Positions 1 through 64,000 of a stretch of DNA of 64,000 nucleotides are shown here, piece after piece. The stretch lies in assembly GCA_000004985.1 (NCBI GenBank), contig GG738883.1; one strand, written 5' to 3'. The notes under the pieces are model-generated. The model worked only from the letters and a program-made list of their open reading frames with translations. It was not told where the DNA came from and ran no database searches. The first letter of the stretch is position 1. Each line of letters opens with the position of its first letter. Source of the stretch: Naegleria gruberi. Taxonomy: Eukaryota. A program made the translations under genes and the position numbers.

Positions 1-445
1 CTCCCGTTCCAGCAATGGTCGAAACATTACCACTCTCTTTCCACATTTTCCTAATTCTATTATTGAAAGTATCAGAAATTATTAAATTCCCATCCGTTGG
101 ATCAATTTTCACATCTTCAGGTTGACGAAACATGACTTGCATCGCATCCATCGAAAAATCTCCATTAAATCCTCTCACACCACTTCCTGCAATTGTTCTA
201 ATCTTGTGACTTGTTAAATTCATCACACGAATTCTATCATTATAAGTGTCGGCAATGTACAACAATTCTCCATGAATTTCAAGACCGTATGGTTTGTTGA
301 GAAAAACTTGGGTTGCTGGGATATTGTCTCCAATAATGTCAGAGCCACCACCTGCCACTGTTGTGATTGCGTATTGTTGTGGGAGGGCGAATTGGATTAG
401 TGACATGCCAAATAATGACAAAATAAAAAGAATGGTAATTCTCAT
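1..445 (-). CDS. NHL-repeat protein, N-terminal part. ATG at 445..443; the gene continues past the window start.
   Basis: Minus-strand translation begins MRITILFILSLFGMSLIQ, a signal-peptide-like segment. It is followed by repeated ...YIADTYNDRIRV... and ...ISDTFNNRIRKM... blocks typical of NHL beta-propeller repeats. The frame stays open to position 1. The ORF track omits it because it runs off the window edge. Confidence 0.75.
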   Translation of the reverse strand, partial: MRITILFILSLFGMSLIQFALPQQYAITTVAGGGSDIIGDNIPATQVFLNKPYGLEIHGELLYIADTYNDRIRVMNLTSHKIRTIAGSGVRGFNGDFSMDAMQVMFRQPEDVKIDPTDGNLIISDTFNNRIRKMWKESGNVSTIAGTG

Positions 446-611
446 TATTTTTTTGAGGAAGTTGGCATGAGAATGATGGTTGTCGAATGTTTTGATCTCT
501 TACTTTAATTTTTGAGTTAATTTGAAATTAACTTCTCATTTAGAAATCAACGTGATTTCAATCAATTCCCAATGGCTTGGATCAACTTGTCAACAGTTAC
601 TTGTCAAAAAA

Positions 612-3536
612 ATGGAACGTGATGAGAATGCGATTTTGTTGCATGATGTTAAACCAAAAGATGATTCTTCCTCAGTTGAAATCACACCTGAAAACACCTC
701 CTCCAACCAACCATTACCAAATGATGAAAAGAAACCTAGACGAAACTTGGGAGTTTCTTTCAGTGGTGGTGGAATTCGCTCAGCAAGTTTTATGGTTGGC
801 GTGATTGAAGCTTTAGTTTTTAGCGAAGGTGAATTAATGACAAATGTAAAAGAATTCTCAAGTGTGAGTGGAGGTGGCTATGCTTCGTCTAGTTTCTACT
901 CTTATTTGATCGCTCAATTAACTCAACCAGAGCAACCTAACAATCCATTCGAAACAGCATTCAAGCAAATGAAAGAAACCTTTGAAAGAAATTCCAATTA
1001 TTTAGTTTCTGGAATAGCTGCCTTGCGAACTGCTTGTTTCTTTCTTGTTGGTGCTTTACATAATTTTTTATTGTGGTTTTGTTTGTGCATCTTGCTTGGA
1101 AATTTCTTATTTGCAGGTGTTGTTTATAATGTCAATGACAATGCCACTGGTCAGATGACAAGTTATTTGAGCCACGTTCCTTTAATTAGTAATGGGACTA
1201 TTTCTGTGAGTGAAAAGACAGATAAGGCACAGTATTTCATATTATCATTCTTGCAATTTACGAGTATTGCTAATGATATAGTTCAGGGAAAGTATACTTC
1301 TTTTGGATGGTCAGTTTTTCCAAGAGAGTTAGTCATTACTGTATTTTCCATTCTAATGGTATTGGTTTTGGTTCTTATTACTTGGGTTGTTAAAGTGAGA
1401 TATGTCAATCATTACAATAATGGTTTCTTTGATTGTTTGATGGATGGTTTTAACTCTTTCTTGCAATGTTTTAATTTCATTTTGAAATATGAATCAGTTA
1501 AAAGGATATGGGGAGGTTTTAAAATTGTGTTCATATATTTTCCAGCTGCAATTATAGGAGTAGGCGGATTATTGATTTTACCTTTGTTAGCATTGAGTTT
1601 CTTGCTTTCCATTTTTGTAGAATGTTTAAAGTTTACAATGTTTGTAGAAGGATTGATTTTAGTATCTTGGGGAGAATCCTCCTTCTTAGCTTCGCACCAC
1701 ATCTTTAATTCTTTGTATTTGGTGGGATGGATAGTTATGGCTATTATCTTTGGTTTCATCTTTGCTACAGGAAAGAATATTTTCAAATTGGGCGAAACTG
1801 TTGCAATGGGTTTATCTGGCTTCTTTCTAATCGTTTGTACTCCAATTATGTTGTTGTGGATTGCAAGTCACTTTTGTCTGTGGCAAATATTTGGTGATTA
1901 CGGAGAGTTTACAATGATACCAACAATCAACAATTCAGAAGCTGAGCTAGTATGTTTGAAAACTTTTGCATCGATTTGGGTTGCCATTGAGCTATTCATG
2001 TCCGAGTATTTGAATTCTGCATTCAGAGAGCTCTACAATTCTGGTTTGAAAAACTTTCTTCATTCGAATATTTGTGTAAGCAAAGCAGGAGAAAGACAAG
2101 ACCTACCAATTTTCACATTTAATTGTTGTGTTAATAATTTGGCTGAGAAAGAAGGTAGCTGTGGTCACTATAGCTTCTCTTCTACAGGAAAATGCCGTTC
2201 CATTACTCATAATTTACCCAAGCTTGACACTTCTAATCTTTCCCTGTCAACTGTTGTTTCCATTTCAGGAGCTGCTGTTTCCTTAATGCTTGGTGAGGCT
2301 CTTAATATTCCTCTTGTTTCTCAATTCGTTGCATTTGTTCTATATATTTTAGGTATAAATATTGGAGAGTGGGTTGATTTGGGAAATTACAAAACGAAAA
2401 CAATTGACAAATTTTTCAAATGGTTTTTGTTAGTTTGTGTCTTTTTGACTAATTTGAACGTTTTTGAAGGAATTTATAGTAGTGGTTTAATTTACGGTTC
2501 ATGGTTGTATAGAATAATTGTTATTGGTGTAATTATGTATTCTTTTGGATTGCAAATTATTATAGGGCTAGTTTTGAGATTGGTGAATATTGGACGAAAT
2601 CCTGAATACTCTTTATATCAAATATTCTTCAACATTTTTAGCCTGCATTACATCCCACTCTTTAGAGCATTATTGATGATAGTGGGATATCCAGATAATG
2701 TCACATCAAAGACTTATTTCCTCTCAGATGGAGGACATTACGAAAATCTAGGATTACTGAACTTGCTCTACAATATGAGAAGTGAAATATTCGCATTCGA
2801 TGCAACTGAAGATAGTAAATTGTCTCTTTCAGAATTGAGTAGTTGCTTGGAGAAGGCCATTAGATTCAATATCATTAAGGAGGATTCTATTAAATGTTAT
2901 CCGAGCAAGAGTCGTGCAAATAATAATGATTACAAGTATTCAGTGGATGATCTTATGAGGATTGACTTATGGGAAACTAGAGCTCATCAAGATGAGGGTG
3001 CCCTTATCAAATTATCCAGAAGTAACTTTCTGTACATTGAATTTGAATACACTGAAACACATGTGAAAAATTCGAATCCACAACCAAAACAACAACCAAA
3101 ACAAGAAAAACAAACATCCACCAATACTACACAACAAGCACAACAGCCAACACCTTCCTCTGCTTCAAATACTAATAATACCAATTGCACATCATCAATA
3201 GAGAATGCTTCTCCAACCACAGATATTACTTCCAAATCATCACCAAAAGAACAAACACAACCTGAATCAACCAATAATATATCCGAATCCACAGCAGCCA
3301 ATGACCCACCACAACAAGAAACTGAATCAAGAAAAGGCTGTCTTTGGTATGGAAAAGCAACCTTAACAGGAGAAGAAGATGACCGAATTAAATTCTATCA
3401 ATCCAACAATAATGTCTTTCCTCATCACAGCACCCTATTCCAATTATTTTCCAAAGAGGACTTTTCAGCTTATAGATTATTAGGAAAGCATGTTGCCTCA
3501 TGTATTACCAATGATTATTTAGCTAATCAAAATTAG
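612..3536 (+). CDS. cPLA2/lysophospholipase-like (PLA2_B family) protein whose catalytic domain is interrupted by a large polytopic hydrophobic insert; Q/P/T-rich C-terminal tail.
   Basis: ORF 522..3536; the first in-frame ATG is at 612 (MERDEN). GVSFSGGGIRSASFMVGVIEAL plus SVSGGGYASSSFY resemble the cPLA2 GxSGGGxR oxyanion segment and the GxSxG nucleophile. A DGGHYENLGLLNLL motif about 590 aa downstream resembles the catalytic Asp segment. About 10 predicted TM helices lie in between. Confidence 0.6.
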   Translation: MERDENAILLHDVKPKDDSSSVEITPENTSSNQPLPNDEKKPRRNLGVSFSGGGIRSASFMVGVIEALVFSEGELMTNVKEFSSVSGGGYASSSFYSYLIAQLTQPEQPNNPFETAFKQMKETFERNSNYLVSGIAALRTACFFLVGALHNFLLWFCLCILLGNFLFAGVVYNVNDNATGQMTSYLSHVPLISNGTISVSEKTDKAQYFILSFLQFTSIANDIVQGKYTSFGWSVFPRELVITVFSILMVLVLVLITWVVKVRYVNHYNNGFFDCLMDGFNSFLQCFNFILKYESVKRIWGGFKIVFIYFPAAIIGVGGLLILPLLALSFLLSIFVECLKFTMFVEGLILVSWGESSFLASHHIFNSLYLVGWIVMAIIFGFIFATGKNIFKLGETVAMGLSGFFLIVCTPIMLLWIASHFCLWQIFGDYGEFTMIPTINNSEAELVCLKTFASIWVAIELFMSEYLNSAFRELYNSGLKNFLHSNICVSKAGERQDLPIFTFNCCVNNLAEKEGSCGHYSFSSTGKCRSITHNLPKLDTSNLSLSTVVSISGAAVSLMLGEALNIPLVSQFVAFVLYILGINIGEWVDLGNYKTKTIDKFFKWFLLVCVFLTNLNVFEGIYSSGLIYGSWLYRIIVIGVIMYSFGLQIIIGLVLRLVNIGRNPEYSLYQIFFNIFSLHYIPLFRALLMIVGYPDNVTSKTYFLSDGGHYENLGLLNLLYNMRSEIFAFDATEDSKLSLSELSSCLEKAIRFNIIKEDSIKCYPSKSRANNNDYKYSVDDLMRIDLWETRAHQDEGALIKLSRSNFLYIEFEYTETHVKNSNPQPKQQPKQEKQTSTNTTQQAQQPTPSSASNTNNTNCTSSIENASPTTDITSKSSPKEQTQPESTNNISESTAANDPPQQETESRKGCLWYGKATLTGEEDDRIKFYQSNNNVFPHHSTLFQLFSKEDFSAYRLLGKHVASCITNDYLANQN

Positions 3537-3666
3537 TTCTCAATAGTTTTTCTTCAAATAATAATAAAAAGATAATAATCAAATTTTTCTAACTAATTGA
3601 TTGGTTCCATCAAGATCTTCTTTTCTATTTCAATGATAAATATCAGATGAAATGCAAAATTTGATA

Positions 3667-6263
3667 TCACCTCACTTGGTTACCATCAAAAAGAACCATT
3701 ATTTGAATTTCATCAATAATGGAAGGCCAATTAATTAGACCCTCAATTGGAACCTTATCAAATAGTAAGGCAACAGGATAATTGTTCTCATCCTCAACAA
3801 ATAGGAATGCTTCGCATGAAAATTCATTTTCCACTTCACTAATCTCTGGACACAAGTGATCATATCGCTCCTTTGTAAATTTCACATATCTTAAGCGATC
3901 TTGGACTACAGCAAAGTATTTTCTGCCTTTCCAGTGGAATTTTCCAACCAGAGGAAAATCAGATTCATCTCTATTGAATGTAGTAACTGCAACTGAGGTA
4001 TTCGAATCTTTTTAATTGTTGATTTGATAAATTAGCAAATAAATTACTTACCATTTTGAGAGATTTCATTCTTGCCTTCTTGTGGAAGTAAATCGTGCAG
4101 TTTCTTCTTACAATCGAATGGCAATAATTTTGAGGAGAAGAGTGTCTCTATCACATGTTTAGGAATTAATGTTGAAAGTTTGGAATCTAGATTCTTGAGG
4201 ATATAGCTCGATACAATTCCACATACAAATTTCTCATGTTCCTTCCTTTCGAACTTTTCCATTAAATAGTAAATATAAATTGGGTTCAATATTTCTAATA
4301 TTTCAGAAATTGTTAAATCATCCACTAAATAAATACACAATTCGTGTAATAATTCCAATTCAAAAAAGGTCTTTTTTCTTAAAAAGGCAACCTTTCCCTC
4401 TTTTAAAAAATTGAAATATAAATCAAATATTTCAACAACGCCCTCATTCTTAATAGATGGAATAATTTCATTCGAAACTCCACTCAAATCAACTATCATC
4501 AGCCCATTCTGATTTCTTTCCACACTATTAATCCAATCTGAGCTTAACAAAGTTATGAAATAGTTTGATCTTTTCAGTAACTTTCCCTCACATTCAATTG
4601 AATCACTTTTAGATAATTTAATGAGGATTGTATCCTCAATTTGAATGTTTTCATGAGATTCACCTTCCTTAATATTATACGAATGTATCAATTTCATTAA
4701 ATTATCAAATGGAAATGGCATTAATTTGACATTTGGCTTTTCGATAATTGGTGATTTGACATGCTTTAACTTTTCTTGAAATAGTTCCAAGAAACTAGCT
4801 ATGGATTTTCTTTTGGAAAGGTTCATATTCTTTCCCATCCATTTCAATCCTTCAGAATAATTTAGTTCGGTTCCTCTTCCTTGCCAATACATTGATGAAA
4901 TTTTCAATTGAGCATTTAAGTTTCCTTGCTTGGCTGCTTTCAAATAGTATTCGAAAGCTTTAGAATCACTCTGTTCGATTCCTTTTCCTTTCAGATACAT
5001 TAGTCCAAGCTCAAAATGTGCTGTTGAATTTCCTTCCTCAGCTGCTTTTGAATACCATTTAAAAGCTTGTGAATAATCCTTATTGCACCCCTCTCCAGAG
5101 AAATACATATTCCCTAAGAGGACCATTGCCTCAGTCTCATTTTGGTTTGCAGATTTCAAAACCAATTCGAAAGCTTTCGAATAATCTTTTTCTACACCTT
5201 TTCCAAGAACAATCATTGATCCAGCAGCAAGTTGAGACTTTGCATCCCCTTGCTCAGCTGCTCTCAAATACCATTTCAAAGCTTTCGAATAGTCACCATT
5301 CGAATGATAAATCTTTCCACATACATTTTGAGAGGTCACGTCACCTAGCTCTGCAGCTTTCAGATACCATTCCATAGCTTTAGAAACATCTTTTTCAACT
5401 CCATGTCCAAAATAATATATACTTCCAATATCATATTGAATTGACAAAAGTTTTGGAACTCTTCCATGAGATTCAGCTTTTAAAAGCCATTCTAAAGTTT
5501 TGGAATAATCTTGTGGTACAGATTGTCCATAAAAATGCATGTAACCAATTTGAGCTTGTGATTCAAAACAACCCTTCTCTGCAGCTTTCGTATACCATTC
5601 AAAAGCTTTCGTATAATCTGGTTCAACCCCTATTATTCCTTCATAATAAATATGCCCAATAGTACGTTGAGCTGCACAATGCCCTTTCTCAGCTGCTTGC
5701 AAAAAGAATTCCATAGCTTTCGAATAGTCTTGTTCTATTCCAACCCCTTTCAAATACATTGACCCAATCTGGAATAGACCTGCCTGTGCAGTTTTCATAT
5801 ACCATTCGAAAGCTTTCGAATAATCAATCTCTGTATTAGCTCGATTATGATAAAACTCTCCAATCTTTTTCATTGCCAACAAGTGATTATCCCTAATCGA
5901 TGCAATACAAAAATCCAAATTACTAAATTCTTCCGCCAATAAGTAAACATAAAATTTCCAAATATTTTCTTCACACTTTTCATTTTCTGCATTTTTTAAA
6001 ATTTCTTCCAAATATTTTGCATAATCAATAAATTCACAATCTTCATTTTCTATTGTTGATCTATCTTCTTGATAATTATTGTTACGAATTAATTTAATTG
6101 TTTTTAAATTTTCCAAAACTTGATGAAATTTAGAATTGTTCCATCCGATTAAAAGTGAAATGTCATCGGTGGGTTCTTCTTCTTTTTGGTGGTGATTAAT
6201 GGTCTTCTTCTTCTTCTTGTTTGATTTCTGGCCAGATTTTTGATCATGAGAACGTTTTTTCAT
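3667..6263 (-). CDS. Sel1-repeat (TPR-like) protein with a BTB-like region. Proposed join: exon1 6263..4052, 44-nt intron 4051..4008, exon2 4007..3667.
   Basis: At least 8 tandem Sel1-like repeats (DYSKAFEWY.KAAE.G....Q..LG.MY..G.GV..D). A downstream region resembles BTB/POZ. The long ORF ends ...QNGK* but the last codons read AATG|GTAAGT. A 44-nt GTAAGT...AAAAAG intron joins in frame to a 113-codon open frame (3667..4007) that has no in-frame ATG of its own and a TAA immediately upstream of the acceptor. Confidence 0.6.
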
Positions 6264-6645
6264 TTTTTTTAAATTAAATACAAATATTCAAATATTGGGT
6301 CAAACCTTAAATTGAAACTCTGTCGGGTATTTAAGCGACCTAATAAATTAAAATCAAAATTTCCTTAGACTTTGAATCTTCCGTAAATTTTGCAAATTTG
6401 TTCTTCAACCAATTATAAAAAAATTCAACTCCGAAAAAAATTACAAGCAGATCCTTCTTCTCCTAAAAGCTGCCGAACAACAACAAAACAAAAAGGGGAG
6501 GAAGGTATTATTTATAATACAACAACAATAAGAATATAAGAATAATTTTATATTTATATATAATACAACAAGAGAGAGAGGATCAAATTTCTCTTTTTTC
6601 CTCATCAAATCTAATTTTACTTTTTAAATATATTATACAAATAGT

Positions 6646-7506
6646 ATGCTCTCTGCTTCTCATAATACGGAGGAAGATGTTACTCAACTACCTCAGGAAA
6701 GACACGGAAGGAAGACTAGACACTTTGGAAAGAGTACGAGGATTAAAGCCTTGATTATGCAATATTGGAATATGATCATGTCGGTGCTGGGGATGATATC
6801 GATTGGATTGATATGTTTTGGAGCCTTGTTGGTAGTTTTCGGATGGATTTGGAAGTATCCGAGTGAATTTAATTTAAAAACAAGTTGCAAAGTTGTTAAA
6901 TTTGTGGATTGTGTTCTGTTGGTCGATAAATTTCATGATTCATCTTCGGAATTTGCAAATCCATTCAGTAGTAAACATTTCAAGAGATCGGCGATTCATC
7001 AACATTGTGCTGTTGAAGTAATTGTTGAGAATGAGAATGCAACAAGAACAAGTATTGATAAAATAGTGTATGATCCAAATAGTACGGAGAATAAGTATGC
7101 GATTGGTTCAATTGTTGACTGCTACTTATCACAAACCAATAATCAATTTGTATCATTCAGGTCAACCATAACGAGTGGAAAAATTGCTTTTAGAACCATT
7201 GGATTTTTAATCATTTTACTTGGATTGGTATCTGGACTTTTTTGTATCCTTGCCGTAACCTCGATTAGGAAACAATGTTTTGAATTAATTGGATCAATAT
7301 CAAAGAAGATTACATTCCGTCGAACCAAACGATTGGAAGATGAAGAACCTTTGAGAAATGCCTCAAGATCGAGTGCTGGTTCTTCTCATCTCTATGAAGA
7401 TGGTGAACGAGAATATTTCGATTATATTGAAAAGGATAGAAAAGTTCCACAAAAGAATCATTCTGATGAATTTGATGAGGATGAAGAAGAATTAGTAGTT
7501 GTGTAA
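6646..7506 (+). CDS. Hypothetical membrane protein (two predicted TM helices, acidic C-terminus).
   Basis: 286-aa ORF with hydrophobic segments MIMSVLGMISIGLICFGALLVVFGWIW and IGFLIILLGLVSGLFCILAV. No recognisable family. Confidence 0.4.
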   Translation: MLSASHNTEEDVTQLPQERHGRKTRHFGKSTRIKALIMQYWNMIMSVLGMISIGLICFGALLVVFGWIWKYPSEFNLKTSCKVVKFVDCVLLVDKFHDSSSEFANPFSSKHFKRSAIHQHCAVEVIVENENATRTSIDKIVYDPNSTENKYAIGSIVDCYLSQTNNQFVSFRSTITSGKIAFRTIGFLIILLGLVSGLFCILAVTSIRKQCFELIGSISKKITFRRTKRLEDEEPLRNASRSSAGSSHLYEDGEREYFDYIEKDRKVPQKNHSDEFDEDEEELVVV

Positions 7507-7676
7507 AATACTGTACAAATTGTAAATAAGATATTGAGAGAAATGAGACATTGCCAAATTTTGAAAATCCCATACTAGCTAACTATCTTTACTTTTTATT
7601 GTTTAATACCTTTATTAAACAATATATTCTGAAATATTATTAAGGTGATCCTTCTTTTTCATTGTGTATGAAAATC

Positions 7677-7842
7677 CTTGTTCAGACTTCCTTAGTTCAA
7701 ACACGTGTTTTTTGGAGGGTTGGAACTTTAAAAATCTTTTATTACAATTATTTACTACGGTGCTATGCAAAATGCATTGTCAGACTTCCTTAGTTCAATT
7801 ACGTCCTAAGGAGAGGACAACAGCATTCAACTCTAAAAATCT
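7677..7842. repeat. Two tandem ~60-bp direct repeat units about 100 bp upstream of the DUF1349 gene start.
   Basis: tgttcagacttccttagttcaaacacgtg...aactttaaaaatcttt (7677-7738) is repeated as tgtcagacttccttagttcaattacgtcc...caactctaaaaatcttt (7775-7842). Confidence 0.6.
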
Positions 7843-7903
7843 TTGAAATTACAAAATATTTACTGGGTGGATTCAGGATCAATTCATTCAAACACAAAAA
7901 AAA

Positions 7904-8566
7904 ATGCCAATAGAAATTAAATATTCACACACCAAGGAAATTGCACTCACTAAAGAGCATGATGACTGGCAATGGTCAACAGGTGAAGGTAAAAAGTTGG
8001 ACATTAATTATGGCCAAGATCAAAAATTACAAACTATTCAAATGACAACAAAATCGGAAGGAGATTATTGGAGAATTACACATTATGATTTTATTCATGA
8101 TGATGGAGATTTTCTTTATTTGAAGAGTTTGAATGCACAAACAAATCAAAACTTTGAAATTCAAGTTTCTTTCAAGGCAAATTATCAAAATCTCTATGAT
8201 CAAGCCGGAATCATGTTGAGATCTGGTGAGAAACATTGGATGAAAACTGGAATTGAGTATGTTCATGGTACTTCATATGCCAGTGCTGTTGTCACAAGAG
8301 AATACAGTGATTGGTCAACTAATCCTTTGGAAAAACACAATACCGATGATTATTTCACAATCAAGGTACAACTTTTTAAGGGAGATGTCAGAGTTGACTA
8401 TAGCTTAGATGAAGGAAAGACATTCCACTTGTTGAGAATCGCTCACTTATTTGATCAGAATGAGAGTCATCCTCTCCAATTGGGAATCTTTGCTGCCTCA
8501 CCAACACGTAAGGAAGGTTGTCAAGTAGAATTTAAGAATTTATCCATTACTGAACTCATTGTTTAA
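7904..8566 (+). CDS. DUF1349-family protein (concanavalin-like beta-sandwich, yeast Ree1-like).
   Basis: A 220-aa protein with YDQAGIMLRSGEKHWMKTGIEY...SDWST...GDVRVDYSLDEGKTFHLLR...LGIFAASP, matching the conserved blocks of bacterial/fungal DUF1349 proteins. Confidence 0.55.
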   Translation: MPIEIKYSHTKEIALTKEHDDWQWSTGEGKKLDINYGQDQKLQTIQMTTKSEGDYWRITHYDFIHDDGDFLYLKSLNAQTNQNFEIQVSFKANYQNLYDQAGIMLRSGEKHWMKTGIEYVHGTSYASAVVTREYSDWSTNPLEKHNTDDYFTIKVQLFKGDVRVDYSLDEGKTFHLLRIAHLFDQNESHPLQLGIFAASPTRKEGCQVEFKNLSITELIV

Positions 8567-8732
8567 ATTCTGAATTATTTGTTAATTAAAAGAATATTTT
8601 GATAAAATTGAATTAACACCGAAAAGTTGGCCTCTGTTTAATATCGCTCCAATTATTTCATTGCTCTTTCCCTTAATTTCGTCACTCATATTACACTACT
8701 TTGTCTTCTTTCCAATAACTTAAATTTTTTAT

Positions 8733-9113
8733 TTAAAGATCATCAACAGAATTAACATCAAACGACAATCCACTCTCCTTCAATTCACTCTTCTTCACTC
8801 TATCATTTACCTGCACTGTCTTATCAGGCACATTATTACTCATATGATAAGACCCTAAATGTCCACAATGACATTCTATTCCTCTGACTGCTTGATAATT
8901 AGTGCAATTACAACCAGAAGAACAACACTTTGAAATATTTTTATATGAAAGTACTTGGGTATGAGCCGGAATGTAAACGTCAGTTGTACAACTGCAAGAT
9001 TGACAGATTCTGTAAATTCTGCCATCCGATTTGACAGTTCTGATATCTTGTGTAGCATTGGTGACACCACAGCTGCATGTCCATTGATCTTTGAAATCTG
9101 TTGTTTGAACCAT
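8733..9113 (-). CDS. Small cysteine-rich, probably zinc-binding, protein of unknown family.
   Basis: 126 aa with about 14 Cys in CxC/CxxC clusters (WTCSCG...CQSCSC...CCSSGCNC...CHCGH). Confidence 0.3.
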   Translation of the reverse strand: MVQTTDFKDQWTCSCGVTNATQDIRTVKSDGRIYRICQSCSCTTDVYIPAHTQVLSYKNISKCCSSGCNCTNYQAVRGIECHCGHLGSYHMSNNVPDKTVQVNDRVKKSELKESGLSFDVNSVDDL

Positions 9114-9478
9114 TTTAGTTTATTTTTTTGTTGATTAGTTTTCACAGAGTGGAAAGTCAATTTTTTAAGATAGATTGAGAGGTTACATCAGGTCCGTGGA
9201 GGAAAGAATGTAATTTTGAGACAATTTTTTGACGCTCCTTGTTTGGATGAATGGTTAATTAATTGTTGATTATTCAAATTATTGAGATTCAATAAGGAAT
9301 TATTGTTGGGAAGAATAGTGTAATTCAAATCTGATAATCTTTTCATAGTTTGTGTTTATGGACAAAGGACTAATATCTTGTTTGAATGAAATCTTCATAT
9401 GAAGACTTGATTCGTTTCTACGAATTGTAATTGAAATAAGTGGCATATTTGAATAAGAATAGTTTGATAAAATTGAAT

Positions 9479-10354
9479 TTATTCTCCAGTTTCAATCTTT
9501 CTCAAAACTTCGACCATTTCAGCAGCCAAAGATTTTGTGCAAGTGGCAAGACATCTGTGCTTTTGTAATAATACTTCTTCCTTGACATCCAAATCAATTG
9601 GATCACAAACTGTACCACCAGCTTCTTCGACAATAATTTTACCAGCAGCCATATCCCAGATTTGAATTCCATTTTCAAAGTAAGCATCAAGTGAACCATT
9701 TGCAACATAACACAAATTAATGACAGCACTTCCACTTCCTCTAATTCCATGACATCCTCTTCTCAAGAAGGCACCATATTTCTTTTCGACCATTCCTAAA
9801 ATTTCTTCAGTTCTTCCGTATGGGAAATTACTTGAGAGTAAAGATCCTTCAATTGATTCGCATTGTGAAATGACATTCTTTTCAAAAACTTGATTTGTGA
9901 ATGGAGTCTTTTGGAAAGATCCCTTTCCTTTAATTGCATAAAATGTTTCATTCATGATTGGATTGTGAACAACACCCATAACAACTTGTCCACAACAAGC
10001 TAATGCAATACTTGTACAAACTCCTGGATTACGATGGACAAAATTAGTAGTTCCATCAATAGGATCAATAATCCAACTATATCCATTCAATATAAGAGTT
10101 GTATCATGATTATTATATTCTTCACCAATAATTTGATGATCGGGATAATTTGTAAGTAAATGTTGAGACACAATCTCCTCAACACGTTTATCTGTCTGTG
10201 TGACCATATCAATTACAGTCGATTTGGTCAAGAAGGCTTTTTGCTGACTAGCAAAATGTTGTTTAATTTCAATAGCAGCCAATTCACAAGCCTTCAAAGC
10301 AACTTGCAAGGCTTGATCCAAATCAATAACTTTATATGTTCCTTCTGATGCCAT
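9479..10354 (-). CDS. IMPA: Inositol monophosphatase (IMPase family).
   Basis: WIIDPIDGTTNFVHR and IWDMAAG motifs; full-length 291-aa IMPase-like protein. Confidence 0.9.
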   Translation of the reverse strand: MASEGTYKVIDLDQALQVALKACELAAIEIKQHFASQQKAFLTKSTVIDMVTQTDKRVEEIVSQHLLTNYPDHQIIGEEYNNHDTTLILNGYSWIIDPIDGTTNFVHRNPGVCTSIALACCGQVVMGVVHNPIMNETFYAIKGKGSFQKTPFTNQVFEKNVISQCESIEGSLLSSNFPYGRTEEILGMVEKKYGAFLRRGCHGIRGSGSAVINLCYVANGSLDAYFENGIQIWDMAAGKIIVEEAGGTVCDPIDLDVKEEVLLQKHRCLATCTKSLAAEMVEVLRKIETGE

Positions 10355-10634
10355 TTTGAAAAATTCCTAGTGGGTGAGTGGTAGGTGGATAATAAATTAA
10401 AAAGGAGGGAGAGAACGGGAGTGTTTAGAGTGTTGAGGTATTTTTTTTTGAAATGTTATTAAATGCTTGAATAATCAAATTTTTCAAATGGAGTGAAAAA
10501 CACGGGCGGAAATTGGCGGCCGAGAATTTAAACATTTTTGGATGATTTTCCTTAATAATGATGTTACAATTTCGTGGCGCTTTTGAACAACATTACAAAA
10601 TGTCAGCAACATGTTGATTTAAGTAAATCAAAAT

Positions 10635-13028
10635 TTATTGATCCAAAACTTGAATGAGGACAGAGTTTGGTTTTTTCACAATTTCACCAATTTTCCACAA
10701 ATTCAAATTCTTTTCCTTGAACGAATTGACCAGCTTTTCTTCCTCATCAGGAGAAATGGTAAACAGCAAGCCACCACTTGTTTGAGCATCTGCCAAAATT
10801 AATTGTTCTTCCTTTGATAGAGTTGAGGCGAATTCAACGAATTGTTGAACATTTTCCAAATTAGTTTTGGTTCCTCCAGGAATAACAATTCTCATTAAGG
10901 ATAGACAAGAAGAATCCAAAAGAGGAATTTGCTTTGCATTCAATTGAGCTACCAAATCCTTATTTTCCTCACAGATTTCTCTACTTCCTTTCATAATTTC
11001 CTTCAAATGTCCTAGTAATCCAAAACCTGTCACATCAGTGCAAGAAGAGACAGATTTCATTTCTCTCAACACATACGAAGTATCTCTATTCAAAGTCTTC
11101 ATAGAATTGATTGCAGATTGAGCTGTTTCAGATTCATATGGAACATTACCCAATTTCATTGCAGATGTAATGACACCTGTTCCAATTCTCTTGGTGAGGA
11201 ATAATAAATCTCCTTCTTCACATCCAACATTTCTGAAAATCTTGTCAGGATGAATAATGCCATTTACACTCATGCCGAATTTAGGTTCCTCATCATCGAT
11301 GGAATGACCACCAACAATGGCAACTCCAGCTTCATTGGCTTTATCGATGGAACCTCTCAAGATTTCTTGGAGAATTTCGATTGGGAGAGTTCTGGATGGG
11401 AAGGCAACAACACTGAGAGCTGTTTGTGGTTTACCACCCATTGCATAGACATCACTTAAGGCATTAGCACAAGCAATAGCTCCAAAATCGTAAGGGTTGT
11501 CCACAATTGGAGCGAAAAAGTCAATGGTGCTTACAATAGCAACGTGATCATTGATTTTGTAAACTGCTGCATCGTCACAGGTTGAATTTCCAACCAGAAC
11601 TGAATTATTTTCTGGTTGTTTTGGCAATTTCTGTAAAATACTGTCTAGTAATCGAGAATTAATCTTACATCCACATCCCAATCCAGAAGCTAATTGAGTC
11701 AACTTGACATTATCTGCATTAACGTTCAATGAAACTTTCTTTGAGAAACAAACTCCGCTTGAAGATATTGAACTAGAACAAGATGAAGCAACTCCTGTAG
11801 CTCCTCCACCACATGGACCACAGGATGATGAGCCACTTCCGCCTCCAGAAGTTGCCATTGATGGAGCAGCTCCTTTTGATTTTAGCCCAAAGTGAATCGA
11901 ACGGTTTCCAACGACATTAAAGTGATTTCCCAACCAAGTATCTGAAAGAACTGAGGCAGTATTTCCACAAACTAGAACTGGTTTGTGGGCTTCAAATTTG
12001 TGAGTACCATCCAATTGGTAACTTTGTGGATAGCCCTTAATACTTCCCTTATAATAAGCAACTTGTCCATAATCTTCACATAATGGTTCAAAATCGAATA
12101 ACTTGAATAATCTGTATGTGGAAGTGAATGACGAGAGCTCTGAAAATAAATCTTGCATATCCTCCTCACCTTTTGGTGGTACCATCGATATGGAAATCAT
12201 TGAGGAACGACTCAATTCTCTTGGATCTTCAAATCCAGACTTTTTCACAAATCTAATAAAGTCATTAATGTACATGGCATGTGAAAACAAATTGATGAGA
12301 CTCTTTTGTGAAGGCGCAATCAAGGATCTGTGGACAGAGTTTTGCAAGACGGAAATTTGCAAATTGTCCAATCTTCTATCGGTATAAATATCCTGATAGT
12401 AAAATTCACCTCCCTTTTTAAGTAATCCAAATGAAAGCTCAAACATTTTTCTCTTCTCTCTCAATTGGAATCCAGGGAAATTACCAATCATTACATCAAA
12501 GGATTCTTTCTTCTCCAATTCCACTTTCAGCTCATGCTGTTTTCCTAAATAAGTAAAGTCAATTGGACTAAATGACAAGTCCTTCAACAATTCATCCATT
12601 ACCTTAATCAACTCTTCCTCGCTCTCCAAACCTCCCATTCTATACAACTTTTCTCTATTTTCACTCAGTACCAACAATGAAACTCTTCCATTTCTTCCAA
12701 CCATTTTCGAAGCCACCAAAACATCTCTCATTGCACTTGATAATAACAACTCATCATCACCATTCGCACACAACACACCAACATTAAGGTGATGATGATT
12801 ATCGAGAGTGGATGATCCCAATCCCAGTGGAATATTCATTCCGATCATTCCCTGTGAAGAAAATGCTGAGGATTGATCTAAAAGTTTGCTGAGGAATTTT
12901 CTTAAAGTTTCCGAATGTAGGGTTGATGATGAGGCAATTTGGGAAAGTTGATTGAGTAGTTGGACATGATCTCTGTGATGAGAGTTACTGGAAATGAAAT
13001 TAAGATTTAAGAATTCTATCATTTTCAT
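10635..13028 (-). CDS. SPS: Selenophosphate synthetase (SelD/SPS, Cys-type) fused to an N-terminal arsenite/selenium-methyltransferase (AS3MT)-like domain.
   Basis: The C-terminal half has the SelD active-site signature LASGLGCGCKINSRLLDSIL (E. coli HGAGCGCKISPKVLETIL) and AIR-synthase-like blocks (AAVYKIND, FFAPIVDNPYDFGAIACANALSDVYAMGG). The N-terminal ~440 aa has AS3MT-like blocks (FDVMIGNFPGF...LLKKGGEFYYQDIYTDRRL; RLFKLFDFE; a Cys/Gly-rich SSSCGPCGGG segment). The expected GxGxG SAM loop appears degenerate (NVGVLCANGDDE). Confidence 0.85.
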   Translation of the reverse strand: MKMIEFLNLNFISSNSHHRDHVQLLNQLSQIASSSTLHSETLRKFLSKLLDQSSAFSSQGMIGMNIPLGLGSSTLDNHHHLNVGVLCANGDDELLLSSAMRDVLVASKMVGRNGRVSLLVLSENREKLYRMGGLESEEELIKVMDELLKDLSFSPIDFTYLGKQHELKVELEKKESFDVMIGNFPGFQLREKRKMFELSFGLLKKGGEFYYQDIYTDRRLDNLQISVLQNSVHRSLIAPSQKSLINLFSHAMYINDFIRFVKKSGFEDPRELSRSSMISISMVPPKGEEDMQDLFSELSSFTSTYRLFKLFDFEPLCEDYGQVAYYKGSIKGYPQSYQLDGTHKFEAHKPVLVCGNTASVLSDTWLGNHFNVVGNRSIHFGLKSKGAAPSMATSGGGSGSSSCGPCGGGATGVASSCSSSISSSGVCFSKKVSLNVNADNVKLTQLASGLGCGCKINSRLLDSILQKLPKQPENNSVLVGNSTCDDAAVYKINDHVAIVSTIDFFAPIVDNPYDFGAIACANALSDVYAMGGKPQTALSVVAFPSRTLPIEILQEILRGSIDKANEAGVAIVGGHSIDDEEPKFGMSVNGIIHPDKIFRNVGCEEGDLLFLTKRIGTGVITSAMKLGNVPYESETAQSAINSMKTLNRDTSYVLREMKSVSSCTDVTGFGLLGHLKEIMKGSREICEENKDLVAQLNAKQIPLLDSSCLSLMRIVIPGGTKTNLENVQQFVEFASTLSKEEQLILADAQTSGGLLFTISPDEEEKLVNSFKEKNLNLWKIGEIVKKPNSVLIQVLDQ

Positions 13029-13804
13029 ATAGTTAATAATAATATGTATTTAAATGTGGTATTTAATTTTATATTGAAAAGGATGGAAGTTATTGTTTCA
13101 ATTTTTTTGAATTGAAAAACGGAGGATCAATATGCTTAGAGTATTATTTAAAATATTATGAAATTCGGCACTTTACAAATTCGCCGTAATTGAATAATAA
13201 TAATTATTAACAAATAATTAAATACAGTTTACAAAAAAACCATCTACTTGGGAACTTAAGAAGGCTGGACCACCAACTCTTCAAACATGATCAACTCCCT
13301 CTTTCCACTCTTTTCCATTCCTCTCCACAATCCATTTTCATCCAACTTCCTCACTCTCATACCTTCCCAAAATGTTCTCCTTACTAAACCATCACATCAC
13401 AAAGATAATAATAATAAATTGATAACAATTTTCTCTCAAAATCGAGTTACTGACCAACCCCCTTAAAGAATATTCTCAAATCTGGCAATTCTCGGATTCT
13501 TTTTCTCTCTCCATTGTCATCCACACAACACTGTTCTTCTTCGTCCTCTTATCTTTGTTTCTCTCTACTCCATCTCCACCTTACAAAAACTATAAAAAGA
13601 CTTGTGAATGGGCAAATATTTCTGCCATCAAGAAAAAAAATACAAAACGTGATTTGGTTACCGAGAATCACACTCACTCACACACGAAATTGATTGTTTT
13701 TTACTCTACTTGTGCTAACGAAGTTATAGTATCATCTACGACTATTTCAACATTCTCCTCATAATCATCATCATCATCATATTGAAGATTTTTTTACATA
13801 CAAA

Positions 13805-14569
13805 ATGAAAATTGGTTCGGGTCGTTCTTGTAGAACTCCATCATCATCAGGTTCAATAGGATTTCATAGCAATTCATTGTATCGTAGAAATATTGGAAAG
13901 ATGAATTTGCTCATGTTTTTTGTTACACTGGTGATCAGTTTATCAATACTTCATACATCATCTTCAACATCGCCATCATTTGGAGTGATGGCCATTTATA
14001 CGGAAATATATGCTGGAAAATCTGTCTGCTTTGCCGAAGATATCACTCCTAATACACCAGTCATAGTAACATATACAGCACCAAGTACAGTTGTGTTATC
14101 TACCTTGACAATAAGAGATCCATTTGGAGGTGTAGTTTCGGAAGAGAAGAATTTCCCATCAAATGGACCTCACAAGGTTCAATTCAAAACACGTTTTGAT
14201 GTTTCTGGAATGTATGAAATTTGTATCATGCCAACACAATTTGCTTCGATTCACGTTTATGGAGAGCCAACCTATGCTGCTATTAATATTGAAGTGGATA
14301 GAGAACATACGACTATGGATCATCCGGAAAGCAAGGACAGAGTAGAGAAATTATCAAATTTATTAACATCAGTGCAAGGGAAAATTAACGAAATCAATGC
14401 TCACCAGAACTACTTGAAAGAAAGAGAGGCCCGATTTCGATTCACAACTGATAGTACTTATGAAAGATGTTTTTGGATGGGTGCTGGAAAGTTTGGATTG
14501 TTATTTGTTCTAGCTGCTTGGCAATTGTACAATCTTCGTTCCTTCTTCAAGAAGAGGAAATTAATTTAA
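13805..14569 (+). CDS. p24/emp24 (GOLD-domain) cargo receptor.
   Basis: Signal-peptide-like MNLLMFFVTLVISLSILHTSSS (alternative ATG at 13901), a GOLD-like beta region, a coiled segment, then a C-terminal TM plus short tail (FGLLFVLAAWQLYNLRSFFKKRKLI) typical of p24. Confidence 0.8.
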   Translation: MKIGSGRSCRTPSSSGSIGFHSNSLYRRNIGKMNLLMFFVTLVISLSILHTSSSTSPSFGVMAIYTEIYAGKSVCFAEDITPNTPVIVTYTAPSTVVLSTLTIRDPFGGVVSEEKNFPSNGPHKVQFKTRFDVSGMYEICIMPTQFASIHVYGEPTYAAINIEVDREHTTMDHPESKDRVEKLSNLLTSVQGKINEINAHQNYLKEREARFRFTTDSTYERCFWMGAGKFGLLFVLAAWQLYNLRSFFKKRKLI

Positions 14570-14835
14570 TTATTTTGATTTATTTGAGTATATATAATAA
14601 TTTAACATATGTGAACAACAAGACACTAATGATTGTAAATTAAAAACATTGCGATAAATATTTTACTGCAACAATTAATCATTGTTGCAATTTTCAATAA
14701 TAATTTGAATCTGCTGCCACTATGATATTCTTTTCTGAACTTATTAGAATTGAGTGTTGGGAGGAATTCCCATCTCCCAAGTTGAGTGATAAATCTATTA
14801 GAGGTTGATAGTGATGATGCCCTTCAAAGAAAACA

Positions 14836-16446
14836 ATGAAACCACACCACCATCAAAAAAGAAATAACCAATCTTTAACTGCATCATCACCAATTCTATT
14901 CGGTAAAATTCCTCATGTAGTAGAATTGTCATCATCACAACAAACGAATTATCACAATAATGAAGAAGTGAAATCGTTAACTGTTTCGGAAGAACAATCT
15001 TGTGGAAACATGACAAGGAAGGAACATAAACCGAGGAAATCCAGAGATTTTGCAAATAGGAATGTGAAAAAGCATGCTGACTCTAAAAACAAACGAAAAT
15101 TGACCAATAATTTTGTGCATTTACCTTGTGAATTAGTATTGCATATTGTAGAATATTTGGAGTTTTCACAATTTATTCACATCTTTCTATTGTGTAAAAA
15201 TTTAACAAACAAATTGAATGAAAATTCCTCTCAATTCTACAAACTGCTATTGATTAGAATTATGAAAAGTGATATTTCCAGCTATAGGAGATATTTAGAG
15301 GAGAGAACCAAGTATAATTCCTGTCCATTCTCATTCGATATTAAGAGCACTTGCTTTAAGGCAAGAGGAATTGTACAGTGGAAAAGGTTGATTGAAAAGA
15401 GAGAGCACGAATTGGATAATCATTTGAATAAGAAACGAAAAGAACTCAAGGATTGGAAACAAGTTTATGACGGCTATTCGAGGAGAAGATCCATTGAGCA
15501 TGTCATGTTTAGAGTGAAAACTGTTTCGAAAGCTTGTTGGAAGAATGATAAGTCCTTGATTCTTGTTTTGAAAATGATAACTCAATTGAGGGAGAAATTG
15601 TTGAAATTGGACCCTGAATTGAGAAAGTACATTGTACAGAGAAATTATGGAAAGAGAATCAAAAGAGGACATACACTCTTCCATCAAATAGTTTATCTGA
15701 TTGGAAATTATTCAGAAATTCGATATGATTATGAATCTATTCAACCTTTCGTACCCCATCTCAAGTTTCTAATTGGATGTTGTGGAGAAGAAAATCCTCT
15801 CTTTACCAGAAATTCATACAATTACTCTGGAATGGATTATATTGTGAGAATTGGGAGTTATGCACTCATATCAGAGATGGTCTATTCGTACTCTCATCTA
15901 TTGAAAGGATCAGATTTATCAACATTTGAAAGGAAACCATTCTTGTTTTCCATGATTAAGAACAAGATTGCTAGCACAGTTATTAAGAATTGGATTCAAA
16001 AGTTTGAATTTCCAAAATCCTCTTTGACTATTCGAAATCATCTCAATATGAATATTCTTCACTATCTGATGCACTTTGTATTTAAATATGGTACCCAAGA
16101 CTTTTCACAATTCGTTTACCTTCTGAAAAGTGAATTATCTGAAGAGCAAGTACTAGCAATGCTAAAGGGAAAAGATGATTTAGACGAAACACCAATGTCT
16201 AAACTCCTTTCTATGTGTGAAAATAATCAAAGGAATTCCAGAGTAGGAATAATCAATTGGAAGAATCTTAAAAGACTGTATGGTCTGGTCAATATGATGG
16301 CTATTCGCTTGGGATATGATATGAGTAGTGAGGAATTGGATCGTTGGAATAATTTATTGAGAAATAATGATGAAATATTTGGAGATTCTTGTTCGAAATT
16401 TCATCTTTCTGAGGGAGTTATTGAAATGATGAGAAAAGGAATGTGA
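14836..16446 (+). CDS. F-box-like protein.
   Basis: LPCELVLHIVEYLEFSQFIHIFLLCKNL fits the F-box consensus (LP.E....I..YL........VCK.); the rest is unrecognised. Confidence 0.5.
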   Translation: MKPHHHQKRNNQSLTASSPILFGKIPHVVELSSSQQTNYHNNEEVKSLTVSEEQSCGNMTRKEHKPRKSRDFANRNVKKHADSKNKRKLTNNFVHLPCELVLHIVEYLEFSQFIHIFLLCKNLTNKLNENSSQFYKLLLIRIMKSDISSYRRYLEERTKYNSCPFSFDIKSTCFKARGIVQWKRLIEKREHELDNHLNKKRKELKDWKQVYDGYSRRRSIEHVMFRVKTVSKACWKNDKSLILVLKMITQLREKLLKLDPELRKYIVQRNYGKRIKRGHTLFHQIVYLIGNYSEIRYDYESIQPFVPHLKFLIGCCGEENPLFTRNSYNYSGMDYIVRIGSYALISEMVYSYSHLLKGSDLSTFERKPFLFSMIKNKIASTVIKNWIQKFEFPKSSLTIRNHLNMNILHYLMHFVFKYGTQDFSQFVYLLKSELSEEQVLAMLKGKDDLDETPMSKLLSMCENNQRNSRVGIINWKNLKRLYGLVNMMAIRLGYDMSSEELDRWNNLLRNNDEIFGDSCSKFHLSEGVIEMMRKGM

Positions 16447-16762
16447 TCTATTAGCAGTTAGAGAATCTGTTTATTGATTTGTAGTGGTAATGAAGATTTT
16501 ACACAGCAGAGTTGAGGAGTAAAGAAAGTAAATTCAGCTATTGAAGTGTTACCACTTTTTAAACAATATCAACAACGTTCACTTTGTGTGCTGTTTGGAC
16601 ATTGAACATGCACAGTAATTGGGCGATTTAAGTATGAATGATTAAGCGCTTCTTCAACAATAAATAATTCTTGCAACATTTTTGTGAAATAATGGAAATT
16701 GTTTGAAAAAAAAGTGATTATTCCAGTTGGCTAAAAGCACATATCTAAATCTTTATTCAGAT

Positions 16763-18071
16763 TTATCTTCTTCTTCTGTATGAGGAGGAGGAAGAGGATC
16801 TTGAAGATGATCTAGATGGAGATCTGGAGTAAGATCTAGATGGGGATCTAGATGATGATCTTGAAGAGGATCTAGATGAGGATCTAGATGAGGATCTTGA
16901 AGATGATCTAGATGGGGATCTAGAATAAGATCTTGAGGTAGATCTAGATGGGGATCTGGATGATGATCTGGATGATGATCTTGATGATTGTCTACCAGAT
17001 GATCTAGAAGATTGTCTTGGTCTGTATTCTCTGGTTTGTCTTCTTCCAGTATTTTGTCTTCTACCAGTGGATTGTCTTCCAGTATTTTGTCTTCTAGTTG
17101 GTCTAGTAGATGGTCTGGTTGGTCTGGTTGTTGGTCTGGTTGATGGTCTAGATGGTCTAGATGGTCTAGTTGGTCTGGTTGATGGTCTAGATGGTCTGGT
17201 TGATGGTCTAGTTGGTCTAGATGGTCTTTGAGTGGATGGTCTAGATGGTCTAGTTGGTCTTTCAGTTGGTCTAGTTTGTTGAGTTGGTCTTTGGGCTGGT
17301 TGAGCAGGTTGTTGAGATGGAGCTCTTCCATTATCAAGAACATTCAAAGCAGCTCTATACTTTTGATCTCTGTCAGCCTTACCATTGTAACCACCGTTAA
17401 TTCTCTTGGTGATTCTATCGAAAGCATCTTGATTCTTTTGATCAGCATATTGATTCAAATTTCTAGAATTCCAGAACCAAGCAGCAGTCTTGAAACCAAT
17501 ATCTGGTCTTTCAGCAAGGGTTGGATTATTTTCCAAATCAACACCCAAAGCTTTACCAGCAGCACGATAATTGGAACGTCCAGTAATTTGAATAGGACCT
17601 CTTCCCTTATACTATAATTATATGAATGTAAATTATCATTAGATCAACATGTTAAAAAGCAAGACACAAAATTTGATGATAGAACAAAGATATTAGAAAT
17701 ACAACAATAATAACAAAAAAACATACTCTAACACCATCACCAGAATGAGTATTACCCAAATCCTTTCTACCTTCATAAGCCTTTCCAGAAGCAAATTCTC
17801 TAAACCACTTCAAGTTACCAGATTCATGACCCAATTGAGCCAAGAAAGCAGCTTGTCTAGCAGGAGTATTAATACCAGCAGAATTCATAGCTTCATTCAA
17901 GTGTCCAACATATTCATTAGCCTTTGATGAGGACAATCCAGGCATTAATTGACTCAATTCAGAGGCAGTCAAATCACGCAAGATATCGAAAGAGTCTTCA
18001 GTTGCTGATGCAGCGGCAGCGGCGAACATCAAACAAGCGAACAAAACGGCAACGATGGCGAAGAGTTTCAT
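16763..18071 (-). CDS. Secreted GH19 (bacterial/phage-type chitinase/lysozyme) domain protein with a long C-terminal Pro/Thr/Arg/Ser repeat tail. Join: exon1 18071..17727, intron 17726..17612 (GTATGT...TATAG), exon2 17611..16763.
   Basis: Signal peptide MKLFAIVAVLFACLMFAAAAASA. Exon1 ends ...AFLAQLGHESGNLKWFREFASGKAYEGRKDLGNTHSGDGVR and exon2 continues YKGRGPIQITGRSNYRAAGKALGVDLENNPTLAERPDIGFKTAAWFWN...INGGYNG. Together these make a contiguous GH19 catalytic signature. The ~180-aa tail is (RPSRPT)n then (SRSS)n, ending SSSSSSYRRRR. Confidence 0.8.
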
Positions 18072-18521
18072 TTTTTGATTTTTTTTTAGATGATGATTTT
18101 TGCTGTGCGTATGAATTGCGAGATTGAAAAAGGCAGCAGAGGTGAACAATTCGATTATAATGTGAGAGCGTGGGATTATGATTATTGAAATCGAAGTGTA
18201 TGTTTGGCAGGTGACAGATGTCAGATTGGCTGTAGTTAGTGGCATAGGTTTGGATTGTGCTAGTATCATTATCTTGTTATATTGATACAATGATGGGTAG
18301 ATTGATTATTTCAATGTTGAATTTTTAACAAACTGACAATGTGATCATGGACCGTTTTCCATCAACATCTCTAGTAGCACCCATCTTCATCAGTCTTTCC
18401 ACAATTATTAATATCACAGTAATGTATTAATAACTTGTTCTGTCCAAATTCAAAAAGTGACATCTGTCATAAATTCATGACACTCTGTGTATGTAATTTT
18501 TAAATTTTAATAATAAAAAAA

Positions 18522-19427
18522 ATGTTAACCACTCCAAATATCATTCCATCCAGCATTATCGTTCGGCTTTTTATTTTACTGTTTTTCCAATTTATTTTGA
18601 GTAATTTTATTGAAAGATTGTGGAATTTAATTTACACAAACGAAATGATGAGATCCACACTTTTCTACACCACAACAAATAATTTACTCATGGTTATCTT
18701 GTATGGATTATTTTGTGTGGTAGATAAAATGTCAAATCCTGATTGGCGTCTGAAGGGTCCTATAAAATCAAGTGTTGCTGACAGTAGCTTATATGGAGAT
18801 GCATGGTTATATTTTTGGAGAAATACTGGTTGTTCATGGACCATTGCCTCACTTTTAACATATTTGGAACATGGTGATTTGCATGGAGGTTTTACCATAC
18901 AAGGAATTGAATTTTCAAAATTTCCAAAACAAGCACCTGGATTTCCCAGATTTATTATGGAAATTTTGTTCATGTTGTTGTGTATTGACTTTTTCATGTA
19001 TTGGATGCATCGAGCTTATCATTGGGGATTTCTTTACAAGTACATTCACAGTGTTCACCATGAATATCATGAACCAATTTCGGTAAATGCTACTTCTGTG
19101 CATGTTGTCGAGATTATCAGCATGACCGTAGTAGTATTCATAGTCCCCAAGGTGCTCTATGAAATGATCGAGTTGCATCCATTATCTATTTATTGTATTT
19201 CCTTCATTACAACGGTGCATGTTGTTTTGGAACATTGTGGATATGATGATTATTTTGAGTGGTTGACGTTTGGAGTTATTCCAGTAAGCAAGATGCATTT
19301 TGTTCATCATCAATTATCGAGAGTTAATTATGGATTTTATTTTTATTTTTGGGATTGGTTGTTTGGGACTAAAATGTCATATGAGGAGATGGATAAATTA
19401 AGGCAAAAAGGAAAGAAGGAAAATTAA
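18522..19427 (+). CDS. Fatty-acid hydroxylase superfamily enzyme (sterol desaturase / C-4 methylsterol oxidase-like).
   Basis: Histidine boxes HRAYH, HSVHHEYHEP and HFVHHQ, followed by ...FWDWLFGT; multi-TM layout. Confidence 0.8.
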   Translation: MLTTPNIIPSSIIVRLFILLFFQFILSNFIERLWNLIYTNEMMRSTLFYTTTNNLLMVILYGLFCVVDKMSNPDWRLKGPIKSSVADSSLYGDAWLYFWRNTGCSWTIASLLTYLEHGDLHGGFTIQGIEFSKFPKQAPGFPRFIMEILFMLLCIDFFMYWMHRAYHWGFLYKYIHSVHHEYHEPISVNATSVHVVEIISMTVVVFIVPKVLYEMIELHPLSIYCISFITTVHVVLEHCGYDDYFEWLTFGVIPVSKMHFVHHQLSRVNYGFYFYFWDWLFGTKMSYEEMDKLRQKGKKEN

Positions 19428-19965
19428 GAAGTTTTGATATGTTTTTTTATGGTGGAAAGTGATAATTCAGCAGAATTATTGGTAATTATTTGAAACATTT
19501 CATAATTAAATTGGAATATTATGACAATGTTACCAATTCGAAGGAATTATTGTCAGTCTTTGAGGCTGTTATTCAATAAGTATGACTTTATTTAATTATA
19601 AATGTATTTATTTAATTTGGGGAAATCATCTTGTGCATATCACTTTTCCATCACCCTCAAAATCTCTTTTCCTCATAAAAACCACACAACCACATCCACT
19701 CATTCACACGCTTTCCATCTCCACAAAAACCAAAATAGCAAGAGCTCAAATCTCCAAATTTACACATCAATTCCTTATTTTCCTTAGCAATTTGATTTTA
19801 AAAAATATTCTTCGAAAAAAATTAGCAATAAGGTGAGTAGAGACCCAATACGAGATTTTTACGCTTAATATTTTGTTTGCTTAAATATTTGTCATCATCA
19901 TCACAATGATCATTATAAATATATTTGATGGATGAAATATATATCGGATTAATGTGTTGGTTAGG

Positions 19966-20787
19966 ATGGACACTCAACAACAACAAATCACTGAAATGAT
20001 CAATGATCTAAATGATAAAAAGGCAGAAATTTCTGCCAAGGTTGAAAAGGTGCAAGAAAACATTCAAAAGGTTAACAATTTTATTGAGGATAATCAAGAA
20101 AATATTCAAAAGGGAATTGAAACAGCCAATAAGGTTGTTGATACTGTTAATACAGTTCTTGAAAAGAAGGAAGAAATTGAAAAGAAGTTAAATGATATGC
20201 AAGAAGATCTCAAGATTAAGGCAACCAATACTTTGAATGCAATCGGATTGAATATTGCTGGAAAGGTTGCAGAAAAGTACAAGTTGAAATCACTCCCAGA
20301 AATGATGAACAGCATTCAAAATATCATTCCACCTGCTGTCTTGTATGGTTCAGTGATGAGAAAGCCAATGTTGACTCAATTCGGAACAATGATTCCAGGT
20401 TTTTCAGTTCCTTTCGAAACTATTGAGCTCATCGCTAGTTATGCATTCCTTGGTTTGCTTCCATTTGCCTTGTTCGTCAGCTTTATGGCAACCCAACAAA
20501 AAGCTAAAGTTGATGATGAATTGGCAAAGAGCAATGGCTCAATCAGAAGACACAAAAAGATTGCCATGTTGATGAGTATTTTGAGAGCTTCTTTGTGTGG
20601 ATTGGCTTATACTTGTTATGAATTGTTTGTTGGTCAAGTTCCTACTGAAATGGTGTTTGTCAAGTCTTATTTGCCTTACATGGCTTTTGCTACATTCACT
20701 TCAATTACTGGATACGAATGGTTAGATGCAAAGATTGATGATCTTGCTTACAAGTATTTGCCATCCCTCGTCAAGAAGGAAGAATAA
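19966..20787 (+). CDS. Hypothetical protein: N-terminal coiled-coil, C-terminal hydrophobic segments.
   Basis: 274-aa ORF with a heptad-rich N-terminus and TM-like LGLLPFALFVSFMA. No family recognised. Confidence 0.4.
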   Translation: MDTQQQQITEMINDLNDKKAEISAKVEKVQENIQKVNNFIEDNQENIQKGIETANKVVDTVNTVLEKKEEIEKKLNDMQEDLKIKATNTLNAIGLNIAGKVAEKYKLKSLPEMMNSIQNIIPPAVLYGSVMRKPMLTQFGTMIPGFSVPFETIELIASYAFLGLLPFALFVSFMATQQKAKVDDELAKSNGSIRRHKKIAMLMSILRASLCGLAYTCYELFVGQVPTEMVFVKSYLPYMAFATFTSITGYEWLDAKIDDLAYKYLPSLVKKEE

Positions 20788-20874
20788 ACTAATTAATATT
20801 CATTTTTTGTTATTCTTAATAATCCTATAAATAAATATTTGAAATAATTTAATAAATTAATCTAGAGTATTATC

Positions 20875-22729
20875 CTAATTTTGTAAACGTAAATGGTCAA
20901 TAATTCTGACCAATCTCAGTCTCACTCCAACCTTAGCAATTCCCATTTCCAGCAGAATTTGATTATGTAAACCCAAAAATGCTAAACCATCAATATCGTG
21001 ATGTTTGAATAATTCACCAACATTATGAGAAGGGAATGAAGAATCCAAAGTATCAATCCATTGAGCAACCCTAAAGGTATCCCAACTTTCAAAATCTCCT
21101 CTTCTGATATACAATTGCTCCTTAAGTTTATCCTTTTCAATTGGAACAAATCGAGCATATGGTGGTAAATTGGCATCATTAGAAGAATCAGGTGAGGAGG
21201 AAGTTGTCATTACTCTGTTTGGTTGTTGCATATATTGATTGTTGTTCATTATTGGAGTAGTGACATTATTGGTCTTGATATTTGGAAATCCATTATTATT
21301 CTGAATTGGTGATGGTTGAGAATTCATTCCATTGAAATAAGGTGATGAGGAAAAATAATTAGAGGATGAAGCGGAGGAGACTGCACGTTCTCTTTGAGGT
21401 GTCACAGTATTAGAGATAGATGGATTCATACCACCATTATTATTGTACATTTGGATATCACTACGATTTACATTAGGATATGGCTCAGATCTGTACTTTT
21501 GATAACTTGCTGATCTCTCTCGTGTTTGTAATGAGGCAGGTGAATTTTCTGGATTGGAAGTAGTACCTTGTTGATTGAAAGATGGTGTTACTGGTTGTTG
21601 TTGCTGTTGTTGTTGGAAAGTATAGTTTGTTGTAGGAGTTTGAGGAGTGGAATATTGCTCGCTTTGAGTATTATTCGTTGGGGAGGAAGGTTGTGGAGAG
21701 CCTGGTGCGTCATCTTTCTTTTTTCTTCCTTTTTGCTTTGGTTCATAATATTGACAATCAATTCCTCTCTTTCCACACTCGGAACATTTTGGTAATAATC
21801 TGTCACACTATATATTAATTAATAAGGGAATGAAATTGAAAACAAACCTTCTTGTGTCTCTTTCTACATGGAATACAAGCGATTGGATGATATTCACCAG
21901 AGTTGTTATCATTAATTGGTGAACTACTCTTCTTATGAGTTTGATATTCATGGAAGATGGTATGTGCAACTGTTTGTTGCTGTGAGGTTGTGGAAGATGT
22001 ACTTTGGACAGCTGATTGAGCAGTGTTGTTAACAACACTTGATGGCATGCCATTATTCATGACAGTATTTTGAGATGTTGGTGGTATTTGTTGATACAAT
22101 TGTTGTTGCTGATGGACATTACCTTGTTGTTGAACATTCTCCATGTTATTATATTGAGGTGGAGGATTTTGCATAACCTGTTGTTGTGGATTGTTATTTG
22201 TTTGTTGTGGATTTGGGGCATAACCTTCAATGGTATTATTGTTACCAGGCATGCCATACGAAGGGCCACTAGTCGAATTCAAAGAAGGTAAAGCATTATT
22301 CATTGGTTGTTGACTTGGATATTGATGGTGAGCATAGGAACCATAGTATGGTGGTGGTTGTTGATGGTGATGAATTGGAGGATAATATCCACCATGTTGA
22401 CCATCTTGGTGAGGAGGTGGAATTCCATTACTAGATTGTTGATAATTTGGTGGAATTACATTAGGAGTTGGCATTGAATGATTCATCATATTATTAGATG
22501 ATGAAGTAGTGGTACTACTACTTGGTGTATTGTTATTATTATTGGTAGAGGACATTTGAACTTCTTCCTTATTCATCATCATTGGTGGGATGACACCACT
22601 TGTCGGTTGTTGCTGTTGCTGTCCATTATTATTATTATTATTCAAATATTGATGATGATGGTTCGGATGATGATTCGATGTTGTCGTTGTAGGAGGCGAT
22701 AAATGCTCTTCTTTCACGTTCGCTAACAT
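20875..22729 (-). CDS. Zn2Cys6 (GAL4-type) binuclear-cluster DNA-binding protein with a C-terminal SAM domain and Q/N-rich low-complexity regions. Join: exon1 22729..21848, 40-nt intron 21847..21808 (GTTTGT...TATATAG), exon2 21807..20875.
   Basis: Exon1 ends ACIPCRKRHKK and exon2 begins CDRLLPKCSECGKRGIDC. Only the spliced product gives a perfect C-x2-C-x6-C-x6-C-x2-C-x6-C motif. The C-terminus (WDTFRVAQWIDTLDSSFPSHNVGELFKHHDIDGLAFLGLHNQILLEMGIAKVGVRLRLVRIIDHL) fits a SAM domain. Confidence 0.7.
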
Positions 22730-23612
22730 CGCTTCTCAGTGATTTGTGTGGATAAAAATTTCTCAAAGCCTTTTTTTCTTTTAAGTTTTGGTTGCTCCTT
22801 TGCGGGTTATTCGCTGCAATTTTTTAGAGTGTTGACGATGAGCAGATTGACCTTTTTAGAGTATGGTGGAGAGGTTTTTGTGCGGTGAATATTAGAGTTC
22901 TGGAAAGTTGTAATTTTTTCAACACTCCTAGCTGGGCTGCCGCAGATTTCAACACAAGTTTTGGTGAATGGGTGAAACTGCAAATGAATGGAAAAGGTGA
23001 TGGGTGGTTTGCAGAATAAGGTCTTTTTTTTTCAACTTGTCCTCTCTCCCGTGAATCAATGTAAGAGGGGAAAATGGAGGAAGTTTGGTTGTTTTTCAAT
23101 TCGGATAGTTGCGCACAATAAACTTCATGTTTCTAATTGTGATGAATGGCAAGAGTTCGGGTGTTAATTGACCAATGCTGTTGTAATACTAAGCTCGATT
23201 GAGCGTTAAACTCCGTCTCAATAAAAGAAGTGTTTTGTTTCCATCATTTGATTTTTTATCTGAATCCAAGGACAATTTTTTACTGATGCAATAATGGGGA
23301 GAGATAAAAAACTTGTCCGCAGTAGTAGTTGCTTTTCCTCCAAGTCCTCAGGTTGCAGGAGAAAGTACATTGAGGATAAGATAAGGTCAGATAATATTCA
23401 ACTATGAAAAACATTGAGTTTTACCCAAGCATTTTCTCTTTTGCACTGTAGAAATATTGTGTTACAAGCGGAAGAAGTGTTCGCACATGTTTGCCATCAA
23501 GAACAAACAAGGAAGTCCCATCAAGTTCCTATTGATATTATTCCGTTTATACGAACTTAAAAAAGTGGCAGATATTCAATTTTTATTTATGTTTTATAAA
23601 TGATAGTGTGAA

Positions 23613-23683
23613 TCGGGTGTGGTATAGTGGTAGCATTCCAGACTGTCACTCTGGCGACCCGGGTTCAATTCCAGGCACTCGAG
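23613..23683 (+). tRNA. tRNA-Asp (anticodon GTC), possibly degenerate or a pseudogene.
   Basis: Cloverleaf: acceptor TCGGGTG/CACTCGA, anticodon stem CCAGA/TCTGG with loop CTGTCAC, T-loop TTCAATT. The D-stem (A.C) and T-stem (G.A) each carry one mismatch relative to canonical tRNA-Asp. Confidence 0.55.
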
Positions 23684-24552
23684 ATCAATTTTTAACACTA
23701 TCCCTAACCTTTGAGTTTTACCTTCTTCATCGTAGGAGGAATGGTATGTAGCCAAGAATTATCAATTTTCAAAGTTTCATCTCTTAAAACCACCGAGAAA
23801 ATAATCAAAGATTTGACATTCATTTCCATTAAAATATTCCAAGTTCCATTACGCACAACTGGCAAAATCAAGACCCAGTTAATCCTTGATGGTTATTGTT
23901 CCATTCAGATACATTTTCTTCAACATTTAACTCCAGATAATCAATTTTTCAAACACCTAGATGTTGGTATTTTAATTTCTGCCCAATTTGAACGTGCACA
24001 CTACCAACTTTATTCGCAAAGAACCATAGCTATGATCGATGGTATTATACTTTAAAACCAAAGCATCCTTCCAAACTATTCGAAACATGTTTCTTATCAA
24101 CATGAAATTACAGGAAGGTTGTAACTCGTTCAGTATTGAGGATTCTTGTTAGGTATGCAGTTCATTTCATGTCTTTCGAATAATGGGCAATCATTCTCCA
24201 ATAGAAAAAATGTCACCATGTCGTTGATGACTTTAAAAATTAATTTTGGAAACTGCTAGTAAATTATGGACGATGAAGGGAACTGGCTTGCCGAAATAAC
24301 TGCACTTTATCATAACATTAAAAAAAAGCTCAGAATACGAAAGTACTTTCACGTTTCTAATACTTTTTATACGAAAGAACTTGCCGTTAAAATCATCATC
24401 AAGGTGATAACAAATTTCTTTGAACATTACACGAAACCAGACTTTTTAAAAAATCTAAGGTTGTCATCTTTTGTTGAGGATTCTTTTAGCCTTTCACATA
24501 ATATTATTCGAAATCAACTCTCTGCCGAAAAGCCGTTCAGAATTAGAGAAAA

Positions 24553-27131
24553 ATGTCGTCGTTCAATAACAACACTACCACACCACTTTCTCAACATGTA
24601 GTGGACGAAACTCAACTAAACACTGCTTCAATGATGTTAACAGTAACACAAGCATCATCAAATAATCTCGCAAAACTCGACACCAATGATAATTCCCCTT
24701 CTCCTGTAAATAATAACAATAGCCATTCGAATAACAATACGAATCATCAATTATTAGACGAAAGACAAAGTAATCATCACCATGCTAGACACGGTTCAAA
24801 TATTTCTGGATTTTCCAATCAATCTAATCAACACCACAATCATTCCCAACAAAATTCTCAGAATGTTAATCCTAAACACTCTCCAGCACTTTCGCATAAT
24901 GCTATTCACATAGACGAAACTTCAACTTTTACTAATTCACCACTGGCAGACCTTCTTTCACAAATGGATATTTATAATTGGGAAGATTTCGTGAAGAATA
25001 TGACACATTACCATCACGGTTCAAGAACTAATAGTTTTCTGACAAATGCCAGTTCGGCAACCCCAAGAGATTTGACACCTAATCAAATGAATGGACATTT
25101 GGCACCTCCAGGAAGTACTGAAAATCAAAATTCAAATACTCCAAGACCTGAAATTCATCTACCAACTGCCACGACAGGTTCAATGTCAGATGCTCCTAAA
25201 ATGACAATTTCCAAACTGTCAAGATATTATTCTATTGTCTTGGTTGTCAGAAGATATGTCAGACATGGTGGATGTGGTTTCTGTAACAGACGTATTGTTG
25301 AACTAGTCAATTGGTTCAAGAGTTTATTACAAATTGGAATTATTCCAGTTGTTTTGCATTCAGAAAGTGAAGAGGAAGGAAACGATTTCTTCCATCATTT
25401 TAAAAATCCAAATATTGCTCACATTCCAAGAGTTTCAGATCCAAAATATGAAATTTCGTCTACTTTATTGAAAATGTCTGGATCAACTCCGTTGGTTTTC
25501 AAGGATTTGACATTTATGGAAGGAATGAAAGTTTTTCCACATTACAAATCAGCTCTCAAGGAAGGATATTCTTTCCAAACTGACAAGACGAAGGAATTTG
25601 AGGAAACTTCAAAATTATTAGTTCCAAAAATGTTGCTTATTAGAAATAATCAAGTTGTTCATGTGGTAAGTAGTAATTGAAATTCTTATTGAAATTGGAT
25701 GCATTGAATTATTTGTGAATTTATATTCATAGTGGGATCATGGTTTTGGTGAGGGAGCTCCAGATATTCTCAGTACTGTTGTTTTGAAATTGCCATGGCT
25801 TGTCATGACGACAAATGACATGATGTCTGGAAGAACTGGAGGAGATTTGACTGATCTTCACACAAGAGGTTCGATATCTTCCAACATTACTGATATGGAA
25901 ATGAGAAATAATTACCTAGGAATTCCAACTAATGTAACTCGTAAGATTTCAAGTGGAGGTAATTCTCCAGGAAGAAAGATTTCGAATACTTCAAGTAATG
26001 GAGGACTTCATGTTCCTCATGGAAGCACCACCTCTCAGAATCATCATTATTTGGGAACAAGTGTGGAAAGTGTATCAAAGAGAGCCATTTCTGGTTCTCC
26101 AGCAGCTAATGGAGGACATTCACCAAAAGTTCAACAAGGAGGACATTCAATTCAATATTATTTGGATCAACTCTCTCACAATCAACCTAAGAATCCAGTG
26201 GTGGATTCTACTGATCAGGAACAAGATGCATTCGATGTCATTTCACCAACTGAGAATGCTCCAGGAGGAGATACCAAGCTCCTTCTCTCTCCATCAAAGA
26301 AGGTTCAATCAGCTGAGGAATTGCAAATTGAGGATATCAAGCCAGAATTAGTGGATATTCCAGATTTACCAATTGGTAGACATACACCTAGGTCTGTGGA
26401 CTCATCATCTGATGCTAATAACATGTTTGATTTATCAAAATTGAAATTCAAACTCACATACTTTAGAAAAATGGAGGGAACCCTCGATTTTGAAAAAGTT
26501 GACCAAGAACAATTGAGAGAAGAAGAAAAGACCAAAACACAACAAGCTAGGGAACTTCTCAAAAAGAAACAAAAGAGGAGTTTTTCATGTTTTGCAAAAC
26601 AGGCAGAACCAATTGAGGATTATTCAAGTGATGTGGCAGCAATTAAAGTGAATCTCCAATCCATTCTAGTTGACGAAGAAAAGAGAAAGTACTTCAAAAT
26701 ATTTGCCATGAAGGAATTCAATGCTGAAGTAAGTATTTGTTACAACAATTTGGAATTTCTAACACTATTAGAATATCTTCTTTTGGGAGGATGTCAATTT
26801 GATTTACAAGAAACTCTTCTTGGATCTTCATAACGTCTCAACTTCCAATGAGGAACTCAGAGAAAAAATTCAGTCAACTGCCAAATATCTCACTGGAAAA
26901 TATTTCTTGGACGAACTGAGTCTTTTCATTTTGAATACTTCCAATAATCTCAAACATAATGTTATCAATTCCACAAAATCTAACGATTTCTTCTCAACCG
27001 ACGATTGTAAATTCCTCTACGATGATGTTCTCTTGGAAGTTATGACAACTGTCTTACCTGACATGTATTATAGATTTATTGCTTCACCTCAATATCAAAT
27101 CATGTTGAAAGATTTGAGAAGAAGTAGATAA
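24553..27131 (+). CDS. RGS-domain protein with long low-complexity N-terminal region. Join: 24553..25665, 25733..26728, 26772..27131; introns of 67 and 43 nt (GTAAGT donors, TAG acceptors).
   Basis: Three track ORFs join in frame at canonical GTAAGT/AG sites. The RGS motif KRKYFKIFAMKEFNAE|NIFFWEDVNLIYKKL is completed across intron 2. Confidence 0.7.
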
Positions 27132-27187
27132 ATTGATTAGATCATTATCAAATAAACACTTTATTTTAAAAATTGGATCTTTGATAT

Positions 27188-27919
27188 CTACAGATTAGTT
27201 TGTGTTTGTTCATTCGAATCTCCAGTGAGTAAATAAAGAAGCGCCAAAAGAATACTAATATTATCATTGGGCACGTTTTCGTTATTGGGAGGACTTTCTA
27301 CTACATTCGAATGACCATTATCACTAGCATGTGTCGAAGCATCTCCGTTTGATTTAGTTTCTGAAAGAGGCGACGAATGAGTTTCAAATTGCATGGACGA
27401 ATTAGTTGCATGTTCATTCGAATTTTCAATTATTTCAGATGTTACAATATTACTCTGAGAACATTCAATGAGTTTGAATTTCTTCAACTGATTAGTTCCA
27501 TTGCTATTGTCGTACTCAAAGTAATTATCGAGGAATGGTTTGGTACTTAATGATTTTCTCAGTTTTGATATTTTAAAACTACTTTCGTCCTGTTTCTTCC
27601 TAATTTTCTTTTTTACATTCCATGTTTCATCGACAAATGTCATTTCCTTCTTTCCATTCACCTTCCTATAATCCACACCCACATGTACTACTTTACAGTT
27701 AGCAGTAGCATGTGATGTTCCAACATTACCACTTGACTCACATTCATGCATGTGAGCATTATCATGTTGAGCATGTGTGTCATCTGCATGTTTCTCTTTC
27801 TCATCTACATGTTGCATGCCATCCATTATTACTTGCATGCCACTAACAACAACCACATTCACATGTTCAACCTGTTGTTGTTGTTGACCATCATCAACAA
27901 TGACATGCATTCTTTCCAA
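27188..27919 (-). CDS. Hypothetical protein (His/Gln-rich N-terminus, hydrophobic C-terminal segment).
   Basis: 243-aa ORF with no recognisable domain; ends ISILLALLYLLTG. Confidence 0.3.
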   Translation of the reverse strand: MERMHVIVDDGQQQQQVEHVNVVVVSGMQVIMDGMQHVDEKEKHADDTHAQHDNAHMHECESSGNVGTSHATANCKVVHVGVDYRKVNGKKEMTFVDETWNVKKKIRKKQDESSFKISKLRKSLSTKPFLDNYFEYDNSNGTNQLKKFKLIECSQSNIVTSEIIENSNEHATNSSMQFETHSSPLSETKSNGDASTHASDNGHSNVVESPPNNENVPNDNISILLALLYLLTGDSNEQTQTNL

Positions 27920-29305
27920 TTAGAAGCAACTTTTCAAAGATGTCAAGTAAAGTGATCAGTACAATACTATATTGAATATTGATTATGGAATATAGATAGT
28001 CTAGATGTATCTCTTTTTTTTCTCTGTTTTGCTGTACAACACACTCTACACAACTCTATTCTGACACATTGTGCGGACTATTTGAGTACAGTGCTATTGG
28101 ATATTTGATATTAACTGATCGAAACTACTGCTCTCACTTACTTGAACGAAATATTTTAATATTTCAAGAGAAAAGATTATTTGGCTTTAATTGATTTGTT
28201 TTTTTTAAAGTTGTTTTATTGAGCACTCAACATGCCTCCACCTCAGCGAGTTCTATTCTCAACAAATACTCAATCACATTGAGTTGGTATAGTAATTAGA
28301 GTTGCAGTTGCGAAAATATTGAAATGCTTTATTGTTACCTTATTCATTCAAAATTTCTGGATTTGGGGTTAGGGACCTTAAAAGGATTTCCCTAAAAACA
28401 ATGAACTTCTCAATGGTTAATTCTTATGGTAATGTAATTGCACTAAATAGCATGAAAAGGGAATACTCGATTTGACTTGGAGAAATTCTATTCTAAACTG
28501 GCAAGTCTTTCGAATAGAGCTCTATAATCCGTTCTATTTGATAGGCCACTTGTTTGTGTCTCCAATACACTCAAATTTTCGAAATGGTTTTGTTTAACTG
28601 CACACCACTGAAACAAAATTTGGAAAAAGTTCAAAACAACATTATAAACAAGATTAAACACGTTTGAGAAATTATCTTTGTTATTGGTTTCTAATATTTA
28701 GTAGTCCGCAAGTGGTATGGTTTCGACACTTTTTTTTGGTTATTCTATTGTTTCCAGAGTGTAAGTCTTATGGCTGGAGAATTACAGTAATCTAAGCTAT
28801 TGGAGCAAAACTTGGACGAAAATGAATTCTCTTAATTTATCAGTTTCGAATAATTAAGGATTACTCAAAGATTCATTGTTATCTGATAGAGTTAATAATT
28901 TCAATTAACACAATCTGTTTCCAATAAGACAATAACGAATCGCTTCATGGAAATTCTTCATATTGACAACATAAATTGATTTGCTGAAGAACGAATCTCT
29001 ACGAATCTCATTCAACATGGACTGTATCTCACTTCATTAGAGGCCATTCAACATGCCAAACATCAAAAATTTCACATTTTAAAGTTAACATCACACTGTT
29101 AATTCAACCTCACTACTTTATCAACTATTGCAATATCTTATCCATGATAATGAATTCTCTCAATAAAAAAAACTTCTTTCGAGTTCATCATGCACTGAAG
29201 CTGTCACCTGTTTAGTCAGTCATTAATCGTGTCACTGCAAAAATTGTGAAGACCAAAATACAAAATTAAACTAACTCAAAGTGTGCTCGCTACTACATCA
29301 AAAAA

Positions 29306-30376
29306 ATGTCACACAAGTCACTTATCATTTTATTACTTGTCTCCATTGTGTTATCAGTTCTATTCATCACCAACGTCCAAGCAGCTGGTAAATCATCTGG
29401 TTCTCGTTCTTCAGGTGGTTCCAGATCATCATCTTCAAGATCATCTTCCAGATCTTCAGGAGCTTCTCGTTCTCGTAGTTCTGCTTCTTCTTCAAGAGGT
29501 GGTAGATCATCATCTTCAGGAGGAGCTGCCAAGAGAGGTGGTTCTACAGCTTCAAAGAGAGGCGCTTCAGGTGCTGCTAGAGGTGCTAGAGGAGGTGCTG
29601 CTGGCAAGAGAGGAGGTAAAGCAGGTGCTTCTGCAGGTAGAAAATCAGCAGGTGCTGCAGGTGGTAAAAAAGGAAAGAAGGGTGGAAAGGCAGCAGGTGC
29701 TGCTGGAGCTGCTGCTGGAGGTAAAAAAGGAAAGAAGGGTTTGAAAGGTGGTTTGGGAAAGAAATTGTTGGATAAGGCTAAGGGAGCTGCTCAAGATGCT
29801 TTGAATGGAGGTGCTGGTGGTGAAGGTGGTGGTGATCAACAAGGAGGTGGAGATGCTTCACAAGGTCAACCAGAACAAGCTCAACAACAAGAACAAGGTC
29901 AACAAGCTGGAGGTGAACAACCACAACAAGGAGGTGAACAAGCTGTTCAACAACCAACTCAAGAAGGTTCTGCTGCTCCACAACAAGAGCAACAACAATC
30001 TGCTGGAGGTCAACCACAAGAACAATCTCAAGTTCCACAAGCTCAACAACAACAACAATCTGGTCCAACTGGTGGTCAACCACAAGAACAACAACAACAA
30101 CAATCTGCTGTTGGTGGAGGAGAAACTACTCAACAACAACAACAACAATCTGGTCCAACTGGTGGTCAACCACAACAAGAACAACAACAACAAGGAGGTG
30201 TTCAACAAAATGGAGGTTATCAACAAGGAGGTGCTCAACAAAATGGCGGAAATTCATATGTTCGTGGTGGAGGAAATAGACCAAATGGAAATTATATTAG
30301 ATCTTATTCAAGAGGAGGTAGAAGTGGTGTCTACATGAAGGTCAATATTAACATTAATGGTGCTCCAGCTCAATAA
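29306..30376 (+). CDS. Secreted low-complexity protein: signal peptide, cationic Ser/Arg/Gly/Lys-rich half, then Gln-rich half.
   Basis: MSHKSLIILLLVSIVLSVLFITNVQA signal. Then SRSSGGSRSSSSRSSSRSS...GGKKGKKGGK...; then (QQQQQSGPTGGQPQEQ)n-like repeats; ends ...NININGAPAQ. Confidence 0.6.
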   Translation: MSHKSLIILLLVSIVLSVLFITNVQAAGKSSGSRSSGGSRSSSSRSSSRSSGASRSRSSASSSRGGRSSSSGGAAKRGGSTASKRGASGAARGARGGAAGKRGGKAGASAGRKSAGAAGGKKGKKGGKAAGAAGAAAGGKKGKKGLKGGLGKKLLDKAKGAAQDALNGGAGGEGGGDQQGGGDASQGQPEQAQQQEQGQQAGGEQPQQGGEQAVQQPTQEGSAAPQQEQQQSAGGQPQEQSQVPQAQQQQQSGPTGGQPQEQQQQQSAVGGGETTQQQQQQSGPTGGQPQQEQQQQGGVQQNGGYQQGGAQQNGGNSYVRGGGNRPNGNYIRSYSRGGRSGVYMKVNININGAPAQ

Positions 30377-30726
30377 ATTTAGTGTAAAGGGTTCGAACAA
30401 AGAAGTTTGTGATGTTTTTTTGTGTTTTGAAATAGTGGAATGCATGGTTATTGGTTGGGATGTTTGTGTTGTGAAATTTTGACAAATTTGTCTTGTCCTT
30501 CCATGTGAACTTTGCCCTTTCAATAGTTGATTTAAATAGTTAAACCATTAACAATATTACAATAATCGAAAAAATTATTAAAAATTTGCATAATTCACTC
30601 CACGTCATTGCAAAACATTTCTGATTCCTTCCTCTCCAATCTACTCAGTATTTCTTTCAATATTTAATAAATAATATATTAAAACAAAAGCTGTAAATCA
30701 TCATCACAATAATTAATTAAAAAAAA

Positions 30727-32259
30727 ATGAATACAACAACGGAAGACATCTTTTCCGAAGCTACAAATTCCATTCCGATTAATAATAATAATACTGATGA
30801 AGATGAAACCATGATGCAAGCTGCGATCGGAACGTTTTCTGATTTATCACATCAAACCGAATTGATGATTTCAATCTTTGAATATTTACCTTTAAATAAT
30901 ATTGCCTTGTCTTGTGCTTTGACTTGTAAGGCTTGGAATTCAATGATTCGTGAAACTCAAACTCTGTGGAGAAGTGTTTGTTTAAATGAGTTGGGATGGC
31001 CTGTTAGTCTATCAACGGATGATGTTTTATTTCAAGAGGAATTGAAGGCAAAGATTGAGAAGGGAGAAATGGATGCATTGTCGTCACCTCTTCCTTCCAA
31101 TTCAAAGGATGATTTAACTAAATCGAATGGAAAACGTGCCATTTCAATTTGTGGAAAGAGTTTCATGTGGAAGGATTTGTGTTTCATGTTGAATCAACCT
31201 GCTACTTTGTACATGTTTAGTAATACTTTGGCTTCAAAGAGGGATTGCACTGAATTGTATAATGAAATTATGAATGAGAGTTATACGATTTTGGACGATA
31301 CATTCCCAGATGATAAGTTTATTGTCTTGAAGAATGCCAAACTGATTGATTGTATTTGTACAGAATTGTTAATTTTACAAAAGCAAAAAGTGTTAACTCA
31401 GATTATGAGCGACAAATTGTACGATATTTTCATTCCAGTTCTTGAGAAGATGAGAAAGGAACCATTGTCTACAGATTCAATTCAATTATTGAGATATAGA
31501 CAAATTGTTTTGGGAAAGAACAAGTTTAGTTTCTTATTCACAAAAAAGAATTTTGAAGATATGCAACAAGTCGTTCAAGAAAATATCAAAGGAAAATACT
31601 CATTATTTGGAGTTTATTTATTGAATGATGATGGTCATAATTTCCAAGAAGTTACCGATCAAGTGAAACGAGCTTTTAATAATGATATTGACTTTGATTA
31701 TTGTGATTCATTGGTATATAAGGCCCATTTTAATGATGAAACTTTGCTATTTGAGACTCGTGACTTTGATGTTGCTATGGAGGCAGTTAAAACCCTCTCT
31801 GCCATTGATTTACATTGCATTCTTACACTTCCAGAATATGATGCCTTGCAAACCATTAGAAGAAGATTTGCAATTAACAGTGAAATGTTGGAATTTTATA
31901 ATGAATTTGCTCCTGAGAATGCCAAATCAAACTTTGATAAGATATTGAAAAATTCAAGTAAGGATGAAAAGTTTGTTGTGGTTCTCTATCGTTCCATGCA
32001 TAGTCCTGGTGGTATGGCAAATATTTTACGTTCCGTTTTTCCTAGTTTGAGTGAACAAGATTGCTTGGGAATTTACTTTACTGTTGCTACATTTGGATAT
32101 TGTTTTATTGCAAGTGGAACATTTGATCAGTGTAAAGCCATTGCTGAAAAGCTCACCAAACTTTTCCTTAATGTCATGTTAAAAACTGAAAAGCAAGCCA
32201 TATTGGATGAAACTGAAGAACAGGAAGAAGAGGAAGATGAATACATCGATGAGGAATAA
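30727..32259 (+). CDS. F-box-like protein with acidic C-terminus.
   Basis: ISIFEYLPLNNIALSCALTCKAWNSMIRETQTLWRSV fits the F-box consensus; ends DETEEQEEEEDEYIDEE. Confidence 0.5.
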   Translation: MNTTTEDIFSEATNSIPINNNNTDEDETMMQAAIGTFSDLSHQTELMISIFEYLPLNNIALSCALTCKAWNSMIRETQTLWRSVCLNELGWPVSLSTDDVLFQEELKAKIEKGEMDALSSPLPSNSKDDLTKSNGKRAISICGKSFMWKDLCFMLNQPATLYMFSNTLASKRDCTELYNEIMNESYTILDDTFPDDKFIVLKNAKLIDCICTELLILQKQKVLTQIMSDKLYDIFIPVLEKMRKEPLSTDSIQLLRYRQIVLGKNKFSFLFTKKNFEDMQQVVQENIKGKYSLFGVYLLNDDGHNFQEVTDQVKRAFNNDIDFDYCDSLVYKAHFNDETLLFETRDFDVAMEAVKTLSAIDLHCILTLPEYDALQTIRRRFAINSEMLEFYNEFAPENAKSNFDKILKNSSKDEKFVVVLYRSMHSPGGMANILRSVFPSLSEQDCLGIYFTVATFGYCFIASGTFDQCKAIAEKLTKLFLNVMLKTEKQAILDETEEQEEEEDEYIDEE

Positions 32260-32369
32260 ACAGGAAGAAAGCTTATTGATAAACTGTTGATTCTCTTTAA
32301 AATTTAATATTGAATAATGAGGAAGTAATATCGTGTAAATTACAATGTCTTGGCAAATGCATTTTATTA

Positions 32370-33908
32370 TTAACAAATGATACAATCACTTTCCTTCTTG
32401 GTTTTTTTAGACGACTGAGAAACTTGTGGTGAAGCTAATTCTCGTTCCTGTCTCTGCTTATTGAGCTCTCTCAATTGTGATGCTTGATTCGCGTAGGCGT
32501 TCGCTCCATGCTTTTTCGTTGTATTAGAACCAGGTTTCTTTTCTCTAATTGTTGGCACATTTGCATATGGAATGCTTGGATCCTGTTCGAGAGGAGTTTG
32601 AACTACCCTAGGAGATGTTTGAGGATTATTAGCTTGTTGCTGAGGTTGTTGAAATTGTGGATTAAATTGTTGCTGTTGTTGAGGGTGAGGATGTGCCTGA
32701 GGTTGTCTTGTTTGTTGCTGTTGTTCATGCATCATTTCTTGCTGATAGGCCATCTCCTCTTCTCTTTGAAGTTGAAGAGCTAGTTGTAAATCTTCATCGT
32801 GTTGCTTACTATCCACAACTGGTGCTTTTTCCTGTTGATAATATTCATAGTTTTGAGAGTGAGTTTCCAGCATTCGGAATGGTGTAAAATCTCCCAAATA
32901 ATATTGTTGATCTTCTCCATGAATTGTCAAATTTTCCCAGACAATGTTCGTTTCATTTAGGAGAGTCTCATTTGTACAGAGTGTGAGGATTGCTTCCTGT
33001 ATTTTACAAATTACTGAAAAGTGATTATTTCTGAAAAAGATGGCAATCTTTCTATCAGCCAAACTATTGTGAAGGGATGCCAAACCATATTGTGTCAATT
33101 GTGATGGTGAGTTGGTAAGGAAAGTTTGAATGAGTGATCCTTGTGAAATAATATCATTCTTTTGATCGACTGGTAATCTGGTGACCATTTCTTCTGGAGT
33201 TTTCAATTCTGTCAAATCAACGTGAGCAGATAGAATTTGCTCAATAACTTTTCCACTCTTTTTCATTTGCTCTTCTGCATTGATAAGTTCATTCATTAAA
33301 ACAATCTTTTCGACTGCTTGATCGTAGGAGAGACTTTTGAGCGCTTTAAATGTTTCAAGCTCAGATTCCGAATCTACAAGCCATCCGTGCATTAATTTGA
33401 TATTGAAAAAGTTGAACACAGACAAGTCACAAGTTGTAAATCCATGAACTCCTTCAGTAAATTGTACATTGACATCGAGACCATGTTTGAGTTTTGGAAC
33501 TGAGTCTAGAGCTGCTTGTAACATCTTTCCCTTCTCTCCATCAGTATCTGATTTACTATATTTAAGATTGTATGTATCCAACATGGATTGGGCAAGAATC
33601 TGCACAAGACTTTCATTTGTAATAAATCCATTCACAATGAAATTGTCAATAGCACTCACATCACCTCCTCTCAATGAAATTATATTAAATACAGCAATCA
33701 GAGGACAAGGACCATTTAAATTCTGCAGAACGATCGGAGTTCTTCTCTCTCCAATCAAGACTCGTTTTACTCTGTACTTTTCTATAGTTCCTTCCTCATC
33801 AACATCCTTTGCTGCTAATTGAATTGTATCTCCTTCTTCCATATTTACAAATGTTGCTTCTTCCGATTGTTGTTGTTGTTCTTCTTGATTATTTGTATGA
33901 TCGTCCAT
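32370..33908 (-). CDS. MINDY-family (FAM63/DUF544) deubiquitinase.
   Basis: RRTPIVLQNLNGPCPLIAVFNIISL matches the MINDY catalytic-Cys block (TPILLQNENGPCPLLAI). Downstream HGWLVD and NNHFSV blocks are present. Q-rich C-terminus ending ...SDCIIC. Confidence 0.75.
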   Translation of the reverse strand: MDDHTNNQEEQQQQSEEATFVNMEEGDTIQLAAKDVDEEGTIEKYRVKRVLIGERRTPIVLQNLNGPCPLIAVFNIISLRGGDVSAIDNFIVNGFITNESLVQILAQSMLDTYNLKYSKSDTDGEKGKMLQAALDSVPKLKHGLDVNVQFTEGVHGFTTCDLSVFNFFNIKLMHGWLVDSESELETFKALKSLSYDQAVEKIVLMNELINAEEQMKKSGKVIEQILSAHVDLTELKTPEEMVTRLPVDQKNDIISQGSLIQTFLTNSPSQLTQYGLASLHNSLADRKIAIFFRNNHFSVICKIQEAILTLCTNETLLNETNIVWENLTIHGEDQQYYLGDFTPFRMLETHSQNYEYYQQEKAPVVDSKQHDEDLQLALQLQREEEMAYQQEMMHEQQQQTRQPQAHPHPQQQQQFNPQFQQPQQQANNPQTSPRVVQTPLEQDPSIPYANVPTIREKKPGSNTTKKHGANAYANQASQLRELNKQRQERELASPQVSQSSKKTKKESDCIIC

Positions 33909-34828
33909 TTTCTTCTTGACGAACTATTGTATTTACAAGTGTATTAAATTATTACTATTATAATTCTATTATATTTTGATGATGATTGTTATATTATTTA
34001 TAACTTGAATTCCTTTTTTTCAATAAATTAATAAAAATCAATGTAAACTGTTGTTGGTGTTCTTTTAATTTTTTCTAAAGAGACAAAAAATCGTAGAGAT
34101 TAAAAAACGAGTTAATGCATCTATTTTTAGACCATTCTTAATAAAAGTGCGCCAAAAGTTTCCAATTCGAACTCCTCAAAGATTCTAAGGAATAGTTAAA
34201 CTTGGCTTCTACTAATTCGAAACCAAAACACGTCATAATCTTTCATCCATCACTCAATTCCCAAACGAATTCTTAAGAAGAAACTCAAATGTTAGATTTA
34301 AACTATTAAACGTTTTGATGAACGATAAAACCTAATGTTCAATATCTTTAGACATGCTTGATTTGAAACAATTATTTCATTCAAAAAATGTCTCAACTCT
34401 CCAAATCAATGGAAGCCTCTGAATATCAGAATTGATAAGGCTTTTATGCGGACTGAAAAATTATATTTTGTATGATCCGATCATATATGAACATTATTTG
34501 GAATTTAAGCGACGATTATGAGTGTTATTCTCAGTGAGTGGTGATAACTCAGGAGCACCTTCTGTTGATCCAAACTTTGAGAATGCAACAATTTATGGAA
34601 GCCATGGATGAGTAAGAATTATCATGTTTTCGCTGGACTACACTGAACATACACTCTTCACCAAAATGTTCACATACAACTTAAATAAATCTTTTGTCTC
34701 GATTCTATATTATTTGTCTCACCGACAAATTTTCTTGTACATTTTCAAAAAGGCTTGAGAATTCCCAACTCTTAAAAGCCTTTTAAATAGCCTTTCATCA
34801 ACCATTCAACACTAGCTATTCAAAAAAA

Positions 34829-36265
34829 ATGTCACAACATCAAGACAAAGAAACTATGCAACAATGTGCTCCATCACATGGTGACAATGGTTCGGAAGAG
34901 TTTATTTCGGTTGATGAAGTCAATAAAGCTTCAGAATCAAGTGCTTCCGATTCAATGATCATGGATGACAAACAAGTGAATTCTGACGAAAATGCTGCAA
35001 TTTATGAGAAGAAAATTCCAAAAGCTTTAATCGAGTTGAAGAAAATATTTTCTGATGATTTTGATTTTGAAGTGTTGAAGAATACGTATGGATTGAGTAA
35101 GAATGAGGCTCTGGTTGAGGGGATTGAAAAGGTAATTGTACAGGAAGGGGAAGGATTGGAAGCAAAACCAGGTTCTATCATTAGATGTAAGTGAAAGAAT
35201 TGAGTTTTTATTTGAATAATATAATTGAACATTCGAATAATAATAGTTTTGGAAGCCTGTGTAGTATTTTTTAAAAGAAATGAATTTAGTGATTGGGAAT
35301 TTCTTATTAGTTCTAATACATTGCTTCAGGAAAATAGATTGAAATTGAATAAGGTTCCACCAGTATTTTTCAAATGTATTCACACTCTCAAGTTGGGTGA
35401 GCGAGCCTTTTTTAAAATTCATAAGGATTTGTATCCAGAGTTGAAGGTTACTCGTTTGGATCCAGTTCAGGATGATGTGGAAACTACAAAATTAATTGAC
35501 CTTCTTAAATGCCACGATTATTATGGAGTTCAATATATCAGCATTACACATTTGGAATTGAAGGAGGCACCTTCACCAAAGGCATCCTTTGAAGAACATC
35601 TCGAGCAAATCAGTAAGAAGAGACTTGAAGGAAATGTGCTCTTTAAGGAATGCTCATTTGCTAAAGCATTGAAAACATACAATACTGGAATTATTTTCGT
35701 TAATGAGGCCAAGTTAGATGATGGTAAAATTGATGAACAAAAGGCAATACTGAAAGAAGAACGTATCAAGCTCTTAACCAATATTGTCAGATGCCAAAAC
35801 TCACTTAACAATGAAAAGAATCACAAGCTATGCCTTGATACTTGTGACAAGATTCTCTTCTACGAGCCAGAAAACCACAATGCATTCTATTTTAAAGCCA
35901 AAACTTACAATACACTCGACGATTATTCAAGAGGTCTTGAATGTATGGAAAAGGCAAAACACTATTTTTCCACTTACCAACAAAAGAATAGCAGTGATCC
36001 AATTCAACAAAAGAAGGACGCTGAACTGAAAAGCAGAATGGAAATTATTGAAAGGCAATTACTCAAAAAGAAGAAACTCCAAGAAGTACAGGACAATAAG
36101 CTTATGAAATCCAAAATGACTAACATGTTCTCTGAGGAACTCTATGCTGATACAGAACCATATGATGAGGAAGAGTATTGGAGAAAACAGCAAGAGGAAG
36201 ATGAAAGACTGGGCCGTAAGCCATGGTTCATGTCAGATGGCACCATTCACTATCAACAATTGTAA
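34829..36265 (+). CDS. FKBP-like + TPR protein (AIP/FKBP38-like). Proposed join: 34829..35186, 60-nt intron 35187..35246, 35247..36265.
   Basis: Exon1 ends ...VIVQEGEGLEAKPGSIIR, resembling the start of an FKBP domain. GTAAGT lies directly at the ORF end. The only in-frame acceptor (TAATAG at 35246) continues into the 3' ORF, which carries TPR-like repeats (LEGNVLFKECSFAKALKTYNTGI...). The FKBP part is degenerate, so the join is tentative. Confidence 0.5.
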
Positions 36266-36293
36266 TATTCCAATGTATTTGTAAAAAGGTTGA

Positions 36294-36860
36294 TTAATTT
36301 ATTCTAAATGAATTGAAATGAATCGTTTCATTATATTGCGTTTGAGGTATTGACTTAATATTGTTTGGCTTGATAATGACTTTCTCGTTAAAATTGTCAC
36401 TTTCTAATGTATTTACTAATAATTCTAAATCTTGAGGTCTGTACAAAAAACAATTATTTGATTCTTCTGCTGCAGTTTCAGCAAAGATTGAGTTGACGGT
36501 ATTTACATTGGGAAATTCTTCAAGTAATTCATTTTCTGAAACCTTGAGGTAGGTATTATTTGGGCTGATCAAGGAGAGTGGTTCCAAAAACTGACCAAAA
36601 CAATCTGATAACTGATTTGATGAATCAATTATCGAAATGGTTTGTTTGATTGTATGCTGATTATATATTAACAAATCAGCTTCCGAATTAGATAAGGAAG
36701 ACTCTGAATGATTTGATGATGAATATAGACTATTATCACAATGAAGAGAGTATTCATGATCATCATCTTCCTCATGCCTTGTTGCTTCCTTCTCCAAAGA
36801 GATAAAGTAGGAATCAGCAGCAGCAACAGCATTAAACGATAAGGTTGTTGAGAAATTCAT
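36294..36860 (-). CDS. Hypothetical protein.
   Basis: 188-aa ORF with no recognisable domain. Confidence 0.25.
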   Translation of the reverse strand: MNFSTTLSFNAVAAADSYFISLEKEATRHEEDDDHEYSLHCDNSLYSSSNHSESSLSNSEADLLIYNQHTIKQTISIIDSSNQLSDCFGQFLEPLSLISPNNTYLKVSENELLEEFPNVNTVNSIFAETAAEESNNCFLYRPQDLELLVNTLESDNFNEKVIIKPNNIKSIPQTQYNETIHFNSFRIN

Positions 36861-37479
36861 TATGTGTGTTATTGTTGAAGGTTGTGTGTTGATTCTTTTT
36901 TTGGTGAGAAAGATGCAACATTGACAATGTTTCTATGAAAAAAACAAAACATAACGAACAAATATATTCAGTCCGGATTCAAATAAGTACATGAGAGGAA
37001 TAAGGCCATCATTTAACAATGAACCTGACTGTCGGAAGAATCGCTTTTCATCTATATTAAGAGTACTTTCTGTTTTGCATAAGCATCCTTAATAAGAACA
37101 TTGCCGTGCTTGTTTTTATACCCAAATATTTGGACAGATTTGTTAAATGAATCGACCATGGTTCTCGCAATAATTGAATCTAAAAAGTTGGTTATTGCAA
37201 GTGTATTGTTTCAAAACACACAACAAGTTCCAACCTTCTTCGAAAGAGGGCCCTGTAATAATTTCCAGTTCTTAAATAAGGGTGATCTTATTAATATTTA
37301 TCAGTGTGATTTCAATCGGTCGATAAATATTTGTACGGTTTATTGAGAGTATTGTTGAATATTCACGTATTGATGAAATGCAGTGGTGGGAACAGAATTT
37401 GTCTCTAAGGAAATGGTGATTATTAATAAAAGGTAATCCATTAACATCTTGGGATTGGTATTTGATCAACTCCATAATT

Positions 37480-38961
37480 CTAAAAGACAACGCCATCTTT
37501 TTTTGCCCTTTGGACAACTTGTGCCATTTGCTTATCCTTTTCTTGTGTGGCAGCTTTGAATTTTTCTTGTTCATAACTAGATTTGAGATCTGAGGGAGAA
37601 ATGGTAACTAATCTTCCATATTCAAAGATTTCTTCCTTAATTTTGGTGACATTTTTGTAAACACGAGCATTTTCAAGAGATTCTAATCTTGAATTGACTA
37701 AGGTGGACAAGTTGTAAGAAAGAGCTTCGGATTTTTCCTTCAAAAAAGCTTGATCATTGGAAGTGAGGTATTTAAGTGATTTGAACATTTCAGCATTGAT
37801 TCGTTTGGTTTCTTCCAACAAGGTAGCATTGAATCTTCCATATTCGAACGTGTGTATTTCCAAGCTATTTCTCTCAATCGACACAGAGACAATATAAAGT
37901 ACTTGTTCAATCTCATTCACAACCATTTTACAATTTGCCGAGCTCACAAATAATGGACCCATTGAAAACAATTGAGACCCAGAACCCAAATGTGAAATGC
38001 AAATTGAAGACAATGGTCCAGGACTAACTAAACTGAAAACCAGACCTCTTTTTCTATCAAGTGCAAATGTGGAAACTAATTCTCCGTCCTCCCTCAATGA
38101 AAAAGCATGTAGAATTGCATGAGTACCATTCTCCAATTTTGCACCGCTCTCATCAATCATCTTAATATGGGTACACTCATTGGAACTTCCAAGATTCATT
38201 CCACCATTCAAAGATGGAAAGAGAAATCTCTCTCTATAATGAGCCAATTGAAAATTGTGAAATTTTAAGAATTGTTTCGACTCTAAAGAAATGAAATTCT
38301 TTGCATCATTAATTTCACTTCCATTTGGATGATAGCATTCTGAAATAGTTCCATCCAGATTGACTCCACAAATGATTCCAGATTCTTCCTTAATACAAAT
38401 TCCATTCACACAATTCTCGTCGTGGCCAATCCAAGAAACTTGACCTTTCAAATCCAATTTTACAATGGTTGCTGGTTTGGTGGATTGATCGGAAAAATCA
38501 TTCAGTAAAACAACAAGTGAATTGTCCACTGAAGAATACTCAATTTGTCTAACGAACACTCTAGTTTCGTCCAAATTGTTTCCAAACATTGTTTCAGATG
38601 GATTTTGTGAAAGAATTTGCTCTTTCAAATTGAATGAATGGACAACTTCCAATGTCGAAGCTGATGATGTATAATTTTCCATATTGAAAACCAAAACTTG
38701 ACCTGTTTTTGCATTCACACAAAACAATTCACTTTTTACCAAACATGGAAGGAATGGAAAACAACCTTCATGTGAAAGAATTGAATTGCTCGGTAAGGAA
38801 TGAGCAATTGTAGAAACATATCCAAGACCTACTTGTCCATTCTGTTGATCAGCACACTGATTCTTATGAAATCTGGTTGGATTAAATACCAAATATGGAA
38901 ATTTATCGTTTGGATACACTTGAGAATTGTGGATACTAAATTGGCTGATTAGCTTGTCCAT
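37480..38961 (-). CDS. Hypothetical protein; paralog of the divergently transcribed neighbour 39212..40474.
   Basis: Shares collinear blocks with its neighbour: NPTRFHK / NPRFHK; FCVNAKTG / YCVNPVSG; IHTFEYGRF / IHIFNYGYF. Confidence 0.5.
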   Translation of the reverse strand: MDKLISQFSIHNSQVYPNDKFPYLVFNPTRFHKNQCADQQNGQVGLGYVSTIAHSLPSNSILSHEGCFPFLPCLVKSELFCVNAKTGQVLVFNMENYTSSASTLEVVHSFNLKEQILSQNPSETMFGNNLDETRVFVRQIEYSSVDNSLVVLLNDFSDQSTKPATIVKLDLKGQVSWIGHDENCVNGICIKEESGIICGVNLDGTISECYHPNGSEINDAKNFISLESKQFLKFHNFQLAHYRERFLFPSLNGGMNLGSSNECTHIKMIDESGAKLENGTHAILHAFSLREDGELVSTFALDRKRGLVFSLVSPGPLSSICISHLGSGSQLFSMGPLFVSSANCKMVVNEIEQVLYIVSVSIERNSLEIHTFEYGRFNATLLEETKRINAEMFKSLKYLTSNDQAFLKEKSEALSYNLSTLVNSRLESLENARVYKNVTKIKEEIFEYGRLVTISPSDLKSSYEQEKFKAATQEKDKQMAQVVQRAKKDGVVF

Positions 38962-39211
38962 CGTCTTGATTGTATTGATACAATGTTATGAAATCAACAC
39001 GGATTTGATGTGATGAACTTTTTTTTTGATGAGTTTCAAGAGCCATGACAGTTCGAAACTAAACTAATTTCTTAAGTGTCCAGAACACACAATGAACGGA
39101 CACGTTTGCAATCACTGACGCACAGACACACCCACTCACCATAATCCACACAAGAGGTCAAATAAATCAATTTTCAGAGTTTAGTTTTCAAAACCGAAAG
39201 CTCATAAAAAA

Positions 39212-40474
39212 ATGTCTCAAAACCTTTCTTTAACTTTGGCTGGTTGTTTGGTGACTCCAAGTTTGGCAAGTGTTGATTTTGATAATTCGACACGGACATT
39301 GTTGTATTTGTATAAAGGAAAGGTGATTAATGGGAATGTTTCGTCTTTGATTCTTGAAACTAACCCATTGGAATCGAATAATGGCAGTCGAAGGGAAATT
39401 TCTGTCGTTTCGACTGAAAGAATTTTGGCTAATCCACGTTTCCACAAGTATGAACACATTCCAGATCAAATACAACTTTACTATCAAGTACATTCTAAAT
39501 TGAGTGAAAATGTCCTTGTCTATAGAAAAACAGTTCAAGACGAAACTAATCTCTATTCACTTTTGCAAACTCCACAAGATTTGTATTGTGTAAATCCAGT
39601 GAGTGGAGATTATGCAACCTATTCGGATGGTTATGTGAAAATTTATAAGAATGTCAATTATTGGGCGAATTCATGTCGTTTGGAGGAAATTAAGCTTTCG
39701 AATAATGTGTATAGTTTCGGATTTGCAATGTTGCCACAATCTGAAACTTGTCAATTGCCACGAATCTTACTATTTTCAAGAGAGAAATTGAACTATTTTG
39801 AAGGAGAACATTTAATTATGGAAATTCCAATTCCATTCACAGAAGATTGTAAAGTTTCGACTGATTTCAAATTAGGTATCCTATTTATGGCAGATTCAAA
39901 GAAAATTCTAGCCCTCGATATCAATAACAAATTCGAAACTCTATTCAGAATTGATTTGGGATTTTATCTAGTGAAAGGAATGACCATTGATGTGGAGAAG
40001 AAATTATTATTCATTGGTTCGAAACATTTTATTCACATTTTCAATTATGGTTATTTTGAAACAATTGACCCATTACAACAAGAACAATTACAACAATTCT
40101 CAAAGGAATTCATGATGAAAGGTAGATCAATGGATTATCAAGAACAAGTCAAATCCTATTTCAGATCCCTATATAATGATTCCAGTTTGACAGCTGTTCC
40201 TCCAAGTGCACCTTCTACCTATAAGGGAGGTGGCTATTGTGAAATTATTCCACAATTAATTCCATACGTGAATGGTCAATCTGTGTTGCCAACTAGTAAT
40301 ACAAGCCAAACTGCAGTTTCTTCCTCTTCTATTGGTGGTGCAACTTCTGTATCGAATGGTTCATCAGCTCCTGTTGTGAATTACAATAATAATTCTGCAC
40401 AAGTTCAGACAACAACACAAAGAGTTTCTAATCAGCAGCAACAACAAGACACTGATTGTTGTGTTATTCTCTAA
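39212..40474 (+). CDS. Hypothetical protein, paralog of 37480..38961, ending in a CaaX box (CVIL) that predicts geranylgeranylation.
   Basis: Collinear motifs as above; S/Q-rich tail; terminal ...DTDCCVIL*. Confidence 0.5.
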   Translation: MSQNLSLTLAGCLVTPSLASVDFDNSTRTLLYLYKGKVINGNVSSLILETNPLESNNGSRREISVVSTERILANPRFHKYEHIPDQIQLYYQVHSKLSENVLVYRKTVQDETNLYSLLQTPQDLYCVNPVSGDYATYSDGYVKIYKNVNYWANSCRLEEIKLSNNVYSFGFAMLPQSETCQLPRILLFSREKLNYFEGEHLIMEIPIPFTEDCKVSTDFKLGILFMADSKKILALDINNKFETLFRIDLGFYLVKGMTIDVEKKLLFIGSKHFIHIFNYGYFETIDPLQQEQLQQFSKEFMMKGRSMDYQEQVKSYFRSLYNDSSLTAVPPSAPSTYKGGGYCEIIPQLIPYVNGQSVLPTSNTSQTAVSSSSIGGATSVSNGSSAPVVNYNNNSAQVQTTTQRVSNQQQQQDTDCCVIL

Positions 40475-40892
40475 TAAATATAAAATACAATTAATATTAG
40501 TGAACAATAGCTTAATTTCATCAACGGAAGAAGAGATGTGAAGGAAACAACTTTTTTGCATCATTTGATTTTAGGAGCTTGTGTTGTGGTTTTAATAGTG
40601 CTACAAAATGTTGTATCAATCCAATGATGAAAATTTGTATTATTTTACTTCTTCACATCATGACAACAATATTTTCAATATTTAAATATAATTTTAATTA
40701 ATTAGTTTAATATTTATCATCAAGGTTGAAATCCTTCAAGACATTCATATCAAAATACTAATCTACAGAATATTATCAACAACTACAGGCTAAGACGCAT
40801 TGTAAATTATTTGCGCCACAATATTTTTTGTTTCCACAAACAACCAAACCCACCAACAACTAGAGGAGAAAAATCTAAAAATATTAGAAAAA

Positions 40893-41996
40893 ATGGCTCC
40901 ACATAAACCACAAGAATTCACTTCATTGGTTCAAAAGTTGAAGAAAATGGACAAGGCAGAAAGAATTAAATTTTACCGAGAACGTACGAAACACATGGCC
41001 AACAAACAACAAGCTAAGCAACAACAAGATCACCCTCTCGCTAATAACAAGAGAAAGAAAGAATATTATTCTGATGATGATCAAAATGATGATGATGATC
41101 AACATGATGATGATAAACAACAAAGAAAGAAGAGAAAAGAACAAGAAGAACAAAATGATAGAAAGGAAATGTCTGATGACGAATCCGAAGAAGAAACAGA
41201 CGACGATCAAGAATCAGGTGATGATTCTTCTGACTCTGAATGTGATGAACAAGAAGAAGAATTACAAGAAGAACAACATGAAGAGCAACAACAAGAGGAA
41301 CCAGAAGTAATAACAATAGATGATGACGAAGAAGATTCTGATGAAGATTCTGATGAAGAAGATTCCGATGAAGAAGAAACCGACAAAGACCAAGAATCAA
41401 TCGACGCCTCTTCTGAATCAGACAATGATGATGACAATGATGAACTGAGACGATTTTTCCATAGACACTGGCGCGGCTCCAAAGCACAATTTGTCAGAGA
41501 TTATGGACCTGAGAATGTTGATGCTTCAATTTTTTGCAGATGGTTGAGTAGAAATATTAAGGTCAGCTGGACAAGCTCCTTTGTTAGAAAATACATGGAA
41601 GCATTGAGCCAGACTCAAGCTACTGAAGCACTTGCTCACGATGAAGAACATTCAGAGTCAGAAGAGGATAGAGACGAAATGTCTGACGATCAAGCAGAAG
41701 AATGGAATGTTGTAAACGATGTAGAGGTGCCAGCGGAACCAGAAATAATAATAATAGATGATGATGATGATGAAGAAGAAGATCAAAACACAGAGGTACA
41801 TTATTCTCAAGAACAAGAAGAGATGGATAATTGCTTAACAGAACAAACTGAGTACCTCATGAATCATGAGAAACAAGGTGATTGTATGCAAGACGAAGAA
41901 GAAATCATTCCTGTAATAGAATGCAATCAAGCCAAGAAAGGAATCATGTTATATCCTCCATCAACACTTCCAAATGGCATACCTTATCACAGATAG
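40893..41996 (+). CDS. Highly acidic (D/E/S-rich) protein with a basic N-terminus and a conserved C-terminal motif.
   Basis: 367 aa; ends ...IECNQAKKGIMLYPPSTLPNGIPYHR, a motif shared with the downstream gene. Confidence 0.5.
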   Translation: MAPHKPQEFTSLVQKLKKMDKAERIKFYRERTKHMANKQQAKQQQDHPLANNKRKKEYYSDDDQNDDDDQHDDDKQQRKKRKEQEEQNDRKEMSDDESEEETDDDQESGDDSSDSECDEQEEELQEEQHEEQQQEEPEVITIDDDEEDSDEDSDEEDSDEEETDKDQESIDASSESDNDDDNDELRRFFHRHWRGSKAQFVRDYGPENVDASIFCRWLSRNIKVSWTSSFVRKYMEALSQTQATEALAHDEEHSESEEDRDEMSDDQAEEWNVVNDVEVPAEPEIIIIDDDDDEEEDQNTEVHYSQEQEEMDNCLTEQTEYLMNHEKQGDCMQDEEEIIPVIECNQAKKGIMLYPPSTLPNGIPYHR

Positions 41997-42174
41997 ATTC
42001 ATCTCTGAGATATTTTAAATATCTTGTAAATTAATGTACATAAACTCTTTTAGATTCCTTCTTCAACACCTTTTGAATACAGTACAAATTGAGAAAACCC
42101 AACTTGTTTGTAATTATCAAACAAATTATATATTTTTAGAAGAAAAAAAATCCCTCACAACAACCACTAAGGGA

Positions 42175-42582
42175 ATGGACAAGAATGCAGGAGGGAAAAT
42201 TTTGAATGAAGAACACAAAGAGGAAGCAGAAAAAATTAATACTTCGGAAGGTAGTGAAGAAAACAAACTAGAAGGAATGAACAAGAGAAAGAATTTGGAT
42301 TTTTATCAGCAAAAGACAAAGAAGAGAAAAGAATCCAAAAAAGACACAGATGATGATGAAGCTAGAGAGGAAACCAATAACAACACGCATAACCATGTAA
42401 TTAATGCAAATGAAGAGGATGAAGAATGTGTGAATGATAACAAAATTGGAGGTAATTTCGAAGAAGAACCAAAAGATAGCACTTCTCAGTTGAAAGAAGT
42501 TACATGTCCTCCACCACATCTTCCAAATGGATTGTCCTATAACAGAAATATACCAATAACTATTAGGGACATTCCAATTTAA
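42175..42582 (+). CDS. Small acidic protein, tandem paralog of 40893..41996, sharing the C-terminal PPxxLPNG(I/L)xY(H/N)R motif.
   Basis: ORF 42034..42582; in-frame ATG at 42175. Ends ...VTCPPPHLPNGLSYNRNIPI... Confidence 0.4.
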   Translation: MDKNAGGKILNEEHKEEAEKINTSEGSEENKLEGMNKRKNLDFYQQKTKKRKESKKDTDDDEAREETNNNTHNHVINANEEDEECVNDNKIGGNFEEEPKDSTSQLKEVTCPPPHLPNGLSYNRNIPITIRDIPI

Positions 42583-42766
42583 AATGAAATTAACAGTTAT
42601 TGTAAAATGAAGATTTGAACGAGAAATTGGTACCACTTGGTGATTTTCCCATATCATTGGAAATTTAATTCGATAGTTGAATAAATTGGAAAAATGGACT
42701 AATTCCCTTCATTACAAGTTGGTACTACATATTGAAAATCTATAAAATATGAATTGGTTTCATTTG

Positions 42767-43922
42767 TTACATAATTGAACACTTTTTTCCACTGTTGTTC
42801 CTTCTATATTTTTCTAAAATATTTGAGTCTTGTACAATGATTGTTTGTAATAGTTGTAAATCATCAGGTGAGAAGCTTTTCGACATTTTCATACATTCAT
42901 TAAATACTAAATCACTCTTCAACTTGTCCTGCGCAGATGCTTCAATAATTCTTGTGTTTTTCAATTGGAATCGAGTAATAATTTGGTTAATTTCATTCTT
43001 ACAATCAGTAATGGAAATTTGAATTTCTGTTTGTGGAATATCAATCTTGTTAATAACGAAAACCATGGGTAATCCAGCATTTTCGTTAATGTTCAAAATT
43101 TTCTTTACCATGCCATTTAAATTTTTCAAGGATTCACTGTTATCCAGAGAGCAGACCAGTATGAAACTCATTGCATCTCTAATATAACCATCTCTTAATG
43201 CTGCAAATTCCTCCTGACCAGCTGTTATTGAGCCATTGCATATTTATTTTCAATGGAATTCCAATAAAAATATGATATTGTACTTACCAGTATCCAGAAT
43301 TTCAGCAAAGACAGGTGCCCCATCAACAGAAACTTCCTTCCTATACGAATCCTCCAGGGTTGGATCATATAAACTAACAAATACACCCTGTATAAATTGA
43401 ATAGTCAAGGCTGTTTTACCAACCCTTGCTGCATATTTCAATTTAAATTTCACACCAAATAACAATTCAATAATAATTTTCAATAACATTTTAAATATTG
43501 AATAACATTCCAAATGATTACAAACCTTCTCCCATAATGACCATTTTAATAATATCCTTTTCCCAAACACTCTTTGAACTCTTCACTGCAGATTTAATAA
43601 ACCTCATCAATAACAGTTTCCTCCTCAAAACATTCTTTCTAATCATTTCCTCTTTCAATTTGTTTAATTCTTCCCCCAGTGATGCATTCGTTCCTAAATC
43701 CACTTGAAATAATTTCCACCAAAATTCCTCCATCAAATACTTGTTAGTTTCTTTGCAGAGTTTGGAATTAAGTGCTTGAAACTTGATAATGCTCAGTGCA
43801 CATGCCTTCCGAACCGAAAACTCAACTTGTTTAATATCCGAAGGAATTAGAAAAGAGAGAATATGTCGATGTATTTCGTTGGGTAATGAGAGAAAGGCTG
43901 ATGATGATTGCTTAGTAGACAT
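42767..43922 (-). CDS. F-box + Ras-family small GTPase fusion with a C-terminal CaaX box (CSIM). Join: exon1 43922..43526, intron 43525..43429 (GTTTGT...TATGCAG), exon2 43428..43288, intron 43287..43222 (GTAAGT...AACAG), exon3 43221..42767.
   Basis: N-terminus [33 protein letters not shown] is an F-box. The spliced GTPase reads ...KMVIMGEG|[48 protein letters not shown]|[14 protein letters not shown]...FVINKID...EASAQD...KKCSIM*. G1 (GEARVGKT) is completed across intron 1 and G3 (DTAGQE) across intron 2. The Ras effector loop [11 protein letters not shown] is present. Confidence 0.65.
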
Positions 43923-44863
43923 TTTTTTTAAAGTTTTGTAATCAAACTGTTGTTGTTCATTTGATGTTCCTTTTGATCTTGTTGTGGATGATTACAATAA
44001 TATAGCTCAACAATGTTCTCATACTTGAATTTGTTGTTGAGTGTACCAACCATTGTTCTTCCACTTGTGCCAAATCAATCTACCGTGCCATTCTTTGTTT
44101 TATACATATTTAAATAATACTGGAATATTTCTTTTTTCATCTTCTTTCAGGGAAGTAAATCGATGCTTTTCGGTTTCCCAGGTTGGGGAAGCTTGTAAGG
44201 AGGTTATAAAGCAAGAAAATACCCTATCCAGCAGGTGTAAATCTGTTAAGGCCTATTGACTGAAGAATAGAAGAAACTAATGTGTTGTTTGCCATCCCAT
44301 GAATATTGTCCATACCAACATTAATAGCCTCTTCGTTCACCTCAACTAATCGTTTTGGATTCAAAGAAATAGATTCGCCCAAATTTAAATTGTCATTGGT
44401 TAAGGAATGGTAACATTACCTCACTAACATGAGTTAATATGCAAGATTTACAGGCAATTGATAAACTCGAGAAACCAAAGAAAAGTTATGTCTATTATCG
44501 TAAACATGAAAAATAATCCACACTCCTACCTAATAAACCTCAAATTTACTCTTGATACAATCCTTAAACTTGATCAGTTACAGTTGGTTATTCTTCACAT
44601 ATTGCATCAACTTGCCTTAATGATCAACAACCGTCTTTTACCGCTCAAAATCGTTAAGGTTCTCAAACATTTTACCGTTGCACAATTTAAAATCATCACC
44701 AGAAAAAAACGTTCAAGCTCTTTGCAGACTAGTAGTTAAAAATCGTTGATTGCAACCGCCTTATCATCATCACACAAGCAATTAAATTATTAATATCAAC
44801 CCAGATACTAAGCATTCACAAAAGTTATAATAATTAAGAACCCTCATCAAATTTATTTACAAA

Positions 44864-45571
44864 ATGGCCACCAACTCGATATCAAATATTGTCTTTGATT
44901 ATCCAACTGCTCCTCCTTCTCTTGCTACTCATTTGAACGCTCCTGGACATTCGATTCGTAACTCTTCACATCATTTTCATCCAGTAGCCACAGCAAAGAT
45001 TGGAAAATCATCCTGCAGTAGTAGTGACTCATCTGGTCCAATTCAATCCTCAAGCGAACCTCTAAGAGTACCAACAAGAGTAAATCCAACAAAGAATCAA
45101 TCTTCCATTTCTTTCATTCCATCTAAGAGTGAAAGCTCAACTAGTGCATCTTCTTCGAATAACAAATCTAACAAGTCACTGAACTCTTCCACTATTAAAG
45201 TGACTGAGGTTGGAGCTGTTAGCTCTGTCGAATCACCAAATTTCTGGGCTAGAAAGAGTAGAAATGCTGGATTCAAGAAGGAGGATAATCTCTCCGATGG
45301 TTTGGCCACATTCTTATCAGAAAAGAAGACCATTGAAGATGGTCGTCCAGAGAATATCAGTGGTGCTACCCTCAAGAGAAGTATTGCCACACCAGTTCCT
45401 AATGAGAAACCAACAAGTAAGGTCAAAACAATTGCTCCACCATCCAATGATGATCCACGCCCTAATAGATTGGCTCAAATTCCACCTCCAGTGATTAAGG
45501 AGAAGGCAAGAGGAAAGGCCAAGCTAAAGGAAACACAACCAACTAGACCGACCTTTGCTACTCACTACTAG
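44864..45571 (+). CDS. Ser/Pro/Thr-rich low-complexity protein.
   Basis: 235-aa ORF; no domain. Confidence 0.35.
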   Translation: MATNSISNIVFDYPTAPPSLATHLNAPGHSIRNSSHHFHPVATAKIGKSSCSSSDSSGPIQSSSEPLRVPTRVNPTKNQSSISFIPSKSESSTSASSSNNKSNKSLNSSTIKVTEVGAVSSVESPNFWARKSRNAGFKKEDNLSDGLATFLSEKKTIEDGRPENISGATLKRSIATPVPNEKPTSKVKTIAPPSNDDPRPNRLAQIPPPVIKEKARGKAKLKETQPTRPTFATHY

Positions 45572-45836
45572 ATCAATTTTTATAATCTCTATTCTTTAAT
45601 TGTAAATACAAGAACTAAGCCGCCCCGATGATTATCAGACATTAACCATTGAAGAAAATTCAATGGTTTAAATGATGATGATTAGAAATAAAATTATTTT
45701 CAAATAATCAATACAATATTGTGTATTTTCTATTGTTGATAGGGAATTATTGCAAATAATAATAAATATTATTATTTATATTTAATATCAAATTTAATTA
45801 ATATTCTGATAGATCATTTAATAATAAAATTAAAAA

Positions 45837-46388
45837 ATGTTGCAACCACGTTTATTACCAAAAGTCTTGGAACAAATCAACACGGATGGAATTAAAACAA
45901 CAATACTGTGTAATGTTAACGGATCATTAATTAGTTCAGCATCAACGACAAATACAACATCAGCCAACAGCAGCGAACAACAATTAACCTATCAACAACA
46001 TCTTCTTCCATCACAACTTAAACATTTGGATAAATTGGTTGCTGCTATTGCTGCCAATATGTGGTACTCTTATCAAAAAGCTGGTAAAACAGCCTTCTCA
46101 CCATCTCCTATTGAATATGATGAAAACGGAAATGTTATTGAACAAGAACCACAAGATCAAGAGGATCAATTGCCACCACAAGAATTAAAATGTCTATTGG
46201 CTGATTGTGAATATGGAAGAATGGCCATCACTGGAGTGAGTAGAAATGTCGTCTTGTGTGTTTGTGCAGAAAAGAATGTACCTTTTGGATTGTTGAACAA
46301 AAAGACAACTGTTTTGAGAGAATATCTGTCGGAACCTTTCAAGATTATTGATGAAGCAATTGAGGAGGAAGAGGAAGAAGAATTTTAA
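45837..46388 (+). CDS. LAMTOR2: LAMTOR2 / Ragulator p14 (Roadblock/LC7 fold) with Q-rich and acidic insertions.
   Basis: MLQPRLLPKVLEQINTDGIKTTILCNVNGSLIS...AAIAANMWYSYQKAGKTAF...CLLADCEYGRMAITGVSRNVVLCVCAEKNVPFGLLNKKTTVLREYLSEPF aligns block-for-block with human LAMTOR2. Confidence 0.85.
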   Translation: MLQPRLLPKVLEQINTDGIKTTILCNVNGSLISSASTTNTTSANSSEQQLTYQQHLLPSQLKHLDKLVAAIAANMWYSYQKAGKTAFSPSPIEYDENGNVIEQEPQDQEDQLPPQELKCLLADCEYGRMAITGVSRNVVLCVCAEKNVPFGLLNKKTTVLREYLSEPFKIIDEAIEEEEEEEF

Positions 46389-46622
46389 TTGATTTTATAA
46401 TAATATTAACAATTTAGAAAATTATTTATTTAATTTAACAATAACTTTATGATTTATTAGGAGAAGAATTTTCAATTATATAAAACAAATTGGAAAAAAT
46501 CTTAGTGAACCAATAATAATAACCAGCAACACCTTTTTAAAAAACGAAACACGAATAATAGTTTATAATTTTTTGTAAATAAATATTGAATAATAATACA
46601 TTGAAAAAAGCTCGAAAAGGAT

Positions 46623-48719
46623 CTATCTGAATTCAACACTATCATCACTGTCAGCTCCATATTCATCTTCGTATTCCTCTTCACTGGCATACTCTGATTC
46701 ATACCCACTAACTTTTCCAGAATTGGAAGGTCTAAAACGAGAACCCAATCTTCTAGAACTTCTCTTATTGCTATCAGAAATTCTTATTGACCTAGTCTTT
46801 AATGATCTGACCTCACTTAAATATTCCTTATTTTGTGAATCCATTTCTTGTAATCTGAATTCGAGCATTTTTCTAGTCTTTTCTTCAGTATTCAATTTCT
46901 CCCTCAATTGTAGAATCGTATTGATCATTTGCTGATATGATAATTTGTTGATACTAATTATATTATTACTGACTGTACCTTCTATTGTCATTAATTCATC
47001 CACTGGATGATCAAGAGCGATCTTTCTTTCATCTTCAAGTTTTTTTTGTTGTTCCATTTTGGCTTGTTTTGCAATCTTGAACTCCTTCTTGGTCAAGACA
47101 GCTCCAAAGTTATCAGGATCATTCTTTGCCAATGCGACAAAAGATTCATATCTCTTGAGCACTGATGATAAATTGTCATGCCACATTCTAAGTGAAATGG
47201 ATGTGTCAACATAATGATAGAGGGAAGGATCTTGTTCTGTAGATCCAAAATCTTCTGTTACAATTACACTAGTGTTAAATCCACCTTTTTGTTGGTAAAT
47301 GACCTTGATGCCATTTACAGAATCAGTATTGGTCTTTTTTTTTTCTTCCTTTTTACCTGGTTGTTCCTCATCATCATCCTCTACCTTTTCAACAGTCTTG
47401 ACTTGGTTCATAATTTCCAATTTCTTAATATGATCGTATGGAATTTCACGATCGACAAGAAATTCTGATTGTGCATGACCTTCACTTGTAGTTGATTCAC
47501 GAATAGTCATGACAACCAAAGATTCACCAGTCAATCTTACCAATCTCAATGGATAAATCATATCAGCACCAACTGATAATTTTTCAACAATACCTCTTGG
47601 CATGTGACCTCTGAAATTCTTTGAAGCACCTCCTCTCTTTTGTTCTGTATCAGATCCACTTGAATAATTTTTTGGTTGGAGACCTACGAGAAGTTGCTTT
47701 TTGGCAACTCCACCACTAGGTGAGCTTGGAGAGGTACTAGGCGAATTAAACATTGAACCAGCTCTCAAATGTTGCATACCACGAGCACTGAGAGCTCCAC
47801 TTTGAGTTGAAGTTGTAGAGGTTGCACTCTTCTTGACCCACAATTGATCACGAGACAAATTCTTTGAACCCTTAAGCTCTATATCATAAGGTGAATCATT
47901 TTCAAAAATTTGAGAATAATTCACAACGAGTACTGACACAATTGCACAAATAGTTGGAGTATCCTTAAGAGAATTCATTGCAAAAGCAGATGGATCATCT
48001 CTCTTCAAATCACCATTCTCATCCTCCTCTTCAGAGGGAGCCCACAATAAATTCGGACCCAAAACCAGTGCAACATTCTCATCATTCATCATGGTTACCT
48101 CACGATTCTTCACAATCAATGCACACAAGGCCATCAACCTCTCCAACACTACAATATTCCTCTCCGACATGCTTCTCACAATTCCTCTCAATTCAATCAC
48201 CCTCTCACGTGTAATACTCGACTCGGCACCACTCGTCGATTCATTTTCTTCTTCTGATGCTGCTGAGGAGGAATTGGCGCCAAACAAATTACATAATTTA
48301 CGATAGAATCGAGCTTCAATCAGCGGCTGAGGCAACTCTCTCAGGTACATCTTCAACAAGCTGGCAATGGCATTCGGATCAGTGCCTGGCATGATGGGTT
48401 TATAGTTGGAATTGTTGGCCTCTTCGAATTGTTGTTTGAGTGCCTCGGTATGACGCAGAGAACCACTCACACGAAAGATGCCCAATACCTGACCATGAAT
48501 GGCAATGTAGGAACAGAGCATGTCGATAAAGTCTGGAACTGGTGGAAGATCGGCTCCACTAGTGCTGCTGCTTGATGATGATGAGAGTTTTTGTTCCTTG
48601 TGGAAGAGAAATCCTAATGGTCTGCCAAAGATTTTGTTCACTTTGAATTGTTGGAATGTTGTTATTAGAAAGGTTGTTATTATTATTCGAAAGTGGATTA
48701 AATTGATGAGCCAATTCAT
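46623..48719 (-). CDS. RhoGAP-domain protein; N-terminal boundary uncertain.
   Basis: GIFRVSGSLRHTEALKQQFEE (arginine finger), LLKMYLRELPQPL, and MMNDENVALVLGPNLLW. The first ~25 residues of the ORF look non-coding, so there may be an upstream exon. Confidence 0.75.
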   Translation of the reverse strand: MNWLINLIHFRIIITTFLITTFQQFKVNKIFGRPLGFLFHKEQKLSSSSSSSTSGADLPPVPDFIDMLCSYIAIHGQVLGIFRVSGSLRHTEALKQQFEEANNSNYKPIMPGTDPNAIASLLKMYLRELPQPLIEARFYRKLCNLFGANSSSAASEEENESTSGAESSITRERVIELRGIVRSMSERNIVVLERLMALCALIVKNREVTMMNDENVALVLGPNLLWAPSEEEDENGDLKRDDPSAFAMNSLKDTPTICAIVSVLVVNYSQIFENDSPYDIELKGSKNLSRDQLWVKKSATSTTSTQSGALSARGMQHLRAGSMFNSPSTSPSSPSGGVAKKQLLVGLQPKNYSSGSDTEQKRGGASKNFRGHMPRGIVEKLSVGADMIYPLRLVRLTGESLVVMTIRESTTSEGHAQSEFLVDREIPYDHIKKLEIMNQVKTVEKVEDDDEEQPGKKEEKKKTNTDSVNGIKVIYQQKGGFNTSVIVTEDFGSTEQDPSLYHYVDTSISLRMWHDNLSSVLKRYESFVALAKNDPDNFGAVLTKKEFKIAKQAKMEQQKKLEDERKIALDHPVDELMTIEGTVSNNIISINKLSYQQMINTILQLREKLNTEEKTRKMLEFRLQEMDSQNKEYLSEVRSLKTRSIRISDSNKRSSRRLGSRFRPSNSGKVSGYESEYASEEEYEDEYGADSDDSVEFR

Positions 48720-48814
48720 AAGTTGTTGTTGTGTTTGTGAAAGTGATGGCAGTTGTTAAATTTGACAAGTAAGAGTTGTCAACAATATAAAGCGGATTAA
48801 AAAGATGATGATGA

Positions 48815-49276
48815 TCAAGAACGTGTGTGAATGTAATCAATAATCAAAATTTGTATCCTAAGCAAACACAGATAATCTAATAACTTGTACTTACTCTCTT
48901 GGGGTGGTATTGGTGGTGATAATTGTAAATGCATAGTATTTTCTCTACTAATAAACATTGCATATGTGGATTGACCAATACTGTCATTCATTTGGACGTG
49001 AATTAATTCCTTTAAGAGTTCCTTTCTCTTCTTCTTTGGATCTTTCTGTTTAGAGAGCACTGATTTTTCAATATCGGAAGGTAGAAGAGCAAATTTATGT
49101 TTGGAAAGTTTTGGCATACATCTTTCTTGGATGAATTGATCCATGACTTGACTGAAGGTTTCGTCAGATCGAACACCATCTAGACGAAAGGTTTCTACTT
49201 CATTGATGTGAATATTAACACACAATTGTGTTACATCATCAGATAGAGAAGACATTTTTTTACTGTGTGATGACAA
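48815..49276 (-). CDS. Hypothetical protein.
   Basis: 153-aa ORF; a possible ubiquitin-like fold at the N-terminus, but no motif I can name. Confidence 0.3.
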   Translation of the reverse strand: MSSHSKKMSSLSDDVTQLCVNIHINEVETFRLDGVRSDETFSQVMDQFIQERCMPKLSKHKFALLPSDIEKSVLSKQKDPKKKRKELLKELIHVQMNDSIGQSTYAMFISRENTMHLQLSPPIPPQESKYKLLDYLCLLRIQILIIDYIHTRS

Positions 49277-49620
49277 GTGATCGCCTCTTGGTCAAGTTTT
49301 CTCAAATCAGTGAATGTTTTTTCTTCGTTGTCAACAAATCTTTGAATGGATCCTTATTGATTTTTCTTATGGTTAAGCCATAGTTATAACTGCTAGTTCT
49401 ATCTTATCGTTGGATTGAATAGTATTGTTGTAATTTGTCCTTTTTTAAAACTTTTTTCTGTTGGATAATTTATTTGAAGAATTTACAAAATAATTTATAG
49501 GTTAGATTTGGTTTTTGTGTCCATACGAGACAGACACAACTCTAGGTGTTAAATGATCATTCCGATACGATCCTCCAATAATAATTATTAATTAATATTG
49601 AAAAGGATGATTTCCAAAAT

Positions 49621-50094
49621 TTAATCCGTAAAGGCAGCAAGTGCATTATCAAACTTTGACATGACAGTCTCTGTAACTTGTTGTAAATTAACTAATCCTT
49701 CTTCAAGAGTTTCCTTTGCAGTATACTTTTCACCAACAGTTTGGAGTCTCAAATTCATCTTGGCTTCAAGTGGATGAGGAACAGTGTAACCACAGAAGCT
49801 AACTTTCTTATTCTTCATTAACATGTGTCTAACAGAGTTACCCATTGTGTGGCTTTCCTTGTGGAAGATAAAAGTAGAAACGGAAGCATCAGGTCCGAGA
49901 TGAATTTCAATATTTGCTGTGATAGCAGCGTGATCTTGAACGATAGATTGTTCCTTCTTCTTTTTCTTTTTTTTATCGGTTTTTGATGAGGAATCACCTT
50001 GTTCATCTTGCATAGTGGCGTCTTCTTCGGCTTCCACTTCGAGAAGTTCTTCATCAAGGTAACTTGGTTTATCTTCGTTTTCAGAGTCAGACAT
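49621..50094 (-). CDS. RNA polymerase subunit of the Rpb11/RPAC2 (AC19, POLR1D-like) family with an acidic N-terminal extension.
   Basis: FIFHKESHTMGNSVRHMLMKNKKVSFCGYTVPHPLEAKMNLRLQT matches the EDHTLGN...F..Y.V.HP.......IQT core. The N-terminal D/E/K tract resembles yeast AC19. Confidence 0.7.
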   Translation of the reverse strand: MSDSENEDKPSYLDEELLEVEAEEDATMQDEQGDSSSKTDKKKKKKKEQSIVQDHAAITANIEIHLGPDASVSTFIFHKESHTMGNSVRHMLMKNKKVSFCGYTVPHPLEAKMNLRLQTVGEKYTAKETLEEGLVNLQQVTETVMSKFDNALAAFTD

Positions 50095-50380
50095 TTTTTT
50101 TCAATTTATTTTTTGATATTTTTCATTAATTATTTTTCTTCGCCTCTATAAACTTGCAGCAAGTGTGAGAGACAACCAAGTAATATATAGAAGATAACAC
50201 TCTGTAACAACCAACACATCACAATATTATTCAACTATTCTGTTTGTTCAAAGTCTACCCATGAAAAGAAGTTTTTTAAAAATAACAAGGAAGTGAGGTG
50301 GCAAAGATTTGGACTTATCACTGCGTATCCGATATTATTGTGTTTCAGATTAAAAAAATTCAAATATCGTCTATATCATC

Positions 50381-52846
50381 ATGGGTAATGAGGTTACCAA
50401 GCTCTCCCCGGAGGAGTTGAAGAATCGGCAGATTCAGAAAGTCGATATGGAGATGAGCAGAAAGATGCAGAAGGGTAGTAGATACAATAGTATGTATTGG
50501 TTTGATTGTATTTGTGTTGAAAAGTTTTGATTCCGAATTGTTGTTGGTAAATAATCAACACCATCACGTAACTAAAAATAATAATAATTTATTGGAAAAT
50601 TGGAAATAATGATCATGTGAATATTAATATTTTCTAATTGGAATTATATATTTTGCAATGAATGATGAATAACAATAATAGTGAAGGTACTTTTGAAGGG
50701 TGATCGTAATTCAGGAAAAACCATGTTGTTCAGAAGACTTCAAGGGCAACCATTTAGTGAAGCCTACATTCCTTCAACCGCAATTTCTACAGCTCATGTT
50801 CATTGGAATTACAAGGCCAGTGATGATACAGTAGTAGTTGAAGTTTGGGATGTTGTTGACAAGGGAAAGTTGAATGGTATCACAAATTATGAGGATGCTG
50901 TAATTGATGAAGAAGATAATCAACCAACTCCAGAACAACTTCAACTCAAAGCTCAAGCAATGGCTAAATCAACAGAGTATGAAGTGGAACAATTGAAAAA
51001 GAAAACTAGTTCACCAGCTGTAACAAATTCACCAAATTTTGGAGATCATCAATTGACTGTTATTGATGCCAATATTGTAGATGTTTACAAACATTGTAAT
51101 GCTGTATTATTAGTCTTTGATATTACCAAACCTTGGACATGGGAATATGTAAAGAATGAAATTGAGAACAAAGTTCCAGAAGGTGTTGAAATTGCTGTCA
51201 TTGCAAATTGTAAAGATTTGGAAAATAAGAGAGTTGTTACACAAAATGAAGTTACTGAATTTTGTGCTAGAAGAGGAGTTTTCATCATTGAATGCAGTGG
51301 CTTGAATTGTTATGGATTGAAGGAGATTTACACTTGGTTAAACATTCCATTCTTAAAACTCAAAATTGACATTACAAAGAAGCAATTGAATATTTTGGAA
51401 GAGGAATTACAATTCGGAAAGGAAGAAGTGGATCTCTACTTGAAAACATCCAATTATGCCAATCACTTGCAATCTCTCAAAGAAAAGAAGAAGGCAACCA
51501 GTGGGTTCACAGAAGAACTTGCCAATCGTAAGGTAGCTGTTAAGAGACCAACATTGCCACCATCTACACCACCTCCTTCAACCAATCACACTGCTCTCCC
51601 ACAAGCATCTCAAGTTCACAGACCACCAACCACAACAACTGTTCAACACAATACTCCAGATGCCACCTCTATTCCACATCATCAACCTCAACCACAAACT
51701 CAATCACCTGTTCCACCACAAGTCAGATCTGCTCAACCAACCACTCCACAATCTGCTACACCTACTCCAAAAACAAATTCAGGTGGAGGAGGTTTCTTCT
51801 CTGCAGCTCTCTCTTACTTTGGCGGATCTAGTAAGGAAACACCAAAACCTCAACCTCCAAAGGCTGTCCTTCAACCAGTTATTACTGAAAGTAAGGAAAA
51901 GGTTGACATTAATAATTTCTATGCTGGAAATGATGATGAAGATGCTTTCTATTCTGACGAAGGTGAACAATATGCAAGCACCAATGTCACTACAAGTAGA
52001 TCTATGGAAGATGAAGAGGATTCTCCATCAACAAAACCTAAAAAGAAAACTACTAAGAAGTCAACAAAATCTAAAAAGTCAACCAAGAAATCAAAGAAGG
52101 TTGAAAGTGAAGATGAAGAGGAAGAAGAGGACGAAGATTTCAGAGATAGACCAATGATTGACCAATCTGTTAATGAATCTATGGAAGAATTATATGTTCC
52201 TGTATCCAAACAATCATTCAAAAAGTCAGTTTTGGCTGCCACTACTAGCAGTCCTAGTCCAAAGGAAACTCCAAAACCTGAACCAGTTATTGTCAAGAAG
52301 GAAATCCCAACTCTTTCAAAGGAAGAAATTGCTGTAGAGGATGATAACGGTTTCTACAGTGAAGAGGAAGAAACCAAAGTGGAGGAAGAAGACACTTATG
52401 AAGATGCTTTTGCCACCACTACTGACACTAACACTGCACCAGTTACAACTCAAGAAGATGAAGAAGAAAACTTTTATGGAGATGAAATTAAGGAAACCTC
52501 AATGGATATTGTCCCAGAAACTAATGAATCATTCTACGATGACGAAGAAGAAAAGGTACAAGAAGAACCAGTTGAACCTCCAAAGCCAGCCATTGTCTCT
52601 TCTCCAGTTGTTCAAGTTGAAGAACAAAAGCCTGAAGAACCAAAGCAATCAATCTTCTCCCAAAGATCCTACTATGAAGAGGAAGAAGAAAAGCCAAAGA
52701 AGAAAAAGTCCACTAAAAAGGCATCAACCAAGAAATCATCTGCTGAAACTTCTGAAGAAAAACCAAAGAAGAAAAAGAAGAAACCAAAAGCACCAGCTGC
52801 AGAAGAGAGCCAGCCATCTGTTCCAACTGGCTATGAAGAAATATAA
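50381..52846 (+). CDS. RABL6: RABL6-like atypical GTPase, predicted N-myristoylated, with a long acidic/basic C-terminal extension. Join: exon1 50381..50489, intron 50490..50681 (GTATGT...AATAG), exon2 50682..52846.
   Basis: Exon2 MKVLLKGDRNSGKTMLFRRLQGQPFSEAYIPST...WNYKASDDTVVVEVWDVVDKG...DVYKHCNAVLLVFDITKPWTWEY...LNIPFLKLK matches RABL6 blocks. Exon1 MGNEVTKL... (Gly2, Thr6) joins to give ...KGSRYNMKVLL, paralleling human ...KGVQYNMKIVI. Confidence 0.8.
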
Positions 52847-53204
52847 AGTTTCAATAAATTATTGATAGAACAAACTTGAGTAATAATACTTGAGAGTTCT
52901 TTGATTACAAAATATGAAATCACGTTTTGGAATTTTAATTATAATTATTAATTACAAAAAAAATGCATAATCAATTAGTAAAGAAGATTTTGGAAACCTC
53001 CAACAAGGCCACACAAATCAAGACTCTCCTACCAATTGCTACAAAAACAATTGATCATGAATCAGATGGAGCACTGGTAGGTGTTTTATTGAAAATCATT
53101 ATAAAAAACAATATATGAATTAAATCTTTGAATATTTCGGAATTAATAATATAATGATTGGAATGATAAAATAGTATCAAGTAAGAATTGCAGTAGGAGG
53201 ATAC

Positions 53205-54122
53205 TTGAAAACAAGTAATTTGGAAAAGGAAATTGAAAAGGAACAAGAATCAAAGAAGGAAAAGGTTCAAACACCTCCACCACAAGAACCAAAGGAAAAT
53301 AATAACCTTACTCAGGATCCATTCAGACCTATCGATGAGACACTTCTTGTAAAACATGTGGAGCCTTATCATACAGTTGTTTTGAACAAATTTATGGTCA
53401 TTCCTGAACATTTGTTGATTGTTACGAAAGAGTTTGAGCCACAAACTGATAATTTGAGTGTTGGAGATTTTGAATCAATTGTAAATACTATGAGCGAGCT
53501 TAATGGAGATAGGGATGATTATATTTGTTTCTATAATCGTGGACTTTATTCTGGAGCTTCTCAACCTCACAAACATGTTCAAATTGTTCCAAAGAGGGAG
53601 AGAAATGAAAATTTGGAATGGAGTGATAAAGAGCAATTCCCACTTCCTAAAAAGTTTGATTTATATGCTGACGAGTCAGGAAATTCATTGAGAGAATGCA
53701 TAGATTTCCCATTCATTCATCAAATCAGATCTATCAAAGATTGTTTCGAAAAGCCAGATTCAAAGGAAATTGTAAAATCACTCACTGAGGTCTATAACTC
53801 AATGTTAAAGGAATTGGATATGTATGATGAAAAACAAGTTACCGAGGAAGAAGAACGATTCATGGATGTTCAATGTTTGGATGGAGAGATTAAGAAGATT
53901 AACTTGTCCACCAAAAAGTATCCAAGTTATAATCTTCTCTTCTCTAAAAAGTGGATGGTTGTTGTGCCTAGAAGAAATGAAAACTTTATGGGAATTTCAT
54001 GTAATTCTCTGGCCTTCTTGCATGGTTTCTTCTGTAGATCTGATGAATATTGGGAACGCTTAAAGACTGAAATTCAAATCCCAAGATTGTTGGCTCACGT
54101 TACATTCCCAAAAGATAACTAA
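53205..54122 (+). CDS. ATP adenylyltransferase / Ap4A phosphorylase (APA1/APA2-like, HIT superfamily GalT branch).
   Basis: LNKFMVIPEHLLIVTKEF...FYNRGLYSGASQPHKHVQIVP (HxHxQ) and a conserved C-terminal block. Confidence 0.6.
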   Translation: MKTSNLEKEIEKEQESKKEKVQTPPPQEPKENNNLTQDPFRPIDETLLVKHVEPYHTVVLNKFMVIPEHLLIVTKEFEPQTDNLSVGDFESIVNTMSELNGDRDDYICFYNRGLYSGASQPHKHVQIVPKRERNENLEWSDKEQFPLPKKFDLYADESGNSLRECIDFPFIHQIRSIKDCFEKPDSKEIVKSLTEVYNSMLKELDMYDEKQVTEEEERFMDVQCLDGEIKKINLSTKKYPSYNLLFSKKWMVVVPRRNENFMGISCNSLAFLHGFFCRSDEYWERLKTEIQIPRLLAHVTFPKDN

Positions 54123-54156
54123 GTGTTGAGCATTATTGTTGAATAAAATACAATAT

Positions 54157-56180
54157 TTATTTGGAGATAATTTCCAACTCTGGGAAATCTTGTTTTCTGA
54201 ATAACTGCAAACCATTTACACCTAGCTTATTACCACCAAATATTAATTCATCCAATAATTCCTTTTCCAAAATTTTACTCAACTCACTTGTACCCTCGAA
54301 ACCAATGAGATTTCTTTCGAGGTTGACTGATTTGATATTCTTATGTTTTGAATTATTTTTCATGATGGCATCACTCAATACTGTTGCACCTTCATTACCA
54401 ATTTGATTAGCACCCAAATCCAAGCAAGTTAATTGAGGGCTGAGCTTTTCGAGAATACTTGCAACCGCTTGGGCACCTTCATCAGAAATCTTATTATGAT
54501 GTAAGTTAAGAGTTTGCACATAGAATACAGAGTGAAGAGATGCCAAAGCATTGACAAAGGTCTTGCACCCTTCATTTCCAATCTTATTGTAGGAGAGATC
54601 AATTTCGAGCAATCTCAACATGCCAGAGGTTGGCAATGCTTCGCTCAAGAGAGCCACTTGCTTATCGTCAATATTGTTGTGGGACAAATTAATAGAGGTC
54701 AATGTCTTATTTGATTGTAAAACTTGTGTTAATGGTTCCAAGTTGGAAAGTCCACATCCTGAAATATCTAATTTTGTGATTGACTTGTTTGTGACAAGGG
54801 CTTCACATAAAATTGACAAGTTCAATACGTTTGGATTATTCTTCAGCACGAGAGTATGTAAAAATTCGTGATATTTGAGTGGTTCTTTGATTGCCATCAA
54901 ATCTTCAACTTGTTTCAATTTACAGGTAAAGACCTTTCTCTTGTGAATAGTATTGAAAAAGTCAGTAACTTGTTCATTAATTGAACCAGAGCACAAATTC
55001 TTATAGTACAACATTGTAATCTTGTTATTGATGGCAATATACCAAGAACGACGTTCATCTTCACTACCACCTTCAACATCAAAGTACAATGTACGTCCAA
55101 CTGCATCATCATCATCGTCGTCATCATCTCCTGCGTCACCACTTGATGCTTCACTTTCTTCATCCATTTGAAGGAGGAAACGATTATTCATACCGTCAGA
55201 TGTGAAAGTTGAATCCTTTGGTGTATAAAGCTCCAAACATCCTTTAAAATCATCAGTTCTACTTTTTGCAAATCTAATAATTTGGGTACCATCCAAAACA
55301 ATTTTACCCTTTCTATTCGATTCCAATAAAAATTAAAAATAAATTCAAAATAAAATCACACAAATCACATCAAAATTATAATGCACAAAAATAATTAATG
55401 AACTAGACAATTCCAAAAAACCACTTACAACTTATTCTTCTTTGCAGTATAATAACTCAATGTATTACTACTCAAAACAAACCATCTCTTCTTCCAATTC
55501 TTTCTAAATCTACCTTCCTTCACCAACCATCCTTCCTTATCAACCTGCTCACTACTTCTAGCCACAATCTTCTCCTTCTCCGATTTCTTCTTACCTCCCG
55601 AAGTCAACAACTCCAACTGCTCTCTAAACACAGAGTCCTTGTTGTGGTACTTTTTTCTCGCGTCGGCAAAGAACGTATGAAACAAATCCAATTCTGGATC
55701 ACTTAAATCTTTTGGCGGTGGCGGGAAAGTTATCGTAGTTGCATTGGCGCCAGAATTGTTATTAGAAGCAGAATTATTATTGTTATTGGATGATGAAGAT
55801 GATTGGACGGGAACTTTATCAAAGACTGAGAATGGATGAATATCGTACTTGTAGATGGCTTCATCGAGATCGTTTTGAATATAATTGGATGAGTGGATGG
55901 AATCTTCCTTTCCGATACCTTGTGTATTAAAGTCCTTCTTGAGACCAGTGGCTACTTTGATGACTGTTGGTGAGGAGTGTTGGCGACCGTAGTTTTTTAA
56001 TTCACCCTCGAGGTCTTTTTCATTGTTGCCTCCGAACATTTTTTTTTGATGGGAAATTTGTTGTGAAATGATTTGTGACATTTTCAATTCGGAACGAATC
56101 TGTTGGTATGTACTGGAATTGTGTGTGGCACACACAAGAATTGTTGAGATGTTGTTTAGCAGTAAAGAGTTTAATAACAT
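54157..56180 (-). CDS. PH-domain + leucine-rich-repeat (RNI-like) protein. Join: exon1 56180..55429, intron 55428..55313 (GTAAGT...GAATAG), exon2 55312..54157.
   Basis: Exon1 ends EGWLVKEGRFRKNWKKRWFVLSSNTLSYYTAKKNKL (first half of a PH domain). Exon2 continues KGKIVLDGTQIIRF...RRSWYIAINN (second half), then RNI-type LRRs (LDLGANQIGNEGA...). The start may lie downstream, since the ATG at 56180 is only 8 nt from the upstream gene's stop. Confidence 0.65.
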
Positions 56181-56188
56181 AGTTTAGT

Positions 56189-57418
56189 TTACAATCGAAT
56201 CAAGTTTAGAATACCATTGACAGTTCTCTTGTAGTGATCTGGTAAATAATCGACGAAAATATGAAAGACATGGAATGGAATCTTTTCTACCAAAACATTC
56301 ACATTATCAATTCCTTTCAATTTTTCCAAGACTGATCCAATTTCATAATTCAATCTTTCTCCAGAAGTATACGAAATGAACATTCCTTTTGGCAGTACAG
56401 ATGCAATTCTTTGCCATTTCTCTCTATTCCAATGATAAGGAGATAGAATTTGAGTTTTTTCTTGTTGACCTAGTCCACATGGTACTCCATTCAATTTCCA
56501 TTCTCTAATCTTTTCATTTCGAATGAGTCTATCCTGATGAAAGAGATCTCTACTCGGTGGAGTATCCATTTCCATATCACACCAAGGAGAAAGTAAGATG
56601 GCACCTTTGAGAGCATTCACATAATTGGCATCTGTTGAAGGATTCAACTGAGAAATTTTATCTGCAATTTGCCAACATAAATTACCACCAGCAGATTCAC
56701 CAATGACATAAATTTCCGAATGTCCCTTCACATCAACAAGCCATTTGAAAGCTCTGAATGCTTCTTCAGTAATTTGTTCAACTGTTGATTGTGGATAGGT
56801 TGTGTATTCCAATCCAAGTAGATCGAATGAATTTTCAGAGCACCATCTCTCATGAATATAACACAAATCTGAAACACCTGAAACGTAGGCACCTCCATGG
56901 AAGTGTAAAATTGCAATCTTTCTCTTTTGATTCTTTGAGAAATTGAAATATAAACTTTTAACAGAACTTCCTTTTAGGGTAAAATCTGGTCTCTCATCAG
57001 GTTGATGGAATGGACCAGCATTGAGTGCAAAAATTGCATCACTTGACCTATTCTTCAAAATTCTACAATTTTCCACAATTTGTTCGGCAGTGTAAGGTTT
57101 TTGATTTGCAGGAAGAGGAGGAAGTGAATATTTCAATGAACCAAAAATCAAATCAACCAAACGAAGAGTTGCCAATTCTCTATTATCCAATCCTTCCAAT
57201 GCTTTTTGTCTTTCAATTGCTCCCTTTTCATCATTCGATAAATTTTCCTCCCTTTTCAAAGATGATTTTCGGATGGAAAATCCAGAATTTTCCAAGAGTA
57301 AAAACACATGATATAGTGTCAAGGTAATCATGGCCAATATGCCTCTCTTGAATACAAATTTTCCAATCACCAATGCAACAATCAACGATAGGACAATACC
57401 ACCTATGAGTAGAGACAT
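56189..57418 (-). CDS. Alpha/beta-hydrolase-3 lipase/esterase (HSL/AADAC-like) with N-terminal TM anchor.
   Basis: HFHGGAYVSG oxyanion motif, GESAGGNL nucleophile elbow, N-terminal hydrophobic helix. Confidence 0.8.
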   Translation of the reverse strand: MSLLIGGIVLSLIVALVIGKFVFKRGILAMITLTLYHVFLLLENSGFSIRKSSLKREENLSNDEKGAIERQKALEGLDNRELATLRLVDLIFGSLKYSLPPLPANQKPYTAEQIVENCRILKNRSSDAIFALNAGPFHQPDERPDFTLKGSSVKSLYFNFSKNQKRKIAILHFHGGAYVSGVSDLCYIHERWCSENSFDLLGLEYTTYPQSTVEQITEEAFRAFKWLVDVKGHSEIYVIGESAGGNLCWQIADKISQLNPSTDANYVNALKGAILLSPWCDMEMDTPPSRDLFHQDRLIRNEKIREWKLNGVPCGLGQQEKTQILSPYHWNREKWQRIASVLPKGMFISYTSGERLNYEIGSVLEKLKGIDNVNVLVEKIPFHVFHIFVDYLPDHYKRTVNGILNLIRL

Positions 57419-57607
57419 TTTTTAACTATTATTGCCTGTTGAGAATCTTTTAAATATCCTTCCTACTATTATTGATGAAGAAAATTTTTGTTATGAACAT
57501 CGGAAGAATAAAGAAGTGGTTGGCGATAGATCTAATGCAAATTATTGTGCTAGTTCTCTATGAAAATACTCTCTTTTGATATCATTGTAAAATATCAAAG
57601 AAAAAAA

Positions 57608-58867
57608 ATGCAAGACATTAATGGTTTGAAGGTTTTGATTGGTGTCATTGTAGTGTTGCTGTTGGTCGCCCATGATGGTGTGTTATCGTTAGGGTTGAGA
57701 GTGAATAATAATCCTACTATTATTGGTGATCAAATTATTCCAGTAGAAATCAACGTTTTTTATTCGAATCCACAACTTTCTTCTCCGAAATTGTTTATCA
57801 GAGGAAACCTGAGTCCAATAATGTCATGGAATAGGGGTTTAAAACTTGAAGAGTCTAAACTCTCATCAGGAGTCTATCAATTACAATTCAACACTACCCA
57901 AAACCAATTACAAAATATTGGAAACCTATTCGAATTCAAAGCTCTCATTAATGACCAAGATTGGGAAATTGGAACCAACAACCAATTTATTCTCTCACTA
58001 ACTGCCAGAAATTCCATTTCAATCTATCCATGGTTCTATCAAAAGAAAGGTTCCATTCAAACATTACAAAATGTCTACTCACCAATTTTACAAAATTACA
58101 GAAATATTTCCCTTTACCTTCCACCTTCATATTTTGAAAATCAGGCAAAGACATTTGATAATTTATTGATCATGCACGATGGACAGAATTTATTTGATCC
58201 AGCAACAGCCTTCCTCAATCAAGCTTGGATGATTCAGAATACCCTTGATCCATTGATTACTTCCATGGATCCATCCTATGCCATGGAGGAGATTATAGTG
58301 ATTGGAATTGATAATACACCAGATCGATTGAATGAATATACCTATTCAAAAGATAAGGATTATGGTGGAGGAAAGGGAGATTTATATTTGGACTTTATTG
58401 AACATGAGGTTCTTCCTTATTTGTTGGCCAAGTTTTCCCAGAGATGGGTTCTGAGGAATGATAAATTGGGAATTTTGGGTTCATCACTTGGTGGACTCAT
58501 TTCGTGCTATGCTGGTTGGACTCGTTCCTCAATCTACTCAAAGATTGGATGTATGAGCAGTAGTTTTTGGTGGAATAATCAGGACTTCAACAATACCATT
58601 CTCAATAGACCATACACTCCATCGAACATTAACATTTATTTGGATAGTGGTGATAGTGGTGATGGAAATGATGATGTAATTCAGACTCAAACCGTTACCA
58701 AGCACATTTTGAACAAGGGCTCCTTCAAACTCAATCAGAATGTTTACTATTATCTCGATAAGGGTGCTTCACACAATGAATATTATTGGGGTCGGAGATT
58801 TCACGAGCCAATGTTGGCCCTGTATAAGAAATCTCCTCTATATTCCAAGTTCAATAGACTCTACTGA
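57608..58867 (+). CDS. Secreted 'putative esterase' family alpha/beta hydrolase (esterase D / Fes / IroE-like).
   Basis: ORF starts at 57560; ATG at 57608 gives signal peptide MQDINGLKVLIGVIVVLLLVA. YLPPSYFEN...LLIMHDGQNLFD, GIDNTPDRLNEYT, and GSSLGG (GxSxG). Confidence 0.7.
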   Translation: MQDINGLKVLIGVIVVLLLVAHDGVLSLGLRVNNNPTIIGDQIIPVEINVFYSNPQLSSPKLFIRGNLSPIMSWNRGLKLEESKLSSGVYQLQFNTTQNQLQNIGNLFEFKALINDQDWEIGTNNQFILSLTARNSISIYPWFYQKKGSIQTLQNVYSPILQNYRNISLYLPPSYFENQAKTFDNLLIMHDGQNLFDPATAFLNQAWMIQNTLDPLITSMDPSYAMEEIIVIGIDNTPDRLNEYTYSKDKDYGGGKGDLYLDFIEHEVLPYLLAKFSQRWVLRNDKLGILGSSLGGLISCYAGWTRSSIYSKIGCMSSSFWWNNQDFNNTILNRPYTPSNINIYLDSGDSGDGNDDVIQTQTVTKHILNKGSFKLNQNVYYYLDKGASHNEYYWGRRFHEPMLALYKKSPLYSKFNRLY

Positions 58868-59062
58868 TCTTGCTTCCATTTTCATTTTTGAATCGACCAG
58901 TGCAAATGGTCCTATCTATTGGATTGGAATTGGAAACGGGAATTGAGCGAAATTAACCTTAATCCCTTTTTTCACCTTGATGTTTTCACAATAAAACTGT
59001 TCCAAGTACACTTGATATTGAATTCAACACGCTTGAAGAAAACAAGTCAAAAGCTATCTGTA

Positions 59063-60367
59063 ATGCTAACCTCAAAGATGATCACTAATTACTCCCTCTT
59101 GATGGGTGCCTTATTATTCACAATAATACTAAGCGGTATTGCTTCACTGGTGCATGCACAACAAATGGTTTTATCCAAGTCAAGATGCCATGCTGGTCCA
59201 TTCACAATTACATTCTCTTCGACCATTCCAATTTCCTTTGGTACATCTGCTAAAATCAATGATGGATACAATACCTCTTCAACATTCAATTCAATTGTTG
59301 GCTATTCTAAAGATGAGACTAGCTTTTCTTTCAGAGTTGGAAAAACATCTGAAATGGGTGATTTCTTTATCTTCAATTCACCACATCCATTCGCTATTAG
59401 CTATACCATCTCGATGGATTTTGCCATGCTGAATTCAGAAACAACTACATTGAAAATACCTGCCTTTGGCCATGAAAGATTATTCACATCCAATCTCGTT
59501 CACACAACCACAAACAGTTTAACATTAACCAATTTGGATTCAACAAGGCACCATGTGAAAATTGCATATACATTCGCAAAGAGTGAAAAACCAAATTATC
59601 AATCGTTTGTTCTTTCCACTACTGAAACTATTCCACTCACCATTCCTTCTCAATACACTTCCTCCTCCAATATTCCGTTCTACCTCTATCTCCAATGTCA
59701 AAGCTCTTCAGAATGCAACATGGAATTGAAAATTACCCATGTGAGTTTCACAACTCAACAAAACCCTACTATTGACTCCAGTGCACCTCCAGAAGCAGCC
59801 TCAGGAACCGACATGCAAAGTATCTTTATGGATGAATTATTGGAGGCTGTTCCATCAGTGGCCTATCTCATTGGAAGTTTAATTGTTGGCTGTATTGCAT
59901 GTGCATGTTTAACATGTTGTGGTGTTTACTGCCTTGCTAAAAGACAAAAGAAGAAGGCAAGAGTCTCTTGTATTGATGCCTCTACAGAAACTTCATTCCG
60001 ATTCGTAACTGCCTTTGATAATAAGCAAGGAGAAGGAAATAATGATGCAACTAATTGTCCAACTCTTGCCTTTGTTCCTTGTCATAGTTTTAATAAGAGT
60101 AATGTGATGATGCCAAGTGCTGCTACTCAAGTGGAACTTCCAATGGCTGCTGATGTCATTATGGAGCAACAACATCCTCAATCCTATCCAACAAGTTTAC
60201 CTCCTCCTTATTCTTCTTCATCTAATCTGGAGACGCTACCAACAAATGAATTTAGTAAGGGTGAATTACCAGTAGAAGAACAACATCCAGTGGTCATGTA
60301 TCAAACTGTGAATATGTATCAGGATCCTAAAATGTCTTTCGATGTTGATCCTAATTTTAAAGTGTAA
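59063..60367 (+). CDS. Type I membrane protein of unknown family with a cytoplasmic PPPY motif.
   Basis: Signal-like MLTSKMITNYSLLMGALLFTIILSGIASLVHA, a ~270-aa ectodomain, TM VAYLIGSLIVGCIACACLTCCGVYCL followed by KRQKKK, and a tail containing SLPPPYSSS. Confidence 0.45.
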   Translation: MLTSKMITNYSLLMGALLFTIILSGIASLVHAQQMVLSKSRCHAGPFTITFSSTIPISFGTSAKINDGYNTSSTFNSIVGYSKDETSFSFRVGKTSEMGDFFIFNSPHPFAISYTISMDFAMLNSETTTLKIPAFGHERLFTSNLVHTTTNSLTLTNLDSTRHHVKIAYTFAKSEKPNYQSFVLSTTETIPLTIPSQYTSSSNIPFYLYLQCQSSSECNMELKITHVSFTTQQNPTIDSSAPPEAASGTDMQSIFMDELLEAVPSVAYLIGSLIVGCIACACLTCCGVYCLAKRQKKKARVSCIDASTETSFRFVTAFDNKQGEGNNDATNCPTLAFVPCHSFNKSNVMMPSAATQVELPMAADVIMEQQHPQSYPTSLPPPYSSSSNLETLPTNEFSKGELPVEEQHPVVMYQTVNMYQDPKMSFDVDPNFKV

Positions 60368-60442
60368 AATAAATTATATTGTTATTTAAAAATACAAATC
60401 TGAGAAGAACATGTTCAAATAGATTGATGGTTCATTAGATAC

Positions 60443-61109
60443 TTAATGTTTTTTAAGATTTCTTGGACTTTCCAAGTAGGCTTTAACTCTCTCACTCTTC
60501 AATACATTTGCCTTCAGAGTTTCAAGCTTGGAATCATCAACAACCACTTCAAATCGATACAAATCCAAGTATGATAATAAATCGTACAAGTATAAATCGG
60601 CCCAACTCAATCCTCCCGGAACTAGATTGCCATTATTCTTGATGAGGTGAGAATTTAATCCTTTCATGATGAGTTTCAACCAACCATTTTGGAATTTAAC
60701 TCGTTCCTCCTCCTTCTTATCTTCGGAAGTAAAATAGACAATTCTGATAACGTGATTGGTTAATTCATCAATAGCAGAGACGCATTCTTCGAGAATGGCT
60801 TGATTTCTTTCATCAGTTGGATGAAAATTTGCTTGCTTGGCTAAGAATCGAGCAATAGGAATGGTTTGATAGAGTGTGAAATCTTCATCAACTTTGAGAG
60901 AAGGCAATTGACCATATCTTGTGTTTGGTTGAGTAGATGTCCAGGATCCATCTTCAAATGAAATTGATTTAAATTCGTATGGAATTGCACAATGTTCTGC
61001 GATCAACTTGATAATGTCCTACAAAGAAGATTCAGTAATTTGAAAAGTTGTTTCAATGAAAACTTACTGCTCTGCCGGGTCCAGGAAAGTATACTAATTG
61101 GTAAGCCAT
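60443..61109 (-). CDS. GST: Glutathione S-transferase, sigma/HPGDS-like. Join: 14-codon exon1 61109..61068, 49-nt intron 61067..61019 (GTAAGT...TTTGTAG), exon2 61018..60443.
   Basis: Exon1 MAYQLVYFPGPGRA joins to DIIKLIAEHCAIPYEFKSISFEDGSW...GQLPSLKVD...IARFLAK..., restoring the canonical GST N-terminal thioredoxin-like fold, which the ORF alone lacks. Confidence 0.8.
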
Positions 61110-61354
61110 TTTTATTTGTGAATTTGTTGGATATTTGGTTAGTCAAATCTAGCTATTTATTTCGATGACCTGACTTCATGCAAATGCTAGAACATCCAAT
61201 TCGAGTGGAAATTCGAATCCTGAGCGTACGCATTAATCTCCAGCTCCTGATACTTTACAATTTCAGTTCATTAAAGTTGCTTGCAGCTGAATAAGTTTCT
61301 TTATGCTCAGTGGCAAATATTGATCTAATTGTTACAATTTCAAATAGTTTTGGA

Positions 61355-62371
61355 ATGGGTGAATTATTTAAAAAAATGAAATTGTTGGAACTGCCAGACG
61401 AAATTATTTTTCATATTTTGGGATATTGTTGTGTAGCAGCAGAAAATCATCATGAACCTCTACTCCGAAATCCATATGTTAGACAAATGGCCAAAATACA
61501 ATCTATCAACAAGGATTTTTCAAGAAGAATTAAAAGTTATTCTGATACGTTTTGGAAGAGTCTTTTAGTGGATGAATTTGGAGCGAATAAGCAATTTATT
61601 AAATTAATAGATGATCAAATAACAGGTACTTTGCAAAATAAGAAGATTTCACTGAAGAGAAGAGCACTCTTGTTGAGAAAATTATTTAGTAGGAATTTCA
61701 AAATTAATACCAATAAGCAACCTGGTTATTCCGAATGTAAATTTTGTGTTTCTGGACCTGCTAATACTGGTAAAACTTGTTTAACCACAAAATACATAAC
61801 AGGTGAATTTCCACAAGTTACAGATCCAACAATAGAAGACAGCTACAGAAAGATGATACGAGTAGATGAATATTCACACCTTTTGGATATTTTGGACACG
61901 GCTGGGCAAGAGGAATATAAAGCAATGAGAGATGGATATATTGCAACATCACAAGCTTTTGTAATTACTGCAAGTTTAGATCTTATTCCAACAGAATGTA
62001 CACAATATTACGAGGAATTATTGGCTCAAATTATAAGCATTAAGGATTGGAAAGGAGTTGGATGTTATCATCCAATGGTTTTTGTAGTGAACAAGTCTGA
62101 TTTAGAACAAGAGGAAAGAAAGTCAACATTTGAGGAATGGAAAACATTTTTGAATTCAGTTATAGAGAGATATGGAATAATGAATTCTGAGATTATTGAA
62201 ACCAGTGCCAAATCCAATATTAATGTTTCAAAAATATTTGAATTAGGTATTAGAATGTTTCTACATTTTCATTTTAGTCACGTTTTTTGGTTTCAACAAG
62301 TAATTGAATTGGATACAAAAGCTTTTAGTCACACAGAAAACAAATCCGAAAAGAAATGTTTACTACAATAA
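61355..62371 (+). CDS. F-box + Ras-family small GTPase fusion with CaaX box (CLLQ); single exon; paralog of 42767..43922.
   Basis: LELPDEIIFHILGYC (F-box), linker ...KRRALLLRKLFSR..., then a complete GTPase: GPANTGKT (G1), TDPTIEDSYRKMIRVDE (switch I), DTAGQEEY (G3), VNKSDL (G4), ETSAKS (G5), and terminal KKCLLQ*. Track ORF 61310 starts at GTG; first ATG at 61355. Confidence 0.7.
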   Translation: MGELFKKMKLLELPDEIIFHILGYCCVAAENHHEPLLRNPYVRQMAKIQSINKDFSRRIKSYSDTFWKSLLVDEFGANKQFIKLIDDQITGTLQNKKISLKRRALLLRKLFSRNFKINTNKQPGYSECKFCVSGPANTGKTCLTTKYITGEFPQVTDPTIEDSYRKMIRVDEYSHLLDILDTAGQEEYKAMRDGYIATSQAFVITASLDLIPTECTQYYEELLAQIISIKDWKGVGCYHPMVFVVNKSDLEQEERKSTFEEWKTFLNSVIERYGIMNSEIIETSAKSNINVSKIFELGIRMFLHFHFSHVFWFQQVIELDTKAFSHTENKSEKKCLLQ

Positions 62372-62430
62372 GTCTTTCTTTCAATGATTGTTAAGGGAAA
62401 ATATTAAGAGATTGATTGCTCATCATGTGA

Positions 62431-62503
62431 TCCCCCTTAGCTCAGTCGGTAGAGCGTCAGACTGTTAATCTGCAGGTCGGTGGTTCGAGCCCACCAGGGG
62501 GAG
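62431..62503 (+). tRNA. tRNA-Asn (anticodon GTT).
   Basis: Acceptor TCCCCCT/AGGGGGA, D-arm GCTC-AGTCGGTA-GAGC, anticodon loop CTGTTAA, T-arm GGTGG-TTCGAGC-CCACC; 73 nt. Confidence 0.85.
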
Positions 62504-63036
62504 ATGCTTTTGCTCCCTACTTACTTTTTTCCCAAACTTGTCCTAAACCTGACTTGTGTATTTTATGCATTTCCTCAATTTATATCATGGAAGTGTTTAT
62601 TGGATATTCAAAGAATGGAATATTCCGGGAGTGTCACTACAAAACAACTAGATATCCAATATCAACTTTAAAATTGTTAGACAACCATTTACCCTTAATC
62701 CAGTCAGTTTGCTCCACATATTTTATAGTATCAACAAGTTTTTGCTGGGAAGTTTCAATGTCACTAAACAAAATCACCAATGCTTGCCCATGACTTTCCT
62801 GTTTGTTATTCACATCACTTCGTTCTTTTAAAATGCCGAGTATTGACCTGAAAACCCAAAAGCCCGATAACTTTGTAAACACAATTTCAGCAGTATAACA
62901 AATTGTCCATTTTAAGTAGTTTTGCACGCACCTTTTAATACCAATGCAATTTAAAAAAAACCTCCAAACAACTAAGCACCCACCTCTACCTCGAACAACT
63001 ATAACATACTTGGGTGCATTCAAATTTTGAATACAA

Positions 63037-64000
63037 ATGAACAATTTAATCCTCTCAACATTTGATGTTATTTCCAATTCAACCTCAACAACCAATACAT
63101 CTGCACTCTATATTGGTAATTGCTTACTGGTGGACCCTGATGGCTATCCATATGTCGAGTGGATGTACAATCTAATGGGTCAGTGTGTCCATTCACCATT
63201 GGAGCAGAGCTCTTTCTATGTTGGATTGGGAAGTCTGGCCTTGTACATTGTTTCTGGCATTCCACAAGTTATTGAGAATTTCATGAAGGGTAATGCTGAT
63301 GGTTTATCGCCCTACACTTTGGCCATGTTTATCATTGGTGATTCGAGTAACTTGTTGGGGGCCATTCTCACCCGTCAATTATTCACACAAATTCTATTGG
63401 CCATCTACTTTGTCACTATAGAGGTGATTTTAATTTCACAATTCCTATTCTACAAATTGAAAGCACTGTGGAAGAGGAGGAAACACAAAGGACAAGAACA
63501 ACTCCACGATGAAGAGGATGATAAAGCATCATCTGCCAACACTTCAGCAATAGTATCAGCAGCCGTAGATACTCACAGTTGTACCTCAATGACTTGTACT
63601 CCATTAGAGGAACACAATAATGAATTTCTTTCCGATAGTGAGCAGCAGCCTCATCACGAGAATGGACTGATGAGTTTGAAGGGCAATGTTAATTCCACAC
63701 GAACTGTTTCTCTACTTGTTTTGTTGATGGTCTTTTTCTATTTAATGTTCACAATGAATCATTCAAGTAACAACCTTAATATTCCACAACAACACAATGA
63801 ACAACAAACTGGAAGAAGATTATTATCGAACCATGAAGATGAAATCAGCACTACCAAGGATCACAACAGCGTTCAATTTCCACCTGTTGCAACTGAGGCC
63901 ATTATTGGCTATACTATTGGTTTCATATCCACGACATGTAGTATTGGTTCAAGAATTGCTCAAATTATTAAGAATTTCATGAAAGGAACCTATGGCATGA
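63037..64000 (+). CDS. PQ-loop repeat transporter (PQLC2 / cystinosin / Ypq-like), 5' part; continues past the window end.
   Basis: ATG at 63037; the frame is open to 64000. First PQ loop: GIPQVIENFMKGNADGLSPYTLAMFIIGDSSNLLGA. A second begins CSIGSRIAQIIKNFMKGTYG at the window edge, after a hydrophilic loop. Not in the ORF track because no stop falls within the window. Confidence 0.8.
   Translation, partial: MNNLILSTFDVISNSTSTTNTSALYIGNCLLVDPDGYPYVEWMYNLMGQCVHSPLEQSSFYVGLGSLALYIVSGIPQVIENFMKGNADGLSPYTLAMFIIGDSSNLLGAILTRQLFTQILLAIYFVTIEVILISQFLFYKLKALWKRRKHKGQEQLHDEEDDKASSANTSAIVSAAVDTHSCTSMTCTPLEEHNNEFLSDSEQQPHHENGLMSLKGNVNSTRTVSLLVLLMVFFYLMFTMNHSSNNLNIPQQHNEQQTGRRLLSNHEDEISTTKDHNSVQFPPVATEAIIGYTIGFISTTCSIGSRIAQIIKNFMKGTYGM

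What the first reader, a model, noticed from the sequence alone, without database searches (positions are those of the whole stretch)
37480..40474. Head-to-head paralog pair of an unrecognised protein family; one copy is CaaL-prenylated
Genes 37480..38961 (-) and 39212..40474 (+) share a 250-bp bidirectional promoter and share collinear motifs (NP[T]RFHK, [FY]CVN..[TS]G, IH.F.YG.F). I cannot assign either to a known domain. Only the plus-strand copy ends in CCVIL, a geranylgeranylation box, so the pair may be soluble and membrane-anchored versions of one function. The divergent arrangement suggests an inverted duplication.
Basis: seen in the sequence. Interest (0 to 1): 0.5.

Follow-up and report, generated by a model that had tools for sequence, protein, structure and literature searches.

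The report
Conserved Naegleria orphan gene pair, one lipid-anchored
Two neighbouring, back-to-back genes of the amoeba Naegleria gruberi encode proteins with no recognisable relatives; one carries a conserved lipid-anchor signal at its end, but the idea that the two are duplicated copies of each other is not supported by any statistical test.

Summary
The window is Naegleria gruberi. Gene A is 37480..38961(-), 493 aa, NAEGRDRAFT_70233. Gene B is 39212..40474(+), 420 aa, NAEGRDRAFT_50837, ending DCCVIL. Their start codons are 250 bp apart.

Neither protein matches Pfam or any PDB sequence. An exhaustive HMMER search with the B profile against 1.84 billion representatives found only B and one ortholog. 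That ortholog lies on an unnamed Logan contig, L001, where the A and B orthologs are again head-to-head and B' ends DCCNIM. So the pairing and the CC-aaX box are conserved, although the predicted prenyl type is not (X = L versus M).

The paralogy claim fails. BLASTP, Smith-Waterman shuffles, hhalign, reciprocal profile HMMs, a collinear-motif chain test and a DNA repeat search all stay within chance. Unrelated ORFs from the same window score as high against each profile as the partner does.

The AlphaFold models are poor (pLDDT about 40), but both look like generic beta-propellers followed by helices.

Best reading: two lineage-restricted genes, probably working together. B is probably a propeller scaffold held on the cytosolic face of a membrane by a prenyl group, and possibly a palmitoyl group, at the end of a roughly 95-residue disordered linker. 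It is modestly interesting and not a new kind of system.

The parts
37480..38961 (-). Gene A (NAEGRDRAFT_70233, D2VMR6), 493 aa. Beta-rich domain at about residues 78-376, with a highly conserved block DRKRGL.FS.V.PGPLSSICI.HLGS.SQLF.MGPLFVSS at 302-341. Long C-terminal helices follow at about 379-488. No lipidation signal.
38962..39211 (.). 250-bp spacer between the two divergent start codons. It is presumed to hold the promoter(s) of both genes.
   Evidence: Coordinates. Promoter function is inferred only. The alignment with the L001 spacer is uninformative.
39212..40177 (+). Gene B (NAEGRDRAFT_50837, D2VMR7), residues 1-322. Beta-rich, propeller-like domain to about residue 280, then two helices at about 287-322. 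Residues 1-70 are not conserved in the ortholog contig.
40178..40456 (+). Gene B residues 323-415. S/T/Q/N-rich, predicted disordered linker. It contains one conserved short motif, IIPQL.PYVN, at residues 345-354.
   Evidence: Composition S17 Q11 T10 V9 N8 out of 93. pLDDT 22-30 and no secondary structure. Conservation of IIPQL.PYVN inside an otherwise gapped region.
40457..40474 (+). Codons for the CC-aaX lipidation box CCVIL (residues 416-420, 40457-40471) plus the stop codon TAA (40472-40474). Cys417 is the predicted prenyl acceptor. Cys416 is a candidate palmitoylation site. The ortholog has the equivalent CCNIM, and the Asp just upstream (D415, last linker residue) is also conserved.

Best explanation
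These are two distinct protein-coding genes, restricted to Naegleria gruberi and at least one relative, and kept as a divergent neighbour pair. By sequence they are not detectably related to each other.

Each protein most likely folds into a beta-propeller-type domain followed by helices. B then continues into a disordered linker of about 95 residues rich in Ser, Thr, Gln and Asn, and ends in D-C-C-a-a-X.

Proposed mechanism, all of it inferred:
- B is prenylated in the cytosol on Cys417. The X residue is Leu in N. gruberi, which predicts GGTase-I. It is Met in the relative, which predicts FTase.
- B is then trimmed and carboxymethylated on the ER, as CaaX proteins usually are.
- B is probably palmitoylated on the adjacent Cys416.
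- The propeller is therefore held on the cytosolic face of a membrane at the end of a long flexible leash, where it acts as a protein-binding platform.
- A has a propeller, a long helical tail and no lipid signal. It is the obvious candidate for a soluble partner that is co-expressed with B and recruited by it.

What is shown: the genes exist, they are orphans, the pairing is conserved, the CC-aaX box is conserved, and paralogy is not detectable. What is inferred: the fold, the lipidation, the membrane location and any A-B interaction.
For: - Both ORFs are intact and match the NCBI gene models.
- The orthologs on L001 keep long open frames in a 33% GC genome, which indicates real, constrained genes.
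- The head-to-head arrangement is kept in L001, while the genes downstream of A' (a 7TM-RGS gene and another ORF) have no counterpart anywhere in the 64-kb window, and the window's neighbours have none in L001.
- The tail is DCCVIL in B and DCCNIM in B'. It is conserved at the end of a linker that is otherwise gapped and poorly conserved.
- No window in either protein is hydrophobic enough for a transmembrane segment; the maximum 19-residue Kyte-Doolittle mean is 1.4.
- A farnesyltransferase is a recognised drug target in the genus (PMC7560193, found).
- Other ordinary CaaX proteins lie in the same window: Ras-like GTPases ending CSIM and CLLQ, and a MINDY deubiquitinase ending CIIC.
- From established knowledge: CC-aaX is the dual-lipidation layout of yeast Ras2 (CCIIS), RhoB (CCKVL) and Ykt6 (CCIIM).
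Against: - Both structure models have low confidence (mean pLDDT 39.6 and 39.7, pTM 0.40 and 0.35), so the propeller assignment is tentative and the fold-search hits are generic.
- Only two species are available, so 'conserved' rests on a single comparison.
- Only one flank of the pair could be tested for synteny, because the L001 contig ends 27 bp past B'.
- L001 is imperfect. It has a homopolymer frameshift in A', and the N-terminal parts of both genes lack an ATG or contain in-frame TGA codons.
- There is no experimental or expression data. No paper mentions either gene.
- Nothing tests an A-B interaction.
- B's N-terminus, LSLTLAGCLVTPSLA, is the most hydrophobic stretch in the protein and could be read as a weak signal peptide. 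That would be incompatible with cytosolic prenylation.
Confidence: 0.5

Rival explanations
1. A and B are ancient paralogs produced by an inverted duplication and have diverged beyond ordinary detection. One copy later acquired a linker and a CaaX box, giving soluble and anchored versions of one function.
For: - The three short motifs are present and collinear, and the spacing between motifs 1 and 2 is similar in the two proteins (53 versus 51 residues).
- Motifs 2 and 3 fall in equivalent predicted secondary-structure contexts: a beta-hairpin, and the last strand before the helices.
- Both models look like a propeller followed by helices.
- A semi-global alignment with cheap gaps gives z = 2.8, reached by 4 of 300 shuffles.
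- The best 10-residue window is reached by 10 of 300 shuffles.
Against: - BLASTP E is 0.38 and the local Smith-Waterman score is reached by 109 of 300 shuffles.
- The motif chain is reached by 28 of 200 shuffles, and reversed B scores higher.
- The exhaustive B-profile search did not retrieve A at E <= 0.001.
- Reciprocal profile scores are 0.3 and -2.5 bits, no better than unrelated ORFs in the window such as a RhoGAP at 3.2 bits.
- There is no DNA inverted repeat.
- Motifs 1 and 2 are eroded in the orthologs.
- B's motif 3 matches a second FEYGRL copy at A residue 446, inside the helical tail, better than it matches the 'collinear' copy (8 of 12 identical). This breaks the collinearity.
- The beta-propeller is one of the commonest eukaryotic folds, so sharing it says little about descent.
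Confidence: 0.15
2. The two genes are functionally unrelated neighbours. A divergent orientation with a short spacer is common in this compact genome, and adjacency survived in the relative simply because a target of 250-400 bp is rarely hit by rearrangements.
For: - The window is gene-dense, with 29 ORFs of 250 aa or more in 64 kb on both strands, so about a quarter of adjacent pairs would be divergent by chance.
- Only one other genome is available.
- Nothing tests co-expression or interaction.
Against: - The only flank that could be tested has been rearranged between the two organisms, while the pair stayed together.
- Both genes have the same extremely narrow phylogenetic distribution, each with exactly one homolog, and those homologs are on the same contig.
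Confidence: 0.25
3. B is a secreted or cell-surface glycoprotein with an N-terminal signal peptide, an extracellular propeller and a mucin-like Ser/Thr-rich stalk. On this reading the terminal CCVIL is not a prenylation site.
For: - The most hydrophobic 11-residue window in B is at residues 5-15 (LSLTLAGCLVT, mean Kyte-Doolittle 1.9), followed by a possible SLA|S cleavage site.
- The linker is rich in Ser, Thr and Asn.
- Several N-x-S/T sequons are present (read directly from the sequence).
Against: - There is no C-terminal hydrophobic segment for a GPI signal or a transmembrane anchor, so a stalk would have nothing to attach to.
- The D-C-C-a-a-X end is conserved, while the N-terminal 70 residues are not conserved in L001.
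- The n-region has no positive charge.
- AF2 places beta-strands in residues 20-41.
Confidence: 0.07

Closest known systems
CaaX-box prenylated proteins with an adjacent upstream Cys (CC-aaX), such as yeast Ras2 (CCIIS), RhoB (CCKVL) and Ykt6 (CCIIM). Examples are recalled from established knowledge.
   Same: The C-terminal C-C-aliphatic-aliphatic-X lies at the very end of a flexible segment. The X residue is Leu or Met, as in GGTase-I and FTase substrates. Both Cys residues are conserved in the ortholog.
   Different: The domain attached is neither a small GTPase nor a longin/SNARE domain. It is an unrecognised beta-rich domain, probably a propeller. The linker is much longer, about 95 residues. 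The modification itself has not been shown.
Heterotrimeric G-protein beta-gamma dimer
   Same: In concept, both are a beta-propeller platform held on the cytosolic membrane face by a C-terminal prenyl group, with helices next to the propeller. Gbeta chains appear among the generic structural hits (rank 8).
   Different: In G-beta-gamma the prenyl group is on a separate small subunit joined by a coiled coil. Here it would be on the same chain as the propeller. Pfam finds no WD40 or GGL signature, and the structural hits are no better to Gbeta than to any other propeller.
Generic WD40, YVTN or PROPPIN-type beta-propellers, for example THOC3, RACK1, E. coli YncE and Atg18
   Different: There is no sequence-level match to any propeller repeat family in Pfam or PDB. 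Sequence identity to the hits is 4-16%. No FRRG motif of the PROPPIN type can be seen in B's sequence (read directly). The models are too poor to count blades.

Membership tests
CaaX prenylation substrates (FTase / GGTase-I) | Cys at position -4 from the C-terminus, followed by two mostly aliphatic residues and an X residue that selects the enzyme | tested here: met
   B ends C-V-I-L and the ortholog ends C-N-I-M. X = Leu predicts GGTase-I and X = Met predicts FTase. That rule comes from established knowledge.
CaaX prenylation substrates (FTase / GGTase-I) | The motif is conserved in orthologs although the flanking sequence is unconstrained | tested here: met
   DCCVIL versus DCCNIM at the end of a gapped, low-identity linker. 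Only one ortholog is available.
CaaX prenylation substrates (FTase / GGTase-I) | A cytosolic protein with no signal peptide or transmembrane segment, so the C-terminus is accessible | tested here: inconclusive
   No TM-grade hydrophobic window exists. Residues 5-15 are mildly hydrophobic. No signal-peptide predictor was available.
CaaX prenylation substrates (FTase / GGTase-I) | An isoprenoid is actually attached to the Cys | not testable with these tools
   This needs metabolic labelling or mass spectrometry.
   Searches are all at chance level. Unrelated ORFs from the window score as high against each profile.
   Only short inverted matches of 14-27 nt were found, scattered and not collinear.
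   Both models are beta-rich and then helical, with generic propeller hits. pLDDT is about 40, and the fold is too common to discriminate.
WD40 / other Pfam beta-propeller repeat families | A profile match to a repeat family at the gathering threshold | tested here: not met
   The only hit is Clathrin_propel for A, at E = 0.2 and 12.4 bits against a cut-off of 21.3. B has no hit.
Heterotrimeric G-protein beta / gamma | WD40 repeats of Gbeta, or a GGL domain of Ggamma, upstream of the CaaX box | tested here: not met
   No Pfam match and no PDB-sequence match.
Ykt6-type CC-aaX SNARE | A longin domain and a SNARE motif upstream of CC-aaX | tested here: not met
   No Pfam or PDB-sequence match. 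The model is all-beta.

The most novel reading that the evidence does not exclude
A and B form a heterolobosean-specific two-subunit membrane platform. B would be a beta-propeller that carries its own dual lipid anchor (prenyl plus palmitoyl) on a long leash, and it would recruit the propeller and coiled-coil protein A. This would be a single-chain analogue of G-beta-gamma-type anchoring, built from two protein families with no detectable relatives elsewhere in 1.8 billion sequence clusters.
Probability: 0.15. Interest if true: 0.45.

Novelty: new member of a known kind. Interest (0 to 1): 0.27.

Why it matters
If B really is prenylated, it adds an unusual cargo to the list of CaaX substrates: a probable beta-propeller on a long disordered leash rather than a small GTPase. 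It also gives two Naegleria 'predicted proteins' a testable localisation and a candidate partner. That would interest people who study Naegleria membrane biology or the evolution of the prenylome. It does not bear on a long-standing open question. The most useful outcome is the negative result: the 'paralog pair / inverted duplication' reading should not be carried forward.

Tried and rejected
- **Paralogy.** Rejected after BLASTP, Smith-Waterman shuffles, hhalign, reciprocal HMMs, a motif-chain permutation test, a best-window permutation test, an empirical null from all 68 stop-to-stop ORFs of 120 aa or more in the window, and a DNA repeat search.
- **Known-family assignment.** Pfam, and PDB sequence searches with single sequences and with profiles, gave nothing.
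- **More homologs.** All three word-indexed searches and the one exhaustive HMMER job returned only the Logan ortholog, plus P0005. P0005 is a 1071-aa bacterial cadherin-repeat protein whose score is the sum of five weak matches of its repeat motif F-S-I-N-S-A-T-G-E-V. I treat it as a repeat artefact.
- **Metagenome scan.** It returned one contig, L002, with prokaryote-looking ORFs and a 65-residue match. I treat it as spurious.
- **Structure prediction.** With two-sequence alignments it gave pLDDT of about 40 for both proteins, so fold searches can only say 'propeller-like'. The afdb50 library was unavailable.
- **Literature.** No paper mentions either locus tag or accession. Two Naegleria papers had no usable supplementary tables.
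- **Heptad test for coiled coils.** The helical tails did not differ from shuffles, so 'coiled coil' is not claimed.
- **TGA as a sense codon in the L001 organism.** I considered this to explain two in-frame TGAs in the conserved N-terminus of B'. I rejected it as unsupported: about 1,380 codons of the three long L001 ORFs contain no TGA, and the contig has at least one homopolymer indel.
Full report
**Source and observation.**
Both ORFs are 100% identical to NCBI 'predicted protein [Naegleria gruberi]' entries on a 371-kb scaffold. Gene A is NAEGRDRAFT_70233 / D2VMR6 and gene B is NAEGRDRAFT_50837 / D2VMR7. The window has 31-37% GC and is gene-dense on both strands.

Gene A is 37480..38961(-), 493 aa. 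Gene B is 39212..40474(+), 420 aa, ending ...QQQQQDTDCCVIL. The start codons are 250 bp apart.

**Are the two proteins related?**
I tested this in several independent ways, and none exceeded chance.
- BLASTP gives a best E of 0.38.
- The local Smith-Waterman score of 42 is reached by 109 of 300 shuffles.
- A purpose-built test scored the best collinear chain of high-scoring 8-residue windows at the profile level. It gave 64, which 28 of 200 column shuffles reached. Reversed B scored 67.5.
- The best single shared window, the IH.F.YG.F motif, is reached by 59 of 300 shuffles at width 8 and by 10 of 300 at width 10.
- Profile HMMs give 0.3 bits for the B profile against A, and -2.5 bits for the A profile against B.
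- Against all 68 stop-to-stop ORFs of 120 aa or more in the window, which form a composition-matched null, a RhoGAP protein outscores A under the B profile, and B is not in the top eight under the A profile.
- The exhaustive HMMER search with the B profile against 1.84 billion cluster representatives did not retrieve A at E <= 0.001.
- There is no inverted repeat at the DNA level.

Two further details weaken the motif argument. Motifs 1 and 2 are eroded in the orthologs: NPTRFHK becomes SSFHSK, FCVNAKTG becomes HCANVKTF, and YCVNPVSG becomes SSVNYLTG. A also has a second FEYGRL copy at residue 446, inside its helical tail, which matches B's motif better than the 'collinear' copy does, at 8 of 12 identities.

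The only weakly positive numbers are a semi-global alignment with z = 2.8 and the width-10 window result. I conclude that paralogy is not supported. It cannot be formally excluded for proteins this diverged.

**What each protein is.**
Neither has a Pfam match. The only hit is Clathrin_propel for A, at E = 0.2 and below threshold. Neither has a PDB-sequence match, whether searched as a single sequence or as a profile.

The word-indexed searches of 5.8 billion proteins found one homolog of A, P0002 at 46% identity, and none of B. P0002 lies on a 5.8-kb Logan contig, L001, from SRA run SRR25266747. Reading that contig shows that the gene divergent from A' is an ortholog of B, 39-42% identical, ending DCCNIM. 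It was then recovered as P0004. The exhaustive search added only a bacterial cadherin-repeat protein, through five summed repeat matches, which I regard as an artefact. A metagenome scan gave only a spurious prokaryotic contig.

So each of A and B is an orphan family with two known members.

**Conserved features.**
1. *The head-to-head arrangement.* It is kept in L001. The genes downstream of A' there (a 7TM-RGS protein and another ORF) have no homolog in the 64-kb window, and the window's neighbours have none in L001. The pair therefore stayed together while at least one flank changed. The other flank cannot be tested because the contig ends 27 bp after B'.
2. *The C-terminal box.* It reads D-C-C-V-I-L against D-C-C-N-I-M, at the end of a linker that is otherwise gapped and weakly conserved. 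The X residue differs (Leu versus Met), so the predicted enzyme, and hence the lipid, is not conserved. Both cysteines are.
3. *A short motif in the linker.* IIPQL.PYVN is conserved within the otherwise disordered region.
4. *A block in A.* Residues 302-341 are about 80% identical between the orthologs.

**Fold.**
AlphaFold2 with two-sequence alignments gave poor models (mean pLDDT 39.6 and 39.7). Only B residues of roughly 160-250 reach 66-81. Both models are runs of short beta-strands followed by helices: A at 379-488 and B at 287-322. B residues 323-415 have no structure.

**Mechanism (inferred).**
The most economical reading is that B is a peripheral membrane protein. Cys417 would be prenylated, the -aaX would be removed and the new end methylated on the ER, and Cys416 would be available for palmitoylation. 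This is the arrangement known from yeast Ras2, RhoB and Ykt6 (established knowledge, not tested here). The S/T/Q/N-rich linker of about 95 residues would let the propeller reach well away from the bilayer.

Prenylation machinery exists in the genus: farnesyltransferase is a drug target in N. fowleri (PMC7560193). The same window also encodes conventional CaaX proteins.

A has no lipidation signal. It shares B's very narrow distribution and its conserved adjacency, which makes it the natural candidate for a co-regulated partner. No data test this.

**Rivals.**
- Cryptic paralogy is discussed above.
- Chance adjacency of unrelated genes is plausible in a compact genome and is only weakly countered by a single comparison.
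- B could be secreted. Its N-terminus LSLTLAGCLVT is the most hydrophobic window in the protein. However, that region is not conserved, there is no C-terminal hydrophobic anchor, and the conserved terminal Cys box would then be unexplained.

**Caveats about L001.**
The contig has a one-base homopolymer frameshift near the end of A'. The C-terminus continues in another frame at 53% identity to A. The conserved N-terminal parts of both genes lack an ATG or contain in-frame TGAs. I attribute this to assembly or sequencing errors or to unrecognised introns, and I could not resolve it. The organism behind L001 is unknown.

**Verdict.**
The coordinates, the orphan status and the CaaX box are confirmed, and the CaaX box and the gene pairing gain support from an ortholog. 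The central interpretation, a paralog pair formed by inverted duplication, is not supported.

What remains is a lineage-restricted, probably co-functional gene pair that includes a probable lipid-anchored propeller protein. This is a new member of the well-known class of CaaX-anchored proteins. It is of modest interest, mainly to Naegleria biologists.

Noticed in passing
window 32370..33908 (-): A 512-aa MINDY-family deubiquitinase (Pfam E = 4.5e-68) whose ORF ends SDCIIC. This is a CaaX-like terminus, so it may be another prenylated non-GTPase in the same window.
   Followed up: partly
window 61310..62371 (+): A 353-aa ORF that combines an N-terminal F-box-like domain with a Ras-family GTPase domain and ends KKCLLQ (a CaaX box). 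This is an unusual F-box-GTPase fusion.
   Followed up: partly
window 42767..43171 (-): A 134-aa ORF that matches the C-terminal half of a Ras-family GTPase and ends KKCSIM. It is probably the last exon of an intron-containing small-GTPase gene.
   Followed up: partly
window 40893..41996 (+) and 42034..42582 (+): Two adjacent ORFs on the same strand, both acidic and low-complexity, with no Pfam match. Both carry the motif PP..LPNG[IL].Y.R near the C-terminus (YPPSTLPNGIPYHR and CPPPHLPNGLSYNR). They may be tandem paralogs or exons of related genes.
   Followed up: no
L001 2490..2650 (+): The A ortholog has a one-base deficit in an A-run (GAGGAATATTT where GAGGAAATATTT would be expected). This truncates the called ORF. 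The conserved C-terminus GRLVT[IL]SPSDL... continues in the +1 frame to a TAA stop. It is either a sequencing error in the Logan contig or a real frameshift.
   Followed up: yes
L001 1000..1380: The distance between the conserved cores of A' and B' is about 300 bp shorter than in N. gruberi. The sequence homologous to B's N-terminus contains two in-frame TGA codons. The codon aligned with A's ATG is TGG. The start codons of both orthologs are therefore unresolved.
   Followed up: partly
window 34829..35194 (+) and 35225..36265 (+): Two consecutive ORFs on the same strand. The second has weak TPR-type Pfam hits (IF140 C-terminal TPR at E = 2e-4 and TTC21 ARM at E = 7e-3, both below threshold). 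They are probably exons of one TPR-containing gene split by a short intron.
   Followed up: no
window 37480..38961 (-), protein residues 372-377 and 446-451: Gene A contains the hexapeptide FEYGR[FL] twice, once at the end of the beta-rich domain and once inside the helical tail. The first copy is kept in the ortholog; the second is only partly kept there (FLHGRL, visible after correcting the L001 frameshift). Its significance is unknown.
   Followed up: partly

Follow-up and report, generated by a model that had tools for sequence, protein, structure and literature searches.

The window analyzed here, a stretch of 64,000 nucleotides of the Naegleria gruberi NEG-M genome, carries long ORFs of which seven of ten are identical to N. 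gruberi RefSeq proteins encoded on one 371-kb scaffold. It contains two genes, on opposite strands and 17 kb apart, both of which are named "ras family small GTPase" by NCBI and combine a predicted F-box, a helical linker, a Ras-type G domain and a C-terminal CaaX box. The intervening genes are unrelated and include those for a RhoGAP, an esterase and a GST. The features of the two genes are as follows:

42767..43922, minus strand: gene 1, 'ras family small GTPase', 330 aa, three exons; the spliced translation equals the NCBI/UniProt protein
43526..43922, minus strand: gene 1, exon 1, with the start codon, the predicted F-box, the helical linker and the first G-domain strand up to the P-loop 'GE'
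43704..43898, minus strand: gene 1, predicted divergent F-box, aa 9-73 (family-profile hhalign; AF2 helices)
43578..43685, minus strand: gene 1, conserved two-helix linker, aa 80-115, motif LKxxMIxKxxL[KR]RKxLL (family alignments, AF2)
43429..43525, minus strand: gene 1, intron 1, 97 nt, GT..AG, phase 1, inside the P-loop
43288..43428, minus strand: gene 1, exon 2, with the P-loop ARVGKT and the switch, up to 'DT' of G3
43222..43287, minus strand: gene 1, intron 2, 66 nt, GT..AG, phase 1, in the Ala59-equivalent codon
42767..43221, minus strand: gene 1, exon 3, with AGQEE, NKID, SAQ, the conserved C-terminal helical extension, the CaaX box and the stop codon
42770-42781, minus strand: gene 1, CaaX box CSIM; stop codon at 42767-42769
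61355..62371, plus strand: gene 2, 'ras family small GTPase', single exon (XP_002674532.1 / D2VMT0; NCBI start at 61376)
61385..61570, plus strand: gene 2, predicted F-box region (LELPDEIIFHILGYC ... KIQSINKDF ... DTFWKSLL) (PF13013, family profile)
61739..62251, plus strand: gene 2, Ras G domain (GPANTGKT, TDPTIEDSYRK, DTAGQEE, NKSD, SAK) (Pfam Ras, E 1.3e-27)
62357..62371, plus strand: gene 2, CaaX box CLLQ and stop codon

Gene models and integrity of the fusion

Joining of the segments 43922-43526, 43428-43288 and 43221-42767 of gene 1 yields an in-frame protein of 330 aa that, by exact look-up, is identical residue for residue to XP_002674622.1 (EFC41878.1, D2VMR9). The three-exon model proposed in an earlier note on this DNA, made from the sequence alone, thus coincides with the annotated one. 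As that note also observed, the G1 and G3 motifs of gene 1 are formed only by splicing: intron 1 splits the P-loop (GE/ARVGKT) and intron 2 splits G3 (DT/AGQEE). In the N. fowleri homologue, a phase-1 intron is located one codon downstream of the position of gene 1 intron 2. Gene 2 is an uninterrupted ORF, in agreement with the single exon assigned to it previously at 61355..62371; the start differs, as the NCBI model begins at the second ATG, at 61376 (331 aa), seven codons after the ATG at 61355 (338 aa). A full-length alignment of the two proteins shows 32% identity (E 3e-48).

Two separate genes, one for an F-box protein and one for a Ras protein, could have been merged in error during assembly or gene modeling, and gene 1 and the N. 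fowleri gene are indeed broken up at their introns when ORFs are called in prokaryotic style on metagenome contigs. This reading is, however, effectively refuted already and retains almost no credibility. Gene 2 is one unbroken ORF, the GT..AG introns of gene 1 restore the P-loop and DTAGQ exactly, and the same architecture is present at more than 25 loci in four species. Furthermore, the exons of gene 1 are conserved together in an independent strain, represented by an environmental contig (L002) with 97% identity to window positions 42874-45752. Compared with this contig, the gene 1 exons show 2 differences in 886 nt (1 in the 397 nt of exon 1), whereas the flanks differ by about 4% and intron 1 at 5 of 97 positions; all four splice dinucleotides are retained. 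The earlier argument against a mis-assembly is upheld by the single exon of gene 2, the recurrence in four species and the exon conservation in the environmental strain, and the fusion is not an artefact of the assembly or of the gene models.

A divergent F-box predicted at the N-terminus

An LPxEIxxHIL motif is located at the N-terminus of both proteins, in the region where an F-box had been proposed. The available Pfam models capture this region to different extents. In gene 1, only helix 1 was matched, with 15.1-17.0 bits for PF12937 (cut-off 24.3) and 13.3-14.3 bits for PF00646 (cut-off 20.5), and with a match, likewise sub-threshold, to the F-box-like poxvirus PRANC domain (E 0.006). In gene 2, F-box-like_2 (PF13013) was the only model for which the cut-off was passed (23.5 bits vs 21.6, E 5.6e-5). 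The HMMER check suggested in the earlier note, taken with its own refutation criterion, thus gave an ambiguous result, as gene 2 passes a single model and gene 1 stays below the PF00646 and PF12937 thresholds at 13-17 bits. F-box-like models were among the best Pfam matches for 7 of 12 N-termini of N. gruberi paralogs.

The F-box region of gene 1 consists of helix 1, an insertion, helix 2 and helix 3 (EEFWWKLF). The insertion, which comprises 15 residues in gene 1 and reaches a maximum of about 60 in N. fowleri, separates helix 1 from helix 2, and single-sequence domain scans stop after helix 1 for this reason. Members of the family from Willaertia magna do not have the long loop and match F-box-like profiles almost end to end: homologue P0168 aligns to positions 2-44 of the 47 positions of PF12937 (22.9 bits, E 7.4e-5), and homologue P0155 scores 21.4 bits against the F-box-like profile.

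For a profile-profile comparison, a family profile built from 22 N-terminal sequences was aligned, using hhalign at default settings, to a reference of 15 F-box sequences, namely, human Skp2, Fbw7, beta-TrCP and cyclin F, yeast Cdc4 and plant TIR1, together with nine F-boxes of Naegleria Rab-like proteins listed in Table S8 of Herman et al. 2021. Against this reference, which includes Naegleria sequences and is not an independent curated profile, the family N-termini aligned with a probability of 95%, an E-value of 3.6e-8 and a score of 43.9 across 47 columns. As controls, the reference in reversed order gave a score of 7.5, and none of 30 references with shuffled columns exceeded 14.8. Across the family, residues L13, P14, E16, I21 and W68 show almost no variation. 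The second half of the domain is aligned with low posterior confidence when Naegleria sequences alone are used, and a sequence-profile search of the PDB with the N-terminal family profile produced no significant F-box match, the best one being FBXO42 (E 0.27). Matches to CapV and SHP2 in the same search arose from the linker and were rejected as spurious.

The AF2 model of gene 1 obtained with a 15-sequence alignment (pLDDT 82.9, pTM 0.74) contains N-terminal helices at residues 15-25, 35-51, 53-58 and 61-76 (pLDDT of the block about 76-88), followed by linker helices at residues 80-95 and 99-115 (pLDDT 85-90); with three sequences only, the overall pLDDT was 54.6 and that of the N-terminus was below 50. 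The linker contains the block that had been described as RR.LLL.R.F in both proteins. A shared block is indeed present, in the form L[KR]R[KR]xLL, but the last positions of the original pattern are out of register. The N-terminal region of both proteins is accordingly predicted from sequence to be a divergent F-box, in line with the original proposal; what decides the matter is the comparison of profiles, together with the homologues from Willaertia.

The Ras domain and its catalytic residues

The assignment of the G domain to the Ras subfamily, also made in the earlier note, is confirmed by significant matches to Pfam Ras (PF00071; E 1.9e-33 for gene 1 and 1.3e-27 for gene 2) and by the Ras-type effector loop of both proteins (pattern YDPT(L/I)EDSYRK; gene 2 reads TDPTIEDSYRK). 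The fold search likewise identified a Ras-type G domain; matches to the Ras domain dominate every structure-search list, so that these searches bear on the G domain and not on the N-terminal region. The nucleotide-binding motifs GK[ST], DTAGQEE, NKxD (NKID/NKSD) and SAQ in gene 1 or SAK in gene 2 are all retained. The description of G1-G5 as intact nevertheless fails at G1, which is non-canonical in both proteins (GEARVGKT and GPANTGKT, respectively): the residues equivalent to Ras Gly12 and Gly13 are Ala and Arg in gene 1, and Ala and Asn in gene 2. Gln61 is retained in both.

According to the motif table, Gly12/13 or Gln61 is missing in 25 of 27 family members. Gln61 is substituted in most of the relatives, by Pro, Leu, Ala or His, or lies within a degenerate motif; most members keep the P-loop lysine, NKxD and the effector loop. 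By established biochemistry, Ras proteins with such substitutions bind GTP, hydrolyze it poorly and resist GAPs. Because Gly12/13 or Gln61 is missing in such a large majority of the family, its Ras domain is more likely to be GTP-locked than to function as a cycling switch, and given the replacement of Gly12/Gly13 in both proteins together with the family pattern, regulated GTP hydrolysis appears unlikely. Two listed exceptions carry A59P or A59Y; one of these is among the 27, and the other is an extra paralog listed in Table S8 of Herman et al. 2021. Among known small GTPases, RhoH is GTPase-deficient and is regulated by its expression level and short half-life (PMC13236570).

At the C-terminus, the AF2 model of gene 1 includes helices at residues 298-310 and 313-323. 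The protein ends in CSIM and that of gene 2 in CLLQ, in accordance with the farnesylation-type CaaX reported for them previously; the last residue of both falls within the M/S/Q/A set, and the boxes are of the farnesyl type under the usual rule of Met or Gln at X. Nearly all family members examined end in C-a-a-M/Q, none ends in Leu, and the N. fowleri homologue FDP41_005795 likewise ends in CSIM. Both proteins are accordingly predicted, from their CaaX ends, to be farnesylated.

Distribution and evolution of the family

The order F-box, helical linker, Ras G domain and CaaX, initially described for two copies, is shared by about 20 or more loci of N. gruberi, these two included, and by members from N. 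fowleri, N. lovaniensis and Willaertia magna; the N. lovaniensis and Willaertia members, along with an environmental sequence, were added by an exhaustive HMMER search. In Table S8 of Herman et al. 2021, corrected sequences are given for numerous 'Ras' paralogs of N. gruberi that share this N-terminal extension and conform to the pattern LPxEILxHILSF ... FQS[IL]xKK ... FNxFWW ... LKxxMIKKxxLKRKxLL.

The two genes of the window are indeed paralogous, as had been stated, with 32% identity, but neither is the closest paralog of the other. Gene 2 is closer to XP_002671663, encoded on another scaffold (58% identity), and gene 1 to XP_002668509 and XP_002673033 (38% identity). A recent tandem duplication was rejected on these grounds and because the genes are on opposite strands with 17 kb and many other genes between them; at most, the pair reflects an old local duplication. 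Some family members were flagged as pseudogenes by Herman et al. 2021 or have degenerate G motifs. The family is under birth-and-death evolution, and some copies may be without function. It is specific to the Naegleria-Willaertia lineage, and gene 1 and gene 2 are real, intact members.

Relationship to known GTPase fusions

GTPases of N. gruberi and N. fowleri have been re-annotated by Herman et al. 2021 (BMC Biol 19:142). In Supplementary Material 4 of that study, the F-box is the most common extra domain and accompanies Rab, Rho, Ran and Galpha; a single Ras with a BTB domain was also reported, and 'GTPase-dependent ubiquitination' was proposed. In Table S8, XP_002674622.1, XP_002674532.1 and all other paralogs of the Ras clade examined are classified as 'Ras' with the field 'Additional domain(s)' empty, and no Ras row of the N. 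gruberi sheet is marked 'F-box'. The accession numbers of the two genes were not found in the main texts of the papers searched. The proteins described here resemble the published Naegleria fusions in that they come from the same organism, have an N-terminal F-box preceding a Ras-superfamily G domain, often carry a C-terminal CaaX and form expanded birth-and-death families. They differ from the Rab, Rho, Ran and Galpha fusions in the Ras-subfamily G domain and in the insertion that divides the F-box.

Among discoban protists, a Ras-like small GTPase preceded by an F-box has also been described in TbFRP (Tb927.7.3790), a FYVE-F-box-GTPase of Euglenozoa that its authors proposed to be linked to turnover (Adung'a and Field 2013, PMC3593210). 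The G domain of TbFRP is nearest to Rab18/Ypt6, a CaaX is absent, and no N. gruberi orthologue was found by the authors (PMC3593210). Unlike TbFRP, gene 1 and gene 2 are of the Ras type, have a CaaX and yielded no FYVE match in the Pfam search, and orthology with TbFRP was rejected on all three counts.

Covalent association of a small GTPase with an adaptor module for a cullin-RING ligase is known from Rab40, a Rab with a SOCS box (CRL5), and from RhoBTB, an atypical Rho GTPase with a BTB domain (Cul3); in both, the GTPase thereby belongs to an E3 ligase. In these proteins, the adaptor is a SOCS box or BTB acting with Cul5 or Cul3 and is located C-terminal to GTPases of other families, whereas the Naegleria proteins have an N-terminal F-box and presumably act with Cul1. 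Rab40 and RhoBTB are functional analogues and not homologous fusions. Pfam searches of both genes showed no SOCS-box or BTB match at E <=1. Compared to canonical Ras (H/K/N-Ras, M-Ras, R-Ras), the proteins have an additional 120-aa N-terminal F-box and linker, a 30-aa C-terminal helical extension, and Ala/Arg or Ala/Asn at positions 12/13.

The suggestion that this is not a described family is not supported: the genes themselves had been annotated and catalogued, and F-box-GTPase fusions were published in 2013 (TbFRP) and, together with the ubiquitination idea, in 2021. The F-box on the Ras clade had not been flagged before. What is new is the recognition of the cryptic, insertion-split F-box on the whole Ras clade, the extension to Willaertia and the family-wide pattern of catalytic residues. 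The gene annotations, this kind of fusion and its suggested meaning were already known, and no new category is opened, because F-box-GTPase fusions and GTPase-dependent ubiquitination in Naegleria had been described by Herman et al. 2021.

Possible functions of the F-box-Ras proteins

The best explanation of the data as a whole, which we consider reasonably probable, is that this is an intact F-box-linker-Ras-CaaX family of SCF receptors that hold a mostly GTP-bound Ras domain. Under this model, the F-box would dock on Skp1 and thereby place the protein in the SCF (Cul1) ubiquitin ligase, the two-helix linker would hold the Ras domain in the position occupied by WD40 or LRR modules in other F-box proteins, and the farnesyl group would anchor the complex at the membrane. 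The Ras domain would be mostly GTP-bound owing to poor hydrolysis and GAP resistance, and its effector surface could capture RBD/RA-domain proteins or Ras regulators, which would be presented for ubiquitination. As with other F-box receptors and GTPase-deficient small GTPases, it is turnover, and not cycling through GAPs and GEFs, that would determine the level of the F-box-Ras protein itself. Recruitment gated by the nucleotide state, as envisaged in the earlier note, is less likely because the catalytic residues are substituted, with Gly12/Gly13 replaced in both proteins and Gly12/13 or Gln61 absent from most of the family. The more specific proposal that the proteins are membrane-anchored, GTP-locked SCF substrate receptors in which the Ras effector surface serves as the degron reader is put forward tentatively, as a possibility on the unlikely side.

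The main rival, which continues the earlier suggestion of a "GTPase that delivers itself to SCF" and which we regard as rather unlikely, is that the F-box functions not in substrate reception but as a self-destruct tag. In that case, binding of Skp1 would render the GTP-locked Ras short-lived through SCF auto-ubiquitination, its output would be set by transcription and turnover, and ordinary effectors would be engaged for signaling without being delivered for degradation. The catalytic substitutions seen across the family favor such a role, since another off-switch would be needed. However, the rigid two-helix linker, kept in all members, is the typical geometry of an F-box receptor that presents substrates, as in the structures of Fbw7, beta-TrCP and Skp2, and the receptor and self-turnover roles are mutually compatible. 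Precedents for control by turnover include the short half-life and expression-level control of RhoH and the autoregulation of RhoBTB complexes through Cul3 (PMC13236570), and coupling of the F-box to rapid turnover was suggested by the authors of the TbFRP study (PMC3593210).

Alternatively, the F-box could be a relic that has lost Skp1 binding and now serves as a helical module for autoinhibition, dimerization or targeting to membranes or partners. In the Naegleria members, the domain is interrupted by an insertion of 15-60 aa, Pfam recognizes helix 1 only, and the confidence of the Naegleria-only alignment drops in the second half; moreover, with a pTM of 0.74, the model suggests defined packing of the N-terminal and C-terminal helices with the G domain. 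Against this reading, which we judge distinctly improbable, the F-box-defining residues, that is, LP, E, the hydrophobic heptad of helix 1 and the Trp of helix 3, are nearly invariant in 22 sequences from four species, and this conservation argues that the surface is still under selection. Bona fide F-boxes also tolerate loop insertions, and the TIR1-type F-box has a longer loop.

Implications

If the receptor model with the Ras effector surface as the degron reader is correct, the family would amount to a 'Ras-effector degrader' of natural origin, through which Ras regulators or proteins with RBD/RA domains become ubiquitinated at the membrane, with diversified paralogs each aimed at a different partner. 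Together with the F-box-Rab, -Rho, -Ran and -Galpha proteins, every major small-GTPase effector interface would then be coupled to Cul1 in amoebae of the Naegleria lineage. The loss of Gly12/13 or Gln61 predicts constitutively GTP-bound receptors or decoys and not switches. At present, the annotation of about 20 or more genes in N. gruberi, and of the homologues in N. fowleri, reads 'Ras' only, the predicted F-box being missed by routine scans because of the loop insertion. If this F-box is functional, Ras would join Rab, Rho, Ran and Galpha as a Naegleria GTPase hard-wired to a cullin ligase, with Rab40 and RhoBTB as animal parallels, and the case for GTPase-directed ubiquitination as a major regulatory layer in these amoebae would be strengthened.

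Catalytic residues and C-terminal extension of the F-box-Ras family

Departure from the canonical Ras catalytic residues is the rule in the F-box-Ras family: Gly12/13 or Gln61 is absent in 25 of 27 members compared, the most frequent change being Gln61 to Pro. The two exceptions listed, one of which is an additional paralog taken from the GTPase re-annotation table of Herman et al. (2021, BMC Biol 19:142; Table S8), bear A59P or A59Y. Beyond the G domain, an extension of about 30 aa preceding the CaaX box, with the consensus xxLxLLKxxIxxDxxxφ, is kept in nearly all members and is predicted to form two helices in the AF2 model (pLDDT ~80-89). The regions compared in the two Naegleria gruberi genes of the window are as follows.

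43288-43428 (-), exon 2 of gene 1 (XP_002674622.1), part of the G domain
61739-62251 (+), G-domain region of gene 2 (XP_002674532.1)
42782-42880 (-), C-terminal extension of gene 1, ~30 aa, separating the G domain from the CaaX box

Gene 1 in other Naegleria

Intron 2 of gene 1 (43222-43287) was compared with the N. fowleri homologue.

L001 (N. fowleri sequence) 4256-5476, FDP41_005795

Both genes carry a phase 1 intron here, located within the Gly60-equivalent codon in FDP41_005795 and in the Ala59-equivalent codon, 3 nt away, in gene 1. This offset could reflect intron sliding or, alternatively, independent gain; the remaining introns of the two genes are not in common.

An environmental metagenome contig (ENA ERZ929261, PRJEB11402) matches positions 42874-45752 of the window. 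By its sequence, the sample behind this contig contains a close relative of strain NEG-M, because the contig is 97% identical to the window, with gene-1 exons nearly invariant (2 of 886 nt different) and flanks that differ by ~4%.

Genomic neighborhood

Several genes of the ubiquitin system are present in the 64-kb window, and a RhoGAP-domain protein is encoded ~3 kb from gene 1, a proximity that does not by itself imply a functional connection.

14836-16443 (+), further F-box-domain protein (UniProt name)
30727-32256 (+), D2VMR3, strong F-box-like domain (E 2.9e-10)
32373-33908 (-), MINDY deubiquitinase-domain protein (UniProt name)
46626-48719 (-), RhoGAP-domain protein, 698 aa (domain E 1e-29)

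The protein encoded at 14836-16443 has no Pfam match at E <=0.001. Residues 293-357 of D2VMR3 yield a near-threshold ClpS-like match (22.4 bits, cut-off 23), such that this protein could be a fusion of an F-box with an N-degron-reader-type domain.

F-box calling in Rac-type GTPases

In the N. gruberi Rac rows of Table S8 (Herman et al. 2021), similar N-terminal LPxEIL extensions occur in proteins of which several carry an F-box flag and others do not. Among the latter, the Rac-type GTPase XP_002677510.1 has the extension 'KLPEEILSEIGNFL'. Judging from these rows and the extension sequences, under-calling of the F-box may reach past the Ras clade.

What the first reader, a model, noticed from the sequence alone, without database searches (positions are those of the whole stretch)
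61355..62371. Second, intronless copy of the F-box-Ras-CaaX architecture
This single-exon copy shows the same domain order without relying on any splice prediction. It corroborates the fusion seen at 42767..43922, and it sits just upstream of a tRNA-Asn. The two copies differ in intron content (2 versus 0). This suggests retroposition or intron gain/loss within a lineage-specific family.
Basis: seen in the sequence. Interest (0 to 1): 0.6.

Follow-up and report, generated by a model that had tools for sequence, protein, structure and literature searches.

The report
Intronless F-box-like Ras gene in Naegleria
This is a real, intact, single-exon Naegleria gruberi gene for a Ras-type GTPase with a divergent F-box-like N-terminal module and a lipid-anchor signal; the gene is already annotated, and it adds the Ras family to the F-box–GTPase fusions already published for this amoeba.

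Summary
Window 61355..62371 (+) is one uninterrupted 338-codon ORF. It is 100% identical to N. gruberi XP_002674532.1, annotated 'ras family small GTPase'. It has three parts:
- an N-terminal helical module of about 125 aa that opens with an F-box-like motif (LPDEIIFHILGY…IQSINKDF…FWKSLL);
- a Ras/Rap-type G domain with all five G motifs;
- a C-terminal helix followed by CLLQ, a farnesyl-type CaaX box.

tRNA-Asn(GTT) lies 59 nt downstream on the same strand. Copy A (43922..42767, minus strand, 2 introns; XP_002674622.1) aligns with it end to end (32% identity, E 3e-48).

The N-terminal module is rare. A profile found only 35 proteins among 1.84 billion representatives, and nearly all of them are Naegleria- or Willaertia-type Ras proteins.

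The F-box assignment rests on sequence profiles (hhalign 95.8%; 19 of 34 members give weak Pfam F-box hits). Fold searches do not settle it, and Skp1 binding is untested.

Both introns of copy A recur at the same codon and phase in other paralogs, including one that groups weakly with this gene. Loss of two ancestral introns is therefore the best explanation. Nothing positive points to retroposition.

A published re-annotation (Herman et al. 2021) lists both genes as plain Ras and reports F-box fusions only for Rab, Rho, Ran and Gα. This is a modest extension of a known kind.

The parts
61355..62371 (+). Copy B: complete single-exon CDS (338 aa plus stop). It is N. gruberi XP_002674532.1/EFC41788.1; the RefSeq model starts at the second ATG, 61376.
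61385..61579 (+). F-box-like region (aa 11-75): LELPDEIIFHILGY, a loop insertion of about 15 aa, then AKIQSINKDFSRRI and DTFWKSLL.
   Evidence: Pfam PF13013, 23.5-25.9 bits, above cut-off. hhalign of the family profile against an F-box alignment: 95.8%, E 7.5e-9, with shuffled controls at E 0.2-0.8. AF2 predicts helices 15-26, 35-51, 53-58 and 60-75.
61580..61729 (+). Helical linker (aa 76-125) containing the family motif LKRRALLLRKL. It connects the F-box-like part to the G domain.
   Evidence: alignments A1/A3/A4; AF2 helices 79-90 and 100-119
61730..62269 (+). Ras-family G domain (aa 126-305).
   Evidence: Pfam Ras E 1.3e-27; PDB sequence hits to Rap1b and KRAS, E about 1e-25; Foldseek match to KRAS/Rap1, TM 0.85-0.91, 36-40% identity
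61754..61777 (+). P-loop GPANTGKT (G1). Ras positions 12 and 13 are Ala and Asn instead of Gly-Gly.
   Evidence: sequence; alignment A3
61823..61846 (+). Switch I / G2, DPTIEDSY (Thr35 equivalent is T159).
   Evidence: sequence; alignment to Rap1b
61895..61909 (+). G3 / switch II, DTAGQ (Gln61 equivalent present). This is the site where copy A and several paralogs carry a phase-1 intron; it is uninterrupted here.
62090..62101 (+). G4 motif NKSD.
62204..62212 (+). G5 motif SAK.
62279..62332 (+). Family-conserved C-terminal helix (aa 309-326) between the G domain and the CaaX box.
   Evidence: AF2 helix 309-326; alignment A3 columns 490-520
62357..62368 (+). CaaX box CLLQ, preceded by KK. X = Gln predicts farnesylation (established CaaX rules, my knowledge).
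   Evidence: sequence; every full-length family member in alignment A3 ends in C-a-a-X
62431..62503 (+). tRNA-Asn (GTT), 59 nt downstream of the stop codon. It is a neighbour, not part of the gene.
   Evidence: ARAGORN
42767..43922 (-). Copy A (XP_002674622.1, 330 aa). Exons 43922-43526, 43428-43288 and 43221-42767. Intron 1 lies in P-loop codon 12 (phase 1) and intron 2 in the DT^AG codon 59 (phase 1). P-loop is GEARVGKT; CaaX is CSIM.

Best explanation
The region is the intact, intronless N. gruberi gene XP_002674532.1. It belongs to an expansion of Ras-family GTPases restricted to Naegleria and Willaertia, with at least about 19 members recognisable in N. gruberi.

Shown by sequence and models:
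- The protein has three parts in order: a ~125-aa helical N-terminal module that begins with a divergent F-box (LPxEIxxHILxF, a 10-20 aa insertion, then an xQSLNKxF helix and an FWxxL motif) followed by a helical linker; a Ras-type G domain; and a C-terminal helix ending in a farnesyl-type CaaX box.
- All nucleotide-binding motifs are intact.

Inferred mechanism:
- The protein is lipid-anchored to a membrane through the CaaX box and cycles between GTP and GDP states.
- It uses the F-box to dock Skp1–Cul1. The Ras domain then takes the place of the WD40/LRR substrate-binding domain of ordinary F-box proteins. Ubiquitination of the switch's partners, or of the GTPase itself, would be gated by nucleotide state.
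- This would be the cullin-1 counterpart of Rab40–CRL5 and RhoBTB–CRL3.
- Ala/Asn at Ras positions 12/13 suggest slow, GAP-insensitive GTP hydrolysis.

Introns:
- The lack of introns is most likely derived, through loss of two family-ancestral phase-1 introns (P-loop codon 12 and switch-II codon 59). The usual cause of such concerted loss is recombination with a reverse-transcribed mRNA.
For: Identity:
- 100% match to the N. gruberi protein.

Architecture:
- Pfam Ras plus F-box-like_2, both above cut-off.
- Full-length homology to copy A, to Willaertia P0012 (31% identity, 96% coverage) and to N. fowleri P0159.
- AF2 model with pLDDT 84 and pTM 0.76: a confidently helical N-module and a KRAS/Rap1-like G domain.

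F-box:
- 19 of 34 N-modules hit PF12937 at E<=0.1 (best 3.8e-5). The other recurrent families are also F-box-like: PF00646, PF13013, Elongin_A and PRANC.
- hhalign of the family profile against an F-box alignment gives 95.8%, E 7.5e-9 across the whole F-box. Reversed and shuffled controls give E 0.2-0.8.
- Weak PDB profile hits include FBXL5, FBXO42 and AnkB.
- The weakest hit of the N-module HMM is a plant F-box protein.

CaaX:
- Conserved in all full-length members.

Precedent:
- Herman et al. 2021 report the F-box as the commonest extra domain on Naegleria Rab, Rho, Ran and Gα GTPases, and propose GTPase-dependent ubiquitination.

Intron loss:
- Copy A's two introns recur at the identical codon and phase in L005. 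Intron 1 there even shares the 5' 12-mer GTTTGTAATCAT.
- The DT^AG intron also recurs in L004.
- Truncated ORF calls end at the same places in five or more other paralogs.
- L005 groups with B and its sister P0002 (62% NJ bootstrap).
Against: F-box:
- The assignment is weak for individual members. Copy A scores 15 bits and Willaertia 19 bits, both below cut-off, and several members show no hit.
- Most of the hhalign signal comes from the LPxEI..IL.F helix. Without it, E is only 0.05.
- Foldseek finds no significant PDB match for the N-module.
- PDB profile hits to F-box proteins are not significant (E 0.17-3.3).
- Skp1 binding, prenylation, nucleotide binding and expression were not and could not be tested here.

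Intron loss:
- The direction depends on a 62% bootstrap node that involves a long-branch sequence.
- The intron structure of B's closest paralog (XP_002671663.1) could not be read, because N. gruberi contigs are not in the look-up collection.
Confidence: 0.6

Rival explanations
1. The N-terminal module is not a working F-box. It is a lineage-specific helical regulatory domain of this Ras clade, for example one that auto-inhibits the switch regions, mediates dimerisation or scaffolds effectors. It only retains, or has converged on, an LPxEIxxIL-type first helix.
For: - Most members fall below Pfam F-box thresholds.
- A 10-50 aa variable insertion splits the putative F-box.
- About 60 further conserved residues (FWW…LKRKxLL) have no F-box counterpart.
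- pTM 0.76 for the whole chain suggests the module packs in a fixed way against the G domain.
- A curated survey using SMART, Pfam and CDD did not call an F-box in any Ras-family entry.
Against: - The profile-profile match spans all three F-box helices in register (95.8%). The second half aligns in the same register on its own.
- F-box-clan families are the only recurrent Pfam hits.
- Clear F-boxes sit in the same N-terminal position on Naegleria Rab and Rac paralogs.
Confidence: 0.3
2. Copy B is a processed retrogene: a spliced mRNA of an intron-bearing paralog was reverse-transcribed and inserted at a new site, here just upstream of a tRNA gene.
For: - It lacks both introns that are shared by copy A and other paralogs.
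- It lies 59 nt upstream of tRNA-Asn. Some retroelements in other amoebae and in yeast target the upstream side of tRNA genes (my knowledge).
Against: - There is no poly(A) tract between the stop codon and the tRNA.
- No flanking direct repeats exceed chance.
- There is no close parent: the best paralog is 58% identical, and copy A is 32%.
- The gene has an ordinary head-to-head arrangement with a GST gene about 245 bp away, so it has a normal promoter context.
- In-place intron loss through cDNA recombination explains the same data.
- From memory of the 2010 genome paper (not verified here), most N. gruberi genes are intronless anyway.
Confidence: 0.15
3. The intron difference reflects intron gain in copy A's lineage, not loss in B. 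B keeps the ancestral intronless state.
For: - Intron positions in the family are very variable. Willaertia has YD^PT and LR^DQ. N. fowleri has DTA^G and YYA^L. L003 has LT^YD. L004 has a P-loop intron 9 nt away from A's.
- This variability suggests active gain or sliding.
Against: - Two introns sit at the identical codon and phase in A and in L005. Intron 1 has a shared 12-nt 5' end, found exactly once in the window.
- L005 groups with B rather than with A.
- The DT^AG intron is shared by at least four paralogs.
Confidence: 0.2
4. Copy B is a decaying or non-functional paralog in a birth-and-death family.
For: - Gly12 and Gly13 are replaced.
- The family includes annotated pseudogenes.
- B has no one-to-one N. 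fowleri ortholog.
- The model of its sister, XP_002671663.1, lacks both the N-terminal motif and the CaaX box.
Against: - The 338-codon ORF is intact.
- All five G motifs, the F-box-like motif and the CaaX box are preserved.
- The AF2 model is confident.
Confidence: 0.07

Closest known systems
Naegleria F-box–GTPase fusions described by Herman et al. 2021 (BMC Biol 19:142, Supplementary Material 4 and Table S8): Rab-like, Rho/Rac, Ran and Gα proteins with an F-box
   Same: Same organism. The layout is the same: an N-terminal F-box, a helical stretch, a Ras-superfamily G domain and often a CaaX box. They are likewise lineage-specific, expanded families with birth-and-death dynamics. The proposed role, GTPase-dependent ubiquitination, is also the same.
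   Different: Here the G domain belongs to the Ras family proper. The paper lists F-box fusions only for Rab, Rho, Ran and Gα. In its tables both window genes, and all other Ras-family entries, carry no F-box flag. The F-box here is more divergent and is split by an insertion.
Rab40 (Rab plus C-terminal SOCS box; CRL5 substrate receptor) and RhoBTB (Rho plus BTB; CRL3 adaptor)
   Same: A small-GTPase domain is fused to a cullin-RING-ligase adaptor motif, so the GTPase itself is part of an E3 ligase (my knowledge; RhoBTB is also cited).
   Different: The adaptor motif differs (F-box, hence Skp1/Cul1). It sits at the N-terminus rather than the C-terminus. The GTPase family differs (Ras). There is no sequence relationship outside the G domain, and no experimental data exist for the Naegleria proteins.
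TbFRP (FYVE–F-box–GTPase of Euglenozoa; Exp Parasitol 2013, PMC3593210)
   Same: An F-box precedes a Ras-like GTPase domain in another member of Discoba.
   Different: TbFRP has an N-terminal FYVE domain for membrane targeting instead of a CaaX box. Its G domain is closest to Rab18. The authors found no N. gruberi ortholog. No FYVE domain is detected here.
Canonical Ras/Rap (KRAS, Rap1b; N. gruberi Ras XP_002675003.1)
   Same: The G domain is 36-41% identical and has the same fold. It shares the switch-I sequence DPTIEDSY, DTAGQ with Gln61, NKxD, SAK and a farnesyl-type CaaX box.
   Different: There is a 125-aa N-terminal module and an extra C-terminal helix. Gly12/Gly13 are replaced by Ala/Asn (Ala/Arg in copy A).

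Membership tests
Ras family small GTPase (Pfam PF00071) | Significant match to the family model and the Ras fold | tested here: met
   PF00071 E 1.3e-27, 96.9 bits against a 21.6 cut-off. Foldseek match to KRAS/Rap1 with TM 0.85-0.91.
Ras family small GTPase (Pfam PF00071) | G1-G5 motifs: GxxxxGK[ST], switch-I Thr, DxxG, NKxD, SAK | tested here: met
   GPANTGKT, DPTIEDSY, DTAGQ, NKSD and SAK are all present.
Ras family small GTPase (Pfam PF00071) | Ras proper rather than Rap or Rheb: Gln at position 61 (Rap has Thr), ED-SY effector loop | tested here: inconclusive
   Gln61 and the DPTIEDSY loop favour Ras. However, Rap1b and KRAS score equally (E about 1e-25). The published survey files the gene under Ras. 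No dedicated phylogeny with Rap and Rheb was run.
Ras family small GTPase (Pfam PF00071) | Gly12/Gly13 in the P-loop, needed for GAP-stimulated hydrolysis | tested here: not met
   B has Ala-Asn and A has Ala-Arg at these positions. Most relatives have GGVGKS.
F-box domain (Pfam clan with PF00646, PF12937, PF13013) | Significant match to an F-box model | tested here: inconclusive
   B matches PF13013 at 23.5-25.9 bits, above the 21.6 cut-off. Copy A (15 bits), Willaertia (19 bits) and most relatives are below cut-off. 19 of 34 members hit PF12937 at E<=0.1.
F-box domain (Pfam clan with PF00646, PF12937, PF13013) | Profile-level homology across all three helices (LPxEIL…, …L…V, CKxW…LW) | tested here: met
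   hhalign 95.8%, E 7.5e-9, 47 columns covering template positions 3-49 of 53. Shuffled and reversed controls give E 0.2-0.8. Caveat: the reference alignment is home-made.
F-box domain (Pfam clan with PF00646, PF12937, PF13013) | Three-helix F-box fold resembling solved Skp1-bound F-boxes | tested here: inconclusive
F-box domain (Pfam clan with PF00646, PF12937, PF13013) | Binds Skp1 and assembles an SCF ligase | not testable with these tools
   No complex prediction or experiment is available.
CaaX-prenylated proteins | Cys at -4, aliphatic residues at -3 and -2, and a C-terminal residue that selects the transferase | tested here: met
   B ends in C-L-L-Q and A in C-S-I-M. The CaaX box is conserved in all full-length relatives. 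Actual lipidation is not testable.
Processed retrogene | Lacks the introns of the parent gene | tested here: met
   B has no introns, whereas A, L004 and L005 share introns at codons 12 and 59.
Processed retrogene | 3' poly(A) remnant and flanking target-site duplications | tested here: not met
   No A-tract lies in the 59 nt after the stop. Direct repeats around the gene are short chance-level matches.
Processed retrogene | Identifiable intron-bearing parent with close similarity | tested here: not met
   The closest paralog is 58% identical and its gene structure is unknown. Copy A is 32% identical.
TbFRP (FYVE–F-box–GTPase) | N-terminal FYVE domain and a Rab18-like G domain | tested here: not met
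   No FYVE hit. The G domain is Ras/Rap-like. The authors found no Naegleria ortholog.

The most novel reading that the evidence does not exclude
A Heterolobosea-specific family of about 20 or more genes encodes farnesylated Ras switches that are themselves SCF (Skp1–Cul1) substrate receptors. The Ras effector surface would select ubiquitination targets in a GTP-dependent way at membranes. This would be a third, independent marriage of a small GTPase with a cullin-RING ligase, after Rab40–CRL5 and RhoBTB–CRL3, and the first involving Ras proper. It was missed by the published curated inventory because the F-box is split by an insertion.
Probability: 0.35. Interest if true: 0.55.

Novelty: new member of a known kind. 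Interest (0 to 1): 0.33.

Why it matters
If the N-terminal module really binds Skp1, Naegleria would have wired Ras-type switches directly into SCF ubiquitin ligases, on top of its Rab, Rho, Ran and Gα families. That would strengthen the published idea that GTPase-gated ubiquitination is a major regulatory theme in these amoebae. It would also give a natural example of Ras acting as an E3 substrate receptor. In practical terms, at least about 19 N. gruberi 'Ras' entries in the curated inventory would need an added domain annotation. The family also offers a compact case for studying intron loss and intron sliding among recent paralogs. Otherwise this is an ordinary, already annotated member of a large gene family.

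Tried and rejected
- Retroposition hallmarks: I read the 59 nt between the stop codon and the tRNA and ran a direct-repeat search on 61000-62800. There is no poly(A) and no credible target-site duplication.
- Family-profile search against PDB sequences: F-box proteins (FBXO42, FBXL5, AnkB) appear, but only at E 0.17-3.3, which is not significant.
- Foldseek of the N-module model against the PDB: nothing below E=2. Foldseek of the full model returns only Ras and Rap.
- The search for homologous proteins with the N-module alignment returned only 2 proteins. With copy A it returned mostly canonical Ras. The word index misses these divergent paralogs. The exhaustive HMM search was the informative one.
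- Reading the gene structure of B's sister paralog XP_002671663.1, and of B and P0127: N. gruberi NEG-M contigs are not in the look-up collection.
- Relationship to TbFRP was rejected: no FYVE domain, a different G-domain family, and the authors found no Naegleria ortholog.
- I tested whether the intron 5' 12-mer GTTTGTAATCAT is a common splice motif. It occurs exactly only once in the window, at copy A's intron 1.
- Literature searches for a Naegleria Skp1/F-box–Ras link and for N. gruberi intron density found nothing usable.
Full report
**1. What is at the coordinates**

Window 61355..62371 (+) is one uninterrupted ORF. The first ATG is at 61355 and the stop codon ends at 62371, giving 338 aa. 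In 34% GC DNA roughly 7% of random codons are stops. An open run this long therefore has a chance probability of about 1e-11 (my arithmetic).

Pfam finds a Ras domain at aa 129-299 (E 1.3e-27). It also finds F-box-like_2 (PF13013) at aa 3-71, at 23.5 bits against a curated cut-off of 21.6. The protein ends in C-L-L-Q.

ARAGORN places tRNA-Asn(GTT) at 62431..62503 on the same strand, 59 nt after the stop.

Upstream, on the minus strand, a GST gene (GST_C_3, E 1e-12) starts about 245 bp away in head-to-head orientation.

**2. Identity**

The protein is 100% identical to N. gruberi NEG-M XP_002674532.1/EFC41788.1, annotated 'ras family small GTPase'. That model starts at the second ATG, 61376.

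The other copy in the window lies on the minus strand:
- exons 43922-43526, 43428-43288 and 43221-42767;
- introns of 97 and 66 nt, both GT..AG and both phase 1.

My splice of these exons gives a 330-aa product identical to XP_002674622.1 from the same 371-kb scaffold. A tblastn search finds no further copies in the window.

**3. The two copies are full-length paralogs**

BLASTP aligns them from the LP motif to the CaaX cysteine at 32% identity, E 3e-48. The homology therefore covers the N-terminal module and the C-terminal extension, not just the G domain.

The same full-length architecture occurs in:
- Willaertia magna: P0012, 337 aa, 96% coverage, ends in CIVM;
- N. fowleri: P0159, 368 aa, ends in CSIM.

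**4. Size and range of the family**

I built an HMM of the N-terminal module alone and ran it exhaustively against 1.84 billion cluster representatives. Only 35 proteins scored at E<=1e-3. All 28 of those I retrieved, except the weakest, continue into a Ras P-loop or are ORF calls cut off at an intron there. They come from Naegleria- or Willaertia-type sequences. The weakest hit I retrieved is a plant F-box protein.

Only re-annotated entries are printed as sequence in Table S8 of Herman et al. 2021. Among those, at least 16 further N. gruberi 'Ras' entries show the same pattern: LPxEIxxHILSF … NFQSLNK … FWW … LKRKxLL, then a G domain and a CaaX box. Together with A, B and XP_002671663.1 that makes 19 or more of the roughly 80 Ras-family genes.

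Neither A nor B is listed as a one-to-one ortholog of any N. fowleri Ras.

**5. Is the N-terminal module an F-box?**

Evidence for individual proteins is weak:
- B passes PF13013.
- Copy A reaches only 15 bits on PF12937 and Willaertia 19 bits, both below cut-off.
- Several members hit nothing.

Evidence at family level is better:
- Of 34 N-modules scanned separately, 19 hit PF12937 at E<=0.1 (best 3.8e-5). Five hit PF00646 and two hit PF13013. The only other recurrent families, Elongin_A and PRANC, are themselves F-box-like.
- hhalign of the family profile against an F-box alignment gives 95.8% probability, E 7.5e-9.
- The hhalign match covers 47 columns, template positions 3-49 of 53, with a 15-residue insertion after ILSFL.
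- Reversed and column-shuffled controls give E 0.2-0.8. With the first helix removed from both profiles, the remainder still aligns in the same register, but only at E 0.05.

Structure is not decisive:
- AF2 predicts a confident all-helical module: pLDDT 80-84, with helices 15-26, 35-51, 53-58, 60-75, 79-90 and 100-119.
- Foldseek finds no PDB match for it.

My reading is that this is a divergent F-box followed by a helical linker, as in Cdc4-type F-box proteins. I give it about 0.7 confidence. Skp1 binding is untested.

**6. The G domain and C-terminus**

The G domain matches Rap1b and KRAS equally by sequence (E about 1e-25). By fold, TM is 0.85-0.91 at 36-40% identity.

The motifs are GPANTGKT, DPTIEDSY, DTAGQ, NKSD and SAK. 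Gln61 argues for Ras rather than Rap, and the published survey derives these paralogs from true Ras.

One unusual feature: both window copies replace Gly12/Gly13 (B has Ala-Asn, A has Ala-Arg), whereas most relatives keep GGVGKS. In mammalian Ras such replacements impair GAP-stimulated hydrolysis (my knowledge), so these two proteins may be long-lived in the GTP state.

A family-conserved helix (aa 309-326) and a short basic patch precede the CaaX box. The final residues Q and M predict farnesylation (my knowledge of CaaX rules). The CaaX box is present in all full-length relatives.

**7. Introns**

| Gene | Intron positions |
|---|---|
| Copy A | Codon for Ras residue 12 (GE^ARVGKT) and codon for residue 59 (DT^AGQ), both phase 1 |
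| L005 (N. gruberi-like contig from an ENA assembly; protein P0130, matching the N. gruberi Table S8 entry ACER01000338.1) | Same two codons and phases. Intron 1 starts with the same 12-mer, GTTTGTAATCAT, found exactly only once in the window |
| L004 (ortholog of XP_002677816.1) | Shares the DT^AG intron. Its P-loop intron lies 9 nt downstream |
| L003 | One intron at LT^YDPT |
| N. fowleri P0159 | DTA^G and YYA^L |
| Willaertia P0012 | YD^PT and LR^DQ |

Truncated ORF calls of at least five more paralogs end exactly at the codon-12 or codon-59 sites.

In a rough NJ tree, B and its 58%-identical sister XP_002671663.1 group together at 100% bootstrap. L005 joins them at 62%. Copy A sits in another Naegleria subclade, and Willaertia forms its own clade.

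The most parsimonious reading is that both introns predate the A/B split and were lost in B's lineage. Concerted loss of all introns is classically attributed to recombination with a cDNA.

A true retroposition event is not supported:
- there is no A-tract and there are no target-site duplications;
- there is no close parent gene;
- the promoter context is ordinary.

The proximity to tRNA-Asn is noted but remains unexplained.

**8. Mechanism**

Shown: the architecture, intact motifs, family conservation and a confident fold.

Inferred: the protein is a farnesylated, membrane-bound Ras switch. Its N-terminal F-box recruits Skp1–Cul1, so the nucleotide state of the Ras domain controls ubiquitination of bound partners or the protein's own turnover. 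Rab40–CRL5 and RhoBTB–CRL3 work this way, and Herman et al. proposed the same for the other Naegleria F-box–GTPases.

The main rival (about 0.3) is that the module is a lineage-specific regulatory helical domain with only a vestigial F-box helix.

**9. Comparison with what is known, and novelty**

The gene is annotated and is included in a curated, published inventory. [quoted passage not shown] It lists every Ras-family entry, including A and B, without an F-box.

TbFRP of Euglenozoa is a different protein: it has a FYVE domain and a Rab18-like G domain, and it has no Naegleria ortholog.

The finding is therefore a new member of a known kind. The increments are an F-box-like module recognisable by profile methods in a Ras-proper clade, and evidence that the intronless copy arose by intron loss.

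Interest is modest (0.33). It would rise if Skp1 binding were shown.

Noticed in passing
window 61754-61777 (copy B) and 43532-43526 + 43428-43412 (copy A, minus strand): Both window copies have non-glycine residues at Ras positions 12 and 13 (B: GPANTGKT; A: GEARVGKT). Most family members keep GxGGVGKS. In mammalian Ras such changes block GAP-stimulated hydrolysis.
   Followed up: partly
window 43525-43514 (minus strand) and L005:2218-2229: Intron 1 of copy A and the intron at the same codon and phase in a paralog that is only about 26% identical both start with the 12-mer GTTTGTAATCAT. The exact 12-mer occurs once in the 64-kb window. Such conservation of intron sequence between very divergent paralogs is unexpected. 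Possible causes are a functional element, gene conversion or chance.
   Followed up: partly
L001 (Willaertia magna JBEGDK010000117.1) 6001-7127 and 12499-13127: Two copies of the Willaertia homolog (the same 337-aa product is called for both genes; the visible part of the second aligns at 96-100%) lie in opposite orientation. They flank an 820-aa protein with a canonical F-box (PF00646). A further Ras-domain gene lies at L001:1-1099.
   Followed up: no
window 61355 vs 61376: The RefSeq model of copy B starts at the second in-frame ATG (MKLLELPDE…). The first ATG adds MGELFKK. Which one is used is unknown.
   Followed up: no
P0002 = XP_002671663.1 (not in window): The closest paralog of copy B (58% identity) is modelled without the LPxEI N-terminus, and it ends in a non-homologous tail without a CaaX box. 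It is either a mis-predicted model or a decaying gene. Its locus could not be retrieved.
   Followed up: partly
window 60443-61110 (minus strand): A glutathione S-transferase gene (GST_C_3, E 1e-12) with a short first exon and one intron is transcribed divergently from copy B. Its start lies about 245 bp from B's ATG, so the two genes probably share a promoter region.
   Followed up: partly
L003, L004, L005 (ENA ERZ929261, run ERR1078381, PRJEB11402): An assembly deposited as a metagenome contains contigs of a N. gruberi-like amoeba. Three family paralogs match NEG-M proteins at roughly 91-96% amino-acid identity. Prokaryote-style gene calls there truncate the genes at introns, which conveniently marks the intron positions.
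   Followed up: partly
window 62504-63100: Downstream of tRNA-Asn there is a 152-aa minus-strand ORF (62637-63095) with no Pfam match. It was not examined further.
   Followed up: no
window 23613-23683: A second tRNA gene, tRNA-Asp(GTC), lies on the + strand.
   Followed up: no
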